Assembly: GCA_965226585.1 (NCBI GenBank)
Contig: OZ245366.1
Coordinates: forward strand, 800,001-864,000
From: Thermodesulfobacteriota bacterium
GTDB lineage: Bacteria > Desulfobacterota_D > UBA1144 > Nemesobacterales > Mycalebacteriaceae
Direction: 5' to 3'
DNA length: 64,000 bases
Under the pieces are notes generated by a model that was not told where the DNA came from, did no database searches, and saw nothing but the letters and a program-made list of their open reading frames with translations. The translations under genes and the position numbers were made by a program. Numbering within the stretch: position 1 is the first letter of the stretch; every line of letters starts with the position of its first letter. This document shows, one piece after another, positions 1 to 64,000 of this stretch.

Positions 1-186
1 GTGGTTTCCGGAGCAGAGCAGACCGGTCCCGATGAGAGAGAGACGGAAAAACTTTTGCGGAAACTGAAAAAAGACGGCGTGAGTTTCAAAGACGCCGTGA
101 AGATGGCGATTGATGAGACAGGCGCGGCGAAAAATCCGGTTTACTTTTCCGCTCTCCGCGTGTGGGGAAAAAACGGCTCCCGCTAA
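1..186 (+). CDS. rsmI: C-terminal end of probable 16S rRNA (cytidine1402-2'-O)-methyltransferase RsmI (partial, runs off window start)
   Basis: Tail [31 protein letters not shown] resembles the RsmI C-terminal helical extension; only 61 aa visible. Confidence 0.55.
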
Positions 187-1649
187 ATCGCGGGCTCAAA
201 CTCTCCGTCAAATCTTCCGGTTGATTCCAGCGCGCGCGCCGCTCTCAAAACCGTTTCCTCGTCAAAACTTCTGCCGATGATTTGTGCCCCGACCGGAAGC
301 CCGGATTTTGTCAGCCCGCACGGAACGGAAATCGCCGGAACCCCCGCTATATTTGCCGGTATTGTGAGCGCGTCCGACAGGTACATCCTTATCGGGTCGT
401 CCATTTTCTCGCCGATTTTGAAAGCTGTTTCAGGGGCGGTGGGCGTCATTATGACATCCGCTTTTTCAAAGGCGGCTTTGAACTCCGCGCTTATCACCGT
501 TCTCACCTTCTGCGCTTTCAAGTAGTAGGCGTCATAGTATCCCGATGAAAGTGCGTGAGTGCCGAGCATAATTCTTCTTTTTACTTCCGCGCCGAACCCT
601 TCACTGCGGGTTTTGATTATCATTTCCGCAAGAGACTCCGCCCCCTCAGAGCGCATTCCATATCTGACGCCGTCGTATCTGGCGAGGTTTGAACTCGCCT
701 CGCTCGGGGCGATTATGTAATACGCGCTGACCGCGTAAGCCGTGTTCGGCATGGAAACTTCAACCGTTTCCGCCCCCAGAGATTCCATATCTTTTATTGC
801 GTCCCTCACGCTTCTCTCAACTTCGCCGTCCATTCCACCGATGCTGAAATATTCCGCCGGCACGGCGATCTTCATTCCCTTCACTCCCTTTTCAAGCGCG
901 GAAAGGTAGTTCGGCACGGGGGTGTCTGAAGAGGTGGAATCTCTTTTGTCAAAGCCCGCCATCGCGCCGAGCAGAATTGCCGCATCTTCCACCGAACGCG
1001 TGAGCGGTCCCGCCTGATCAAGCGAAGACGCGAACGCCACCATTCCGAATCTGCTGACCCTTCCGTAAGTGGGTTTCATTCCCATAACTCCGCAGAAAGA
1101 AGCCGGCTGGCGTATGGAGCCGCCCGTGTCTGTTCCGACCGCGCCCGCGCACATTCCCGCCGCAACCGCCGCCGCGCAGCCGCCGCTTGAGCCGCCCGGC
1201 ACTCTGCCTGTGTCGCGAGGGTTTTTCACGACACCGAAATATGAAGTTTCGTTTGACGAGCCCATCGCGAATTCATCCATGTTGTTCTTGCCTATTATCA
1301 CGGCTCCCGCCATTTTGAGCTTTTCCGCAACGCCGGAATCGTATGAGGGAACAAAGTTTTCCAGAATTTTTGACCCGCAGGTAAGCTTCATTCCCTTGAC
1401 CGCGAAAAGATCTTTCAGCGCGACCGGAACTCCGTGCATAGGGCTTTTAACCTTTCCCGCCGCCATCTCCTTTTCCGCAGCCTCAGCGGACTCAAGAGCG
1501 GACTGCTCGTCAAAACCGATAAAGGAGTTTATTCCGCTGTCAACAGACGCAATTCTCTCCGCTGCCGTCCGGACAAGGTCCACGGGGGAAACTTCTTTCG
1601 CTTTTAGAAGCCGGGCGGCTTCCGCTATGCCGGGACAGCCGTTTTTCAT
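183..1649 (-). CDS. gatA: Asp-tRNA(Asn)/Glu-tRNA(Gln) amidotransferase subunit A
   Basis: Amidase signature ([19 protein letters not shown]), [21 protein letters not shown]. Confidence 0.97.
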
Positions 1650-1949
1650 TCAGTCCTCTATCACCCTGGGAACGGAGAAAAAACCGTCCGCAGATTGCGG
1701 CGCGGAGCCGAGGGCTTTTTGTCCGGCGTCAGATTTGCGCTCCTTGTCGGGTCTCAGGCGGGGTTTTATTCCGGGCGCGCCGGGAGACGCTTCCACGCCG
1801 TCCGTGACCAGTTCGTTCAGGTTTTCCATGTATTTCAGAACCTTCGCGAGATACGCGCCGAGTTCTTCAGTTTCTCTTTCGTCAAACTCAAGCATGGCGA
1901 GTTTTGCCGCAGAGGCAACGGCGGATTTTGATGTTTTCTCATCGGTCAT
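1650..1949 (-). CDS. gatC: Amidotransferase subunit C
   Basis: 99 aa directly upstream of gatA; AKLAML...LR.D...AP....FFSVPRVIE pattern. Confidence 0.9.
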   Translation of the reverse strand: MTDEKTSKSAVASAAKLAMLEFDERETEELGAYLAKVLKYMENLNELVTDGVEASPGAPGIKPRLRPDKERKSDAGQKALGSAPQSADGFFSVPRVIED

Positions 1950-2932
1950 AATCTTTTTTTCCTTCCCGCTTCCTGAGTAAGAGATTCGGCAAAGTCCATT
2001 ATATCGGACTCAAGTCTCACGTCTTCAAGGCGGTTTATTTCCCGCACGCAAGTCGGGCTTGTGCAGTTTATTTCAGTCAGCATTCCGTCCACAATGTCTA
2101 TTCCCGCAAAGTATATCCCCGTTTCGTTCAAATACCCTTCAAGCGCGCCGCATATCTCCATATCCCTTTTGTTCAAGGTTGTTTTCGCCGGAGTTCCTCC
2201 CGAATGAAAGTTGCATATAAAACCGTCTTCGGGAGGCATTCTCAGAACCGCCCCGAGCGGTTTGCCGCCCAGCATTATCACCCGTTTGTCTCCGCCGGAA
2301 ACGCCGCTTATGAATTCCTGAGCCATTATGAACGCCTTTCCGTTTTGTGTTGCGCGGTCTATTTTTTCGCGCGCGTCCGCGTTGGTTTTTTCCGCCATCA
2401 CGATCCCCTCTCCGCCAAATCCGTCAAGGGGTTTCAAAACGATTTTTCCCTTCTCGTTAAGAAATCCGCCTATCTGTTTGCGGCTTTTTGAAACAACCGT
2501 GTCCGGCATAAAACGGGAGAATCCGAGGGCGCTGAGTTTTTCGTTTGAGTTCCGTATGGCGCGAGGGCGGTTTATGACGGCGGCTCCGCCGTTTTCCGCA
2601 AGTTCCAGAATGTGGGTGAGGTATATGTAGTCCATGTCAAAAGGCGGGTCTTTTCGCATCCACACAACATCCGCGCCGGCAAGGGAAAATGGCTTGAATT
2701 CGTCCGTTTCATAAAAGCCGTCCATGTTTTTCGCGTCTTCACCGGGTTTGGTGAGCCGTGTTTCAGCCGCTTCGCAAAAGGGTTTTCCGCCTCTTGCGGA
2801 AAGGGCGCCGGACGGGGCGTATAAAACCTTGTGCCCGCGCGCCTGCGCTTCAAGCATAAGAACAAGAGTGGTGTCCCTCTCCGGGTTTATGGACTCAAGC
2901 GGGTCCATCACAAAAACCATTTTCAGGGGCAT
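1946..2932 (-). CDS. gshB: Glutathione synthetase
   Basis: FVMDPL..I...DTT, MRKDPPFD..Y, NEKL, KPLDGFGG, GDKR, TEINCTSPT ATP-grasp motifs. Confidence 0.95.
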   Translation of the reverse strand: MPLKMVFVMDPLESINPERDTTLVLMLEAQARGHKVLYAPSGALSARGGKPFCEAAETRLTKPGEDAKNMDGFYETDEFKPFSLAGADVVWMRKDPPFDMDYIYLTHILELAENGGAAVINRPRAIRNSNEKLSALGFSRFMPDTVVSKSRKQIGGFLNEKGKIVLKPLDGFGGEGIVMAEKTNADAREKIDRATQNGKAFIMAQEFISGVSGGDKRVIMLGGKPLGAVLRMPPEDGFICNFHSGGTPAKTTLNKRDMEICGALEGYLNETGIYFAGIDIVDGMLTEINCTSPTCVREINRLEDVRLESDIMDFAESLTQEAGRKKRL

Positions 2933-2956
2933 GAGGGTTAACCTATCACAAAAGCG

Positions 2957-4621
2957 TCAGTGGGGCGGGATGCCGCCGTCTGCGGGGTTCAACTTTAACG
3001 GTATTTTCAGGATAACCAGCTTGTTCGCGCCGCATGAAACCGCAAAAGCCGGTTTCATGCTTTTAATTTCCGCCGCCAATTCTCCAATTCCGAAAAGATG
3101 CTCTTTTTCAAGATTCCTTCTGCCGCCGGATGTCATACACCCCTCCGCCTGTCGAATCATGCACAAGTCCTGACCTTTCGGCTTCATTTGCGTGGCGGTT
3201 TCAAAAACGAAGTTGTAAACATTTTCCTCAACCGCCTGCCAGTTTTGCATCATCACCGTAAGCCCGGGCGTTCTTCCGCCGCCTTTTTTGTCTGTCATGC
3301 GCAAGTGCGATATTTTCGGTTTCTCCGTGGAAAGCGCTCTCAGATAGTTTCCAAACCAGAACGAAGATAGTCCGTCCATCAGCTTGAATCTCCGGAAGTT
3401 TTCATCAAAACACCTGACCGTTTCGGGATAGTATTGCGTAAGTTCCCGTGCGTTTACCATCCCCGTGGCGCGGGGAACGGACAGGGTGAATATCAGCAAA
3501 CACAGCACAGCCGCCGAAACCGCCTTCACTTTGCCGCTTCGGGGAATTCCGAAAATAAATATCCATCCGGCGGACACGGGCACGAATATCGCGGGTATAA
3601 AAAACCTCATGTTGGCGTAATGCCATGTGAATTCGGCAAGAAAGGCGAAACGCCCCGAAATAACCGCGAGCAGTAACTGCGCGAAGAAACATGCGAGAAG
3701 AAGCAAAAGGGCGGCGCGGGTTTTTTCATTCCCCGCTCTTTTTGCGATGGCAACCGCCGCCGCGCCAATCCACAGAACGCAAACAGCCGCAAACACGGGA
3801 TATATTGCCGCCCAGACAGAAAGAAAATTTTTGAATCTCTCAAAAGACTTCGCGAATACAAGCCACTGCTCGAACTTGCTTTTTTCTATCATCTCGCCCC
3901 CGACTATAAAATCCGCCCATTCCACAAACAGAATCAGCGCAACGCTTCCCGCCCCGAGCGCGAGGCAAATTTGCATGTTTTTCTTTATCATTTCGCGCCG
4001 CAGTATTGAGAGAAGAATTACAGTGGCGATGGCGGGAATAATGAACCATGCGATAAGAATTCTGTCTGAAAGAAGCAGAGGGAAAGCAAAAAGCGCGGCA
4101 AGCATTCGCCATGTGAGCGGCTTGTAGAGAGCGCGCAAGGTGAGCCAAAGCCCGAAGGGAAACGCCGCGGCGGCGGTTGAGTGGTAGGCAATATGAAGCA
4201 TCACTCTGTGAGAGTCAGGGTGATAAACAGCGCACAGCGTCATTATCGCGCCGGCGATAAGGGAGAATGTCAGCGCGTTTTTGTCTCCGTCTCCGAAGCA
4301 CTCTTTTGCCAGCAGAAACCATCCAAAGGTTGTAATCAGAATCATTGCCAGAGCAAATCCGTACACCACAAGCGCGGTGTTGTCTCCCGAAACAGCCATC
4401 AGCAAAAGGGTGATTATATGGTCCGGCAGGTACACGCCCGGAGTCAGGGTGATTTTGAACACAGACGTTCCCGCGAGCCAGTCTCTCACGACGACAATGG
4501 GAGTCAGTTCATCGGCGGAGAAGAGCAAATCCCTGTTCATCTCCCCCGAAGCGAGTGACCCGAAAAGCGCGAGAATTGAGAGAACAAACGCCCCGATAGA
4601 AGCGTAGCGGACGAAGTTCAT
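2957..4621 (-). CDS. Polytopic membrane protein, possibly GT-C-fold glycosyltransferase-like
   Basis: 554 aa, many hydrophobic segments, acidic motif (FSADE) after first TM, soluble C-terminal domain; start overlaps carA stop. Confidence 0.5.
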   Translation of the reverse strand: MNFVRYASIGAFVLSILALFGSLASGEMNRDLLFSADELTPIVVVRDWLAGTSVFKITLTPGVYLPDHIITLLLMAVSGDNTALVVYGFALAMILITTFGWFLLAKECFGDGDKNALTFSLIAGAIMTLCAVYHPDSHRVMLHIAYHSTAAAAFPFGLWLTLRALYKPLTWRMLAALFAFPLLLSDRILIAWFIIPAIATVILLSILRREMIKKNMQICLALGAGSVALILFVEWADFIVGGEMIEKSKFEQWLVFAKSFERFKNFLSVWAAIYPVFAAVCVLWIGAAAVAIAKRAGNEKTRAALLLLLACFFAQLLLAVISGRFAFLAEFTWHYANMRFFIPAIFVPVSAGWIFIFGIPRSGKVKAVSAAVLCLLIFTLSVPRATGMVNARELTQYYPETVRCFDENFRRFKLMDGLSSFWFGNYLRALSTEKPKISHLRMTDKKGGGRTPGLTVMMQNWQAVEENVYNFVFETATQMKPKGQDLCMIRQAEGCMTSGGRRNLEKEHLFGIGELAAEIKSMKPAFAVSCGANKLVILKIPLKLNPADGGIPPH

Positions 4622-5748
4622 TTTTTTCCGTCCGCCCGTTCTTCCATCATTTTGATAAAACTGTCAAACAGGTAGGAGGAATCGTGCGGTCCGGGTGACG
4701 ATTCCGGATGATACTGGACGGAGAAAACCGATTTTGCGCGATTTTCCAGTCCCTCAACCGTGTCGTCGTTCAGGTTTACGTGCGTGATTTCCGTTTCTCC
4801 GTCAAGGGAGTCGGGGTCAACGGCGAACCCGTGATTTTGCGAGGTGATTTCCACTTTGCCGCTTTTTATCCGTTTGACGGGCTGGTTGCCTCCCCGGTGT
4901 CCGAACTTCATTTTGAAGGTTTTTCCTCCCAGCGCGATGCTGATTATCTGGTGTCCGAGGCATATGCCGAAAACGGGAACTCTGCCAAGAATGCCGCCTA
5001 TGTTTTTTGCCGCGTATTCAATGGCTTCCGGGTCTCCGGGTCCGTTGGAAAGAAACACTCCGTCCGGCTTGAGGGCAAGCGCGTCTTCTGAGGCGGTTTG
5101 CGCCGGAACAACGGTTATTTTGCATCCCATATCCGTAAGGTTTTTCAAAATGCTGGTTTTTATTCCGAAGTCGTAAGCCACGATTTCCGGTTTCCATCCG
5201 CTTTTTGCGACCGAAAGGTTAAGCCCGCCGCTTCCCTCCGTCCACTGGTACGGTTTTTTGCAACTCACCTCCGTTACAAGGTCGCGCCCTACAATTCCGG
5301 GCGATTCTTTAACTTTTTTCAGCAGACTTTCCGGGTCTGAATCTTCGGTGGAAATTACACATTTTTGCGCTCCGCCCGTCCGTATCTTTCTTGTAATCTC
5401 CCTTGTGTCCACGCCCTGTATTCCGGTTACGCCCATTTTCTCCATATATTCGTGAAGCGTCATTGTCGCGCGCCAGTTGCTTGGTGTTTCCCAGTATTCC
5501 CTCACCACAAGCCCGCTCGCAAAGGGTTTGGACGATTCGCTGTCTTCATCGTTTATGCCGTAGTTGCCGATTTCGGGATACGTCATCGTGATAATCTGTC
5601 CGTTATAGGAAGGGTCTGTGAGGATTTCCTGATAGCCCGTCATTGAGGTGTTGAAAACCGCCTCGCCGAAATGCTCTCCGCGCGCCCCGAAGCGCGAACC
5701 TTCAAAAACACTTCCGTCTTCAAACACAAGGAAACATTTTTCGCTCAA
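4618..5748 (-). CDS. carA: Carbamoyl-phosphate synthase small subunit
   Basis: FNTSMTGYQEILTDPSY, LSNGPGDP, GICLGHQ, QYHPE. Confidence 0.97.
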   Translation of the reverse strand: MSEKCFLVFEDGSVFEGSRFGARGEHFGEAVFNTSMTGYQEILTDPSYNGQIITMTYPEIGNYGINDEDSESSKPFASGLVVREYWETPSNWRATMTLHEYMEKMGVTGIQGVDTREITRKIRTGGAQKCVISTEDSDPESLLKKVKESPGIVGRDLVTEVSCKKPYQWTEGSGGLNLSVAKSGWKPEIVAYDFGIKTSILKNLTDMGCKITVVPAQTASEDALALKPDGVFLSNGPGDPEAIEYAAKNIGGILGRVPVFGICLGHQIISIALGGKTFKMKFGHRGGNQPVKRIKSGKVEITSQNHGFAVDPDSLDGETEITHVNLNDDTVEGLENRAKSVFSVQYHPESSPGPHDSSYLFDSFIKMMEERADGKK

Positions 5749-7175
5749 GCTTTCTCTCCCTTTTTAAGGATTTTTTTCAATGCCTCGTTCACCACTTTCG
5801 GGTTTGCCTTTCCTTTTGTCATCTTCATCACTCCGCCGACAAAAAATCCCATAAGTTTTTCCTCGCCGCCCCTGAACCGTTCAACCTCGTCCGGGTGAGA
5901 TGAAAGAAACTCTCCGGCTATTTTTTCTATTTCCGCGCTGTCTGATACCTGCGAAAGCCCCGCCGCATCCACAATTTCGGGCGCGGTTTTTCCGGTTTCC
6001 GCCATTTGGGGAAATATCTCTTTTGCCGTGTTCGCGCTGATTTTACCCTCTTTTATCATTCCAATCATCTCGCCGAGATTTTTCGCCGGAACGGGAAACC
6101 CTCCGCCGCCTGCCTCTGCCTGTCCCAAAACGTTTGTGAGTATCCAGTTTGCGGTTTCCTTTGGCGCTCCGCTTGTCTGCGCCGCGCTTTCAAAATAGTC
6201 GGCAATTTGTCTCTCCGCCGTAAGACGCCGCGCATCATCGCCTTTCAGTCCGTAGCTGCTTTCAAATCTCGCCGTTTTTTCCGGGTGAAGTTCGGGAAGG
6301 GAGTTTTTTATCTCTTCAATAAGTCCGGGCTCAACAATCACCGGGGGAAGGTCGGGGTCGGGGAAATATCTGTAGTCTTCGGCTTCCTCTTTTGAGCGCA
6401 TGGTGAAGGTTTTTCCACTGCCGGAGTCAAACAGGCGGGTTTCCTGAACAATTTTGCCGCCGCTTTCAATTTCCGCCGTCTGCCGCGCCGCTTCGTATTC
6501 AAGCGCCTTTCTGATGAACTTGAACGAGTTGAGATTTTTTATCTCCACTTTCACGCCGTATTTTGTGCATCCCTCCGGGCGCACCGAGATGTTGGCGTCG
6601 CACCGCAAGTTTCCTTTTTCCATATTGCCGTCGCAAACGCCCGTGTAGCGGAGTATCCGCCTGAGAGTCCGCACATATTCCGCCGCCTCTTCGGGGTCGC
6701 GTATGTCCGGTTCGCTTACAATCTCAATCAGTCCCACTCCGGCGCGGTTCAGGTCAACAAGGCTTTCCGTTCCCGAATGAACAAGTTTTCCGGCGTCTTC
6801 CTCCATGTGAATTCGGGTCAGGCGGATTTTTTTTGTCTCTCCGCCGGACTCAATTTCAATCCAGCCCCCGACAGCAAGAGGGTCTAAGTACTGGGATATT
6901 TGATAACCTTTCGGCAGGTCGGGATAGAAGTAGTTTTTTCTCTCAAAGCGCGAACTGTTTGCCACCTCGCATTTTGTCGCCACAGCCGCCGTTATGGCAA
7001 GTTCAACCGCTTTTGAGTTCAGAACGGGCAGAACTCCGGGCATTCCGAGGCAAACGGGCGAAACGTTTGAGTTCGGCTCCGTGCCTGAGGAGACGGGAGC
7101 GTCTGAAAATATCTTTGATTTTGTAAGCAGTTGAGCGTGGACTTCAAGTCCTATTACGGTTTCGTAGTCAGCCAT
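5745..7175 (-). CDS. gatB: Amidotransferase subunit B
   Basis: IGLEVHAQL, RKNYFYPDLPKGYQISQ, DYRYFPDPDL, YqeY-like tail. Confidence 0.97.
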   Translation of the reverse strand: MADYETVIGLEVHAQLLTKSKIFSDAPVSSGTEPNSNVSPVCLGMPGVLPVLNSKAVELAITAAVATKCEVANSSRFERKNYFYPDLPKGYQISQYLDPLAVGGWIEIESGGETKKIRLTRIHMEEDAGKLVHSGTESLVDLNRAGVGLIEIVSEPDIRDPEEAAEYVRTLRRILRYTGVCDGNMEKGNLRCDANISVRPEGCTKYGVKVEIKNLNSFKFIRKALEYEAARQTAEIESGGKIVQETRLFDSGSGKTFTMRSKEEAEDYRYFPDPDLPPVIVEPGLIEEIKNSLPELHPEKTARFESSYGLKGDDARRLTAERQIADYFESAAQTSGAPKETANWILTNVLGQAEAGGGGFPVPAKNLGEMIGMIKEGKISANTAKEIFPQMAETGKTAPEIVDAAGLSQVSDSAEIEKIAGEFLSSHPDEVERFRGGEEKLMGFFVGGVMKMTKGKANPKVVNEALKKILKKGEKA

Positions 7176-7227
7176 TGATCAACTCCGGAATTTTATCCGG
7201 TAAAGGGTGAAGTGTGGGGCGGGATTG

Positions 7228-7494
7228 TCAAGTGTAAGCGTGTTCGCGGTGCGCTACTCTCACGATTGTGACTGTTGCGGTCTTGTCGTCAATTTCATAC
7301 ACAGCCCTATACTTTCCCTGCCTGATTCTGTACTCATTTGTTCTGCCTTGTAGCTTCTCAACTCCGTTGGCTCTCGGGTTGTTTTGCAAGTTATCAATTT
7401 TCTTCAATATGGCTTTGTGAGTTTTGTAAGGAATTCGAAGTCTTCTTAATTGTTTAAAGGCTGATTTCGTGAAATCAACACTGTAGCTAGTCAA
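7228..7494 (-). CDS. relE: Type II toxin, RelE/ParE family
   Basis: 88 aa, YSVDFTKSAFKQL...NPR..GVEKLQG...YRIRQGKYRAVYEIDD...VAHR. Confidence 0.9.
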   Translation of the reverse strand: MTSYSVDFTKSAFKQLRRLRIPYKTHKAILKKIDNLQNNPRANGVEKLQGRTNEYRIRQGKYRAVYEIDDKTATVTIVRVAHREHAYT

Positions 7495-8086
7495 TTTTTT
7501 CTGTCTCCCTCAAAACCTGTTCAAGTGATACTGTCGGCTCATTTTGGCTTCTTTCAATTGCCTCAATGTCTTCTGCATATTCCGAACGTTCAATTTTGAA
7601 CGCTCTGTCAAGGTGAGTGAACAGTTCAGAAATGACTTGCCTAATTTCCCCGCACTCAACTGGTGCATCAAAACCGCCTTCCCACATAAAGTGAAAACCT
7701 TTGATTTGTCCGTTGTCACGAATTGGTTTCACGAGAAGGTACCTCACCGAACCGCGCAGGCACCTTATAAAAGTGTGCAAATTCTTCCTACGGGGGTTGC
7801 CCCTGCGTGTGTTTCCCCACTCTATTAAGTCAACGGGTACGCCGAGGGCTTTCAGTTTACCTTCTCCGAAGTTTGGTATCTCCTTGAGAAATTCGCTGAT
7901 TTCGTGCGGAGTCACCAGAAGCCCGAGAAGGCAGTTGAGAAGTAGTGTTTCTTCGTGCCGCCCTTTGTAGACTTTGAGTATTTCAAGGGTTCGTCTTACA
8001 AAATCTACTGGAAAGTTTTGGTATCTGGAACCTTCCTCATCGGGACAAGAGGTTGTTTGCCGCTTTGTTTCTGTAGTTTTGCCCAT
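7487..8086 (-). CDS. HEPN (pEK499_p136-like) domain with degenerate active site fused to an antitoxin-like acidic C-terminal tail
   Basis: DFVRRTLEIL...TLLLNCLLGLLVTPHE; RxxxxH site reads RGSVRY; tail EDIEAIERSQNEPTVSLEQVL; stop overlaps relE start. Confidence 0.6.
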   Translation of the reverse strand: MGKTTETKRQTTSCPDEEGSRYQNFPVDFVRRTLEILKVYKGRHEETLLLNCLLGLLVTPHEISEFLKEIPNFGEGKLKALGVPVDLIEWGNTRRGNPRRKNLHTFIRCLRGSVRYLLVKPIRDNGQIKGFHFMWEGGFDAPVECGEIRQVISELFTHLDRAFKIERSEYAEDIEAIERSQNEPTVSLEQVLRETEKID

Positions 8087-8215
8087 TACAGTTCCAATTA
8101 TAACTGTTCTTTGCTATTGGGAAACTTGGGGTAATTGATTATTGTGTCAAGGTAACTAGCCCTTGTACACAAGTAGAAAGATAAAAAAAGAAACAGTAAA
8201 GAGGAAAAAAGAACC

Positions 8216-8752
8216 ATGAAGAAAAAGATTTTCATTGCAGTAGCGATAGCAATAGTCGCAATCTCCAGCGTGCTCATATACGGAGAAAGCACAGCACGGT
8301 ATAGAGAGCGAGCAGTACATGACGCGAAGCAAGATTATGTTAGAGAGCGAGCAGTATATGATGACGCGAAGCAAGCTTATGTAGACTTTGAAACAAGCAG
8401 AAGGAGACGTTACGTAATATTCAACGAGGAGAGGTCAAGATTAGTAAGGAACCTTATACACGAACGCTACGGGGTAGTTCTTCCTGAACTATCCGAAACG
8501 GAAAGTGATGCGCTGGGAGAAGTAGTTATTTCGCGGGGGTGGGTAAACATCAACACTCTAATATCCCCTGGAAGCATATACAAAAAGCAAATAGAAAAAG
8601 TAAATGAAGTGGTAAAAGCAAGGTTGTGGAGTGAATATGAACGGGAACAGGAAATGAAGACGAAACTATTGCATGAGTCAGGACTGTTGCGAGCAGCTGC
8701 AGAATGTTTATCAGAGGGGTATAAAGTCGGCAAAGATCTCTGTTTCAGATGA
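8216..8752 (+). CDS. Hypothetical exported/membrane-anchored protein with internal duplication
   Basis: AGAGG upstream; N-terminal MKKKIFIAVAIAIVAISSVLIYG; A-rich composition. Confidence 0.65.
   Translation: MKKKIFIAVAIAIVAISSVLIYGESTARYRERAVHDAKQDYVRERAVYDDAKQAYVDFETSRRRRYVIFNEERSRLVRNLIHERYGVVLPELSETESDALGEVVISRGWVNINTLISPGSIYKKQIEKVNEVVKARLWSEYEREQEMKTKLLHESGLLRAAAECLSEGYKVGKDLCFR
8302..8382 (+). repeat. Two-copy tandem repeat (39 bp + 42 bp) in frame
   Basis: tagagagcgagcagta...gacgcgaagcaag.ttatgt at 8302 and 8341; encodes RERAVHDAKQDYV / RERAVYDDAKQAYV. Confidence 0.9.
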
Positions 8753-8799
8753 GACTGGCGGAGCAAAAGAATAATAGAAATCTAGGCTTTAGTGACCTC

Positions 8800-9453
8800 T
8801 CACTTCAAAATCACTCCCGTCTTTTCGCTCCACAGAAGCAGGTCTATCTCGTCAATATCAAAGCCGTTCCGTTTTGCGTAGCGTTTCAGTTTGTTTTCAA
8901 TCTCAACATACATTTTTCCGTTTGCGGGCGGCGATGGGTCGTCAACGATTTTCAGTTCAAACAGGCAGTTCATTATGTGCTTGTCAAGAATGGCGTAGCC
9001 CGATATTCCTATGTTTCTCAGGAAATGGCTCGCCTCTTTGAACCCGATGCCTTTTATGTCGCGGTTTTCCGCGAAAAACGCGCGCCTCCGCGCCGGGTCT
9101 TTGAATGACAGTATCAGCCGCTTCATCTCCATCCCGTGGGTGCGGGCGATGTAGTTTCTCGTGTGCAGAAGATACCGCGCTCTCGCGTTCGGAAATCTGT
9201 GCGCGCCGTTTTTTATAATCAGGCGGGAAAATTGATTTGCCGATTTCGCCGTCATCATCACCGGGCGGACGGCTTCAACGGACTTAAGCCCCATCCGCGC
9301 GCTTGCCCCGGCGGTGAATATGCAGAACGCGAGTTCCTCAAACAGTTCGCCGTCATTGCCGCGCCGGATTACGGAACGGAATTCAGAGAGTTTTTCCCGT
9401 ATTTCACGCCTCCGCGCGGAAAGCGATTTTTTAAGAATTTTTGTTGTCAGCAC
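8800..9453 (-). CDS. ogg: N-glycosylase/DNA lyase (Ogg, 8-oxoguanine glycosylase, archaeal/Thermotoga type)
   Basis: LFEELAFCIFTA, HRFPNARARY, IKGIGFKEASHFLRNIG, AILDKHI, IDLLLW...TG.ILK. Confidence 0.9.
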   Translation of the reverse strand: MLTTKILKKSLSARRREIREKLSEFRSVIRRGNDGELFEELAFCIFTAGASARMGLKSVEAVRPVMMTAKSANQFSRLIIKNGAHRFPNARARYLLHTRNYIARTHGMEMKRLILSFKDPARRRAFFAENRDIKGIGFKEASHFLRNIGISGYAILDKHIMNCLFELKIVDDPSPPANGKMYVEIENKLKRYAKRNGFDIDEIDLLLWSEKTGVILK

Positions 9454-9465
9454 GGTAAAAAGAGC

Positions 9466-9500
9466 AAAAAAAACCGGCGGCCCGATAAGCCGCCGGTTTT
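9466..9500 (-). terminator. Rho-independent terminator of the thiolase gene
   Basis: Minus strand AAAACCGGCGGC-TTATCGG-GCCGCCGGTTTTTTTT, 12 nt after the stop codon. Confidence 0.85.
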
Positions 9501-9512
9501 AATTTGAAATCG

Positions 9513-11201
9513 TTAAGACTTCCTGGGTCTTCCCGGCCCGCGCCCGGCTTTTTTCACTCCGGAACCTTTGGGTCTTCCCCTTCCGCGCTTCGGAGCCGCG
9601 GCGGCGGAAACCGCCTTTTTGGGTCTTCCCGGTCCGCGCTTCGCCGTGGCTGTTCCCGAACCTTTGGGTCTTCCGGGCCCGCGTTTCGCCGTGGCTGTTC
9701 CGGAACCTTTGGGTCTTCCCGGCCCGCGTTTTGCCGCAGTTTTCACCCCAGAACCTTTAGGTCTTCCCCTTCCGCGCTTTGGAGCCGCCGGAGTTGTGGA
9801 AGCCGCTTTTTTGGGTCTTCCGGGTCCGCGCTTCGCCGTGGCTGTTCCCGAACCCTTGGGTCTTCCGGGCCCGCGTTTTGCCGCAGTTTTCACCCCAGAA
9901 CCTTTAGGTCTCCCTCTTCCGCGCTTCGGAGTTGCCGGAGTTGCGGAAGCCGCTTTTGCGGGTCTTCCTCTTCTGCGTCCCGAAGTTGAAGGAGCGGATG
10001 AAGTTGTGCCGCCGATTTTCTCAACTATCATGGCGACTCCCATTCCGCCGCCGACGCACAGGGCGGCAAGCCCGCGTTTCGCGGAGCCTCTTTTTCTCAT
10101 CTCGTGAAGAAGTTTGACGAGGATAACCGTTCCGGACGCCCCAATCGGATGCCCCAGCGCTATCGCGCCGCCGTTCACGTTTATCTTGCTGTCCGGAATG
10201 GGCAGGTCGCTCAGAACCGCGAGCGACTGCGCCGCGAAAGCCTCGTTAAGCTCAAACAGGTCTATGTCTCCTATTGAGAGGTTTGCCTTGTCCAGCGCTT
10301 TTGTTATCGCCGGCACGGGGCCTATTCCCATTATTGACGGGTCAACCGCCGCGACCGCATATGACACAATTGACGCAAACGGCTTAAGCCCCATCTGGCG
10401 GGCTTTTGATTCCGAACTTACCAGAACGGCAGCCGCGCCGTCATTGATTCCCGAAGCGTTTCCGGCGGTTACAGTGCCGCCCATTTTGAATACCGGCCGC
10501 ATTCCCGCAAGCGCAGACTGCGTAACATCGGGGCGGGGGTGCTCGTCAACCCTGAACTCAATCGGGTCTTTCCTTCTCTGCGGAACCGAAACCGTAACGA
10601 CTTCATCGTTAAACCTTCCGGCTTTCATCGCCGCTTTTGTTTTCATCTGGCTGTTGTAGGCGAATTCGTCCTGCGCCTCTTTTGTCAGGTTGTAGGATTC
10701 GGCGAGATTTTCCGCCGTAACTCCCATGTGGTAGTTGTTGAAAATGTCCCACAGTCCGTCGTGAACCATTCCGTCTATCAGTTCGTCTTTGGGCATCGCC
10801 ATTCTGTATCCGTATCTGGCTTTTGTCAGATAAAACGGCGTCTGGCTCATGTTCTCTATTCCACCCGCGACCACAACCCCCGCGTCTTCGGCTTTTATCG
10901 CCTGCGCCGCGAATGCAACGCTCTGCAGACCCGAACCGCAAACCCTGTTTATCGTTATGCCGGGAATGTGGGTTCCAAGCCCCGACTTCACAGCGACCTG
11001 CCTTGAAGGGTTCTGCCCGAGGCTCGCGCCCAGCACGTTGCCCATTATGCAGTCGTCAACTTCTTTCGGGTCAATACCCGACCGGCTGACAATCTCGTTC
11101 ACCACTTTCACACCGAGGTCTACCGCCGGTATGTCTTTCAAAGTTCCGCCGAAGCCGCCGATGGCTGTTCTGACGGGATTGGAAATTACAACTTTTTCCA
11201 T
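9513..11201 (-). CDS. Acetyl-CoA C-acetyltransferase (thiolase) fused to a C-terminal AT-hook/histone-like tail
   Basis: NRVCGSG, NEAF, GHPIGASG, LCVGGGMG intact; start reassigned to ATG 11201 (GGAGG upstream); ten GRP motifs in the last ~167 aa. Confidence 0.92.
   Translation of the reverse strand: MEKVVISNPVRTAIGGFGGTLKDIPAVDLGVKVVNEIVSRSGIDPKEVDDCIMGNVLGASLGQNPSRQVAVKSGLGTHIPGITINRVCGSGLQSVAFAAQAIKAEDAGVVVAGGIENMSQTPFYLTKARYGYRMAMPKDELIDGMVHDGLWDIFNNYHMGVTAENLAESYNLTKEAQDEFAYNSQMKTKAAMKAGRFNDEVVTVSVPQRRKDPIEFRVDEHPRPDVTQSALAGMRPVFKMGGTVTAGNASGINDGAAAVLVSSESKARQMGLKPFASIVSYAVAAVDPSIMGIGPVPAITKALDKANLSIGDIDLFELNEAFAAQSLAVLSDLPIPDSKINVNGGAIALGHPIGASGTVILVKLLHEMRKRGSAKRGLAALCVGGGMGVAMIVEKIGGTTSSAPSTSGRRRGRPAKAASATPATPKRGRGRPKGSGVKTAAKRGPGRPKGSGTATAKRGPGRPKKAASTTPAAPKRGRGRPKGSGVKTAAKRGPGRPKGSGTATAKRGPGRPKGSGTATAKRGPGRPKKAVSAAAAPKRGRGRPKGSGVKKAGRGPGRPRKS
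9516..9975 (-). repeat. Coding tandem repeats (15-aa units nested in a 49-aa higher-order unit) encoding AT-hook-like motifs
   Basis: KRGRGRPKGS / KRGPGRPKGS / KRGPGRPKK units; DNA copies differ mostly at synonymous sites. Confidence 0.9.
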
Positions 11202-11360
11202 GTTTATTCCTCCTGTTGGAACGCGCAATTTATTGATAATTTACTTCTAAATTGCGACGCGCAAATTTACATAAAATTATTTAATAACGCAAAAACGGAG
11301 TTGGACGGAATTATAAAAAGCCGTATTCACGGTTAGTGTTAGCGGGGAAATTATCAGAGC

Positions 11361-12509
11361 ATGGCGAAAGCAGCGCAAAGAAAAAAACGGGGGCGGGGCG
11401 GAGTGAAAACTGTTGCAGTATTTTTCGGCGGCCGCTCCGCCGAGCATGAAATCTCAATCACCTCCGCCCGTTGCGTGCTTGAAAACATTGACCGTTCGCG
11501 CTTTTCCCCCGTTGCCGTGTTTGTTGACCCTCAGGGCGTTTGGAAAAAGGCGGATTTGCGGGCGATTGTCCGTTCGGGAGCTGTGCCGTCTGAAAACAGC
11601 CAGCCTCTTTTTCCCGTTCCCGGAAAGGGAGTTCTCTGCGAGATTAAAAACGGCGCGCTCTCAAGGCGCAAAATAGACGCCGCTTTTCCCGTCCTTCACG
11701 GAACGGACGGCGAAGACGGCGCGATGCAGGGGCTTTTTGAGATATGGGGCGTTCCGTACGCCGGAGCGCGAGTGCTTGGCTCCGCCGCCGCTTCAGACAA
11801 ACTCACCGCTAAGCGGCTTTTGCAAAACGCCTCTCTTCCGGTTGTTCCGTTTTCAGGGCTGAAAAAAAGCGACTGGGAAAAGAGCGGCGCGCACGCCGCA
11901 ACCGCCTCCGCACGCAAGACGGGTTTTCCGTGTTTTGTAAAACCTTCAAATCTCGGCTCAAGCATAGGCATCTTCAAAATCTCCGCGCCGGGGCAGGTAA
12001 CCGCCGCCGTCCGGAAAAGTTTTGAGTTCTCAGACACCGTTATTTTTGAAACCGCCGTGCCCGAAGCGAGGGAGATAGAGGTAAGCGTTCTGGGTCTTGA
12101 CGAGCCGCGCGCGTCTGTTCCGGGAGAGATAGTTCCCGAAGGTGATTTTTATGACTACGCCGCGAAATACGGCGGCGGGCAAAGCCGCCTTCTTGTGCCC
12201 GCGCCCCTTCCGGCGGACTTGAAAAAACGGATACGCGCTACGGCGCTTGACGCTTTTTCCGCTCTCAGTTGTAGCGCGATGGCGAGAGTGGATTTTCTTC
12301 TCAACCCGCAAACGGGAGAGTTTTTTGTGAGCGAGTTGAACACCATTCCGGGATTTACGCAGATAAGCATGTATCCGAAACTGTGGGAGGCGTCCGGGGT
12401 TTCATGCCGCGATTTGATAAGCGCGCTTATTGATTTCGCGTTTGAGTCTGAAGAGCGGAAAAAATCGCTCAAAACCGAATACCCCGGCGGCGGGGCTATT
12501 TCCCCATAA
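11361..12509 (+). CDS. ddl: D-alanine--D-alanine ligase
   Basis: FGGRSAEHEIS, LHGTDGEDG, GSSIGI, FYDYAAKY, ELNTIPGFT. Confidence 0.95.
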   Translation: MAKAAQRKKRGRGGVKTVAVFFGGRSAEHEISITSARCVLENIDRSRFSPVAVFVDPQGVWKKADLRAIVRSGAVPSENSQPLFPVPGKGVLCEIKNGALSRRKIDAAFPVLHGTDGEDGAMQGLFEIWGVPYAGARVLGSAAASDKLTAKRLLQNASLPVVPFSGLKKSDWEKSGAHAATASARKTGFPCFVKPSNLGSSIGIFKISAPGQVTAAVRKSFEFSDTVIFETAVPEAREIEVSVLGLDEPRASVPGEIVPEGDFYDYAAKYGGGQSRLLVPAPLPADLKKRIRATALDAFSALSCSAMARVDFLLNPQTGEFFVSELNTIPGFTQISMYPKLWEASGVSCRDLISALIDFAFESEERKKSLKTEYPGGGAISP

Positions 12510-13476
12510 TTGTTTCTTCCCCTTTCGTGTCTCTGAAAATAACGAGAAAAACAACGCCCGCAAGTATGCAAACGCCGCCCAGCAGTTTTACGGTTGACGG
12601 AACGCTGTTGAAAAACGCGAGCGAAAGAAGAACCACAAACAGCGATTCAAGCGGCATAACCGCCGTGCTTCGCGAAAGATCCAGAAGTTTAATTGAATAA
12701 AACTGGCACGACTTTGCTATGTACGCGCCGCAAGTTCCTCCCGCTCCCATAAGGAGAATCTCGCGGAAGGTTGGGATTTCAATCGTTCCCGTTATCAGCA
12801 GATAAGACAGCAAAATGACCGAGACACCGAAAGTTCTGAGCGTTGCCACGGTCAGCATATTCAACTGCTTTTTCGCCGCCAGTTTTCTCACCCAGAACGC
12901 CACCATCGAGTAGCAAAGGGCGGAAACCAGAACCGCCGCCACTCCGAGCAGAAGGTAGCTGTCTTTGTGGTAGGCAACCACCACGCCGCCCGCTATTGTG
13001 AGCGTCATTCCGGCGGCTTCGCCCCTGTTGATTCTCTCCCGCAGAAAAATTATTCCGAACAGCAGGGAAAAAAGCGTTTGCGATTTCATGAGAAAAGAAG
13101 TTAGCGCGGGCCCGATTATCCACAGCGAGTTGACCCACAGAACAGCCCCGACCGAAGTGAATGCGGAAGTCAGCAGAAAAATGACGCCGTATTTCCTGAA
13201 CTGCCCCAGTTCCTTTCTCTGCGCGGGAATAAACATGGACAGAATAAAAGCCGCGACAAACGCCCCGAAAAACCAGAAAAACGTTGTTGTTTCAAGGTCA
13301 AGCCCGCTTCCTGCGGGATGCGCCGCAGAGTGCGTTCCCTCGTGCGCGCCGATGTCCAGATATTTTCCGATGATGTAGGACAGAGCCGTGAAAAAAGCGG
13401 TTCCGACTATCAGAACGTATCCTTTGAGAGGAAACCTGCCCGCCGATTTGGTTGAATCTGCGTTTGGAGTTTTCAA
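12496..13476 (-). CDS. DMT/EamA family transporter
   Basis: About 10 TM helices in two repeats; IIFLRERI motif. Confidence 0.8.
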   Translation of the reverse strand: MKTPNADSTKSAGRFPLKGYVLIVGTAFFTALSYIIGKYLDIGAHEGTHSAAHPAGSGLDLETTTFFWFFGAFVAAFILSMFIPAQRKELGQFRKYGVIFLLTSAFTSVGAVLWVNSLWIIGPALTSFLMKSQTLFSLLFGIIFLRERINRGEAAGMTLTIAGGVVVAYHKDSYLLLGVAAVLVSALCYSMVAFWVRKLAAKKQLNMLTVATLRTFGVSVILLSYLLITGTIEIPTFREILLMGAGGTCGAYIAKSCQFYSIKLLDLSRSTAVMPLESLFVVLLSLAFFNSVPSTVKLLGGVCILAGVVFLVIFRDTKGEETIMGK

Positions 13477-13889
13477 AATGCTGAGAGAGTTTTTGCGGCA
13501 AGGGCGAGTTTTTTGTAGCCCGCGCTTTTGATTGAAGCCACTATGTCAACAACCGTTCCGTGCGCAACATTTTCCTCGGCTTTTATAACCACGACCGCCG
13601 ATTTATCGGGAAGACTTTCAAGCGTTTCCCGCAAAAGTTTTTTTGAAACCTGCCTTTCGTTGAGAAATATTCTGCCGTTTGCGTAGATGGAGACGTTCAC
13701 CTTTTTTGATTGAACCTTGTCCACCTGCGAACTGACTTCCGGAACCTTTATCTGGATTCCCTTCACTGCGGGCGTGAAGTTCAGAGACAGCGCGAAAAAT
13801 ATGAGCAGGTTAAAAACAACATCCACCACGGGCGTGAGGTCGAGGTAGTTTGCAAAACCCCGTTTTTTCGAAAGCGGGCGCCGTTTCAT
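13473..13889 (-). CDS. exbD: ExbD/TolR biopolymer transport protein
   Basis: LDLTPVVDVVFNLLIFF; VVIKAE..V.HG.VVDI. Confidence 0.88.
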   Translation of the reverse strand: MKRRPLSKKRGFANYLDLTPVVDVVFNLLIFFALSLNFTPAVKGIQIKVPEVSSQVDKVQSKKVNVSIYANGRIFLNERQVSKKLLRETLESLPDKSAVVVIKAEENVAHGTVVDIVASIKSAGYKKLALAAKTLSAF

Positions 13890-14500
13890 TCCGCTCCGCC
13901 TGATGCTTTGAGGGATTTAACCACGTCTTCTGCGGACTGTTCAAGACTGAGAATCATGGCTTCGTATTTTCCGAGCAGGTATTTGTGCCCCACAAAAATC
14001 GGTATTGCAACGCAAAGCCCCATGGCGGTTGTGTAAAGGGCTTCGGATATTCCGCCCGCGAGAGACGCGGGATTTACGTCAACATTGAGGGATATGGCTC
14101 CGAATATTTTTATCATTCCCGATATGGTTCCGAGCAGACCCAGCAAAGTACTTACACTGCTTATCGCCCCCAGCATTTCAATGTGCGCGTAGAGGTCAAG
14201 AGATTCATTTTCCAGAGACCTGTCCACCAGATCCTCTCTTTCCCCGGTCGCGGAATCAATCGCCACAAGGGAGACACGCGCCACCGGAGAATTGTTTTCC
14301 TCGCACAGGGCTTTCGCTCCGTTCAGTTCGCCTTCTTTTGTGAGATGGAGTATCTGCCCGATGAATTTTGACGGAACAACTTTTTCGCCTCTCAGGAAAT
14401 ACATTTTTTCAATAAAAAGCGTAGTCCCTATGATAGAGCAGACGGCAATGGGGTAGAAGAAAATCCCTGTTTTATTCAATATTTCAATAATCGCGTCCAT
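13886..14500 (-). CDS. exbB: MotA/TolQ/ExbB proton channel protein
   Basis: LLGLLGTISGMI, LAGGISEALYTTAMGL. Confidence 0.88.
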   Translation of the reverse strand: MDAIIEILNKTGIFFYPIAVCSIIGTTLFIEKMYFLRGEKVVPSKFIGQILHLTKEGELNGAKALCEENNSPVARVSLVAIDSATGEREDLVDRSLENESLDLYAHIEMLGAISSVSTLLGLLGTISGMIKIFGAISLNVDVNPASLAGGISEALYTTAMGLCVAIPIFVGHKYLLGKYEAMILSLEQSAEDVVKSLKASGGAE

Positions 14501-14514
14501 ATCAGTCTCCCCGG

Positions 14515-15795
14515 TCAGCGGGGGTCCGCCGCCGTTTCGCCTCTTATCATATCCTCAAAAGTCTCTCTGTTTTTCACCACACGGAAATCCGCGCCCTCAA
14601 CAAGCACTTCCGCCGCGCGCGGTCTTGTGTTGTAGTTTGACGACATCGTAAAGCAATATGCCCCCGCGCTCATGACGGCAAGCAGTTCGCCCGGGCTGAC
14701 GGGCGGAAAATCTCTGTCAGTTGCCAGAAAATCGCCCGATTCGCAAACGGGACCCACAATATCTGCTTTTTCAATTTTTCCGCCGGCCGCCTGTTTTACG
14801 GGAACAATCTCATGATGCGAGCCGTAAAAAGCCGGACGCACAAGGTCGTTCATTGCCGCGTCCACAATTACAAACTTTTTTTCGCTTCCGCGTTTTACAT
14901 ACATCGCTTTCGTGAGAAGCAACCCTGAGTTTGCCGCGAGCGACCGCCCCGGCTCAAGAACCGGTTTGCATCCCGCCCCGCCCATCAGTTTGCCGACCGC
15001 CGCCGCGAAATCTTCAAGCGGCGGAGGCGAGTCGTCTTCCCCGTAGCGAACACCGAAGCCGCCGCCGATGTCCATGTATTCAATCTCCACGCCTTTTTTC
15101 TCAAGTGTTGACAGAAGCTCCAGAAGGCGCGTTACGGAGTCCTCAAAAGATGAGATTTCAAATATCTGCGACCCTATGTGGGCGTCAATTCCCTTTATCT
15201 CCACGCCTTTCATTTTGAGAGCTTTTCCGTAGAGGTTTTCCGCTTCTTTTATGTCTATGCCAAACTTGCTCTTTTTGAAACCGGTTGATATGTAGGGGTG
15301 AGTTTTCGGGTCTATGTCGGGATTTACGCGCAGGGAAACGGGCGCTTTTTTGCCCATGCCGGCTGCTATGGAATCAATGGTTTTAAGTTCCTGAGCAGAT
15401 TCAACATTGAAAAACAGAATCCCTTTTTCAATGGCGAGTTTTATCTCCTCAGGGCTTTTACCGACTCCTGAGAAAACCGTTTTCGCAAGGTCTCCGCCCG
15501 CGGCTTCAACCCGTCCAATTTCGCCGCCCGAAACAACGTCAAAACCGGCTCCGAGCCCCGCAAACAACGAGAGAACGGAAAGGTTGGAGTTTGCCTTCAC
15601 GGAGTAGCAGATAAGGGGCGACAGTTCAGAAAACGCATTTTCGTAGGCGCGGTAGGAGTCTTCAAAAGCCTGTGAACTGTAAACATAGCAGGGCGTTCCC
15701 GCAGATTCGGCGACAGCGGAAAGCCGGGTCTGTTCAAGAAACAGTTCACCGTCTGAATACGAGGCGCCGTGAGTGGGAAGAAAGGGTTTGCTCAT
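14515..15795 (-). CDS. lysA: Diaminopimelate decarboxylase
   Basis: GTPCYVYS, YSVKAN, HIGSQI, EPGRSL, GPVCESGD, MSSNYN. Confidence 0.96.
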   Translation of the reverse strand: MSKPFLPTHGASYSDGELFLEQTRLSAVAESAGTPCYVYSSQAFEDSYRAYENAFSELSPLICYSVKANSNLSVLSLFAGLGAGFDVVSGGEIGRVEAAGGDLAKTVFSGVGKSPEEIKLAIEKGILFFNVESAQELKTIDSIAAGMGKKAPVSLRVNPDIDPKTHPYISTGFKKSKFGIDIKEAENLYGKALKMKGVEIKGIDAHIGSQIFEISSFEDSVTRLLELLSTLEKKGVEIEYMDIGGGFGVRYGEDDSPPPLEDFAAAVGKLMGGAGCKPVLEPGRSLAANSGLLLTKAMYVKRGSEKKFVIVDAAMNDLVRPAFYGSHHEIVPVKQAAGGKIEKADIVGPVCESGDFLATDRDFPPVSPGELLAVMSAGAYCFTMSSNYNTRPRAAEVLVEGADFRVVKNRETFEDMIRGETAADPR

Positions 15796-15870
15796 CTGGA
15801 TTTCCGGTGCGCGGGAAACTGTATTTTACATTAATAAGGGGCGCGGGAAAAGCCCGCGATTGCGCGCCAC

Positions 15871-15899
15871 TTCACAATTCACCCTTCGGGGTTCATAAT
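15871..15899 (+). promoter_or_regulatory. Putative sigma70 promoter of the hem operon
   Basis: TTCACA-N17-CATAAT, ending 8 nt before ATG 15908. Confidence 0.5.
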
Positions 15900-15901
15900 A
15901 G

Positions 15902-17866
15902 GTGCCGATGAGGGAACGTGTGAACGGCTTGAGAGTTGCCGCCTTTGAGAGCAGGCGCGCAAAAGAGATAGAGGATTTAATCGTGTCCGGCGGCGGAGTT
16001 CCGTCTGTCGCGCCTTCCATGCTTGAGTCTCCGGTCAAACAGCCGGGGGCTGTGTGGGATTTTGCCTCGCGTCTTTTCAGCGGCAAAACGGATGTTCTGA
16101 TACTTCTGACCGCAACCGGGGCGGAGATGATGTCTGAACTGATAATATCAAAATACGGCAGGCGTGAATACGTTAACGCGCTCGGAAAAATCAGGATAGT
16201 TTGCCGGGGTCCCAAAACGGTTTCCGCCCTGAAGGGAATTGGCGTTACGCCCGAAACCGGCGTCAGCGAGCCTGCCACGTGGAGGGAGATAGTTTCCTGC
16301 GCGGAAAACGCGGGACTGCTTCGGGGGGCGCGGGTTGAGGTTCAGCAGTCGGGAGCGGCAAACCCGCAACTGATGAGGGCTCTGAAAAAACGCGGAGCGA
16401 AGGCGCGCTCGTTTTCCGTCTATAAATGGAAACTTCCCGAAAACACCGGACGGCTTGAAAACATAGTCCGCGAGGTTGCCGCCGGAAAACAGGACGCAGT
16501 TCTTTTCACAAGTTCACAGCAAGTTGTGAACGTGATGAACACCGCCCGCCGCGCCGGAGTTGAAACGGCTCTGAAAAAAGGGCTTTCCGCAACCGCGGTC
16601 GGTTCAGTCGGTCCGTCCACAACCGCAACCCTTAAACGGTTCGGCATACCGGTTGACCACGAGCCCGACGGGGCGAAGATGGAAACCCTTGTTACAGACA
16701 TCATGGCGCGGGGCGGCGCGCTTGCGGAAAAAAAGAGACGCGCCCTAAAAAACGGCGTTGACACTCTCAAGTGGAAGCGGATTGACATGGTTTGGTCGCG
16801 CGCGAAGCGGGCACCGGCAGTGCGCGATTCACTTTTTATGAAAGCGTGCAGACTTGAAAAAACCGCGCGGCCTCCGGTCTGGATTATGAGGCAGGCGGGC
16901 AGATACCTCAGGGAATACAGGGAGATACGGGCAAAGGTTCCGTTTCTTGAACTGTGCAAAACCCCCGAACTGGCGGCTGAGGTTACGCTCATGCCCGTTG
17001 ACAAATTCGGTTTTGACGCCGCCATAATTTTTGCTGACATACTTCTCATCCTTGAGCCGCTCGGAATAAAAATAGAGTTTTCAAAGGGCGACGGGCCCCG
17101 GATAAAAAACACCGCGCGAACCTCAGCCGCCGTTGACGCGCTCAGAGAGTTTGACCCTTCGGAAACGGGCTATGTGTGCGACGCGATTAAAATTGTGAGA
17201 AGGGCGCTAACCCCGCAAGCCGCGCTTCTGGGGTTTGCCGGCGCGCCGTTCACCGTTGCCTCATACCTTATAGAAGGGGGCGGCTCGTCAACCTACGCGA
17301 ACACGAAAAACCTTATGCGCACCGACCCCGGACTGTGGAACGCGCTTATGGAAAAACTCTCATCCGCCACCGCGAAATATCTCCGCGCCCAGATAAAAGC
17401 CGGCGCAGATGCGGTTCAGATTTTTGACAGCTGGGCGGGCTGTCTCACCCCTGACGACTACTCGCGCTATGTTCTGCCTCACACAAAGGCGGTTTTTGAC
17501 GCTCTGCCGCAAAATGTTCCGGCGATTCATTTTGCCGCCCGCGCCGGCTCGCTTTTGCCGCTGATGAAAAAGGCGGGCGGAAGCGTGATGGGAGTTGATT
17601 GGACGGTTGACCTTGCCGCCGCATGGAAAACAGTCGGGCACAAGACCGCCATCCAGGGAAATCTTGACCCCGCCGTTTTGCTTTCAAACCGCGCCGTTAT
17701 GGAAAAAGAGGTTGTCTCGGTTCTCAAAAAAGCGGGCGGTCGTCCCGGGCATATTTTCAATCTCGGACACGGCGTGATGCCCGCGACACGAGCGGAAAAT
17801 GTTCTCGCGCTTGTTGAAAAAGTTAAAGCTTTTTCCGCCTGCGGGCGGGAGAGAGGGAGAGGATGA
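15902..17866 (+). CDS. hemE: Fused uroporphyrinogen-III synthase (HemD) / uroporphyrinogen decarboxylase (HemE)
   Basis: N-half AFESRRA, CRGPKT, VYKW.LP, FTSSQQV, SVGPST (HemD); C-half PVWIMRQAGRYL, FADIL, QIFDSWAG, IFNLGHG (HemE); start may be ATG 15908. Confidence 0.92.
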   Translation: MPMRERVNGLRVAAFESRRAKEIEDLIVSGGGVPSVAPSMLESPVKQPGAVWDFASRLFSGKTDVLILLTATGAEMMSELIISKYGRREYVNALGKIRIVCRGPKTVSALKGIGVTPETGVSEPATWREIVSCAENAGLLRGARVEVQQSGAANPQLMRALKKRGAKARSFSVYKWKLPENTGRLENIVREVAAGKQDAVLFTSSQQVVNVMNTARRAGVETALKKGLSATAVGSVGPSTTATLKRFGIPVDHEPDGAKMETLVTDIMARGGALAEKKRRALKNGVDTLKWKRIDMVWSRAKRAPAVRDSLFMKACRLEKTARPPVWIMRQAGRYLREYREIRAKVPFLELCKTPELAAEVTLMPVDKFGFDAAIIFADILLILEPLGIKIEFSKGDGPRIKNTARTSAAVDALREFDPSETGYVCDAIKIVRRALTPQAALLGFAGAPFTVASYLIEGGGSSTYANTKNLMRTDPGLWNALMEKLSSATAKYLRAQIKAGADAVQIFDSWAGCLTPDDYSRYVLPHTKAVFDALPQNVPAIHFAARAGSLLPLMKKAGGSVMGVDWTVDLAAAWKTVGHKTAIQGNLDPAVLLSNRAVMEKEVVSVLKKAGGRPGHIFNLGHGVMPATRAENVLALVEKVKAFSACGRERGRG

Positions 17867-18783
17867 ACGATTTTGATTCCATTGTTCTTGTCGGCTACGG
17901 AGCCCCGGAAAAAGCGGAGGATGTGCCGGAATTTTTGCGTATTGTGGCAAAGGGTTTTTCCATTCCGGAGCGCAGAATGAAAGAGGTTGAAAGCCATTAC
18001 AGGCAGGTTGGCGGCGGCTCTCCCCTTAACGAGTTGACCCGGCGGCAGGCGGAGGGGCTGAGAAAGTTTCTTGAAAAGGGCGGCGTGAAACTGCCCGTTT
18101 ATATGGCGATGAGAAATTGGCATCCGTTCACTGATGACACCGTTGCGGAGATGAAACGCAACGGGCACAAGAAATGTGTCGCGCTGATAATGGCGCTTCA
18201 CCAGTGCGACACAAGTTGGGAGAGATACCAGCGCGAACTGGAATCAGCGGCTGAAAAAGCGGGCGCGGAGATTGAGTTTGTCTATCCGCCGCCGCTGTTT
18301 GATGATGCCCTTTTTATAGAAAACTGCGCCGACAGAGTTGCCGAGCAAATAGCGAAACTTCCCGGCGGACGGCTTTCTGAAACCTCAAAACTCATATTCA
18401 CCGCCCACAGCATACCGCTTGAAATGCCCGGCTCCGACACCTATAAAAAACAGTTTTTCAAAACCTGCGAACTGACCGCGAAAAAACTTGGTGCGGAAGA
18501 TTTTCTCATCGCCTGGCAGAGCAGAAGCGGCAGTCCGTCTCAGGCGTGGTTTGAGCCCGACATATGCGACGTTATAAGCGGACTCGGCGGCGGGGTGAGC
18601 CGCATAGTTGTTCAGCCCATAGGTTTTGTGTGCGACCACGTTGAGGTTCTCTACGACATCGGGGTTGAGGCGGAGTTGGCGGCGCGCGAAGCGGGAATAG
18701 AAATGTTTGCCGCAAAAACCGTGAATGACGACCCGAAGTTTATACGCGCTCTGGCGGAGGCGGTTTTGAAAGCCGCCGGATAG
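17863..18783 (+). CDS. hemH: Ferrochelatase (probably coproporphyrin ferrochelatase type)
   Basis: HY...GG.SPLN, MRNWHPF, FTAHSIP, WQSRSG, GFVCDHVEVLYD. Confidence 0.93.
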   Translation: MNDFDSIVLVGYGAPEKAEDVPEFLRIVAKGFSIPERRMKEVESHYRQVGGGSPLNELTRRQAEGLRKFLEKGGVKLPVYMAMRNWHPFTDDTVAEMKRNGHKKCVALIMALHQCDTSWERYQRELESAAEKAGAEIEFVYPPPLFDDALFIENCADRVAEQIAKLPGGRLSETSKLIFTAHSIPLEMPGSDTYKKQFFKTCELTAKKLGAEDFLIAWQSRSGSPSQAWFEPDICDVISGLGGGVSRIVVQPIGFVCDHVEVLYDIGVEAELAAREAGIEMFAAKTVNDDPKFIRALAEAVLKAAG

Positions 18784-18807
18784 CTGCGCGCTTCCGCGAA
18801 TTTTCCA

Positions 18808-20214
18808 ATGAACGGACGGAAAAAAATTGCCGTTATCGGCGGCGGAATAGCCGGGCTTGCCGCCGCCCTTGAAGTCTGCGCGGATGCGGAAGTTGAGATT
18901 CTTGAGGCGGCGGGTTCGGTGGGCGGAGTTGTTTCCACTTTGCGCGAGGGCGGGTTTGTTATTGAGCGCGGTCCCGACTCTTTTTTCTCTGACGAAGAGA
19001 CGGCCGGGTTTCTTTCAAAAATCGGCATTTCAGGCGACCGTCTTGTTGCCGCTTCGGAACGCGGACGCAGGGTTTTCATAATGAGCAACGGCCGGGCGGT
19101 CGCGCTTCCCGAAGGTTTTTTTATGACGGCTCCGCGCAAACTCGCGCCTTTTCTCGCAAGCCCGCTTTTTTCATTTTCCTGCAAGTTGAGAACTCTTGCC
19201 GAGTTTTTTGTTCCCGCCCGCAGGGGCGGCACAGAGGAGAGCGTTGCCGATTTTGTGCGCAGAAGATTCGGCGATGAAATTTTAGCAAAAGCCGCCGCCC
19301 CGCTTGTGGGCGGAATATATTGCGCCCCGCCCGAAGTTTTGGGCGCGGAATCCGCTCTGCCGGAGTTTGTCGCCATGGAGAGAGCGCGCGGAAGCGTGCT
19401 TCGCGGCTTGCTCGGTCGCGGAGAAGGGAAGGGCGAAAGCGGGGCGAGATTTGGCAGGTTTTTCTCTCCGGCGGGAGGGATGTCGGAAATAGTTGAAGCC
19501 GCCGTCCGCGCGCTTCCGCAAAACTGTGTCAGAACTGGTTTTGAGGTTTCATCTCTTGTTAAAAAAGGCGGGGCGTGGGAGATAGTTTCAAACAAAGGCG
19601 AAACGGCGCGGGCGGACGCCATTGTTGTTGCCGCGCCGTGTGGAGCCGCGTCTTCAATGCTTTCGGACACAGACGCGGAACTGTCGGCTCTGCTTGCGTC
19701 TGTCAGATATTCATCCTGCGCGGTGGCAAGCCTTGCCTATGGCAACGACTTGCTCACCGGAGTTCCGGACGGGTTCGGGGTTCTGTTTCCGGACACGGAG
19801 CCGGGGAGGGTTTTTGCGTGCTCTTTTCTGAGCCGGAAATTTCCGGGCAGAGCGCCCGGCGGGCAGACGATTATAAGGTTTTTTATGGGCGGCGATGATG
19901 TGTGCGGTTTGTCCGGTGAAGAGATAGTTTCGCGCGCGCGGGATACGGCTCGCGAAGTTTTCCGCGCTTCGGGCGAGCCCTCGGTCGCGGCGGTTGGAAA
20001 CTACCGCCGCCGGATGCCCGTTTACGAACCGGGGCATAAAGAACTTGTGAGCCGCATAATGAACGCCGCCCGCAGAACGGGCGGAATCGCGCTTGCGGGC
20101 GCGGCATACGGCGGGGTCGGAATACCGGACTGCATACGCGGCGGCAGACGGGCGGGCGCAGACGCGCTTGGGCTCGCAAGCCGTGATTTGAGAAAACCGC
20201 GAGGAGAGGGGTAA
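18808..20214 (+). CDS. hemY: Protoporphyrinogen/coproporphyrinogen oxidase HemY
   Basis: IGGGIAGLAAA FAD motif, IERGPDSF, ESVADFVRRRFG, YGGVGIPDCI. Confidence 0.92.
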   Translation: MNGRKKIAVIGGGIAGLAAALEVCADAEVEILEAAGSVGGVVSTLREGGFVIERGPDSFFSDEETAGFLSKIGISGDRLVAASERGRRVFIMSNGRAVALPEGFFMTAPRKLAPFLASPLFSFSCKLRTLAEFFVPARRGGTEESVADFVRRRFGDEILAKAAAPLVGGIYCAPPEVLGAESALPEFVAMERARGSVLRGLLGRGEGKGESGARFGRFFSPAGGMSEIVEAAVRALPQNCVRTGFEVSSLVKKGGAWEIVSNKGETARADAIVVAAPCGAASSMLSDTDAELSALLASVRYSSCAVASLAYGNDLLTGVPDGFGVLFPDTEPGRVFACSFLSRKFPGRAPGGQTIIRFFMGGDDVCGLSGEEIVSRARDTAREVFRASGEPSVAAVGNYRRRMPVYEPGHKELVSRIMNAARRTGGIALAGAAYGGVGIPDCIRGGRRAGADALGLASRDLRKPRGEG

Positions 20215-20249
20215 AATAAGCCCGATTAAATTCCAGTTGGAGGTGATTT

Positions 20250-21011
20250 ATGAGGCTTAAAGGAAAAGTTGCTTTAATAACGGGCGGAAGCCTGGGGCTT
20301 GGAAAAGCCACGGCGATTCTGTTCGCTCAGGAAGGGGCGGCTGTCGTGATTACCGGCAGAACCGAGAAAACGCTTCAGGATGCGGCTTCGGAAGCCGAAA
20401 ACAAGGGAGTAAAAATAGAGTATCTCGTGAGCGATGTTGCCAAAGAAGACGACTGCAAAAGCGCGGTTGAGGAGACGGTGAAGCGGCACGGACGCGTAGA
20501 CATTCTTTTCAACAACGCCGGAGTTCTCTCAGGCGCTCCCACGCACGAGACGGCGATTGAGGAGTGGGACAGGATTTTTTCAATCAACGTGCGCGGAACC
20601 TTTATGATGTCCAAGTTCACAATTCCGCACATGCTTGCCGCGGGCGGCGGGTGCATAGTGAACAACTCATCCGTTCTCGGTCTGAAGGCGGTCGCGGGAT
20701 TTACTTCCTATGTTTCTTCAAAGGGCGCGGTTACTCAGCTTACAAGGGCAATGGCTCTTGACTACGCCGGGCAGGGCATAAGGGTGAACGCAATATGCCC
20801 GGGCGCGATTGTGACTCCCATGGTAACAAACATAATTGACTCCATGGAAGACAAGCAGGCGGCCGAAGATTTGCTGACCTCTTTTCACCCGGTCGGGCGT
20901 ATGGGAGAGCCGGAAGAGGTGGCAAAGGCGATGCTTTTCCTCTGCGAGGACGGCGTTGGCTTTATGACCGGCACGATGCTTTCCGTTGACGGCGGCTGGA
21001 TAGCAAAGTAG
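20250..21011 (+). CDS. Short-chain dehydrogenase/reductase
   Basis: TGGSLGLG, NNAG, YVSSK, GIRVNAICPG; GGAGG RBS. Confidence 0.93.
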   Translation: MRLKGKVALITGGSLGLGKATAILFAQEGAAVVITGRTEKTLQDAASEAENKGVKIEYLVSDVAKEDDCKSAVEETVKRHGRVDILFNNAGVLSGAPTHETAIEEWDRIFSINVRGTFMMSKFTIPHMLAAGGGCIVNNSSVLGLKAVAGFTSYVSSKGAVTQLTRAMALDYAGQGIRVNAICPGAIVTPMVTNIIDSMEDKQAAEDLLTSFHPVGRMGEPEEVAKAMLFLCEDGVGFMTGTMLSVDGGWIAK

Positions 21012-21025
21012 CGGTTCTGTTTCTT

Positions 21026-21097
21026 GCCGACGTAGCTCAGTGGCAGAGCAGCTCACTCGTAATGAGCAGGTCAGGGGTTCGACTCCCCTCGTCGGCT
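21026..21097 (+). tRNA. tRNA-Thr (CGT), CCA not encoded
   Basis: Acceptor GCCGACG/CGTCGGC, TAGCTCAGTGG D-arm, anticodon arm GCTCA-CTCGTAA-TGAGC, GGTTCGACTCC T-arm. Confidence 0.95.
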
Positions 21098-21113
21098 TTC
21101 ACGGCAACATTAT

Positions 21114-21479
21114 ATGAACGATTTCACCGTACAGAGAAGGGATATGAAAACCGCTTTTTCAAAGGCGCGAGTTTTCGCGGTGAGCAGAAAGATAGTTCCC
21201 GGCTCCGGCGGTTTTGATGCGGTCGTGGAGGGAAAACTTGGCGACGCGGGCGTTCGCACGGTTCTGTTTGACAGGGCGGACGAGGTTGCCCCGGACGGAA
21301 CGGTTTTTCTGGCGTTCAGCGTTGAAGACACTCCGGTTGCGGACAGGTCGGTTTTTTTTGCCGCTCCGGCGTCCGCGCCTCTTGAAGTGAAGATGCTCTG
21401 CGCCTACGTTTCAAATCTGGACGGGCATGAAGCCGCGCGGGAGATGGCGGATTTGATAATAACGGCGAAGAAGTCATAA
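21114..21479 (+). CDS. Small protein with KdsC/HAD-like C-terminus but no catalytic DxD
   Basis: AAPASAPLEVK..CAYVS...G..AAREMADLII.AK resembles the KdsC C-terminus. Confidence 0.45.
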   Translation: MNDFTVQRRDMKTAFSKARVFAVSRKIVPGSGGFDAVVEGKLGDAGVRTVLFDRADEVAPDGTVFLAFSVEDTPVADRSVFFAAPASAPLEVKMLCAYVSNLDGHEAAREMADLIITAKKS

Positions 21480-21496
21480 TTTCGGCAATTTCAGAT

Positions 21497-21925
21497 ATGG
21501 AAAAGATAAGCGGAAAAGATATAAAAGAAGTGAAGAAGGCGCAGGAGATGTTCTACGAAGCCCTGAACAAAGCCGACATTGAAATGATGGAGCAGGTGTG
21601 GGTTGCCGGCGGTCGGGCGAAGTGCATCCACCCGGGCTGGCCCGTGATAAAGGGCTGGGACGCCATAAAGGCGAGCTGGATGAGCATTTTTGAATCAGGC
21701 GAACTCGCGAGCATAGAGATGTCTGATGTGATGATTGATGTTGGCGAAAAGGCGGCTCTTGCCAACTGTGTTGAGAAACTCAACCATTTTGTTGAAGGCA
21801 ACGTGGTTGTAACCTTCGCGCAGGCGACAAACATATTTGAGATTACCGACAGCGGCTGGAAAATAACTCTTCACCACGCGTCCCCGATTCCTGTAAAATC
21901 AACGCCGGAGGATGAATTACAATGA
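21497..21925 (+). CDS. NTF2/SnoaL-like domain protein
   Basis: FYEAL..AD...M..VW, CIHPGW....GW..I..SW, ATNIF....GWKI..HHASP. Confidence 0.88.
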   Translation: MEKISGKDIKEVKKAQEMFYEALNKADIEMMEQVWVAGGRAKCIHPGWPVIKGWDAIKASWMSIFESGELASIEMSDVMIDVGEKAALANCVEKLNHFVEGNVVVTFAQATNIFEITDSGWKITLHHASPIPVKSTPEDELQ

Positions 21926-22170
21926 TGACACTTGAAGAATTTCGCGCCGTTCTCGGATGGTGCGCCCTGATAAATTACGGTCTGATTATTTTGTGGCTGT
22001 TGTTTTTCAAGATGGCGCACGGGTGGATGTACAAACTTCACGGAAAGTTTTTCAACATGACGCCGGAGAAGTTTGACTCCTCACACTTCAAACTGATGGG
22101 GATTTTCGAGATACTGGTTCTCGTTTTCAATCTGGTTCCGTATCTCGTCCTGCGAATTGTGTTTGGCTGA
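21922..22170 (+). CDS. Small membrane protein (DUF6868-like)
   Basis: LGWC.LINYG....W...HG.FF....E.FD..H......E.LV.VFNLVPYL. Confidence 0.7.
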   Translation: MMTLEEFRAVLGWCALINYGLIILWLLFFKMAHGWMYKLHGKFFNMTPEKFDSSHFKLMGIFEILVLVFNLVPYLVLRIVFG

Positions 22171-22176
22171 AACGCC

Positions 22177-22839
22177 CTAAACGCTGTTTATAAAAACCGC
22201 CTGTTTGTTGAATCTTCCGTCCAGAGCGATGTCAACAACCGCTTTTGCGAGTTCCGGGGCGCGCACTTTTGAGCCGGTCAGTTTTGACGGCGTTATGTTC
22301 GCGTCTCTCTCGTAGTCTCCGGGCACTATCCAGGGCGGGCGCACGACCGTCCAGTCAAGTTCGCTTCCTTTGAGAATTTCGTATTCCTTCTGTTTGTCCG
22401 CGAGCATTTTTTTCAAGTTCCCGCTTGTTTTGGCGAACAGATAAGCCGCCGCGCTGAAAAACTTTCCCCTGACGCTGAACTTGTCTTCCGGCACGGAAAC
22501 GCTTGCGCCTGAAACCGTTACGTAGCGCGATATTCCCGCCTCCGGCATAAGGCGCGACAGGTGGAGCGCGGCGCTTGAATGAACCTTAAATCCGGTCTGC
22601 AAATCTCTGGGACCGAGAGCGGCAACAACAATATCCGCCCCCCGTATCAGTTCCGCTACCGCAAGCGGGTTTGTCGCGTCACCCTTAATTATCTCAATTC
22701 CGCCGCCCGGGTCTTCGGGAAGGGCGGGCATTTTGCGCGGGTCTCTCACAAGGGCGCGCGCTTTATGCCCGGCGCGCAGGCAGTATCGCGCCGTCAGCAT
22801 GCCGGTGTTTCCGGTCGCGCCGAAAATGGCAAAGGTCAT
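22177..22839 (-). CDS. NAD(P)H-binding atypical SDR (flavin reductase/BLVRB-like)
   Basis: AIFGATGNTG, ALVRDP, SELDWTVVRPP. Confidence 0.88.
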   Translation of the reverse strand: MTFAIFGATGNTGMLTARYCLRAGHKARALVRDPRKMPALPEDPGGGIEIIKGDATNPLAVAELIRGADIVVAALGPRDLQTGFKVHSSAALHLSRLMPEAGISRYVTVSGASVSVPEDKFSVRGKFFSAAAYLFAKTSGNLKKMLADKQKEYEILKGSELDWTVVRPPWIVPGDYERDANITPSKLTGSKVRAPELAKAVVDIALDGRFNKQAVFINSV

Positions 22840-23858
22840 TCGGCTTCTCTCTCTCTTATCTCTTCAAGCATCATCCCCGCTCTGTTCACAAGAGTTCGCA
22901 CGTTTTCCCCCGTAACCGCGGAGATGGCGACCGCTTCAATCCCTTTTCCGGCAAGAATCTTTTTCAGTCGCTCCGTGTTTTCCCCGGCTTCGGGAATATC
23001 GGTTTTGTTCAGAGCCACTATCTGTGGTTTGTTTGCGAGTTCGCGGTTGTGCAGACGCAGTTCAGAGTTTATTTTTTCGTAGTCTTCAAAGGGATCCCTT
23101 TTCGTGAACGGCGACATATCTATCATGTGGATAAGAAGTTTTGTTCTCTCAACATGACGCAGAAAGCGCGTTCCAAGCCCCGCTCCTTTGTGCGCCCCTT
23201 CAATAATTCCGGGTATGTCCGCCATTATGAAGGTTTTGTAGTCGCCCCATTTGACGACCCCCAGATTGGGAACAAGGGTTGTGAACGGGTAGTCCGCTAT
23301 TTTGGGTTTTGCCGCAGACGCTTTTGATATCAGCGTTGATTTGCCCGCGTTTGGAAATCCCGTTATCCCGACATCGGCAAGCAGTTTCAACTCAAGAAAA
23401 ATTTCCGCTTTCTCTCCGGGTTTTCCGTCATCCGCTCTGCGCGGAGCCTGATTTGTTGATGTTTTGAAACTCGCGTTTCCTCTTCCGCCGCGCCCGCCTT
23501 TTGCCGCCGTAACGCTGTCTCCGGGCGCGCTCAAATCTGCCATAATTTCCCCGGTCTCAAAGTTTTTCACCGTTGTTCCGACCGGAACCGTTATCACCAT
23601 TTCCTCTCCGCCGCCGCCGTGTTTGTCGCCGCCGCCGCCGTGAGTTCCGCGTCCGGCGCGGTAGTGTCTTTTATATCGGCAGTCAAGAAGAGAGCCGACT
23701 TGAGGGCTTGCCTTGATTACAACATCCCCGCCATTGCCGCCGTTACCGCCGTTTGGACCTCCTCGCGGAACGTGTTTTTCCCGCCGGAAGCTCATGCATC
23801 CTTTGCCGCCCGCTCCGGACTGAACGTATATCTTCGCTTCGTCTATAAATTTGACCAT
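22836..23858 (-). CDS. obgE: GTPase Obg/CgtA
   Basis: Gly-rich Obg domain, GFPNAGKS, YPFTTL, DIPG, NKTD. Confidence 0.97.
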   Translation of the reverse strand: MVKFIDEAKIYVQSGAGGKGCMSFRREKHVPRGGPNGGNGGNGGDVVIKASPQVGSLLDCRYKRHYRAGRGTHGGGGDKHGGGGEEMVITVPVGTTVKNFETGEIMADLSAPGDSVTAAKGGRGGRGNASFKTSTNQAPRRADDGKPGEKAEIFLELKLLADVGITGFPNAGKSTLISKASAAKPKIADYPFTTLVPNLGVVKWGDYKTFIMADIPGIIEGAHKGAGLGTRFLRHVERTKLLIHMIDMSPFTKRDPFEDYEKINSELRLHNRELANKPQIVALNKTDIPEAGENTERLKKILAGKGIEAVAISAVTGENVRTLVNRAGMMLEEIREREAE

Positions 23859-23915
23859 TTGAACGCTGTATTATACTTGCTTCAGTTTCACCGCAGGCGG
23901 AGCGGCTGAGCAAAA

Positions 23916-24800
23916 ATGAGTAAAAACATAAAATTCGGCTTGTGCCTTCCAATCAGGATTGACACGGACGCAGGCTTCTGCGTTGACCTCGCGGTGAGGG
24001 CGGAGGCGTTGGGTTTTGATTCTGTCTGGGCGAGCGACCACACGGTTATTCCCTCAAGCAGGGTGGGCAGATTCAGCAGGGTTTTTCACGACCCTTTTGT
24101 TCTTCTCTCCGCCGCCGCCGCGCGCACAACAAGAATAAAAGTGGGGCTGAGTGTTCTCATCGCCCCTTACAGAAATCCCCTGATTGCCGCAAAATCGGTT
24201 GCCACTCTTGATGAAGTTTCAAAGGGAAGGGCGCTTCTGGGCGTGGGGGCGGGATGGATGAAGAGAGAGTTTGACATTCTCGGCGCGGAGTTTGAAAGGC
24301 GCGGCGCGTACACAGACGAGGCGATAGATGTGTTCAGGGAATTGTGGGGTTCAGACACACCGGAGTTCAGTGGAGAGTTCACGGAGTTTTCAGACATCGC
24401 TTTCTATCCGAAACCCTTAAGCGGCGGAAAACTTCCGATATACGTGGGCGGCAACGGGGAGAAGTCCGCCGCCCGCGCCGCGCAAAAGGGAGACGGATGG
24501 CAGCCGACCGGAATGTCGCCCGCCGGATATGCTGAAAAAAGCGCGTTTATAAAGAACGCCGTCAAAGGGCGGAGCGATTTTGTTTTCTCCGTGAGAAACC
24601 GCGTTTCTTTCGGCAGTGAAAGCGCGAAGGGCTCTATGTACACCTTTTCCGGCGATGCCGGCAATGTATGCCGCGAAGTGGAAAAGTTTTCTGAAGCCGG
24701 AGTAACCCTTGTTCTGTTTGACCCCGAAGCGGATACAACGGAGGGGATAACGGAGATTGTGGAGATTCTCGGCTCAGACATTCTTCCGCGCTTCCGGTGA
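23916..24800 (+). CDS. LLM-class flavin/F420-dependent oxidoreductase
   Basis: AEALGFDSVWASDH, DPFVLL.AAAART.RI, LGVGAGW..REF. Confidence 0.88.
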   Translation: MSKNIKFGLCLPIRIDTDAGFCVDLAVRAEALGFDSVWASDHTVIPSSRVGRFSRVFHDPFVLLSAAAARTTRIKVGLSVLIAPYRNPLIAAKSVATLDEVSKGRALLGVGAGWMKREFDILGAEFERRGAYTDEAIDVFRELWGSDTPEFSGEFTEFSDIAFYPKPLSGGKLPIYVGGNGEKSAARAAQKGDGWQPTGMSPAGYAEKSAFIKNAVKGRSDFVFSVRNRVSFGSESAKGSMYTFSGDAGNVCREVEKFSEAGVTLVLFDPEADTTEGITEIVEILGSDILPRFR

Positions 24801-24819
24801 TGGCGGCGGGTCGCGGTTT

Positions 24820-25239
24820 CTATTTGACCTTCACGGGTTTTATCCCGCTTTTGTCGGCTATCTCTTTTATGATGCCGTTCCAGTAGACCCACCAGTGGGA
24901 ATCCTCTTTGTGATTGCCAAGTTGCTGTTGAGCGTAGAGCAGGGCGTGCTCCGGTTTGTTCTGATACAGAAGCAGTTTTTCCGCCGCCTCTTTTATCTCT
25001 TTCTCATCAACGGGGATTGCGTCAAGTTGTGTCTGGAGAGCGTTTTTTATCGCCGCTATCTCCCCAAGCACAACATCCATTCCGTCTGCTATGCGCTCGC
25101 ACTGCGGCTCCACATCGCCTTCAAGAGACGGGTTTTGCTTTTTCATCAGGTCGGAAAAATCGCGCAGTTTGTCCGCCGTGTCGCGAGCCTTGTTTGTCTC
25201 TATGATTATCTTTGTTATCGCTTTTGCGGTGAGAGCCAT
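24820..25239 (-). CDS. Hypothetical helical protein
   Basis: 139 aa ORF with AAGGAG RBS; no recognised motif. Confidence 0.7.
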   Translation of the reverse strand: MALTAKAITKIIIETNKARDTADKLRDFSDLMKKQNPSLEGDVEPQCERIADGMDVVLGEIAAIKNALQTQLDAIPVDEKEIKEAAEKLLLYQNKPEHALLYAQQQLGNHKEDSHWWVYWNGIIKEIADKSGIKPVKVK

Positions 25240-25333
25240 TTTGTTACTCCTTGTTCCCTGCGATTCTTTCCGCCCGGAACGCTGTAAATATATTACGCGG
25301 GAATGCGGTTTGCCAAAAAACAGGCGTTTGATT

Positions 25334-26095
25334 TCAGGAAGCGAAGAAGAGAAAAACAGCGGACGCCGCTATGAAAGGGGCAAACGGAAACGGACGCGAG
25401 AAACTCTCCCCGCGTTTTTTCAAGTACACAAATCCGCCCGCCGCCCCGAGAGCGGAAGCGGCAAAAATCACAAGCAGCGCGCCTTCCGCTCCCGTGAAAA
25501 CACCCGCGCCCGTCATAAGTTTCACGTCTCCCATTCCCATTCCGTCTCTTTTCCTTACCGCCCTGTACGCAAGCGCGGCGGCAAGCAGAACCCCTCCGCC
25601 CGCCGCACCGCCGCTAACGGCGCGAGTGAAAGAATCTGCGGGGATTGAAAGCGCGATTCCCGCAACGGCAAACGGCACGGTTATGAAGTCGGGAACCGTC
25701 ATGGTGGTCAAGTCAAAAGCCGATGCGGCTATAAGAGCGTAGAGAAAAATAAAGCATCCCAGCCCGTCAAGCGAGAAGCCGCCCCACTTGACGGCGGCAA
25801 AAGCGGCAAGGGCGCACAGGGTTTCAAGCGCGGGGTACAAAAGCGGAATTTTCTCTCCGCAATCCCGGCACCGTCCGGCGCAGAAAAGAAATCCGGCAAC
25901 CGGAATGTTGAGATAAAACGGAACCGGCTTCCCGCACGTTTCACACGCTGAAGGCGGCGAGATTACGGAAATCCCGCGCGGCACACGCCGGACGCAGACG
26001 CACAGAAAGCTTCCCATCGCTCCGCCCGCAAGAATTGCCGCCGCGGTTGCCAGCGTTTGAAAAAGCGCGGGGAAGGGCGGGGCGAGGCTATCCAT
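25334..26095 (-). CDS. pilD: Prepilin peptidase (A24 family, PilD-like)
   Basis: GSFL..C..RVP, CETC/CRDC Zn motifs, FDL, GMGDVKL, PFAPFI; start reassigned to ATG 26095, overlapping the cdc48 stop. Confidence 0.88.
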   Translation of the reverse strand: MDSLAPPFPALFQTLATAAAILAGGAMGSFLCVCVRRVPRGISVISPPSACETCGKPVPFYLNIPVAGFLFCAGRCRDCGEKIPLLYPALETLCALAAFAAVKWGGFSLDGLGCFIFLYALIAASAFDLTTMTVPDFITVPFAVAGIALSIPADSFTRAVSGGAAGGGVLLAAALAYRAVRKRDGMGMGDVKLMTGAGVFTGAEGALLVIFAASALGAAGGFVYLKKRGESFSRPFPFAPFIAASAVFLFFAS

Positions 26096-28283
26096 TTTTT
26101 CGCGCGCGTTTTCGGGGAGCGGATTTCTCCCGGACTTCATCAAGAGCCCGCAGAAAATGGGAGTTTGTTATCCTGAACGCTTTCCGGCTGTCTTTTATCT
26201 GCTCACTAATGGCAAAGATTGACGCCTTGTCGCACACAAGTTTTATGTCTGCCCCGGACATTCCTTTCATCTTCACGGCAAGCGTTTTGAGGTTCACATT
26301 TTTCGCGAGCGGTTTTTCGCCGTTGTGTATGCGGAGAATTTCCCGTATGCCGCCAAGGTCGGGAAGGGGGATGTTGAATATCAAATCAAATCTGCCCGAG
26401 CGCATCAGGGCGGGGTCAACTATGTCTCTGCGGTTTGTTGCCGCAAGCACCTGCACATCAGACAGTTCCTCTATGCCGTCCATCTCGGCAAGCATCTGGC
26501 TCACAACCTGCCCGGAAACGCGGCTTCCGTCTGACTCGCTTCTGACCGGGGCGAGGGCGTCTATCTCGTCAAAAAAGATTATCGCCGGAGCAACCTGCCG
26601 CGCCTTTGAGAAAACATTTCTTATGGCGCGTTCCGATTCCCCGACATATTTTGAAAGCAGTTCCGCGCCTTTTACGGATATAAAATTAACACCGCACTCA
26701 TTGGCAAGAGCTTTCGCGATGAGGGTTTTCCCCGTTCCCGGCTCGCCGCAAAGCATTATGCCTCGCGGCGGATTTACCCTTGCCGCCTTGTAAAGGTCTT
26801 TATGTTTCAGCGGCAGAATGACAGATTCGTAAAGGGCGTTTTTTATGTCTTTCAGTCCGCCGATGCTTTCAAGTCCGGCTTCCGGTATATCAACCGAGAT
26901 TTCCCTTATGGCAGACGGCTCAACCTCTTTAAGCGCGCCGGTAAAGTTTTCCATTGAGACAACCGGCGCGGGCGCGGCGGCTCCGTTTTTCTTTCCTTTT
27001 TTTCCGGCGCGGATTTTTTTCGCTTCTTCGTAGTCGCCGTCAAAACCTTCAAGGAATTCCCCAAGCGCCTTCATCCCGGACTCCTTGCAAAGCATTTCAA
27101 TGTCTGCTCCGGTGAAGCCGTTTGTCATTTCCGCTATGCGCTGAAAATCAACGTTGTCCGCAAGCGGCATATTCCCGCAATGTATTTTCAAAATCGCGGC
27201 TCTGGAAAGCACATCGGGAACATCAATCACAACCTCTCTGTCAAACCTTCCCGCCCGCCTCAGCGCGGGGTCTATAAGCTCCGGAAGGTTGGTGGCGCCG
27301 ATGACTATAACGTTCTCCTTTTTCTTCAGTCCGTCCATCATCGTGAGAAGCTGGGCGACCACTCTTTTTTCCACCTCTCCGGCAACTTGTTCTCTGCGCG
27401 GCGCGATGGCGTCCAACTCGTCAAGAAAGATAATGGACGGCTGTTTTTTCTCCGCGAGGTCGAAAATCTCGCGTATGCGCGCTTCGCTTTCACCGTAGTG
27501 TTTGTGGATGATTTCGGGACCGTTGACTATTTGGAAGTTCACTCCCGTTTCGTGAATTGCCGCTTTGGCGAGCATGGTTTTTCCGCATCCCGGAGGCCCT
27601 ATGAGAAGAATTCCTCTGGGCGGCTCTATGCCGAGGCTAGAGAAAATTTCGGGAAAACGTATGGGGATTTCAACGATTTCGCGGATTTTGTTTATCTGCT
27701 TTTTAAGTCCGCCTATGCGTCCGTATCCGGTTCCGGCGGTGTCGTCTCCGCTGTTTTCGGGAACTCTCGCTATGCTTATCTCCGTTGTTTTCTCAACGAT
27801 AACCGGGTCGGGTGAGGGCGGAACGGTGCTGATAACGTATATCTCTTCACTCTCTTTTGCCCGCCGCGCCGGTTTTCCGCCGCCGTTCAGCCCCATGCCG
27901 AAACGGTCTCCGGCGTTCAGCGCGAAACCCAGAAGGTTTGAATGAATCGCCTCTTTGCCGTCTCTCTCGTAGAGAACGGTTTTATCCGACACGGCAACGG
28001 TAACGCGCCTGGCGGTTTTGAAGGAAGACCGTCTGATTATCACAAAATCGTTGATTTCGGAACGCGCGTTTTTGCGCGTGAAGGCGTCAATTTCAATGAT
28101 GTTTTCGCTTGTTCCGCCTTCCTCTTCAAGAGGAACAACTCTCGCAACCGTTTTTCTTTTGCCGCCTATCTCTATGGCGTCAAGCGGTTCAAGGCCTAGT
28201 TCGTGCATATTGTTGCGGCTGAGTCTGGCAACGCCTTTGCCCATCTCTTCGCGGTCTATTTCTGAAATTTTGAGCGATATCAT
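26088..28283 (-). CDS. CDC48/VCP/VAT-family AAA+ ATPase (N-domain plus two AAA modules)
   Basis: N-domain GVARL....M.ELGL...D.IEI.G; GPPGCGKT/FLDELD/LRRAGRFD; GEPGTGKT/FFDEID/LMRSGRFD. Confidence 0.92.
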   Translation of the reverse strand: MISLKISEIDREEMGKGVARLSRNNMHELGLEPLDAIEIGGKRKTVARVVPLEEEGGTSENIIEIDAFTRKNARSEINDFVIIRRSSFKTARRVTVAVSDKTVLYERDGKEAIHSNLLGFALNAGDRFGMGLNGGGKPARRAKESEEIYVISTVPPSPDPVIVEKTTEISIARVPENSGDDTAGTGYGRIGGLKKQINKIREIVEIPIRFPEIFSSLGIEPPRGILLIGPPGCGKTMLAKAAIHETGVNFQIVNGPEIIHKHYGESEARIREIFDLAEKKQPSIIFLDELDAIAPRREQVAGEVEKRVVAQLLTMMDGLKKKENVIVIGATNLPELIDPALRRAGRFDREVVIDVPDVLSRAAILKIHCGNMPLADNVDFQRIAEMTNGFTGADIEMLCKESGMKALGEFLEGFDGDYEEAKKIRAGKKGKKNGAAAPAPVVSMENFTGALKEVEPSAIREISVDIPEAGLESIGGLKDIKNALYESVILPLKHKDLYKAARVNPPRGIMLCGEPGTGKTLIAKALANECGVNFISVKGAELLSKYVGESERAIRNVFSKARQVAPAIIFFDEIDALAPVRSESDGSRVSGQVVSQMLAEMDGIEELSDVQVLAATNRRDIVDPALMRSGRFDLIFNIPLPDLGGIREILRIHNGEKPLAKNVNLKTLAVKMKGMSGADIKLVCDKASIFAISEQIKDSRKAFRITNSHFLRALDEVREKSAPRKRARKNG

Positions 28284-28388
28284 CTTCGTGGAAATGATAC
28301 ATCAGAACAGAGAACTGTTAAACCGGCGCGGGCGGAGGGTGTGGGCGCGGTGTTGATTTTTCCCCGTTCTCAATTCACACTTCCAATC

Positions 28389-29504
28389 TTGATAATCAAA
28401 TCCGCATCTCTACGGAACATCAGGTGCTATGCGTCTGAAACCCCGAATTTTCACCCTGATTTCAACCTCATATACGGAGAGAACGGGCAGGGGAAAACAA
28501 ACCTTCTTGAAGCCGTCTATATGCTTTGCAGGTTCAAGCCGATGAGGGGGGTTTCTTCATCGGAGATTGTTCGTTTCGGTGAGAGTTCCGCGCTTCTCAA
28601 AGGCGTGATAGAGAGGGGCTCTCCGCCGTCCGTAACCGATGTGAAGATAGTGTTCGGGCAGGGAGCGGCGGGCAAGAAGGTAGAGATAAACGGCAAAAGA
28701 CCGGCAAGTTTGGCGAAGAAGGCGCTTGATTTTGAAGTGGTGCATTTTACGCCTTCCGAGGTGGAGCTGGCAAAGGGAAGCCCGTCTTTACGGCGCAGGT
28801 ATTTTGACTCAATAATATGCGGTCTTGTGCCGTCACATTTTCAAGACATTCTGGATTTTCAGCGTCTGATGAGGCAGAGGAATTCACTGCTTGCCATGGG
28901 GCATACGGCGGCTTCCGCCGGTATTGAGCCGTGGGACGCTCAGATGGCGGAAACGGGCGGAAGAATTGTTTATAAGCGTTTGCGCCTTGTGAAGAGGATA
29001 AACAGGGAGATAGACGAGATATACAAGGGCATTGGCGGCGCAAACACGGGAGCGCGAGCCATATATGAGCCGTCTTTTGATAATCCCGGCTCCGGGCGGG
29101 GGGAAATAGCGGATTCCATCAAAAAAGCCCTTAAAAGCAGTTTTTCCCGTGATTTGGCGGTAAAACATACATCTGCGGGACCTCACAGAGACAGAATTTC
29201 CCTGCAAATAGGCGGAAAAGACTGTTCCCTGTTTGCTTCTCAGGGTGAAGCCAGAAGTGTTGTTCTTGCCTTGAAGATAGCGGAAATTCGTTTGTATCAG
29301 GAGATAAAGAAGGAAAACCCCGTATTCCTTCTTGATGACATATCGAGCGAGTTGGACGGCAGGCGCAGAAAATTTCTTTTTGACATGCTCCTGGATTATC
29401 CCGGGCAAGTTTTTGTTACCTCCACATCCGCCTCGGATATTCTCTACGAAGGAGAGCGGAAAACTTTTCAAATCAGAGATGGCAAACTTACAGAGAAGGG
29501 CTGA
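28389..29504 (+). CDS. recF: DNA replication/repair protein RecF
   Basis: GENGQGKTNLLEA, GPHRD, ASQGE, LLDDISSELD; start reassigned to TTG 28389. Confidence 0.93.
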   Translation: MIIKSASLRNIRCYASETPNFHPDFNLIYGENGQGKTNLLEAVYMLCRFKPMRGVSSSEIVRFGESSALLKGVIERGSPPSVTDVKIVFGQGAAGKKVEINGKRPASLAKKALDFEVVHFTPSEVELAKGSPSLRRRYFDSIICGLVPSHFQDILDFQRLMRQRNSLLAMGHTAASAGIEPWDAQMAETGGRIVYKRLRLVKRINREIDEIYKGIGGANTGARAIYEPSFDNPGSGRGEIADSIKKALKSSFSRDLAVKHTSAGPHRDRISLQIGGKDCSLFASQGEARSVVLALKIAEIRLYQEIKKENPVFLLDDISSELDGRRRKFLFDMLLDYPGQVFVTSTSASDILYEGERKTFQIRDGKLTEKG

Positions 29505-29583
29505 AAAGATTCGTTCCTTGCCAAACCACTCGTAGATGGAAAATTTCCCCGAAACTGACACGCCAACCGTTCCGAAACCTGTA

Positions 29584-29611
29584 AGTTGACATAAGATACC
29601 TTATCGGACAT
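29584..29611 (-). other. dif: dif-like XerCD recombination site
   Basis: Minus strand ATGTCCGATAA-GGTATC-TTATGTCAACT: 11-6-11 layout with ATAA/TTAT inner cores and a XerD-like TTATGT arm; intergenic; KOPS-like motifs invert around it. Confidence 0.85.
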
Positions 29612-29776
29612 TGTGTATTATCACAAAGCCCGTGTCTTAAAATAGTTAGTCATATCAATCTGATACGCTATATTAATGGCGCATAGTTAAAGTTCAAGTA
29701 TCCTGTTCCAGCCCTGCCTTTCTTGCGTATTCCGGTTTGTTGTGGTTATTCTCACTTCAAAAAGGAGGAGATAATC

Positions 29777-30121
29777 ATGCCTACCATCTTTTCACAGATA
29801 ATAGACCGCGAGATTCCGGCAGACATTGTTTACGAGGACGACATCTGCATTGCCTTCAAGGATGTAAGCCCTCAGGCTCCGGTTCACGTGCTTTTGATAC
29901 CAAAAACGGAGATTGCTTCCCTGAACGACCTGAAAGCGGGACAGCACGAAGGCGTTATGGGGCATTTGATGGTTAAAGTGCCTGAGATTGCCTCAAAAGC
30001 GGGTATTTCAGACGATGGATACAGAATAGTTGCGAATACGGGTAAAAACGGCGGACAGACGGTTTTTCATATACATATTCACATACTTGGCGGCAGGGAA
30101 TTGGAATGGCCGCCGGGGTAA
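29777..30121 (+). CDS. hinT: Histidine triad nucleotide-binding protein
   Basis: PTIFSQII.REIPA.IVYED, GQTVFHIHIHILGG; AAGGAGG RBS before ATG 29777. Confidence 0.95.
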   Translation: MPTIFSQIIDREIPADIVYEDDICIAFKDVSPQAPVHVLLIPKTEIASLNDLKAGQHEGVMGHLMVKVPEIASKAGISDDGYRIVANTGKNGGQTVFHIHIHILGGRELEWPPG

Positions 30122-30180
30122 ACCTTGACCCGTCCACACCGCGCATATACCATTCAACGAGTAAGCCCCGCGAGGTTTGA

Positions 30181-32943
30181 ATGTCTAAACCCTCAACCAT
30201 TCTCATTCTTTTCGCTCTTCTGTCCTCACTTGCCCTGCCAAATCCGGCACACGCTCAATCTTGCCGGATGACTGTCATTTCCCTGATAGGAGAACCGCCG
30301 GCAAGCGATTCCTCTTCTGACTTTGACGTAACAAATTCCTCAGACAGCAACCCCAGCGAATACGCAAGACAACTGGCAAAAGAACTGGAAGCCGGAAACA
30401 TCACCAACGTATTCATAGTCAGGCCGGGCGATGAAGACTACCTCCTCGGCTCCGGCACCGTTACCATAAATTATAAAGTGGCGCAAAACTCCGACTCTTG
30501 CACAAACCTTCGAATAGAAGCAATAGGCAGAGAAGGAGCAAATATAGCAACGGTGTCCGGAGGGAGCGTGGCGTCAGGGGACATTCCGCAGGGAAATATC
30601 GTGTTTCTGGCGACAAACAATGTTTTCGTCAGCCCGACAGGAAGAAACATTAACGCCGCTCAACTGGTGGGAAACGCCACAAATATAGATGTGATTGTCC
30701 AAAACAACTCTGATGTCCGTCTGGGAGTTCAGTCACCGAACGGCGCGGCGGTCTATGCGAGAACCGAAACCGGAAACATCACACTTTCGGGAGACGGCAC
30801 AGGCAATATCTCCTCTCTGAGTGATAACAGTTTCGCCGCCTATCTTGAAGGCGGAATCAACACCTCAATCACCGGAATCAATGTCCGGGCGGAAGGCGAC
30901 AACAGTATTGCGGTTGCCTCGACCGCAACCTTGCTCATTAAAGACGCGAAAGTGGGAACGGGCGGCGCAGACAGCGATGCTATCAGGGCGACCGGGAGTG
31001 TAACAATAGACGGTTCAGTCGTGTCTGCGGATGGTGGGAACAGTTCAGCGGTGAGAGTTATCTATGTCGCGCCGCCGCCCCGCAGTCAGCCCCGCGCTCC
31101 CCATGCGGGCAGGTCGGCATTTTCCGGAAGGGGAAGCGGCGGGGTGGAGTTGAACATTGGAAACGGCTCGGTTGTTTGCGCCGGTGTGGTTTCAGGTTCA
31201 GCCTGCGCGCCGGGCGCGAATGCCTATGCCGTGCGGTTTGAGGCGGCGCACGGCTCAACCGGCAACATCACAACAACAATCGGCGCGGGCGGTTCCGTAA
31301 CGGGAGCGGTATCGCTTTCGGAAAATCATGATGTTGTCTATAACAACGGCTCTTTCACGGGTTCGGGCTCAACCGGAGAAGGCGATGATACGATTGAAAA
31401 CAGGGGAAACTTCACCCTCATCGGCGATTTTGACATGGGGGAAGGCGCGGACGTTTTTGAAAATCTGGAAGGCGGAACGGTTGTCTACGGCGGCGGGGAG
31501 ACGGCGCAGTCCGCCTCCGGTCATTCCACAGCCCCGGGCGGCATTACCCCGTCAGCAAGCGGCGACAGCCGTTTCCGTCTCTCGGCATCGCCCCCTGCTT
31601 CCGCGCCCTCACCCCCCGAAACCCTGACCATCAACTTCGGCGGCGGCGATGACCACTTCATAAACAACGGCACAATCGTAATTGAAGAAACCGGCGGTTT
31701 TAACGGGTTGGAGAAAATAACCTTCGGTGAAAACTCAACCGTAATGGTTGTTACCGCAGATTCTACAGAAATGACAACAGACAAACCCCTCATAGAACTT
31801 GAAGGCGAGATAACCGCAGAGGATGTTAAAGACCTGAACATAAAATTAGCCAACCCTGAAAGACATTCAGACGAATTCGCCCTATTCAGCGAAACCGCCC
31901 TTCCCGATAACGAAGCCGAAAGGCAAGCGGTGTTGAGCATGATAAGCGGCGGTCTTGGTGAAGGCAGTAGCGCGGGGGTGGATTCAAACGGCAATATATT
32001 TGTTGTGCTTGCCAATTCCGTTCACTTTAACTACCTGAGAAATTATGACGCAATGATCCAATCCGCTTACCACTCAGATAGTGCCTTCTCAGAAAAACTG
32101 CGAGGCAGTTGTTACGGCGGAGAAGCGGAAACACAAGATTTGCAAGGCGGCTGTCTCTGGGCAGATGCGGGAAGCCGTCACACGAGACACGACACAAAGG
32201 TTAAATACGGTGAAGACGCTTATGTATTTGCCGGAGGTTTGTCCATCCCCGCAGGGCAGTCTGCCGTATCAATCGGCGCGGGTTATGAAACATCAGACTT
32301 TAATGCCGGAACTGATACAAACGCGGCGGGGGAAAGGTTTATGGCAGGGTTATCAGTAGCGGGTGAGATTTGGAAAAGAATTATCGCAGACGCAAGAACA
32401 CAATTTGCAAAAGCGGCATGGGAATCAACATCCGCAAGAGGAGAAGACACCTACTCCGCAAAAACGGATATAACAACGTGGTCTGCGGCAATAGGGGCGG
32501 AGATGCCATTCTTTCCCGGTGGTGTATTTATGGTGGTTCCGCGTCTTGAAGCGGGAGTAGCCCGTGTATCTGCGGACAGTTTTACAGAAACTGGCGGCGG
32601 AGATATGCCTCTTAAAGTAGGCGGATTATCACAAACATATTTGCGTGTAACCCCATCGGTAACGGCTTACGCTCCCGCAGGGGAAAGTGTAAATATGTGG
32701 ATGACCGCCGGAGCGGACGCGCATTTAACAGACCCCAAAACAGACTTAAAAGCCGCCTTCTCTCCTGATGACCCTGTGAATACAAAAGGCGGTTTTGAAC
32801 GCATAAACATAAGATACAGCGCGGGGGCAGAGGTAAATCCGTTAAAAGGTGTAAGTGTTCGGGTTGCGTATAGCGGAGGGGTTTCCACTACATTTGATAC
32901 GCTTACGCAGACATTCACGGCAAGGTTCGGAGTGGCGTTTTAA
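30181..32943 (+). CDS. Autotransporter (signal peptide, Gly/Asn-rich passenger, C-terminal beta-barrel)
   Basis: Signal ending AHA-Q; G.G.D.F.N repeats; barrel from LWADAG ending in RFGVAF. Confidence 0.85.
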   Translation: MSKPSTILILFALLSSLALPNPAHAQSCRMTVISLIGEPPASDSSSDFDVTNSSDSNPSEYARQLAKELEAGNITNVFIVRPGDEDYLLGSGTVTINYKVAQNSDSCTNLRIEAIGREGANIATVSGGSVASGDIPQGNIVFLATNNVFVSPTGRNINAAQLVGNATNIDVIVQNNSDVRLGVQSPNGAAVYARTETGNITLSGDGTGNISSLSDNSFAAYLEGGINTSITGINVRAEGDNSIAVASTATLLIKDAKVGTGGADSDAIRATGSVTIDGSVVSADGGNSSAVRVIYVAPPPRSQPRAPHAGRSAFSGRGSGGVELNIGNGSVVCAGVVSGSACAPGANAYAVRFEAAHGSTGNITTTIGAGGSVTGAVSLSENHDVVYNNGSFTGSGSTGEGDDTIENRGNFTLIGDFDMGEGADVFENLEGGTVVYGGGETAQSASGHSTAPGGITPSASGDSRFRLSASPPASAPSPPETLTINFGGGDDHFINNGTIVIEETGGFNGLEKITFGENSTVMVVTADSTEMTTDKPLIELEGEITAEDVKDLNIKLANPERHSDEFALFSETALPDNEAERQAVLSMISGGLGEGSSAGVDSNGNIFVVLANSVHFNYLRNYDAMIQSAYHSDSAFSEKLRGSCYGGEAETQDLQGGCLWADAGSRHTRHDTKVKYGEDAYVFAGGLSIPAGQSAVSIGAGYETSDFNAGTDTNAAGERFMAGLSVAGEIWKRIIADARTQFAKAAWESTSARGEDTYSAKTDITTWSAAIGAEMPFFPGGVFMVVPRLEAGVARVSADSFTETGGGDMPLKVGGLSQTYLRVTPSVTAYAPAGESVNMWMTAGADAHLTDPKTDLKAAFSPDDPVNTKGGFERINIRYSAGAEVNPLKGVSVRVAYSGGVSTTFDTLTQTFTARFGVAF

Positions 32944-33110
32944 TACTGGATTCCTGCTTCCGCAGGAATGACGGGGAAGGGCAAGGAATGACGCTTCTCA
33001 CCACTCCGTCATTCCGTGTTTGTCTCCTTCCCGTCATTCCGTGCTTGACACGGAATCCAGTATTCAACTGGCTAATTAATACTGGATTCCTGCTTCCGCA
33101 GGAATGACGG
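32941..33110. repeat. Cluster of dRS3/REP-like palindromic repeats
   Basis: Identical 34-mers taatactggattcctgcttccgcaggaatgacgg at 32941 and 33077; inverted variant ccgtcattccgtgcttgacacggaatccagtatt at 33031; partial copies in between. Confidence 0.9.
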
Positions 33111-35940
33111 AGGAGGGAACCAGACACCTGTCGCACAAAATCCCGCCGTCAGCCCTTTTTGCGGCGGATGGCTCTCTTTTCCAACAACGTTCACACTTGG
33201 GCTTGTCCGACAAGTCTCTTATAGCCGGCTCCGTGTTGCCGCCTTTACGGAATCTGCTTACCCCCAGCAAATCCGCTATCTCCGCCTCTTCAAAACCTCC
33301 CGTGTCTGCTGAACATTCAATCTCCGCGTCCAGAGGGTTTGCCGGGCTGTTCAGCTTTTTCGCCTCTTCAAGCGCGAGCAGGCATGAATCTTTAAGAGGA
33401 ATTACGGTTTCCGTCCACGTTTTCAAAACAGCCGCCTCTTCTCCGGTCAACTCCTCCGCGCAAGGAAAATCTGTCAGATGAACACTCGCGGCTTTGCCGC
33501 CGCCGGGCAGACAGCGATACGCCTCCTCCGCCGTGTGCACAAGTATCGGGGCGCAAAGCTTTATGAGAGCATCAGCGATTTCATTTATAACGGTCTGCGT
33601 TTTTCTCCTTCCACTCTCATTCTTTCCATCACAATACAATCTGTCGCGCACGGTTCCGATGTAGTGCCGGCTCAAAAAAGAATCACAGAAAAACAGTATT
33701 GAACGGCTCGCCTCTTTGTAGTCAAAACCGGAGTAATGTTTAAGGGTTTTATTGACGGTGTCTTTAAGCATCACCCGCGCTATGCCGTCAATGGACAACC
33801 TGTCTCCCTCCCCAAGCCCCGCTCCGTTTGTTTCGGGATTAAAATCGTTCAAATTGCTCAGAAGAAAACGGACTGTGTTCCTTATCGTTCTGTATTCATC
33901 CGCCGCAGACTCTATAATTTTTATGTCCGCCTTTACGTCATTTGAATAATTCAGCGAACTCACCCACCACCTGCAAACATCCGCGCCGTATTGCTTCAAT
34001 ATCTGCGCCACTTCAAGCGCGTTTCCGCCGGACTTGCTCATCTTTCTGCCGTCAGAATCAACTATGAACCCGTGCGTTAATATCTGCGAAAAAGGAGCCG
34101 CGCCGGTCGCCCCGAGAGACGGAAGAAGAGACGACTGAAACCAGCCCCTGTGCTGGTCTGAACCCTCAAGATAAAGGTCCGCCCTTCCCTGCTCACCCTT
34201 CTCAATTACAGAATGCCATGAGGAACCGGACTCAAACCAGACATCAAAAATATCATTTCCTTTTTTCAGCCCCGCCGGATCCCATTTCTCTTTTGCCCAC
34301 TCCGGAGCGTCTTTATCTTCACGCGGATCGTATTGCGAAAGTATCTCCCCCGCCTCCGCTTCAAACCACATTCCGCTTCCCCTTTCACGTATTTTCTCCG
34401 CGACCGCGAGGATGCTTTTTTCCGTCATAAGAATATCGCCGTCCGCATTTGTGAACGCCGGTATCGGAAGCCCCCAAGAACGCTGGCGCGATATGCACCA
34501 GTCAGGTCTTGATTCAAGCATTCCGGCAAACCTTTTGCGCCCCCACTCCGGGTGGAAAGCCACCTCTCCGTTCACGCTGTCAAGAGCCATGCGGCGCAGG
34601 GTTTTGCCTCCCCCGCCCACGGGCTCATCCGTTTTAATAAACCACTGGGCGGTGGCGCGGAAAATTGTCGGCGTTTTTCCCCGCCAATCGTGCGGGTAGC
34701 TGTGAACTATGTCTTCGGTGTGAAAAAGCAAACCCGTTTCGCGCAGTTTTTCCGTGATAATTTTATTCCCCTCCCACACATGTTTCCCGCTCAGCCAGCC
34801 GGGTGTGGAAGAGTCAAACGAACCGTCTTCAAGAACCGGGCAGTAGGTGTCAAGCCCTTCCCTTATTCCCGTTATGTAATCCTCCGTCCCGTGCCCCGGC
34901 GCGGTGTGAACAAGCCCCGTGCCCTCATCCGTTCCAACATACGGCGCGCACACCACCCTCCCCTCATATTCAATAAACGGATGCGAGTATTTTGTTCCCG
35001 CAGACACAAAATCCTTTCCCGCGCATGAGCCGGTTTTTTCAAACGAAACTTCCGGGTTTTTTGAAAAAACAGATTCCGCGAGTTCTTCCGCAACAACGCA
35101 GAAAATATCATCCCTTCCCTCTGCGCGAAGTTTGTAAAGCCCGTAACCCGCTTCGGGAGCAACGGCAATCGCCAAATTCGCGGGAAGCGTCCACGGGGTT
35201 GTTGTCCATATCATAAGAGAAGCCGGAACCCCCTTCGGCGCGTTCAAAGACACGGGCAGAGTTTCTGTGCCGGTTACGGGGAAAAGCGCGTAGACGCTTG
35301 GGTCTGTTCTGTCGTGATATTCAAGCTCCGCTTCGGCAAGCGCGGTTTTGTTTTCAATAGACCAGTGAACGGGTTTCAAGTCGTGCCGGACGATATTTTT
35401 CGCCACAAGCGCGGCAAAAACCTCAAGCACTCCCGCCTCATATTGCGGGTGCATTGTCAGATACGGGTTTTCATAATCGGCAACCGTTCCGAGCCGCTTC
35501 ATCTCTTTTGTCTGCACGCGGACAAACTTATCGGCGTAGTTGCGGCATTTTTTTCTTATCAGAACAGGGTCTGACACCTCACCCGCGCCGCCCGTCTCTT
35601 TAAGCACCTTGTGCTCAATCGGAAGCCCGTGGCAATCCCATCCCGGTATGAGAAAAGAGTCAAAGCCCCGCATTGTTTTTGAGCGCACAACGAGGTCTTT
35701 GAGGATTTTATTGAGCAAATGCCCGATGTGGATTGAGCCGTTTGCGTAAGGGGGTCCGTCGTGCAGAACAAATCTGTCTCTGCCCGCAGATTTTTTCCTT
35801 ATCGCGGAGAAAAGATTCATCTCCTCCCACTCTTTCTGCATAACCGGCTCTTTCTGCAAAAGTCCGGCTTTCATTGGAAACCCCTTTGCTTCGGGAAGGT
35901 TCAGGGAACCCCTGTAATCGTTTTTCTTTTTTTCAGACAT
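33076..35940 (-). CDS. ileS: Isoleucyl-tRNA synthetase (type 1)
   Basis: HDGPPYANG.IHIGH, WTTTPWT, EGSDQHRGWF, KMSKS, C-terminal CERCW...CDRC Zn finger. Confidence 0.97.
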   Translation of the reverse strand: MSEKKKNDYRGSLNLPEAKGFPMKAGLLQKEPVMQKEWEEMNLFSAIRKKSAGRDRFVLHDGPPYANGSIHIGHLLNKILKDLVVRSKTMRGFDSFLIPGWDCHGLPIEHKVLKETGGAGEVSDPVLIRKKCRNYADKFVRVQTKEMKRLGTVADYENPYLTMHPQYEAGVLEVFAALVAKNIVRHDLKPVHWSIENKTALAEAELEYHDRTDPSVYALFPVTGTETLPVSLNAPKGVPASLMIWTTTPWTLPANLAIAVAPEAGYGLYKLRAEGRDDIFCVVAEELAESVFSKNPEVSFEKTGSCAGKDFVSAGTKYSHPFIEYEGRVVCAPYVGTDEGTGLVHTAPGHGTEDYITGIREGLDTYCPVLEDGSFDSSTPGWLSGKHVWEGNKIITEKLRETGLLFHTEDIVHSYPHDWRGKTPTIFRATAQWFIKTDEPVGGGGKTLRRMALDSVNGEVAFHPEWGRKRFAGMLESRPDWCISRQRSWGLPIPAFTNADGDILMTEKSILAVAEKIRERGSGMWFEAEAGEILSQYDPREDKDAPEWAKEKWDPAGLKKGNDIFDVWFESGSSWHSVIEKGEQGRADLYLEGSDQHRGWFQSSLLPSLGATGAAPFSQILTHGFIVDSDGRKMSKSGGNALEVAQILKQYGADVCRWWVSSLNYSNDVKADIKIIESAADEYRTIRNTVRFLLSNLNDFNPETNGAGLGEGDRLSIDGIARVMLKDTVNKTLKHYSGFDYKEASRSILFFCDSFLSRHYIGTVRDRLYCDGKNESGRRKTQTVINEIADALIKLCAPILVHTAEEAYRCLPGGGKAASVHLTDFPCAEELTGEEAAVLKTWTETVIPLKDSCLLALEEAKKLNSPANPLDAEIECSADTGGFEEAEIADLLGVSRFRKGGNTEPAIRDLSDKPKCERCWKREPSAAKRADGGILCDRCLVPSSVIPAEAGIQY

Positions 35941-35966
35941 TTATGCTTTCCCGCCGCCGGGCTTTT

Positions 35967-36323
35967 TCAGTATTTGGGACGGATTATTTCCCAATAGACA
36001 AAATTCTCAAGTTTATCGTGCATTTTTTTCGCGAACGCCGCCCATTTGCTCCACTCTTTCTTGTAGGGCTTTGTATCGTCCACCCGGTTTTTAATTTTGA
36101 AGCCGGTTTCCGATTTTTCAATTACATAGTCATCGTCATCCTTGAAAGTTTCCTGAAGTTTTTCCGCGTATTCGTGCAAAATCTTCACTTTTTCGGGGCT
36201 CATGTCTCTTATCTCCATTATAAAATGCCCGTTTTTCTGGTCTGAAGGCATATCCATCATACTGCCCTGATGAAAAACCGTTGTGTTTATGTCTTCGGCT
36301 TTCATTGAGATAAGAAGTTCCAT
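35967..36323 (-). CDS. Hypothetical protein
   Basis: 118 aa ORF packed between aceF and ileS on the same strand. Confidence 0.65.
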   Translation of the reverse strand: MELLISMKAEDINTTVFHQGSMMDMPSDQKNGHFIMEIRDMSPEKVKILHEYAEKLQETFKDDDDYVIEKSETGFKIKNRVDDTKPYKKEWSKWAAFAKKMHDKLENFVYWEIIRPKY

Positions 36324-36341
36324 TGTACTGCCCTGCCCGCG

Positions 36342-37625
36342 CTAACCCTCAAACACCAGTTTGAACGGCTCTTCCACCGCCTCAACTACCCACCTTGAAA
36401 ACCTTGCCGCCTCCGCGCCGTCTATCATTCTGTGGTCGTATGACAGAGACATCGGAAGCATCAGCTTCGGTTTGAACCGCCCGGACGCCTTGTCGTACAC
36501 GGGGCTCATTTTTGCGCGTGAAAGCCCAAGCACCGCCACTTCCGGAAAGTTCACAATCGGCGTGAAAGAATCGCCGCCGATTCCGCCCAAGTTGCTAACC
36601 GTGAAACTCGCCCCCTGAAGATCATCCGGCTTTATGTTTTTCTCCCGCGCCCTTCTAGCAAGGTCAGCCAGCTCAACGGATATTTCCACTATGTTTTTTT
36701 CTCCGGCATTTTTTATAACCGGAACAACAAGCCCCCTTTCCGTGTCAACCGCGATGCCGATGTTTATGTATTCTTTCAGAACCATCTCCCCGTTCTGTTC
36801 GTCAAAACTGCCGTTGAATTTTGTGAACACGCCCAGAGCGGAAGCCACAACCCTCACCATAATCGCCGTTACTGTGAGTTTTCCTCCGGCTTTTTCGGCT
36901 TTTCCGCTGAATGTTTTACGCAGGTCTTCAAGTTCGGTGATGTCTGCGCTGTCGTGATGGGTAACGTGCGGAACTGTTCTCCACGAGCCGGAAAGACGCC
37001 GCGCGGAAAGTTTGCCGACTGTTGAAACGGGAACCCTTTCGGTTTTCCCCCAGGGGCTGAAGTCGGGAAGTTCTGACGTTTTTTCAAGCGGCGAGTTTAT
37101 CAGGTCTTTCGCCTGCGCCCTCACGTCTTCAGATGAAACCCTTCCCCTCGCTCCCGTGCCTTTTATTTGCGAGATGTCTATTCCAATGTCTCTCGCGAGT
37201 GATTTTGCTGACGGCGATGACGGAGGCTGATTTCCCCCCGCCGGTTTCGGAGACGGTTTTTTCTCCCGTGTTTCCGCCGCGCCGCCGTCCGCCTCAGGCG
37301 CGGGTTCCGCAACTTTTTTATCGGGTGCTTTTTCTTCCGGTTTTTTCTTTTTCGGCTCAGGCTCAGCCGCCGTGTTTGCCGCCTCCGCGCCGCCGTCATT
37401 TATTGTGGCGATAAGACCGCCGACTTTTACCGTGTCTCCCACGGAAACGTCAATGCTTTCCACCTTTCCCTCAAACGGGCACGGAAGTTCAAAAGCCGCC
37501 TTTTCCGTCTCAAGTTCAACAAACGGCTCATCTTTGCCTATAACGTTTCCGGCTTTAACAAAAACCGCTATAACGGACGCTTCCTCTATGTTTTCCCCGA
37601 TTTCAGGCAGACGAAACTGTTTCAT
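36342..37625 (-). CDS. aceF: Pyruvate dehydrogenase E2 (dihydrolipoamide acetyltransferase), one lipoyl domain
   Basis: ETEKA lipoyl motif, GTGARGRV binding domain, SYDHRMIDG. Confidence 0.93.
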   Translation of the reverse strand: MKQFRLPEIGENIEEASVIAVFVKAGNVIGKDEPFVELETEKAAFELPCPFEGKVESIDVSVGDTVKVGGLIATINDGGAEAANTAAEPEPKKKKPEEKAPDKKVAEPAPEADGGAAETREKKPSPKPAGGNQPPSSPSAKSLARDIGIDISQIKGTGARGRVSSEDVRAQAKDLINSPLEKTSELPDFSPWGKTERVPVSTVGKLSARRLSGSWRTVPHVTHHDSADITELEDLRKTFSGKAEKAGGKLTVTAIMVRVVASALGVFTKFNGSFDEQNGEMVLKEYINIGIAVDTERGLVVPVIKNAGEKNIVEISVELADLARRAREKNIKPDDLQGASFTVSNLGGIGGDSFTPIVNFPEVAVLGLSRAKMSPVYDKASGRFKPKLMLPMSLSYDHRMIDGAEAARFSRWVVEAVEEPFKLVFEG

Positions 37626-37661
37626 TTTTTTGCTCTCCCGCGCTTCCCCTATTCTACCAGT

Positions 37662-40325
37662 CTACAAAAACATGGGGTCTTTTTTTCTGGGATTTATTTC
37701 AAGCTCTTCCGCCGCGCGCGCAAGCGTTTTGTCGTCTATTTCCCCGTCCTCTCTCATCGCCCACAGCGCGGAGTAGGCTATACTGCGGGCGTTAACCTCA
37801 AAAAACTCTCTCAGCCGCTCCCTTGTGTCGCTTCGCCCGAAGCCGTCCGTTCCCAGTTCAACCGTTCGCCCCGGAAGCAGGCTTGATATGGATGACGGCA
37901 AAGATTTCAGATAGTCCGAAGCCGCCACAAAAACGCCGCTTTCATTTTTCAGGCAGTTCTCAATATGCGAGGTTTTTCTTTTTCTGAAAGGATGGAGACG
38001 GTTCCACCGCCCCGCCGCCTGCGCGTCTCTGTAAAGTTCCTTGTAACTGGTAACGCTCCACACATCAGACGAAACGCCGTAGTTTTTCTCAAGAATTTCA
38101 GCCGCCTTAATCGCCTCGTTCATTATCGCCCCGCTGCCAAGCAGGTGCGCTTTCGGCGCGTTTTTCGCCCCTTTGGATTTTGAAAATCTGTACATTCCCT
38201 TCATTATGCCTTCGGCAACGTCCTTTCTTTTCGGCATTGCGGGCTGTTCGTACGGCTCGTTTGTTACCGTCACATAGTAGAAAATCTCCTCTCCGTCGCA
38301 ATACATTTTTTTTATTCCCTCGCGCACTATAACGGCGAGTTCGTAGGCAAAAGCCGGGTCGTAAGACATCATCGTGGGAAAGGCGTATGAAAAATGCTGG
38401 CTGTTTCCGTCCTGATGCTGAAGCCCTTCGCCGGCAAGTGTTGTTCTGCCCGAAGTGCCGCCAATCAGAAAACCCCTGCATCTCATATCTCCCGCCGCCC
38501 ACGCAAGGTCTCCAATCCTCTGAAGCCCGAACATGGAGTAGAAAATAAAAAACGGAATGGCGTTTATCCCGTGCGTTATGTGCGAAGTTCCGGCGGCTAT
38601 AAAAGAAGACATCGCGCCCGCTTCGGTGATGCCCTCCTCAAGAATTTGCCCGTCTTTCGCCTCTCTGTAATACAGAAGCGTGTCTGAATCCACCGGCTCG
38701 TATTTCTGCCCTTCGCTCGCGTATATGCCGACCTGACGGAAAAGCGCTTCCATTCCAAACGTGCGCGCTTCGTCCGGCACTATGGGAACTATAAGCCGCC
38801 CCGTTTCGGGGTCTTTCAGAAGTCCGGCGAGCATTCGCACAAACGCCATTGTGGTTGTCGCAGGGCGGCCTCCGGAGCCGCCGAGAAATTCAGAGAAAAT
38901 CTTTTCCGGCGCGCTTTTGAGTTTTGCGGCTCTGTCTGTTCGTGACGGCGACGCGCCGCCAAGTTTTTCTCTTTTTTCAAAAAGGTAGCGTATTTCCTCG
39001 CTGTCTTCGGGCGGTTTGTAAAAGGGCAGACCGCCCTCCAGCTGTTCATCGGAGATGGGGATGCGCAGGCGGCTTCTGAAATTTTTCAATTCTTTTTCGT
39101 TCAGTTTTTTCTGCTGGTGCGTTATGTTGCGCCCTTCCCCGCTTTCGCCCAGCCCGTAGCCCTTCACGGTTTTTGCCAGAATCACGGTGGGTTTTCCTTC
39201 CGCCTTCACCGCTTCGGCATACGCCGCGTAGACCTTTGCGGGGTCGTGTCCGCCCCGCGCCAGTTTTTCCAGTTGCTCATCCGTGTGGTTTTTAACGATG
39301 TCCAACAGCATCGGGTGTGTTCCGAAAAAGTTTTTTCTTATGTACTCGCCGCTCTCAACAACGTATTTTTGGTATTCGCCGTCAACCGTTTCGTTCATTC
39401 TTTCAACAAGCAGTCCGCGAGAGTCTTTTTCCAGAAGAGTGTCCCAGTCGGTTCCCCAGACAACTTTTATAACCTTCCACCCGCCGCCGCGGAAAATTGC
39501 CTCAAGTTCCTGAATTATCTTTCCGTTGCCGCGCACGGGACCGTCAAGCCGCTGGAGATTGCAGTTTATTACGAATATGAGATTGTCCAGTTTTTCCCGC
39601 GCCGCAAGGGTTATCGCGCCCAGCGTTTCGGGTTCATCAGACTCGCCGTCTCCGAGGAAAACCCACACCCTGGAATCGGATTTTTTTATCAGCCCTCTGT
39701 TTTCCAGATACCTGTTGAAGCGCGCCTGATAGATTCCCATTATCGGGGAAAGCCCCATTGAAACGGTCGGAAATTCCCAGAAATCGGGCATCAGCCACGG
39801 GTGCGGATATGAGGAAAGCCCTCTGCCGCTTCCCGCTTCACGGCGGAAGTTTTTCATTTGTTCAAGCGAGATTCTGCCTTCAAGGAAAGCCCTTGAATAT
39901 ATGCCCGGAGAGGCGTGTCCTTGAAAATAAACCATGTCCGCCTCTTTTCCGGCTTTGAGGAAGTGGTTGAAGGCGACTTCAAGCAGAGTTGCGGCGGAGG
40001 CGTAGGTTGAGATATGCCCGCCGATTCCGTCTTCAAGCCGGTTTGCGCGGACAACCATTGCCATCGCGTTCCAGCGGATGATGTTTTTAATTCGCCGCTC
40101 AATGTCCCGGTCTCCCGGAAACTTGGGTTGGTTGCCCGGCGTGATGGTGTTGATGTATGGCGTGTTTGCCGCGTAGGGAATTGCCACCCCTTTTTTCGCG
40201 GCGTGGTCTTGAAGCCGTCCGAGAAGCCGTGAAGCCCTCTCGCCGCCCTCTCCCGACACAACTTCGTCAAAAGAGTCCGTCCATTCGCGGTCTTCAATCT
40301 GTTCTTCGGTTTTTTTGTCGGGCAT
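37662..40325 (-). CDS. aceE: Pyruvate dehydrogenase E1, homodimeric type
   Basis: SSYPHPWLMPDFWEFPTVSMG, GDGESDE, NLQRLDGPV, GTDGFGRSD. Confidence 0.97.
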   Translation of the reverse strand: MPDKKTEEQIEDREWTDSFDEVVSGEGGERASRLLGRLQDHAAKKGVAIPYAANTPYINTITPGNQPKFPGDRDIERRIKNIIRWNAMAMVVRANRLEDGIGGHISTYASAATLLEVAFNHFLKAGKEADMVYFQGHASPGIYSRAFLEGRISLEQMKNFRREAGSGRGLSSYPHPWLMPDFWEFPTVSMGLSPIMGIYQARFNRYLENRGLIKKSDSRVWVFLGDGESDEPETLGAITLAAREKLDNLIFVINCNLQRLDGPVRGNGKIIQELEAIFRGGGWKVIKVVWGTDWDTLLEKDSRGLLVERMNETVDGEYQKYVVESGEYIRKNFFGTHPMLLDIVKNHTDEQLEKLARGGHDPAKVYAAYAEAVKAEGKPTVILAKTVKGYGLGESGEGRNITHQQKKLNEKELKNFRSRLRIPISDEQLEGGLPFYKPPEDSEEIRYLFEKREKLGGASPSRTDRAAKLKSAPEKIFSEFLGGSGGRPATTTMAFVRMLAGLLKDPETGRLIVPIVPDEARTFGMEALFRQVGIYASEGQKYEPVDSDTLLYYREAKDGQILEEGITEAGAMSSFIAAGTSHITHGINAIPFFIFYSMFGLQRIGDLAWAAGDMRCRGFLIGGTSGRTTLAGEGLQHQDGNSQHFSYAFPTMMSYDPAFAYELAVIVREGIKKMYCDGEEIFYYVTVTNEPYEQPAMPKRKDVAEGIMKGMYRFSKSKGAKNAPKAHLLGSGAIMNEAIKAAEILEKNYGVSSDVWSVTSYKELYRDAQAAGRWNRLHPFRKRKTSHIENCLKNESGVFVAASDYLKSLPSSISSLLPGRTVELGTDGFGRSDTRERLREFFEVNARSIAYSALWAMREDGEIDDKTLARAAEELEINPRKKDPMFL

Positions 40326-40332
40326 CCCCTCT

Positions 40333-40361
40333 ATTATGAATGGTGGAGGTTTAAGTGTGAA
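40333..40361 (-). promoter_or_regulatory. Putative sigma70 promoter of aceE
   Basis: Minus strand TTCACA-N17-CATAAT, 7 nt before the ATG. Confidence 0.5.
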
Positions 40362-40383
40362 GGGGTTGAGTTTCCGCCGTTTT

Positions 40384-42858
40384 TCAGAAATTCATGCCGT
40401 AGCCCGCAAGCACCGCAATTGAGTTGTCTGCGTTTTTGTTGTGTCCGGGTTCGCGGCTTGCCACCGTGCCAAGGCTCAAATTGCCAATCGCGGTTTTCTT
40501 CACCACTTGCGCGCCAATATCTATCTGTCTGCCGGACGGCTCAATGTCTGCTGTCAGCGCGCTGTTCAGTATCGCGCCGCCGGGGGTTCTGCCCGTTGGG
40601 ATTATCAGACCCATGCGACCGCTTTCAACTCTCACCGGAGATGAAACGGAAACTCTGATTGCCGAATCTTCCGAAGGTTTGTGAACAAATCCCATGGAGA
40701 AAGAGCTGGTTGCCAGATGCGACACGTCTTTTATCAGTCCGCCGCCCGTTTCCGGATACGCGATTCCCATTTCCGCGTTTGCGAAGATTTCCCATTTTCC
40801 GAAATCGTAGTCATAGCCGATGCTTGTAAAAACGGTTTCTGAGGAAAACCCGCCAAACGCGCCCTTTGCTGTGGTTCCGAGAGCCGACCTTGCTTCCGAG
40901 ATATAGCCTGAGCGGAAACCGAAAGGCAGTTTTGGCAGGCGGTATGAAACAACCGCTCCCTGAACGGGTCTTTCCCCTCGTTCATCGGATTTGAAAGCGG
41001 AAAATCCGAAGTCGCCGGATTTAACGCCGAAGGAAACGGCGTCTTCAATAAAAGCCAGATGCCCCGCTTTGCTCAAATGCCCTGAGTTTTCAACCTTTCC
41101 TCTCCTCAACGAGACGGAAACTGACGGGATTTGTCCGCTTGCAAAGCCGTTTCCTTCTCCCATTCCCGCGACCGCCCTATTTTCCGCCGTCAGAGACGCC
41201 GTAAGTTCGCCGTTTTGAACGGATATTCCGTCCGCCCGCGCCGCCGTGTCTTCACTTTGCGAAAACTCCAGGAAATTGCTCAAGTAATGTCCGACCGCAG
41301 GTTTTTGATATTTTCCTGCAAATGCTTCGAGCGGATACCAGAACGGAGCTCCGAGCGAGTCAAACGCCGCGATTTCCTGTTCCGCAAACGCGGTTGAAAT
41401 TCCGTCACCAAATGCTTCGCCAGTTTCCACTCGCATACCGGAAACGGGTGAGAACAGCCATCCGTCTTCGGAGTTCAGATTTCCGCCGCCTGATGAGGAA
41501 ACAGATGCCTGTCCAACCGGCTCGGTCGCGGCTCCGACATTGAGGAGTCCTTGCCCGTAGATTGAAGACACGTCATTGGTGCCGTCGCTGTCAGAATCAG
41601 TGTTCGGCGCGTAAGTGCCGGTTTTTGTTGCGGTGGCAAACATTCTGGCAAGCAACTCCACGTTGCTTAACTGACCGCGAAATTGTTGTTTCATTAGCGC
41701 AAGACCGCCCGCAACTATGGGGGCGGCAAGTGATGTGCCTTTATTATCGTCAAAATCCCCAATGGTTCTGCTTATTGTTCCATCAGCAATTTTTGTTGAT
41801 TCAGCAACTCCGATTTCCTCACCCGGAGCGGCTATGCACCACTGGGCGGCAACTCCGCACCTATTGGAAAAATCGGTGATTGTTCCGTTCAGTTGTACGG
41901 CAACAACTGCAACGGAATGGGGGCGCAATTCCGGTATGAGATACATCAATCCGGCGAGCGGACCCGGTGAACTTGCGTCAACCTTTCCGTTTTTACAACT
42001 CTCAATTCCGTTTACTGCGGGGCAAACTGAGTCATTTTCATTTCCGGCTGCCCACACGAAAATTGTTTTCTCCGTGCGTCCTGCTTGTATTTCGGTTGAG
42101 AAATCATCGGCGGAGAGTTCTCCGGCTTCCACGACGTTTACATATAGGGAATCTGAAATAATTCCGTACTGATAGGATTTGTCCTCTTCATTAGGAAATC
42201 CGAGGCTCAAGTTCAATATGTCAACGCTACGAGCAGGATTGAGAGCGGCGGCAGTTGCCGCGTCAAGAGAATCTAAAGATCCAAGGGCAAACATTCTTAT
42301 GTCTGCTCCGGGAGCAACACCTTCGGATGTTGCCGGGACAGGATTGTTGTCCTCATCAACATACAAGTCTGGCCAATCCGCCCGCACTCCGGCAGCTATA
42401 CTGGCAACACTTGTTCCGTGAGAGGTATCACCCTCATCAGCCAAGTCAGAGTTCCTTGATGAACCTCCAAAATATTCAACGGTCATTCTTTTGCCGTTAA
42501 ATGCCGGATGTTCAGTATCCAACCCGCTATCAACAAAACCGATTGTAACTCCGTTGCCCGGTCTGGTTGCCGCATTTACGCCCTTCGTGTTATAGATGTT
42601 CGCGTATGCTCTGTCCAAACTTATGAGACCGAACTCTGCCCCCGCAACTGAGTTTGCCAAATACCCTGTGTAAAAAGTCTCAAGGGTTGAGATGTTTGCG
42701 GATTCCGCTGAACTAGGAGATGCCACTACTGGGTTATTAGGTACGTTCGGTAAAGGCGGAACCGGGCGGGAAGAACTACCGCCTCCTCCTCCCCCGCCCC
42801 CGAAACATCCGGCAAACACAAAAGAAACCGCTACAAGTAGTGGCAATGCTTTTTTCAT
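40384..42858 (-). CDS. Lipidated subtilisin-family (S8) serine protease with C-terminal beta-barrel-like domain
   Basis: Lipobox FAGC plus poly-Gly; triad motifs VDSG, SHGTSVA, GTSLAAP; AAGN; ends GYGMNF. Confidence 0.88.
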   Translation of the reverse strand: MKKALPLLVAVSFVFAGCFGGGGGGGGSSSRPVPPLPNVPNNPVVASPSSAESANISTLETFYTGYLANSVAGAEFGLISLDRAYANIYNTKGVNAATRPGNGVTIGFVDSGLDTEHPAFNGKRMTVEYFGGSSRNSDLADEGDTSHGTSVASIAAGVRADWPDLYVDEDNNPVPATSEGVAPGADIRMFALGSLDSLDAATAAALNPARSVDILNLSLGFPNEEDKSYQYGIISDSLYVNVVEAGELSADDFSTEIQAGRTEKTIFVWAAGNENDSVCPAVNGIESCKNGKVDASSPGPLAGLMYLIPELRPHSVAVVAVQLNGTITDFSNRCGVAAQWCIAAPGEEIGVAESTKIADGTISRTIGDFDDNKGTSLAAPIVAGGLALMKQQFRGQLSNVELLARMFATATKTGTYAPNTDSDSDGTNDVSSIYGQGLLNVGAATEPVGQASVSSSGGGNLNSEDGWLFSPVSGMRVETGEAFGDGISTAFAEQEIAAFDSLGAPFWYPLEAFAGKYQKPAVGHYLSNFLEFSQSEDTAARADGISVQNGELTASLTAENRAVAGMGEGNGFASGQIPSVSVSLRRGKVENSGHLSKAGHLAFIEDAVSFGVKSGDFGFSAFKSDERGERPVQGAVVSYRLPKLPFGFRSGYISEARSALGTTAKGAFGGFSSETVFTSIGYDYDFGKWEIFANAEMGIAYPETGGGLIKDVSHLATSSFSMGFVHKPSEDSAIRVSVSSPVRVESGRMGLIIPTGRTPGGAILNSALTADIEPSGRQIDIGAQVVKKTAIGNLSLGTVASREPGHNKNADNSIAVLAGYGMNF

Positions 42859-42871
42859 TCGTTATCTCCTT

Positions 42872-43393
42872 TTAATTTGAGACCTTAACTTTCCTGTCGG
42901 ATACGGTCAGAGTTTTAATGACCGCTCCGGCGGGGATAACCCCTTCTTTCCCTTTGTTCAGGAAAGCCAGAGGGCAAAGAATGACTCCAACGGCAACAGT
43001 TCCCCCGATTTCAGAGTCTCCTTTCGTGTTGAAACTGCCCTTCAATGGAATCGTGGTTCCGTCAACAGCGGTTGTGTATTCCACTCCGACTGTGAGGTGT
43101 CCGGAAATTCCCGCCATACCAGCCCCTTTTCTGTCCGCTACTGTTGCGACAACACTTGTTCCCGCCTCAATAACGGTTGTTCCGTCAACCTTGATATCGC
43201 GCTCAACAGTCAGAACGACTTCCTGTCCGGCTCTCATTTCCTTTGAAGAAATGCGCTGTCCGGTTTTGACGGGAACAAGGGTTCCCTCTTTAAGAACGAC
43301 GGTACCGGCAAACGCGCCCGGCGCGCCGGATGCGGCAAAAATCATCGCCGCCATTGCAATGCAGAAACCTGCACGGTTAATTAAATACTTCAT
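42872..43393 (-). CDS. Exported protein with VirB10/TrbI-like beta pattern
   Basis: Start reassigned to ATG 43393 (GGAGG); signal peptide; LKEGT.V.V.....ISS.....G...V..DI......VI.AGT. Confidence 0.6.
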   Translation of the reverse strand: MKYLINRAGFCIAMAAMIFAASGAPGAFAGTVVLKEGTLVPVKTGQRISSKEMRAGQEVVLTVERDIKVDGTTVIEAGTSVVATVADRKGAGMAGISGHLTVGVEYTTAVDGTTIPLKGSFNTKGDSEIGGTVAVGVILCPLAFLNKGKEGVIPAGAVIKTLTVSDRKVKVSN

Positions 43394-43832
43394 TTTTTGT
43401 CCTCCAATGAAATAAAGATTTTTCAATTTTTGATGGAAAAAAGAGCATGAAAACACCAATTCCGCCGAGCAACCCCGTAGCGGATCGCGTCAGGTTCACA
43501 CTCTCGTAAGCAGTGGCACTTTGAATGGCAACATCCAGCATTGCCGGAACCAGCAAGACAAATCCAAGCAAAGCGCGTTTTGAATATTTATGCGGTTTGA
43601 AGATAAGCAACGCGGCGACCGCAACGCCGAAATACCCCAGCAGACACCTTGAGCAAAGTCCGCACGGAAAGCCCATAACATAGAAAGACCGCGAGGGTAG
43701 CTGGTGGCATATAAGAGACAGCGAGCGGTAAATTTGATCACCTGCGGGAAATCCCATTATCGCCTGTCTCACGGGCGCGAGAAAGGAAAGAAGGACTAAC
43801 GAAAGAGAAGAGAGAAAAATTAGTATTCTCAT
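43377..43832 (-). CDS. DUF2085-like membrane protein
   Basis: ICHQLPSRSF...CSRC.LGY...D...Q....YESVN..R..TG. Confidence 0.8.
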   Translation of the reverse strand: MRILIFLSSLSLVLLSFLAPVRQAIMGFPAGDQIYRSLSLICHQLPSRSFYVMGFPCGLCSRCLLGYFGVAVAALLIFKPHKYSKRALLGFVLLVPAMLDVAIQSATAYESVNLTRSATGLLGGIGVFMLFFPSKIEKSLFHWRTKNEVFN

Positions 43833-43840
43833 ATAATTCC

Positions 43841-44488
43841 TCAGAACTTGTAATACACTCGCCCTGTTAAGTTGTATGAATAAGTTGCGTCACCCACATC
43901 ATAGAAAACGGAACTTGATTCCATTCCAACCGCCAGATTGTCGCTAAGCAGAAATCTCATCCCCAGAATTCCGCCGTAAATGAAATAACTTTCGGTTTCC
44001 TCCCCGGTGATTGTTAGGGTTACGTTTGTTTGTGTGTTTGTCGCGACAATGCCCGGAGTCAGGTCAAAATTAACCCTGCCGTACCCAGCCGCCGCCCCGA
44101 TATAGGGAACAAAGTCGCCAAAGTGGTGGAAGTCGTAGAAGAATCTTCCGAGAGCGTTAAAGGTTACAACGTCAAAATCTCCGGCAATGGTGATGCCCTG
44201 CCCGCCACCGCTAAACTCTCCTCCGTTGCCGGTGAAAGAAACTGCCAGTTCGGAACGAATTCCCTCGCCCGTGTCATAACCAAACGCTCCGCCAAACGTA
44301 TAACCGGCGTCATATTCTTCGTCCGCTTTTAATCCTGAATCTTCGTATGATGCCTTACTGTAAAAACGCACACCGCCGTCAAGAGCCACATAAAAGCCGC
44401 CACTTTGTGAAATATCCTGAGCGGAAGACCCCGCCGCCGGAATAAGAACTGCCAGAAAGATTGCAAAAATAACAAATGCCCTGTCCAT
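43841..44488 (-). CDS. Outer-membrane beta-barrel protein (OmpA-TM/opacity-like)
   Basis: Signal peptide, GFYVA..GG, GGAFGYD...IRSEL, FVPYIG, C-terminal YYKF. Confidence 0.85.
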   Translation of the reverse strand: MDRAFVIFAIFLAVLIPAAGSSAQDISQSGGFYVALDGGVRFYSKASYEDSGLKADEEYDAGYTFGGAFGYDTGEGIRSELAVSFTGNGGEFSGGGQGITIAGDFDVVTFNALGRFFYDFHHFGDFVPYIGAAAGYGRVNFDLTPGIVATNTQTNVTLTITGEETESYFIYGGILGMRFLLSDNLAVGMESSSVFYDVGDATYSYNLTGRVYYKF

Positions 44489-44527
44489 CTTGCGCGTACC
44501 TCCAAGAAATGGTTTAAGGCTCCGTCC

Positions 44528-44656
44528 GCTTAACAGGGCGCCGGGCCTTGTTAAGCATCTAAATAGGATTTAGAAGTTCTGATTATTTCCCGCGAGGGTC
44601 TTGTATTCACAGAGACCCGACAGTGCGGGTTCCTATGAAGATGCTTAACAGGGTTC
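44528..44656 (-). ncRNA. Candidate structured 5' leader RNA (or small inverted-repeat element)
   Basis: Outer inverted repeat 44543-44568 / 44631-44656, inner stems CCCGC/GCGGG and GGGTCT/AGACCC, third copy gcttaacaggg at 44528. Confidence 0.5.
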
Positions 44657-44686
44657 ATTCTAAAGCAACAAGTAAAATGTTGTCAA
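44657..44686 (-). promoter_or_regulatory. sigma70 promoter for the surface-protein cluster
   Basis: Minus strand TTGACA-N18-TAGAAT. Confidence 0.65.
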
Positions 44687-44758
44687 GTTGAGCCGAGGAG
44701 ACAGATTTCAGCACACCCTTCAAACTTCGTGTTTCTTTATGTAGAATAGCCCGCTGAT

Positions 44759-46192
44759 ATGAGTTCCAAATACGATCTTGTTGTAATAGGTTCAGGTCCC
44801 GGCGGTTATGTCTCAGCAATCAGAGCCGCGCAACTCGGGATGAAAACCGCCGTTATTGAACGCGACAACCCCGGAGGCGTCTGCCTCAACTGGGGATGCA
44901 TTCCGTCAAAAGCCATCATAAAATGCGCGGAAGTTTATAACTACTTTCAAAACGCGGGCGATTACGGCATCTCGCACAAAGGGCTTTCGTTTGACTACTC
45001 AAAGGTGATAGACAAAAGCAGAGGCTCATCATCCGCCCTCAACAAAGGAGTGGAGTTTCTTCTCAAGAAAAACAAAGTTGATTTTATAAAAGGCTCCGCG
45101 AAACTTCTCCGCCCCGGCTCCGTTGGAATTGCGGGTGACGAAGATTCCGAAATTCAGGCGCAAAATATTCTGCTCGCCACAGGCTCGGTTCCACGCACAA
45201 TTCCGGGAATGGAAATAGACGGAAAAATCGTTATGACAAGCGATGAAGCGATAATGAACCGCTCAATTCCCAAAAATATCGTGATTATCGGCGGCGGCTA
45301 CATCGGTGTTGAATTCGCCTATGTCTATAACTCTTTCGGCAGTAAGGTTACCGTTGTTGAAATGGCTCCAAACCTGATTCCGGGAGCAGACGAAGACATA
45401 TCAAAGGAACTTGAAAAAAGTTTCAAAAAAAGCGGAATAGAGGTTCTCACCTCAACAGCGTATAAATCAATTAAAAAGACAAAAACCTCAGCAAAGGTAA
45501 CGGTTGCCGGCGCGGATTCGGGAGAGGAAAAGGTTCTGAACGCGGAAATTGTTCTGGTTGCCATCGGAAGAAAAGCGGTTGCCAACGCGGCTCCCACATC
45601 TTTCAGTTTCTACGGATCCGGAGACAGTATGGGGCTTTCAGAACTCGGCATCGAAATGGACGAACAGGGATTTATAAAAACCGATGAATCATATTCAACA
45701 ACCTGCTCCGGCGTCTACGCGATTGGAGACGTTGCGGGACCCCCGCTTCTCGCGCACAAGGCGTCTGAAGAGGGAGTTGTTGCCGTTGAGCGCATGAACG
45801 GGATGGACACGCGGGTTCACTACAACAACATTCCGGGCTGTGTCTACTGCCAGCCGGAAATTGCTTCGGTTGGTCTTACCGAAAAAGCGGCAAATGACGC
45901 CGGACACAACATTGCGGTCGGCACTTTCCCCTTCAAGGCGGTTGGCAAGGCGGTGGCGGTTGGAGAAACTGAGGGTTTTGTGAAAATTATTTCAAACAAA
46001 GAAAACGGGGAAATACTCGGAGCCCACATAATAGGACACGGAGCCACGGAACTGATAGCGGAGATAGGAACGGCAAAAACGCTTGAGAGCACGCCCTACG
46101 AAATTGCCACAACATCTCACGCGCACCCCACGCTTTCCGAAGCCGTTATGGAAGCCGCCCTCTCCGCCATGGGAAGGCAGAGGCATTTTTGA
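44759..46192 (+). CDS. lpdA: Dihydrolipoyl dehydrogenase
   Basis: IGSGPGGY, GGVCLNWGCIPSK, LAHKA, HAHPTLSE. Confidence 0.97.
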   Translation: MSSKYDLVVIGSGPGGYVSAIRAAQLGMKTAVIERDNPGGVCLNWGCIPSKAIIKCAEVYNYFQNAGDYGISHKGLSFDYSKVIDKSRGSSSALNKGVEFLLKKNKVDFIKGSAKLLRPGSVGIAGDEDSEIQAQNILLATGSVPRTIPGMEIDGKIVMTSDEAIMNRSIPKNIVIIGGGYIGVEFAYVYNSFGSKVTVVEMAPNLIPGADEDISKELEKSFKKSGIEVLTSTAYKSIKKTKTSAKVTVAGADSGEEKVLNAEIVLVAIGRKAVANAAPTSFSFYGSGDSMGLSELGIEMDEQGFIKTDESYSTTCSGVYAIGDVAGPPLLAHKASEEGVVAVERMNGMDTRVHYNNIPGCVYCQPEIASVGLTEKAANDAGHNIAVGTFPFKAVGKAVAVGETEGFVKIISNKENGEILGAHIIGHGATELIAEIGTAKTLESTPYEIATTSHAHPTLSEAVMEAALSAMGRQRHF

Positions 46193-46845
46193 GAAAAACG
46201 TTAATTCTCAAAAACCCCGGAACCGTCAACTACCCCGAAGCCGTTGAGCTTCAACTCCAAACCCTTGAAAAGCGCATAGCCGGAGAAACCGGCGACACGC
46301 TTATTCTTCTTGAACACCCGCCGACAATCACAACCGGCAGACGCGGAAATCTTTCAAACCTCACGGCAAGCCGGGAATTTCTTGAAAAAAAAGGCGTTTA
46401 TGTTGACCCTTCGGCGGGCAGAGGCGGAGACATTACCTTTCACGGACCCGGGCAGATAGTCGGCTATCCCATTGTCGGCATCAAAGACCGCAAGGGCGGC
46501 GTTCCGGGCTATGTGCGCTCTCTGGAAAAGGTGATTATTCGCGCCCTCGCGGATTTTGGTGTTTCCGCCCGCCGCGTGGAAAAACTGACGGGCGTTTGGG
46601 TGAAGCGCAGTAAGATAGCGTCAATCGGAGTCGGGGTGAGGCGGTGGATAACATGGCACGGTTTCGCGCTTAATGTGAACACAGACCTCTCGTGGTTTGA
46701 TACGATGGTTCCGTGCGGACTTCCGCAGACGCGCATGACTTCAATAAAAGACTGGACGGATAGCGGACAGGATATTGACATGGAAGCGGCGCGGGATTCG
46801 CTGATAAAACATTTTGCTGAAGAATTCGGCTATGAACAGCCCTGA
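46189..46845 (+). CDS. lipB: Lipoyl(octanoyl) transferase
   Basis: LLEHPPTITTG, RGGDITFHGPGQ, KIASIG, HGFALN, VPCG. Confidence 0.95.
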   Translation: MRKTLILKNPGTVNYPEAVELQLQTLEKRIAGETGDTLILLEHPPTITTGRRGNLSNLTASREFLEKKGVYVDPSAGRGGDITFHGPGQIVGYPIVGIKDRKGGVPGYVRSLEKVIIRALADFGVSARRVEKLTGVWVKRSKIASIGVGVRRWITWHGFALNVNTDLSWFDTMVPCGLPQTRMTSIKDWTDSGQDIDMEAARDSLIKHFAEEFGYEQP

Positions 46846-46853
46846 TGAGATTT

Positions 46854-47285
46854 TTAAGGTTTTTTTGTCCAGTAGACAAGAACCGCGCCGAGAACTATCA
46901 GTAAAATTCCCGCCGCTCGCATGGGAGATATTTTTTCACCCAGAATTGCCCACGCATACAGAGCCGAAAAAAGCGGAGCGGTTGCCACTATCGGGATAAC
47001 GTAAGATGCTTCGCCGTCTTTGATGGCGGAGAAAAACACGAACAGCCCTATAATTCCGCCCAGAAGCCCCGCCGCGAGAATAAGCGTCAGGGTTCTTCCG
47101 CTGACTTCAAAAACCTCCGCGCCCTTTCCGGTTGCGATTGTAAAAACCGTTATGCACGCCGAGATAAACAACAGCCGGATTGTCATTACAACGGTTGTCG
47201 GTGCGTCTCTGAGGCTTAATTTCTCAAGTATCGGGCTGAGACCCCATACCGCCGCGACAAAAACCGCCATTAAAGTTACTCTCAT
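46854..47285 (-). CDS. Single-domain EamA/DMT membrane protein
   Basis: About 5 TMs, ASYVIPI, ILGEKIS. Confidence 0.82.
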   Translation of the reverse strand: MRVTLMAVFVAAVWGLSPILEKLSLRDAPTTVVMTIRLLFISACITVFTIATGKGAEVFEVSGRTLTLILAAGLLGGIIGLFVFFSAIKDGEASYVIPIVATAPLFSALYAWAILGEKISPMRAAGILLIVLGAVLVYWTKKP

Positions 47286-48013
47286 GCCCGCGCCTCCTTC
47301 ACCGTTTCTCCAAGCAGTTGCGGGATTTGCTCAAGAGACCGTATTGACGGCGTGTTGTCCGCCTCCCCTTCCCTGAGGAGCAAAAGCGATTTTATTCCGG
47401 CGTTTGTCGCCCCGATGTAGTCTTTTTCCATATCATCTCCAATGTGCAGACATTCCTCCGGTTTTGCCCCGTGTTTTTCAAGGGCGATGCGAAAGATTTC
47501 CGGAGACGGTTTTGAAAATCCCGCTTCGCTTGAAATTGTGAAAGATGAGAAATAGTTTTCCAGTTCCAGTTCTTTCAGCACCCCGTAGACGCGGGAGTCA
47601 AAGTTTGAGACGAGCATAATTTCGTAGCCCATTTTTTTAATTTTTCCAAGGGCGGAGGCGGAATCCGGAAAAGCCGTCCAAGCCCTGTTTTTGAAGTGGT
47701 CAAAAAGTTCTTCAAAGTAGGAGTCAAAGTCGTCAAACATTCCCACCCGTTCATACACATCACGCACGACATTTTTCCACCATTGTTTTTCAAGTTTTTT
47801 TCTTTCTTCCTGTGAAAACTCTCCAAACGCGAGTGGAGGCGCGGAGGCAAAAGCATGAGAGAACGCCCGTTTAATCTCCAACTCCCCCGGACTGGCGCCG
47901 TATTTTTCCGCAATTTCCGCATAAGCCGCGCCAAGCCCGTTTTTTATGTAGAAAAGCGTATCCGCCGCATCAAAGGAAACGAGTTTTATGTTTGACAGGT
48001 TGAGGTTAGCCAT
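47282..48013 (-). CDS. HAD-superfamily hydrolase (REG-2-like)
   Basis: FDAADTL, VSNFD, KPSPEIF, HIGDD...D. Confidence 0.9.
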   Translation of the reverse strand: MANLNLSNIKLVSFDAADTLFYIKNGLGAAYAEIAEKYGASPGELEIKRAFSHAFASAPPLAFGEFSQEERKKLEKQWWKNVVRDVYERVGMFDDFDSYFEELFDHFKNRAWTAFPDSASALGKIKKMGYEIMLVSNFDSRVYGVLKELELENYFSSFTISSEAGFSKPSPEIFRIALEKHGAKPEECLHIGDDMEKDYIGATNAGIKSLLLLREGEADNTPSIRSLEQIPQLLGETVKEARA

Positions 48014-48135
48014 TTGGTTTGTGGATTAGGTTATATGATTTGGGGGAAAGGGAAAATGGCGGCGGGTTGAAGTGTCTTTGTTATTACGAGTAGAATAGTA
48101 ACGGGTTGTCAAACAACTCCGGGAGGTTACTTGAT

Positions 48136-48303
48136 ATGTCTTTCACGGCTATTGTGGAGTATTGCAAGGACACGAACCTGTATGTGGGTCATATCCCCGG
48201 CTTTGCGGGAGCCCATTCTCAGGGTAAAACTCTTGATGAGTTGAACGAGAATCTAACCGAAGTGCTGTCTATGTTGCTTGAGGACGGCAGCCCCGGATTC
48301 TGA
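48136..48303 (+). CDS. hicB: Short HicB-family antitoxin (orphan, possibly truncated)
   Basis: FTAIVE....LYVGHIPGFAGAHSQGKTLDEL..NL.EVL.MLLE; GGGAGG RBS before ATG 48136. Confidence 0.8.
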   Translation: MSFTAIVEYCKDTNLYVGHIPGFAGAHSQGKTLDELNENLTEVLSMLLEDGSPGF

Positions 48304-48318
48304 AACCGCTTCCCCTCT

Positions 48319-48418
48319 GTCATTCCCGCTTCTCTCCGTCATTCCTGCGAAAGCAGGAATCCAGAGTTTCTTTCCGCGATTGTAATACTGGATTCCGTGT
48401 CGGGGCACGGAATGACGG
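48319..48418. repeat. Second cluster of the same dRS3/REP-like palindromes
   Basis: ccgtcattcctgcgaaagcaggaatccag (48336-48364) and inverted taatactggattccgtgtcggggcacggaatgacgg (48383-48418). Confidence 0.9.
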
Positions 48419-48460
48419 GAAAGGCACATCGTGCGTTGCGGAAGTGCTGTCTATTCCGGT

Positions 48461-51400
48461 TTAACTCTTTCGGGGCTTGCGTCTTTCGTTGCCGAGGAAG
48501 TCGTACCAGTCAATCCAGCCTTTGTTTTTGTATGTTTTGTTGGGGTTGGTAGGAATGTCCTTTGGGAAATTTTGTGATTTCACGTATTCGTGCCATTCTT
48601 TGTGACCTTTCAGATTCAGAGATCTTGCATATACTCGGGCTCCTTTGAAAGAACGGTATTCCCTGAGAGTTGTAGCAACATTCCCGGTTCCGAGCCAGTT
48701 GCCCCAATTAGCCCACCCCTGACTTCTGTATATTTGGTCCGGAGCAACAGGAATATCTTTTGGGAAATTGTTTGATTTTGTGTGTTTATTCCATTCTGTG
48801 GAACTTTTCAGGTTCAACCCCCGCGCATACTCTCTCGCTTCCTCAAAACTTCTATACTTTCTAAATCGGGTGGCAAGGGTTCCGGTACCAAGCCAGTCGC
48901 CATAGCCAATCCAACCTCTATCTTTATATTTGTTGTTAGGGTTGGTAGGAATGTCATCTGGAAAATCGGGTGACTTTGTGTGTTTATTCCATTCTGTGGA
49001 ACTTTTCAGTTTCAAACCCCGTGCATATTTCCGTGCCTCCCTGAAAGAGCGATATTCTCTGAGGAAAGAGGCAACAGTTCCAGTTCCGAGCCAATCACCC
49101 ATATTAATCCATCCCTTTTTCCTATAAGTCTGGTTAGGGTTGGCAGGAATATCTTTTGGGAAATTATCTGATTTTGTATGCTCTCTCCATTCTTTTTGAT
49201 TTTTCAACTTGAGAGATCGTGCGTATTTCCGTGCTTTTTCAAAAGAGCGGTATTCAATTAGGAAGGTAGCGACAACTCCAGTTCCTAGCCAGTCGCCCCA
49301 ACTATTCCAGCCTTTGTTTTTGTATGTTTTGTTGGGGTTGGTAGGAATGTCCCTCGGAAAATTATACGATTTTGTGTGCTCTTTCCATTCTTTGTAACTT
49401 TTCAGATTCAGAGATCTAGCATATTTGTGCGCTTCTTTGAAAGAATGGTATTTTCTGAGATATGAAGCAATAGTACCAGTTCCAAGCCAGTCGCCATAAC
49501 CAATCCAACCTTTGTCTTGATATTTTTTGTCAGGGGCAATGGGAATATTCTCTGGGAAATCAGATGATTGTGTGTGCTTACGCCATTCTGAATGACTATT
49601 AAGATTTAAGGATTGCGCATATTCCCTTGCTTTTTCGAATGTTTGATATTCTCTAAATCGGTAAGCAACAAATTCAGTTCCAATCCAATCGCCCATGTTA
49701 ATCCATCCTTTTTTCCTATAAGTCTGGTTAGGTTTGGTAGGAATGTCTTCTGGAAAACTGTCTGATTGCGTGTGCTTGCTCCACTCCTCCCAATTTTTCA
49801 GATTCAGAGATCTAGCATATCCCCGTGCTTCTTTGAAAGAGCGGTATTTCTTGAGAAAGGATGCAACAGTACCAGTTCCGAGCCAGTCGCCCCAGTTAGT
49901 CCAATCCTTAAATGTTAGGTGGGGACTAGCAGGAATATCATCTGGAAGTGTTTGTGCTTTCGTGTATTTGTTCCATTCTGTTCTACTTTTCAGATTCAGA
50001 GATCTAGCATATTCCCGTGCTTCTTTGAAAGAACGATACTTTCTGAGAAAGGTAGCAACATTCCCGGTTCCGAGCCAGTTGCCCCAATTAGCCCACCCCT
50101 GACTTCTGTATATTTGGTCCGGAGCAACAGGAATATCTTTTGGGAAATTGTTTGATTTTGTGTGTTTATTCCATTCTGTGGAACTTTTCAGTTTCAACCC
50201 CCGCGCATACTCTCTCGCCTCCTCAAACCCCCTCCAATTCACTTTCGCCGCTTTCCGCCAAATCTCTGTTTCAATGGATTTGGAAAATTCATTAAAACTG
50301 AGATTCACCCCTGCGGGAACATCGCCACTTATGGAAATGAGTTTTCCCTTGTGTTTCCTGCCTTCCGTAACTGCGCGGAAGTAGTCTTTTATCCTCTCAT
50401 CCTGAGTTGACAGAGCCGTTATCTGACTGGCAATTTTCTTAAACGCCGTGCTTTTTGCGAACTCGTCAAAACTCACCCCGTTTGGCACAACAATCGGCAA
50501 AAGTATGTAGCCCTTCTCTTTTCCCGCCGATGGACGCATCGCCCTTCCCGCCGCTTGCACAATATCCACAACACTCTGCTTCGGGTCAGCAAACAAAACA
50601 CAATCAATCGCCGGAACATCAACACCCTCCGTTAAACATCTGGCGTTTGTTATAAGCGAGCGTCTGGACTTCTCAAAATCATGCATAACCTCCGTTCGCT
50701 GTCCGGTGGAGAGTTCACTTGAAATGTGAAAGTTCTCAATTCCCGTTTTAAGAACCCGCGCTTTCAAAAGTTCGTTTTGCTGTAATTCAAAATCCTTTGC
50801 CGACCGTATGCTCCGGTGAAAAGAAACCGCATGTTTTATCCGGTGCTTTTTGAAAACTTTTTCAAGCGCAATCCCCGCCGCAAGAGACGCGGATTCCTGC
50901 GTTTTGAGTTCCCGCGAATGGTCTTTGACAAAACGGTTCTTCTTCACAATGTCCCGTATCTGCGGGTCGCCAATCAAAAGCGTTAAAATCTCGTAGTCGC
51001 AAATAATGCCGTCATCAATGGCTTGTTTGAATGTGAGTTGATAAAAACAGTCGCCGTAGACTCTTTTGTCATCCATTGAGAGAACCTCTTCGTTTTTCCC
51101 GTGTAAAACTCTTTCTGTTGCCGTCATAAAAAGCCGTTTGCTGATTTCCAGTTTTCTGTCGTCAAGCAAGGTCGCAAAAGCGGAACTCTTTTCACCAACC
51201 GTTTTATGCGCTTCATCCAAAATACAAAGGTCAATTTTCCGTCCGCTTTTCTTCGCCGCAACAGCAAGGCGCGGACTGCTCTGATAGGTTGTGAAAATCA
51301 CCTTCGGAGCGGATGTTTTTCTTTTCAGAAAGTCCGCAATCTCTTCTTCTTTCGTTGTTGTGGGAATGCCCGTTTCGTATGTGCTTGAAACAAAACTGTC

Positions 51401-52216
51401 CACCTTGCCAACCGTTTCATCACTGCACACACAAAGCCAGTCAGGGGTTATGCCGCCCGCAACATATTCGCGAGTCCAATCTTTAACGCTCTGCCGTATC
51501 AACATAAGACTCGGAACGGCAAGAATTATCGTTTTTGCCCCAAGCGATTCCGCCGCCCAGAAAGCCGTGAGACTTTTGCCGGACGCGCACGGCATAATCA
51601 TTCTGCCCCGCCGGTTTTTCTCATCAAGGTAATGCGCGCGGATGTTCTTTACCGCCTCTTTCTGGTGTTTTCTCGGTTTGCGCGCTTTTGGTGTGTGTGA
51701 TTTATTCGCGCAGTTCGCCCTGATTGCCGCCCAGTCTTCGGTCTCAAGTTCCAGCCATCGGGAAAGCCCTATCTCCACAACATTTTTGCCAAGCAGTTTC
51801 CTTTTCCGCACAGGTTTTAATGTTGTGTGAGCAACAACACCCAGCGTTATTCCCCTGCAGTGTGTAAAAGACAGGTGCGCAAACTTTGCCAAATCCCTTG
51901 TATTCAGGGCAGTTTCTTTGTCAGACCTGTATTTCGCCTGTATTGCCCAGAACTCTCCGCCGTGCGTCTCGGCTATTAAGTCTATGCCCTCATCATTTGC
52001 GGGCAGATTCAGTTTCTTTGCCACATCTCGCGGAACATCGGCGAGCAGCCACACACTCGACAGTTTTGTCCGGTATTCAGGGTGAACAGTCAGGTATGAC
52101 TGAACCAGTTTTTCAAAAAGGTCGCCCTTTTCTTTCGTGGCGGCGAGTCCGTCCGCATAAGAGACAAATTGCTCCCAGTTGGAACATCTACCGAGGAATT
52201 TTGAGGCGTTTTCCAT
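48461..52216 (-). CDS. Mrr-like endonuclease + SF2 (DEAH) helicase + nine ~66-aa C-terminal repeats (resembling the phage-integrase repeat unit)
   Basis: KGDLFE..DEGIDLIA..WAIQAKY; SGKS, DEAH, MTAT, LTEGVDVPAID, QAAGRAMR; repeats YRSF.EA..YARSL.LK...EW...P..IP..P...Y...GW...GDWLG. Confidence 0.88.
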   Translation of the reverse strand: MENASKFLGRCSNWEQFVSYADGLAATKEKGDLFEKLVQSYLTVHPEYRTKLSSVWLLADVPRDVAKKLNLPANDEGIDLIAETHGGEFWAIQAKYRSDKETALNTRDLAKFAHLSFTHCRGITLGVVAHTTLKPVRKRKLLGKNVVEIGLSRWLELETEDWAAIRANCANKSHTPKARKPRKHQKEAVKNIRAHYLDEKNRRGRMIMPCASGKSLTAFWAAESLGAKTIILAVPSLMLIRQSVKDWTREYVAGGITPDWLCVCSDETVGKVDSFVSSTYETGIPTTTKEEEIADFLKRKTSAPKVIFTTYQSSPRLAVAAKKSGRKIDLCILDEAHKTVGEKSSAFATLLDDRKLEISKRLFMTATERVLHGKNEEVLSMDDKRVYGDCFYQLTFKQAIDDGIICDYEILTLLIGDPQIRDIVKKNRFVKDHSRELKTQESASLAAGIALEKVFKKHRIKHAVSFHRSIRSAKDFELQQNELLKARVLKTGIENFHISSELSTGQRTEVMHDFEKSRRSLITNARCLTEGVDVPAIDCVLFADPKQSVVDIVQAAGRAMRPSAGKEKGYILLPIVVPNGVSFDEFAKSTAFKKIASQITALSTQDERIKDYFRAVTEGRKHKGKLISISGDVPAGVNLSFNEFSKSIETEIWRKAAKVNWRGFEEAREYARGLKLKSSTEWNKHTKSNNFPKDIPVAPDQIYRSQGWANWGNWLGTGNVATFLRKYRSFKEAREYARSLNLKSRTEWNKYTKAQTLPDDIPASPHLTFKDWTNWGDWLGTGTVASFLKKYRSFKEARGYARSLNLKNWEEWSKHTQSDSFPEDIPTKPNQTYRKKGWINMGDWIGTEFVAYRFREYQTFEKAREYAQSLNLNSHSEWRKHTQSSDFPENIPIAPDKKYQDKGWIGYGDWLGTGTIASYLRKYHSFKEAHKYARSLNLKSYKEWKEHTKSYNFPRDIPTNPNKTYKNKGWNSWGDWLGTGVVATFLIEYRSFEKARKYARSLKLKNQKEWREHTKSDNFPKDIPANPNQTYRKKGWINMGDWLGTGTVASFLREYRSFREARKYARGLKLKSSTEWNKHTKSPDFPDDIPTNPNNKYKDRGWIGYGDWLGTGTLATRFRKYRSFEEAREYARGLNLKSSTEWNKHTKSNNFPKDIPVAPDQIYRSQGWANWGNWLGTGNVATTLREYRSFKGARVYARSLNLKGHKEWHEYVKSQNFPKDIPTNPNKTYKNKGWIDWYDFLGNERRKPRKS
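48464..50236 (-). repeat. Coding array of nine 198-bp units (unit 2 is 192 bp)
   Basis: 48672-48847 vs 50052-50227: 176 bp with 2 mismatches, offset 1380 = 6x198+192. Confidence 0.93.
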
Positions 52217-52236
52217 TTGCGGAACGGTGGAAATCT

Positions 52237-53022
52237 CTACCCCATCTTTTTCTCATTCGCCTTCAACACCTGCTTTGCGGTGGTGGCGAGTTCGGAGTTC
52301 GGGTCTTTTGAAATTACGGCTTCAAAATCCGCTTTCGCTTTCGCGAATTCTCCCAGTTTCTGAAACTCAGTCGCCCTCGCGAAAAGAGCTTTTGTAAATT
52401 CAGGATTTACCTCAAACGCCTTGCCGAAATCCTCAGCCGCCCTCTTGTTGTTGCCGAGGCTGTCATACACATGCCCCCTGCTGTATAAACTCTCAAAATC
52501 ACGGGGATTTATTTCAACCGCCCTGTCGTAGTCCTTCAGAGCGTTGTCATAGTCTCTCAAAAGGTTGTGATAGGTGGTCGCCCGGTTGTAAAACGCTTCG
52601 CCGTTTTCCGGCTCCATCTCAATCGCCTTGTCATAATCCGCTATGGCAAGTTTGTATTTTCCAAGCCGCCCGTAGGCGGTTCCCCTGCTGACATACGTTC
52701 CGGCAAAATCAGGCATAATCTCTATGACCTTGTTGAAGTCATCTATCGCCGGGCTGTGGTCTCCAAGATCCACAAGCAGCGAACCCCTGTTGTAAAACGC
52801 CTGAGCGTATCCGTCTTTGAGTTCAACGGCTTTTGTGTAACTGGCAATCGCTTCGCGCAGTTTGCCCTTCATGGACAGCGCGACCCCAAGGTTGTATCGC
52901 ACATCCGGATGCTCCGGATTCAGTTCAATCGCCTTTTCATAACTTTCTATCGCCGCATCCCACTTTCCGGAGCCCGCGCTCTCGTTACCTTTTTTGAAAA
53001 AACCGTCAAAATTCTCACTCAT
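52237..53022 (-). CDS. Tetratricopeptide repeat protein (about 7 TPRs)
   Basis: Repeated AFYNRG...AI.DY.KAIEL.P units. Confidence 0.92.
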   Translation of the reverse strand: MSENFDGFFKKGNESAGSGKWDAAIESYEKAIELNPEHPDVRYNLGVALSMKGKLREAIASYTKAVELKDGYAQAFYNRGSLLVDLGDHSPAIDDFNKVIEIMPDFAGTYVSRGTAYGRLGKYKLAIADYDKAIEMEPENGEAFYNRATTYHNLLRDYDNALKDYDRAVEINPRDFESLYSRGHVYDSLGNNKRAAEDFGKAFEVNPEFTKALFARATEFQKLGEFAKAKADFEAVISKDPNSELATTAKQVLKANEKKMG

Positions 53023-53065
53023 TTTTTTACTCCTTTTTTACCGCCCGTTCAAACCGGCAATTTAT

Positions 53066-56000
53066 TTATACAAGATTTGGCGTGAGCCATTTTTTTGCTT
53101 CTTTTAATGATACCTTCTTTCTCCCGGCATAGTCCTTGACCTGATCTTCAAGAATTTTGCCGAGATTGAAATATTTTGCCTGCGGATGCGCAAAATAAAA
53201 TCCCGAAACCGAACTCGCGGGAGACATTGCCAGATTTTCCGTAAGCGACACCCCGGCGCGTTTTTCCGCGTCAAGAAGCTTCCAGATGGTCAGTTTGCCC
53301 GTGTGGTCGGGGCACGAAGGATAACCCGGCGCGGGGCGTATGCCCCTGTATTTTTCGCCGATAAGGTCTTTGCCGGAAAGTTTCTCTTTTTTTCCGTAGC
53401 CCCATATCTCGCGCGCTTTTTTGTGCATCATCTCAGCAAGAGCCTCGGCAACCCTGTCTGCCAGCGACTTCACTATGATTGAAGTGTAATCATCTCCCGC
53501 GCTCCTGAAACTCTCCGCGTATTCCTCCGCGTTTTTTCCCGCCGTTACCGCAAACGCCCCGATGTAATCCCTCCTGCCCGACTCAACCGGCAGTATGAAA
53601 TCCGAGTTGCAGTAGTATGTCGCCTCTTTTTCCCCCCGCGCCACTCTTTTCATCTGCTGCCGGAGAAAATAAGCGGTAGCAATCGCCCGTCCGCCTTTTG
53701 CCCCGGACTTGGGGGAATATATTTTCACATCATCGCCACTGCTGTTGGCTGGCCAAAAACCTATTACCGCAGACGGGTTGAAAACGCGCTTTTTTATCAC
53801 TTCGTCCAGAACCTTTTTCGCGTCATTGTAAAGCTCAGCCGCCTGCTTTCCCCACTCCGGATGCTCAAGTATTGACGGAAAAGAGCCCTTCATTTCCCAC
53901 GTCCAGAAAAACGGCGACCAGTCAATATATTCCGCTACCTCCGCCATATCAGGTTCGGGAAAGGTGATAACGCCGGTTTTTTCAGGCACGGCGGGCGGCG
54001 CGCTCCACTTTGCCTTGAACCTTCCCTCTCTCGCCGCTTCAAGAGATACGTATTCTATTTTTCCCGAGCCGAGCAGGTGCCGCTCCCTCTGTTTTTCCTG
54101 CTCGCTCTCAACCCGTTTCGCGTATTCGGCGGCTTTTGCGGGATTCAGCATATCGTTGCAGATGCCGACCACGAGGGAAGCGTCTTTCACGTGCTCCACA
54201 ACGCCTCTGTAAACCGGGGCGATTTTAACCGCCGTGTGAACCCTGCTTGTGGTCGCGCCGCCAACGAGAACCGGAATTCCCAGTTTTTGCCTCTCCATCT
54301 CCCCCACGTTGTAAATCATCTCGTCAAGAGACGGTGTTATAAGCCCGCTCATCCCTATCACGTCCGCCTTTTCTTTTTTCGCGACTTTCAGAATCTGCTC
54401 GCAGGGAACCATCACCCCAAGGTCTATCACCTCGTAGTTGTTGCATGAGAGAACAACCGAAACTATGTTTTTTCCTATGTCGTGAACATCTCCCTTCACG
54501 GTGGCGATAACGAATTTTCTTCCGCCGGATTTCACGCCCTTTTCTTTTTTCTCCTTTTCCATAAGCGGGGTCAGAAACGAAACCGCTTTTTTCATCACAC
54601 GCGCGCTTTTTACCACCTGAGGGAGAAACATTTTCCCCTCACCGAAAAGATCCCCGACAACTTTCATGCCGTCCATCAAGGGGCCTTCAATCACTTTCAG
54701 GGGTTTTTTGTATTTTTTCAGCGCGTCTGCGGTGTCTTTATCGGCGAAGTCAACAATTCCGTTAAGAATGGAATGTTTTATGCGCTCCTCCACTTTCTTT
54801 TTTCTCCACTCAAGGTTTTTTTCGTTCTTTACTTTTTCCCCGCCCTGAAACTCTTGCGCCACTTCAAGCAGTTCATCCGCCGCGCGCGGGCTTTTGTTCA
54901 GCACCGCGTTTTCAACCTTTTCAAGAAGATTTTTTTCTATGTCCTCATAAACCGCCAGCATTCCGGCGTTCACTATCGCCATGTCCAGCCCGTTTTTCAC
55001 GGCATGGTGAAGAAATACGCTGTGCATCGCCTCGCGCACGTTTCTGTTGCCTCTGAATGAAAATGAAAGGTTGCTTATGCCGCCGCTCACAAGCGCGCCC
55101 GGGCACTGTTTTTTTATCTCTTTTATCGCCTCTATAAACTCAAGGGCGTATCCGTTGTGCTCTTCAATTCCGGTCGCGATGGCAAGCACGTTTGGGTCAA
55201 AAATTATGTCTTCCGGAGCCATTCCGGCTTTTTCAACAAGCAGTTTGTAAGCCCTGCGGCATATTCTCACTTTGTCTTTTTTTGTCGCCGCCTGCCCTTT
55301 TTCGTCAAACGCCATAACAACGGCGGCGGCTCCGTAGCGCGTAATTTTGCACGCCTGCTCAATAAAAACCTTTTCCCCCTCTTTCAAACTTATGGAGTTC
55401 ACAACGCATTTCCCCTGAACGCACTTGAGACCGGCTTCAATAACCCCCCACCTTGAACTGTCTATCATTACCGGAACGCGAGATATTGCCGGCTCCGATG
55501 AAACCAGATTCAAAAAACGCGTCATGCATTTTTCGCCGTCCATCATCGCCTCGTCAAAATTAACGTCTATCAAGCCCGCGCCGTTCTCAACCTGCTGGCG
55601 GGCAACCTGAAGAGCCTGCTCAAAATTGTCTTCCTTTATAAAACGCAGAAAAACGGGCGAGCCCGTAACGTTTGTTCTCTCGCCCACAATCACAAAATTG
55701 TCCGCGCTCCGGTTTTTCGCGCTTCCCGCCGCATCTATGGTTAAAGGCTCAAGCCCGCTCAGACGGGTCGCGGAGGGAATTTCCGGCAGTTTTCTCGGCG
55801 GTATTTTTTTCAGTTTTTTTACAATTTCCGCTATGTGTTCAGGGGTTGTGCCGCAACAGCCGCCCACTATGTTGACCAGTGAAGATTCCGCAAATCCGGC
55901 GAGCAAGGCGGATGTGTCTTCCGGTTTTTCGTTGTACCCGGTTTCGCTCATCGGGTCGGGCAGTCCGGCGTTTGGGTAGCAACTGACAAAGCAGTCCGCC

Positions 56001-56806
56001 ACGCGGGAAAGTTCTTCAATGTGAGGCCTCATTTCCTCCGCGCCCAGAGCGCAGTTTATTCCCACGCTGATTGGCTTTGCGTGTTTTACAGAATTCCAGA
56101 AAGCCGCAACGGTTTGCCCGGACAGGGTTCTGCCCGACAGGTCTGTTACCGTCATGGAGAGCATCACGGGCAGTCTCCGCCCTCTTCTCTCAAACATCTC
56201 CTCCATCGCGTAAATCGCGGCTTTCATATTCAGAGTGTCAAAACTTGTTTCCGCCATCAGAATGTCCGCTCCGCCTTCCGCAAGCCCTTCCGCCTGTTCA
56301 AGATACGCGGCGGCAAGGTCGTCAAAATTCGCCGCGCGATATGACGGGTCTTCAACATTTGGAGACATTGAGGCGGTTTTATTTGTGGGTCCCAGCGCGC
56401 CCGCGACAAAACGCCGCCCGCTTCCGCCGGTTTCCTCCACCGCCTGCCGGGCAATTTCCGCCGCGCGTCTGTTTATTTCAAACACATGGTCTTCAAGCCC
56501 GTAATCCGCCTGCGATATGGAGTTCGCGTTAAAGGTGTTTGTTTCAATAATGTCGCATCCGGCTTTCAGATACTCCTTGTGTATGTTCAGAATGGCTTCG
56601 GGTTGTGAGAGGACAAGGATGTCGTTGTTTCCCTTCAGTATGTCGCCGCCGGTGTTTGTGAAAACCTTTCCCCTGAAGTCCTCCTCCTCAAGTTTCAGGC
56701 GCTGGATCATGGTTCCCATCGCCCCGTCAAGAAACAGGATTCTTTTTTGCAGGAGTTTTTTAAGGGCGGCTTCGGTTTCGCGCCCGGAATATTTTGATTT
56801 TTTCAT
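53066..56806 (-). CDS. metH: Cobalamin-dependent methionine synthase
   Basis: [41 protein letters not shown]. Confidence 0.97.
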
Positions 56807-56828
56807 TGAGTTATTTTCCGCGCGGTTT

Positions 56829-57608
56829 TTACCAGTTGTTTCTCAGTTCCCTGAGCGCCGCGAAAGTCCCGGCGTCTGAGTCCGTTCCGGCAAACGCCTC
56901 CCTTGCCTTCTCCGCCACTTTCGGGTTGTCATATCTCATAAACGGGTTATACAGTTTTTCCTCGTCAATCGTTGATACGGGGTCTTCAACACTTTTCACC
57001 TCTTCCAGTTTTCTTTTCGCGTCCGCATTGTCCGGCTCAAGGCTGAGGGCGAACTTCAGGTTTGTCTCCGCGTAGTTGTGTCCGCAGAATACGCGCGTTT
57101 TTCCGTCCAGATTTCTCAGTCTTTCAACGGATTTGAAAAGGTCTGCGGCGTTTCCCCCGAACTTTGTGTTCCCGCATCCCGAAAGAAAAAGCGTGTCTGC
57201 CACAAATGCGTTGCCGTCAATCAGCAGGGATATGTGGTCGGGGCAGTGCCCCGGAGTGTGCATAACGGAAAACTCCAGTTTCCCGAACGCGATAACACCG
57301 CCCTCGTCCACCGTTTCTTCCGCGCCGGTTTTTTCCGCCCCCAAAGGGTGAGACACAATTTTTGCTCCGGTGGCGCGCGCGGTTTCGGCGTTTCCCGCTA
57401 TGTGGTCAGGGTGGGAATGTGTGTTCACTATCCGCTTGACGGTTATGGAGTTGTCCGAGATGTGGGAAAGAATCTCTCCCGGAGACAGGGGGTCTATCAC
57501 AACGCCTTCGCCCGTTTCCGCGCAGGATACCGCGTAACTGTAGTTTCCGTCGCTTCCGGCAACGGGGAATCTTGCTATGGAAAACTGTCCGCAGTCAAAG
57601 ATGTTCAT
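56829..57608 (-). CDS. gloB: Hydroxyacylglutathione hydrolase-like metallo-beta-lactamase
   Basis: [33 protein letters not shown]; start reassigned to ATG 57608. Confidence 0.85.
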
Positions 57609-57781
57609 GGCTTGAGAGATAAAATCTACACTATGCCCGAATTCAATCAAAAAACCGCCCTTCCGTGCCGCCGCCGCCGTTTTGACAACCCGCGTCCGCG
57701 CTGTCATATTAATACCCCGATTTGCTCCGCAGAGCCCTTGCCGGCTGCGCGGATTTTCGGGTGAAAAGGGGTTTGTGAACT

Positions 57782-59029
57782 ATGTCTTTTGTGGAACAAC
57801 TTTCCTGTAAAGAGTGCGGGCGTTCGTATCCGAAAAAAGCGCTTCATGTTTGCGAGGACTGTTTCGGTCCTCTTGAGGTGAAATACGATTACGCTGCCAT
57901 CAAAAAGGCGGTTTCGCGTGAGAAAATAGCCTCCCGCGCCCCGAATATCTGGAGATACTCTGAACTTCTTCCCGTTGATGAAAAACCGCAAGCCGGGCTT
58001 GATGTTGGTTTCACTCCGCTTTTGAAGGCGGAAAAACTTGGCCGCGCTTTGGGGCACGGCAACCTTTACGTGAAAAACGACGCCGTTTCCTTCCCAACGC
58101 TTTCATTCAAAGACAGGGTGGTTTCGGTCGCGCTTTCAAAGGCGCTTGAGTTCGGATACAAGACCGTATCGTGCGCTTCAACCGGAAACCTTGCCAACGC
58201 GGTCGCCTCAATAGCGGCGGAGCGCGGGCTTGAGGCGATTATCTTTATTCCGCACGACCTTGAGAAATCAAAGGTGATAAACACCGTTGTCTACGGGGCG
58301 AAACTGGTTGGCATAAACGGCACTTATGATGACGTCAACCGTCTTTGCAGTGAGATAGCGGGCAGACGCGACTGGGCTTTTGTGAATGTGAACATGAGGC
58401 CCTATTACTCTGAGGGTTCAAAGAGTCTGGGTTTTGAGATTGCCGAGCAGATGGGGTGGAAGGTTCCGCGCCACATTGTGGTTCCGATGGCAAGCGGCTC
58501 TCTTTTGACGAAAATATGGAAGGCGTTTGGCGAGTTGCGCGAGGTGGGTCTTGTTGATTCTTCGGAGCAGGCTCCGGTTATGCACGGGGCGCAAGCGGCG
58601 GGCTGTTCGCCAATCTCGTCTGCGGTTAAAGACGGAAGGGATTTTTTCAAGCCCGTTATTCCCGACACAATCGCGAAATCGCTTTCAATTGGAAATCCCG
58701 CAGACGGCTACTACGCGATAAAGGTGATAAACGAGAGCGGCGGCGGCAGTGAAGACGCTTCCGATGACGAGATACGCGAGGGGATAGCCCTTCTTGCGGA
58801 GACCGAGGGCATATACACGGAAACTGCGGGAGGTGTTACGGTGGCAAGCGCGAAAAAGTTGATTGCCCGTGGGCTCATCCCTGATGACGGCGAGCCGGCA
58901 GTTCTGTGCATAACGGGCAACGGGCTTAAAACTCAGGACGCGATTGAAAACAGCGTTTCAACCCCTTATCTTATAGAGCCGAACATTGAGGATTTTGAAA
59001 AGATGTTCGCGGAAACCAACAGCAAATAA
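57782..59029 (+). CDS. thrC: Threonine synthase-family PLP enzyme
   Basis: N-terminal [26 protein letters not shown]. Confidence 0.88.
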
Positions 59030-59039
59030 GGAGCCACCA

Positions 59040-59312
59040 ATGCCGCTTGTCAGAATACCAACACCACTCAGAGCGCTTTCCGGAGACAAGGATGAGATTA
59101 GCATTTCCGCCGCCAATGTGGGGGAGTTGATTGAGAGTCTTGAAGCCGAATGCCCCGGAATGAAAGACCGCCTTTGCGATGAGAGCGGAGAGATACGAAG
59201 GTTTATCAACATCTACGTCAACAACGAAGACATCAGATTTCTTGATGGAAAAGACACAAAACTTTCCGACAGCGATAATGTTTCAATAATTCCCGCGATT
59301 GCGGGGGGTTGA
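59040..59312 (+). CDS. MoaD/ThiS/CysO-type ubiquitin-like sulfur carrier
   Basis: VRIPTPLR...[17 protein letters not shown]...[17 protein letters not shown] before ATG 59040. Confidence 0.9.
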
Positions 59313-59320
59313 TGAAGTTT

Positions 59321-60376
59321 TTAGAACTCCTTTTCTAATTCTTCCAAAATCTTTTTCTGTTTTCCCGACAGTTTTTTCGGTATGTCCACTTTGACGGTTA
59401 CGAAAAGGTCTCCCGCGCCTCTGCCGTTTATGTTCGTTATTCCTTTTCCCTTCAGTCTTAAAACCGTTCCCGGTTGAGTGCCGGACGGGATTTTGAACGT
59501 TATGTCTTTTTTTCCGTCAAGTGACGGAATGGATATTTCATCGCCGTTTATCGCCTGTATAAAATTGATGTTCGCCCCGCACAACAAGTCTGCTCCCTGT
59601 CTTGAAAATGTTTTGTGCTCGGAAACTATGCAACGTATGTAAAGGTCGCCGTTTATGCCGTCTTTTCCCCTCGCCGCCTGCCCCTCGCCTCTGATTCTGA
59701 GACGGGTTCCGTTGTCAACACCCGGAGGTATGGAAACCTTGACCTTGCCCGTTTCCCGCAAAATCCCCTCGCCCCGGCAGTCTCCACACGGCTCCGTTAT
59801 TAACTCACCCCTGCCTCCGCAACCCCGGCATGTCTGCCGTACGGAGAAAAACCCCTGAGAATAACCCTGCTTGCCGCTTCCGCCGCACTGGTCGCACGTT
59901 ACGGTTTTCTCTCCGCCCTTTCCGCCACACTTGACGCAACGGACAATTCTCGGAATCTCCACCTCTTTTTTGCACCCGAAAACCGCGTCTTCAAATGTGA
60001 TGGCAAGGTCAAGTATAAGGTCTTGCCCCCTCTGGGGTCCTCCCCTTCTCCCGCCGCCCGAAAAAACATCATCAAAAAGGTCGCCGAACAACCCGCCCAA
60101 ATCACTGAAACCCTCGCCGCCGCCAAAACCGCCGCCGAAATCAAACGACTGCCCCGCCGCTCCCGCGTGTCCGAAATTATCGTATTGCGCCCTTTTCTGC
60201 TTGTCTGACAGAACCTGATACGCTTCGTTTATTTCCTTGAATTTCGCTTCGGCGTTACTCTCCTTGTTTCTGTCGGGATGATATTTAAGGGCGAGTTTTT
60301 TATACGCCTTTTTTATTTCCTCTTCGCCCGCCCCTCGCGAAACGCCCAGAGTTTCGTAATAATCTTTTTTCGCCAT
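59321..60376 (-). CDS. dnaJ: Chaperone DnaJ
   Basis: J-domain HPD, G/F region, four CxxCxGxG motifs. Confidence 0.96.
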
Positions 60377-60385
60377 CTTTGCCCG

Positions 60386-60943
60386 CTATTTCCCTTTTTC
60401 GTCTCCGCCCGATGACACGGCAACAACAACGGGGCGAACCAAAGTTTCACCCGCCGTGTAGCCCTTTGCTATTTCCTCCACAATACAGCCCTCAGGCACT
60501 TCGCTTGAATGCCTTTTCTCTATCGCCTGATGCAGAGCGGGGTTGAACTTCTCCCCGGCTCCGGCAGATATCTGCGTTATGCCGAAGTTTTGCAGTTGCG
60601 AAACCCCCTGGTCGTAAGTCAGGCGCACTCCCTGAATAAGCCCGTCCGCATCCGCCCCCGGCTGTCCGCCGTGGCGAAGCGCGAGGTCCAGACTGTCCAG
60701 AATTCCGAATATTGACGCCGCTATGTCTCTGATGCCCTCAAGGCGCGCCGTTTGTCTCTCTTTTTCCGCGCGTTTTCTGTAGTTTTCAAAATCCGCGCTC
60801 AGACGGACAAACCTGTTATCCAACTCGCTGTATTTTTCTTCAATCCCCTTCTCTTTTTCGCTGTCCGCCGCCTGCGGTTTATTTTGCTCTTCCCCGCCGT
60901 CCTGCGGGGCGTTTTCGTTTTTGTCTTTTTTTCCGGAACTCAT
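60386..60943 (-). CDS. grpE: Nucleotide exchange factor GrpE
   Basis: ADFENYRKR, FNPALHQA, KGY.....LVRP. Confidence 0.93.
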   Translation of the reverse strand: MSSGKKDKNENAPQDGGEEQNKPQAADSEKEKGIEEKYSELDNRFVRLSADFENYRKRAEKERQTARLEGIRDIAASIFGILDSLDLALRHGGQPGADADGLIQGVRLTYDQGVSQLQNFGITQISAGAGEKFNPALHQAIEKRHSSEVPEGCIVEEIAKGYTAGETLVRPVVVAVSSGGDEKGK

Positions 60944-61479
60944 TGTGTATCCCCCCGTTTGTTAAAATCCGGGTCTTCCATGTAAAGCCGCGAGTTTCTT
61001 ATGTAATTTTCCGCGGATTTTTTTATTTCTTCTTTTTCTTCATCCGTCAAATCCCTCACAATTTTTGCCGGCACTCCCACCGCGAGTTTTCCCGAAGGCA
61101 GAACAAAACCCGGAGGCACAAGCGCGCCCGCGCCCACAACAGAACCGCTTTCTATTTTCGCGCCGTCAAGAACAACCGCCCCCATTCCTATCAGAACATT
61201 GCTCTCAACAACACAGCCGTGAACAACCGCGTTGTGCCCTATCGTAACAAAATCGCCTATTTCAAGCGAATATCTGCCGCCGGTTACGTGGAGCATCGTG
61301 TTGTCCTGCACATTTGTGCCGCCGCCGATTTTGATGCTGTGAACATCCCCCCTCGCCACCGCGCCGAACCAGATGCTTGACTGCTCGCCAAGCGTAACAT
61401 CTCCCACTATGACGGCTTGCTCTGCAACAAAAGCGGTCGAGTGTATGGACGGGAACTTTCCTTTGAGGGCTTTTATCAA
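60940..61479 (-). CDS. Gamma carbonic anhydrase-family hexapeptide protein
   Basis: RGDV..I.IG..TNVQD..MLH, TIGHNAVVHGC. Confidence 0.9.
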   Translation of the reverse strand: MIKALKGKFPSIHSTAFVAEQAVIVGDVTLGEQSSIWFGAVARGDVHSIKIGGGTNVQDNTMLHVTGGRYSLEIGDFVTIGHNAVVHGCVVESNVLIGMGAVVLDGAKIESGSVVGAGALVPPGFVLPSGKLAVGVPAKIVRDLTDEEKEEIKKSAENYIRNSRLYMEDPDFNKRGDTQ

Positions 61480-61480
61480 T

Positions 61481-63397
61481 TTATTTGTCTGTTATTTCAG
61501 CGTCTATGACTTCGCCCGAATCGTCATTACCTTTTTTCCCGTCCGCCTGTTTTTCTCCGGCGTCTCCGCCCGCAGGCTCCGCCCCGTTTGCCTCCTGCTG
61601 TTGCTTGTACATAATCTCGGCGAGATTGTGAGACGCCTTTGTTATCGCCTCTTGCGCCTTCTCCATCTCTTCGGGATTGTCAGACTTTATCGCGGCTTTT
61701 CCGGACTCAAGCGCCTGCTCAAGTTCCTTTTTTTCCTCTTCGGAAAGCTTGTCTTTGTGCTCTTCAAAGGTTTTTTCCGTTGAATATATCAACTGGTCCA
61801 ACTGGTTTTTCGCCTGAACCGACTGATGTTTTTTCTCGTCATCTTCGGAGTTTTCCTTCGCCTCGTTAATCATGCGGTCTATCTCATCCTGAGAAAGTCC
61901 GCTTGACGATTCCACCTTCACCTTCTGCTCCTCTCCGGTCGCCTTGTCTTTTGCCGCAACATGCAGAATGCCGTTCGCGTCTATGTCAAAAGAGACCTCT
62001 ATTTGAGGCATTCCTCTCTGAGCGGGCGGGATTTTATCCAGTATAAACCTCGCAAGCGTTCTGTTGTCGGAAGACATTTTCCTCTCGCCCTGAAGAACGT
62101 GGATTTCAACCTGCGGCTGATTGTCTTCGGCGGTTGTAAATACCTGACTTTTTTCTGTCGGTATTGTCGTGTTCGCCTCAACAACCGGCGTCATAACGCC
62201 GCCGAGTGTTTCAATTCCAAGCGAAAGAGGCGTAACGTCCAGAAGCAGAACGTCCTTCACGTCTCCGCTGAGAACCGCGCCCTGAATCGCCGCGCCCATC
62301 GCCACAACTTCGTCAGGGTTGATGCCCTTGTGCGGCTCTTTTCCGAAAAACTCGGTAACGGTTTTCTGAACAAGCGGCATCCTTGTTGAGCCGCCCACAA
62401 GCAGAACCTCAGATATGTCTGAAGCCTTGAGCCCTGAATCTTTGAGCGCGTTTTTGCACGGCTCAAGGGTTCCCTTGACCAGCGGGTCTATCAACTGCTC
62501 AAGTTTTGACCTTGTAATTTTCATCACAAGATGCTTCGCGCCCGAAGAGTCCGCCGTTACAAACGGAAGGTTCACTTCGGTCTCAAGTTTGCTTGACAGT
62601 TCAATCTTGGCTTTTTCCGCCGCCTCTCTGAGCCTCTGGATTGCCATCTTGTCGCCCGAAAGGTCTATGCCGCTGTCTTTTTTGAACTCCTCCGTGATGT
62701 AGGCAATTATGTGGCGGTCAAAGTCATCTCCGCCGAGCGAGGTGTCTCCGCCCGTTGATTTCACCTCTATAACGCCGTCGCTTATCTCAAGAACCGAAAC
62801 GTCAAACGTTCCGCCGCCGAGGTCGTACACGACTATTTTGCGGTCTTTCTGATTGTCAAAACCGTAGGCGAGCGCGGCGGCGGTGGGCTCGTTGATAATT
62901 CTGTCCACCTTCAGCCCCGCGATTTTTCCCGCGTCTTTTGTTGCCTGTCTCTGGCTGTCGTTAAAATACGCGGGCACGGTGATAACGGCTTCGGTAATTT
63001 CCGAGCCCGTGTAGCTTTCCGCCGCTTTTTTGAGCTTCATCAGCACATGAGACGCAATTTGCGGCGGCGAGTATTTTTTGTCTTCCGCTTCAATCCAGGC
63101 GTCTTTTCCCTCAGGCGAGGAGACAACACCGTAGGGAAGTTTGTCCACAAGATCCTTCACTTCGTCCAGCCTTCTTCCCATTAGGCGTTTGGATGAGTAA
63201 ATCGTGTCTGCCGGATTTACGACCGCCTGCCTTTTCGCGGAGCCGCCAACCAGCACGCCGTCCTCTTTTGTGAAGGCGACCGTTGAGGGAGTTGTGCGCT
63301 CCCCCTCTTCGTTCACGATAATTTTTGCCTCTCCGCCTTCAACAAGCGAGACGACAGAGTTTGTTGTTCCGAGATCTATTCCGATTATTTTTCCCAT
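61481..63397 (-). CDS. dnaK: Chaperone DnaK
   Basis: [41 protein letters not shown]. Confidence 0.98.
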
Positions 63398-63409
63398 TGT
63401 TTCCTCCGT

Positions 63410-64000
63410 TTACGTGAGTTTTTTTGCCATGCTGACGGCGGGAGACCGTTTCAGTCTGGCGATTGCTTTGCTTTCTATCTGCCTTACCCTTTCCCGTGAA
63501 ACTCCGAACTTTCTTCCCAGGTCTTCAAGTTTTTCGGGCTTTTCCGCAAGAAAACGCGCTGTGATAATTTCCCTCTCCCTCTCATCAAGTCCGCTGACGG
63601 CTTTTGAGAGAGCGTTTTTCTTCATCTCCATGCTTTCCGATTCCTCAAAAACCGCTTCCTGACCCGGAGAGGAGTCGGCAAGCATCTGAAGGTGCGAAAC
63701 AGAATCTGAATTTCCGTCAATTCCGCAATCAAGCGAAAAATCTCTCATCGCGCGGTTTCTAATCGCGCCGGACTGAAACATTTTTCTCTCCTTGCGTCCG
63801 CCAATTCTCACGGCTCCACAGAAGCGCATTATGTGTTCGTGTATGCGCGCCCTTATCCACCACACCGCATATGAGATAAGACGGTAGCCGCGATGCGGGT
63901 TGAACTTCTTCACCGCAGTCATCAGACCTATTGAACCCTCCTGAACGAGGTCCATCAAACCCGCGCCGTAACTTGTGTACTGCCGGGCGATTTTGACGAC
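63410..64000 (-). CDS. rpoH: RpoH/sigma32-like sigma factor (5' end outside window), apparently lacking region 3
   Basis: Frame open to the window edge: VVKIARQY.SYG..LMDLVQEG.IGLM.AVKKF...GYRLISYAVWWIRA; region 4 LEDLG.KFGVSRERVRQIE. Confidence 0.8.
   Translation of the reverse strand, partial: VVKIARQYTSYGAGLMDLVQEGSIGLMTAVKKFNPHRGYRLISYAVWWIRARIHEHIMRFCGAVRIGGRKERKMFQSGAIRNRAMRDFSLDCGIDGNSDSVSHLQMLADSSPGQEAVFEESESMEMKKNALSKAVSGLDEREREIITARFLAEKPEKLEDLGRKFGVSRERVRQIESKAIARLKRSPAVSMAKKLT

Follow-up and report, generated by a model that had tools for sequence, protein, structure and literature searches.

Type ISP restriction enzymes are composed of a nuclease and motor followed by a methylase and then a recognition domain, and their cutting requires two head-to-head sites (PMC3874165). 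A methylase-less arrangement of nuclease, SF2 motor and C-terminal recognition part is described for SauUSI (10.1101/2025.10.16.682607), and the GIY-YIG and HNH homing endonucleases with NUMOD combine a nuclease with a string of small DNA-binding modules (PMC3664794). TALE, STAR and other DNA-binding tandem repeats consist of a conserved scaffold with hypervariable positions (PMC11417379), and the PRDM9 array is a coding minisatellite of variable copy number in which change falls on few positions per unit (PMC3890296). The gene described here, located at 48461..52216 on the minus strand of the window (the whole 64,000-nucleotide stretch of DNA that was analysed), encodes a 1251-aa protein (P0001) comprising a nuclease, an SF2 motor and nine repeats, without a methylase. 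The motor is of a known kind, and the repeat is catalogued in Pfam (INT_rpt, PF14882). In the literature searched, which was mainly open-access, we found no functional study or solved fold of the repeat or the architecture, and no binding, cutting or defence data for the repeat. PF14882 is listed in a modelling table (PMC8078820), INT_rpt is not named in the main text of PMC11417379, and the accessible text of the GMT preprint holds no discussion of the repeat.

Architecture of the protein and spread of the repeat

The nuclease is an Mrr-type domain at residues 44-134 (51815..52087, minus strand; Pfam Mrr_cat_2, E 6.5e-14), and its motif D79..Q93-x-K95 lines up with the LlaBIII motif in an alignment to 4xqk. 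It is followed by an SF2 helicase-like motor at residues 180-562 (50531..51679, minus strand; ResIII, E 5e-13; Helicase_C, E 5e-14), in which DEAH is intact and the P-loop reads CASGKS; the first P-loop glycine is changed to alanine in four of the five genus genes. Residues 27-638 align to the Type ISP enzymes LlaBIII (E 5e-65) and LlaGI (E 9e-49). The array, which makes up the last 591 residues of the ORF, starts at the point where the methylase-TRD begins in these two enzymes, both of which match the N-terminal 640 aa. Beyond residues 611-667 no PADLOC or LlaBIII match was obtained, the remainder being repeats. Like LlaBIII, the protein has an Mrr nuclease with a D..QxK motif and then an SF2 translocase in one chain, but the gamma adenine methyltransferase is missing from this chain, and the TRD that reads a short asymmetric site is replaced by the nine repeats. 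Judged from its sequence, the product joins a Type ISP-like nuclease to an ATP motor and lacks a methylase, and the combination falls outside Type ISP on two defining features. SauUSI shares the methylase-less layout with a C-terminal recognition part, whereas here the nuclease is of the Mrr type and a repeat array stands where SauUSI has one TRD, and any dependence on modification would be putative here.

INT_rpt matched the array with 48.6-59.2 bits against a cut-off of 26.5, and the ESM Atlas neighbours of the repeat were INT_rpt clusters (0.93-0.94). The best stretches reach only model positions 1-32 of 55, and the 66-aa unit differs from INT_rpt in having an added linker patch. No integrase fusion was found among the scanned proteins, the association resting on the Pfam name, and a PF14882 profile search of genomes was uninformative, with no match anywhere, G000 included. 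No TALE or C2H2 homology was detected in Pfam matches up to E 1 on the protein, and no Cys/His ligand pattern is present in the unit. The HA repeat (PF03457) gave no Pfam match on the protein, and a profile comparison with one HA sequence yielded 21% probability over 17 columns; HA did not appear among the listed results of the fold searches either. Pfam matches of the array to GIDA_C_1st, SpmSyn_N and ExoI_C contained no passing stretch and were set aside as summed repeat noise.

Homologs numbered 2760 among 7990 scored candidates, and a one-unit profile at E 0.001 collected 8193 clusters at 50% identity. The repeat was located in 386 stretches of genome contigs and 14 viral loci, with unit number ranging from 3 to at least 14 across arrays. 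A complete nuclease-motor-array ORF was present in 41 of the 94 loci examined, with the D..Q-x-K motif in all of them, and the motif was kept in 42 of 42 nuclease-plus-motor ORFs among these 94 loci. In a second layout (six of seven tested), an N-terminal array is joined to an SF2 motor and Methyltransf_8; the loci of this kind (L033, L041, L057, L101, L105 and L110) lie in bacteria and on large viral contigs. Further layouts were GIY-YIG with four units (L112), four units with HNH (L108) and array-only proteins. The viral relatives share the layout of a nuclease and a string of modules with NUMOD homing endonucleases, but the protein here has an ATP motor and the repeat has no NUMOD match. 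The viral four-repeat nucleases (HNH at L108 6881-8131, GIY-YIG at L112 3847-4881) are the smallest candidates for specificity work. On a 501-kb viral contig (L102 6461-13395), six consecutive ORFs are built of the repeat, some of them combining it with zinc-finger-like modules of DUF723 and with a C-terminal tail that they share. A Nitrosopumilus contig (L073 1-9055) has a run of at least seven array ORFs, which may be a single very long array broken by frameshifts.

Mosaic units and turnover of the array

The nine units run from 50236 to 48464 on the minus strand with a period of 198 nt (66 aa). At positions 18-20 and 37-42, respectively, they read SST and VAPDQI in unit 1 (50039..50236), SRT and ASPHLT in unit 2 (49847..50038; 64 aa, 192 nt), NWE and TKPNQT in unit 3 (49649..49846), SHS and IAPDKK in unit 4 (49451..49648), SYK and TNPNKT in unit 5 (49253..49450), NQK and ANPNQT in unit 6 (49055..49252), SST and TNPNNK in unit 7 (48857..49054), SST and VAPDQI in unit 8 (48659..48856), a near copy of unit 1, and GHK and TNPNKT in the terminal unit 9 (48464..48658), which is without the linker patch. 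This is exactly the listing of the earlier note, which had described two variable patches per unit. Both patches are real, but the count was wrong: a third patch at positions 59-63 had been overlooked. On the minus strand of unit 1, patch 1 (positions 18-23, variable at 19, 20 and 23) lies at 50168..50185, patch 2 (positions 37-42, variable at 37, 38, 40 and 41) at 50111..50128 and patch 3 (positions 59-64, variable at 59, 62 and 63) at 50045..50062.

AlphaFold2 modelled the units confidently (pLDDT 85 with nine units and 90 with two), with predicted helices at 4-13, 19-26, 39-42 and 51-55 and a turn near 62-64. In these models patch 1 is at the start of helix 19-26, patch 2 at the start of helix 39-42, and patch 3 is a short helical turn within the linker. 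The overall arrangement of the modelled array was undefined (pTM 0.32), and four-helix units with flexible relative orientation are predicted. Foldseek searches with the nine-unit and the two-unit model found nothing at E 0.001, the best result of the VIA fold search reached only Z 3.2 (rmsd 3.0, 55 aligned), and sequence searches of solved chains gave no match to the repeat, nulls that do not make the repeat fold new.

The DNA comparison confirmed that the array is mosaic. Units 1 and 8 share 176 bp (48672..48847, matching 50052-50227) with exactly 2 mismatches (48812 and 48839), as had been claimed, and 140 nt of this block are identical; the identical 47 nt reported for units 5 and 9 were likewise recovered (48514..48560 and 49306-49352) and carry patch 2 only. 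Patch 1 is common to units 1, 7 and 8, and patch 2 to units 5 and 9. Units 1 and 7 differ at 1 of 39 nt over codons 16-28, yet at 41 of 102 over codons 29-62; for units 5 and 9 the counts are 1 of 48 nt in codons 33-48 and 14 of 48 in codons 17-32. The nearest neighbour of unit 7 changes along its length, from unit 8 at 18-32 to unit 9 at 33-48 and unit 4 at 49-57. The peptides said to be shared between units all exist, and that of units 3 and 6 differs at 3 of 48 nt. The peptide of units 4 and 7 differs at 5 of 39 nt and in 5 of 12 degenerate codons, which does not stand out from the background synonymous divergence of 45% (494 of 1106 same-residue codons), and is near the family consensus. 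Therefore, units 4 and 7 are not evidence of exchange, and this example, rejected as a conversion tract, fails at the DNA level.

The recombination tests proposed with the earlier claim gave a divided result. The codon-level run test was significant (p 0.0005, 2000 permutations) and remained so after units 8 and 9 were dropped, but the PHI-like test was weaker, with p 0.032 that rose to 0.11 without unit 8 and to 0.16 without units 8 and 9. The codon-level run test was taken instead of the nucleotide-level one because the latter is inflated by codon structure. A run test on silent sites only (12 sites) gave p 0.095, and with too few sites it was not significant in five of six sets. Tracts that carry single patches support the proposed sub-repeat exchange between units. 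Moreover, the nearest unit lies in the same gene for 33 of 35 genus units, so that the arrays are homogenised lineage by lineage. The scaffold of the G005 array is uniform and bears DNA-identical patch alleles in cross-wise combinations, and such combinations were found in four of the eight arrays with repeated DNA-identical alleles at both patches (109 arrays screened).

Misassembly of the duplications was considered and rejected, as far as the contigs tell. Contigs from the runs X1 and X2 extend over most of the array, their letters all agree with the window, and the shared block merges into one 135-nt record at double depth (27.4 versus 13.6-14.5, and 35.6 versus 17.3-19). X1 and X2 represent one sample, perhaps the source of the window; no single piece spans the full array, and X1 joints at depth 3 were attributed to repeats of other organisms.

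A strain from a different study (X4/X5) matches the window at 97.6% in the motor, with 35 mismatches in 1458 nt, and an X4 contig bridges its gene to the same upstream TPR gene. The X4/X5 contig departs from the window at 50201, within unit 1, where 235 nt are unlike; the first 30 of these letters hold 11 differences, and SAN replaces SST (counted and translated by hand). A second X4 piece is identical over 48477-48532 (56 nt) and then becomes unlike exactly at patch 2, so that by hand translation the last unit has ATPKNV where the window has TNPNKT. X4/X5 are mostly without cover over the array and only contig loose ends were used; we infer from similar depth that both pieces belong to one strain. 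Invariance of the arrays among strains, which would have spoken against a diversifying specificity, was not observed: a strain about 98% identical has different residues in its patches at this locus.

Within the genus, the gene occurs in four of five genomes, with 3, 6, 8 and 9 units, differing patches and 70-75% identity in the N-terminal (motor) part; it was not matched in G002, which is 95% complete. In three relatives the gene in front of it is gyrase-like, a name taken from the sequence alone, and in one it is a fumarase gene; the arrays of the three orthologs that share a preceding gene are unrelated.

Several features of the surroundings were also recorded. The slot between the TPR gene and a HAD hydrolase (window 48013-52237; L115 1759-3952; L116) is variable: it is empty in G001, in G005 it contains two genes recognised by eye as ankyrin-like repeat genes, and here it is taken by the nuclease-motor gene. 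In the TPR gene, at about 52618-52651 of the window, high contig depth and many loose ends point to a segment common to many other sequences of the runs. A REP-like palindromic element lies just past the stop of the repeat gene (48338-48362) and again at 32948-32972 and 33084-33108; it has very high contig depth and 148 copies in G000 at no more than 2 mismatches. A 55-aa orphan HicB-like/UPF0150 ORF (E 5e-8) lies on the plus strand at 48136-48303, flanked by the HAD hydrolase and the repeat gene.

Variability and selection at the patches across the family

Across 120 proteins (1291 units), the ratio of within- to between-protein diversity was 0.90-0.97 at positions 19, 20, 23, 37, 38, 40, 41, 62 and 63, and 0.49-0.88 at the other 14 variable positions, which are partly homogenised. 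The third patch (59/62/63) varies like the other two. In 117 other proteins, outside the genus set, the patch positions that had been fixed earlier escape homogenisation (p 4e-5, 8 versus 25 positions, with proteins and positions partly dependent). This a-priori test replaces a bootstrap over positions, because the positions of the bootstrap had been picked after the data were seen.

At the nine positions listed earlier, the ratio of pN to pooled pS was 1.92 (95% CI 1.33-3.46) in 9 young arrays, 1.25 (CI 1.04-1.56) in 20 arrays and, at a looser cut, 1.12 (CI 0.95-1.35) in 27 arrays; the scaffold stayed at 0.33 at all three cuts. The estimate falls as saturation grows, counting methods ignore recombination, and the intervals for patch 3 include 1. 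The codon analyses were carried out without L021, L103 and L075 (duplicates or pieces of the same assembly), and pN/pS also without G000. The results support the diversifying selection on the patches that the earlier note had expected, as a family-wide signal in the codon data, but it is not measurable in the old array of the window, where pN/pS was 0.73 for the patches and 0.34 for the scaffold.

The patches are rich in R (13.6%), N (13.0%), T (9.6%), S (8.7%) and Q (8.3%), and other variable sites in K (22.8%), E (11.5%) and A (10.4%). Residues often used for reading bases include R, N, Q, T and S. The net charge per unit is +3.9. As in TALE-like and zinc-finger-like readers, variation in the repeat gathers at a small number of positions that show positive selection. 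In 1282 units we counted 1017 distinct six-residue patch words, a large alphabet, in which the repeat resembles zinc fingers more than the di-residues of TALEs. With PRDM9 and C2H2 arrays the repeat shares minisatellite-like copy number, concentrated change and bead-like units, but it has no homology to them, no metal ligands, a 66-aa unit and three patches, and its DNA reading is putative. With TALE and STAR it shares the conserved scaffold and hypervariable positions, whereas its unit is longer, about ten positions vary without a small alphabet, and no rigid solenoid is predicted.

A putative sequence-reading array and its alternatives

We consider it fairly probable that a zinc-finger-like, nucleic-acid-reading array re-aims a methylase-less, restriction-like enzyme. 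In this reading the nine repeats are likely arranged like beads on a string and recognise nucleic-acid sequence, a few bases probably falling to the three variable patches of each unit. DNA would be the ligand, gripped by the basic scaffold of each unit while the patches read bases, and the array may bind a long or partly degenerate site. Such a concatenated site could be so long that it does not occur in the host. The host would then be spared, and site length would take the place of methylation in self-protection. Binding would start ATP-driven translocation and then nuclease cutting, by analogy with Type ISP enzymes. Recombination among the 198-nt copies may make new specificities as targets escape, in a way similar to that described for the PRDM9 array (PMC3890296), and a swap of patches from unit to unit would redirect the enzyme as foreign DNA changes, in a presumed defence role.

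The architecture, the turnover in a close strain, the selection signal and residue make-up of the patches and the fusion of the repeat to GIY-YIG, HNH and methyltransferase domains argue for a sequence-reading array; the mosaic tracts and the lack of a neighbouring methylase are observed as well. Against it stand the pN/pS below 1 in this array, the weak PHI-like test, and the intervals that include 1 at the looser cut and for patch 3. The diversity of patch words speaks against a small code, unlike the small RVD alphabet of TALEs, and the aromatic content of the patches (7.4% versus 0.5%) would fit protein or single-strand binding too. The neighbours of 20 well-flanked loci are mostly housekeeping genes, which counts against a defence role; a plausible defence-like neighbour was seen in 7 of the 20, a count without a background control. 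The weak points are how self would be told from non-self and the requirement of Type ISP cutting for two head-to-head sites, which would be difficult to satisfy if the site is very long.

The main rival, which we regard as improbable but worth weighing, is a Type IV-like reader whose repeats recognise modified bases or unusual phage DNA structures in short contexts, in the manner of the SauUSI TRD, with the patches tuning context or modification. It would solve self/non-self without a long site, and SauUSI provides a nuclease-motor-TRD precedent (10.1101/2025.10.16.682607). It also agrees with the absence of a methylase from the gene and from the 124 neighbour ORFs scanned with PADLOC and Pfam at those 20 of the 41 loci that have 2.5 kb of flank on either side; G000 has four methylase-like ORFs elsewhere by a motif screen. 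The PADLOC Type IV matches of the protein are weak (E 2e-4) and cover the motor only, and the Pfam and PADLOC scans matched no modification-reading domain in it. That the same repeat is found on GIY-YIG and HNH nucleases and on methyltransferases argues against such a reader, and hundreds of patch words under diversifying selection exceed the need of a few modifications.

Protein-binding immune repeats also show a homogenised scaffold with diversifying patches. The array might thus act like a diversifying LRR, TPR or WD40 sensor of phage proteins that switches on the nuclease-motor, with which the aromatic residues at 51 and 63 would be compatible. We judge this unlikely, considering that the units are basic with patches rich in R, N, T, S and Q, that every identified catalytic partner acts on nucleic acid, and that the array sits in the TRD position. 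Slightly less likely still is a non-specific nucleic-acid clamp for affinity or processivity, with the patches as a tolerant surface and the mosaic as a by-product of tandem recombination. The low pN/pS of this array, the variable unit number and the fact that tandem DNA recombines without selection would fit it, but other surface sites are homogenised where the patches are not, pN/pS exceeds 1 in young arrays, and the residue make-up of the patches is unlike that of ordinary surface sites. A selfish homing-like gene, whose array reads a long site in a conserved neighbour gene and whose cut spreads the gene, is very unlikely: the resemblance of the GIY-YIG and HNH fusions to homing endonucleases (PMC3664794), the different places of the gene in the genus and the slot empty in G001 speak for it, but the code changes while the neighbour stays, both in the three orthologs behind the same gene and in the close strain at the same locus.

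The favoured reading, a zinc-finger-like, re-aimable array, has a bolder form, which is possible though doubtful: the repeat, with its roughly 8,000 sequence clusters, would be a new class of programmable DNA-reading module without kinship to zinc fingers or TALEs, in which three patches per unit specify bases, and recombination of the patches would re-target a methylase-free nuclease-motor to long foreign sites, providing a heritable, protein-encoded memory of targets. Few modular DNA-reading repeat families are known, namely zinc fingers, TALEs and a few recent ones. If the reading holds, the repeat would represent a widespread prokaryotic family with zinc-finger-like evolution and thousands of natural arrays to decode. 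Its fusions to nucleases, motors and methyltransferases would then imply a new defence logic, restriction without methylation, and the repeat may offer a new programmable binder.
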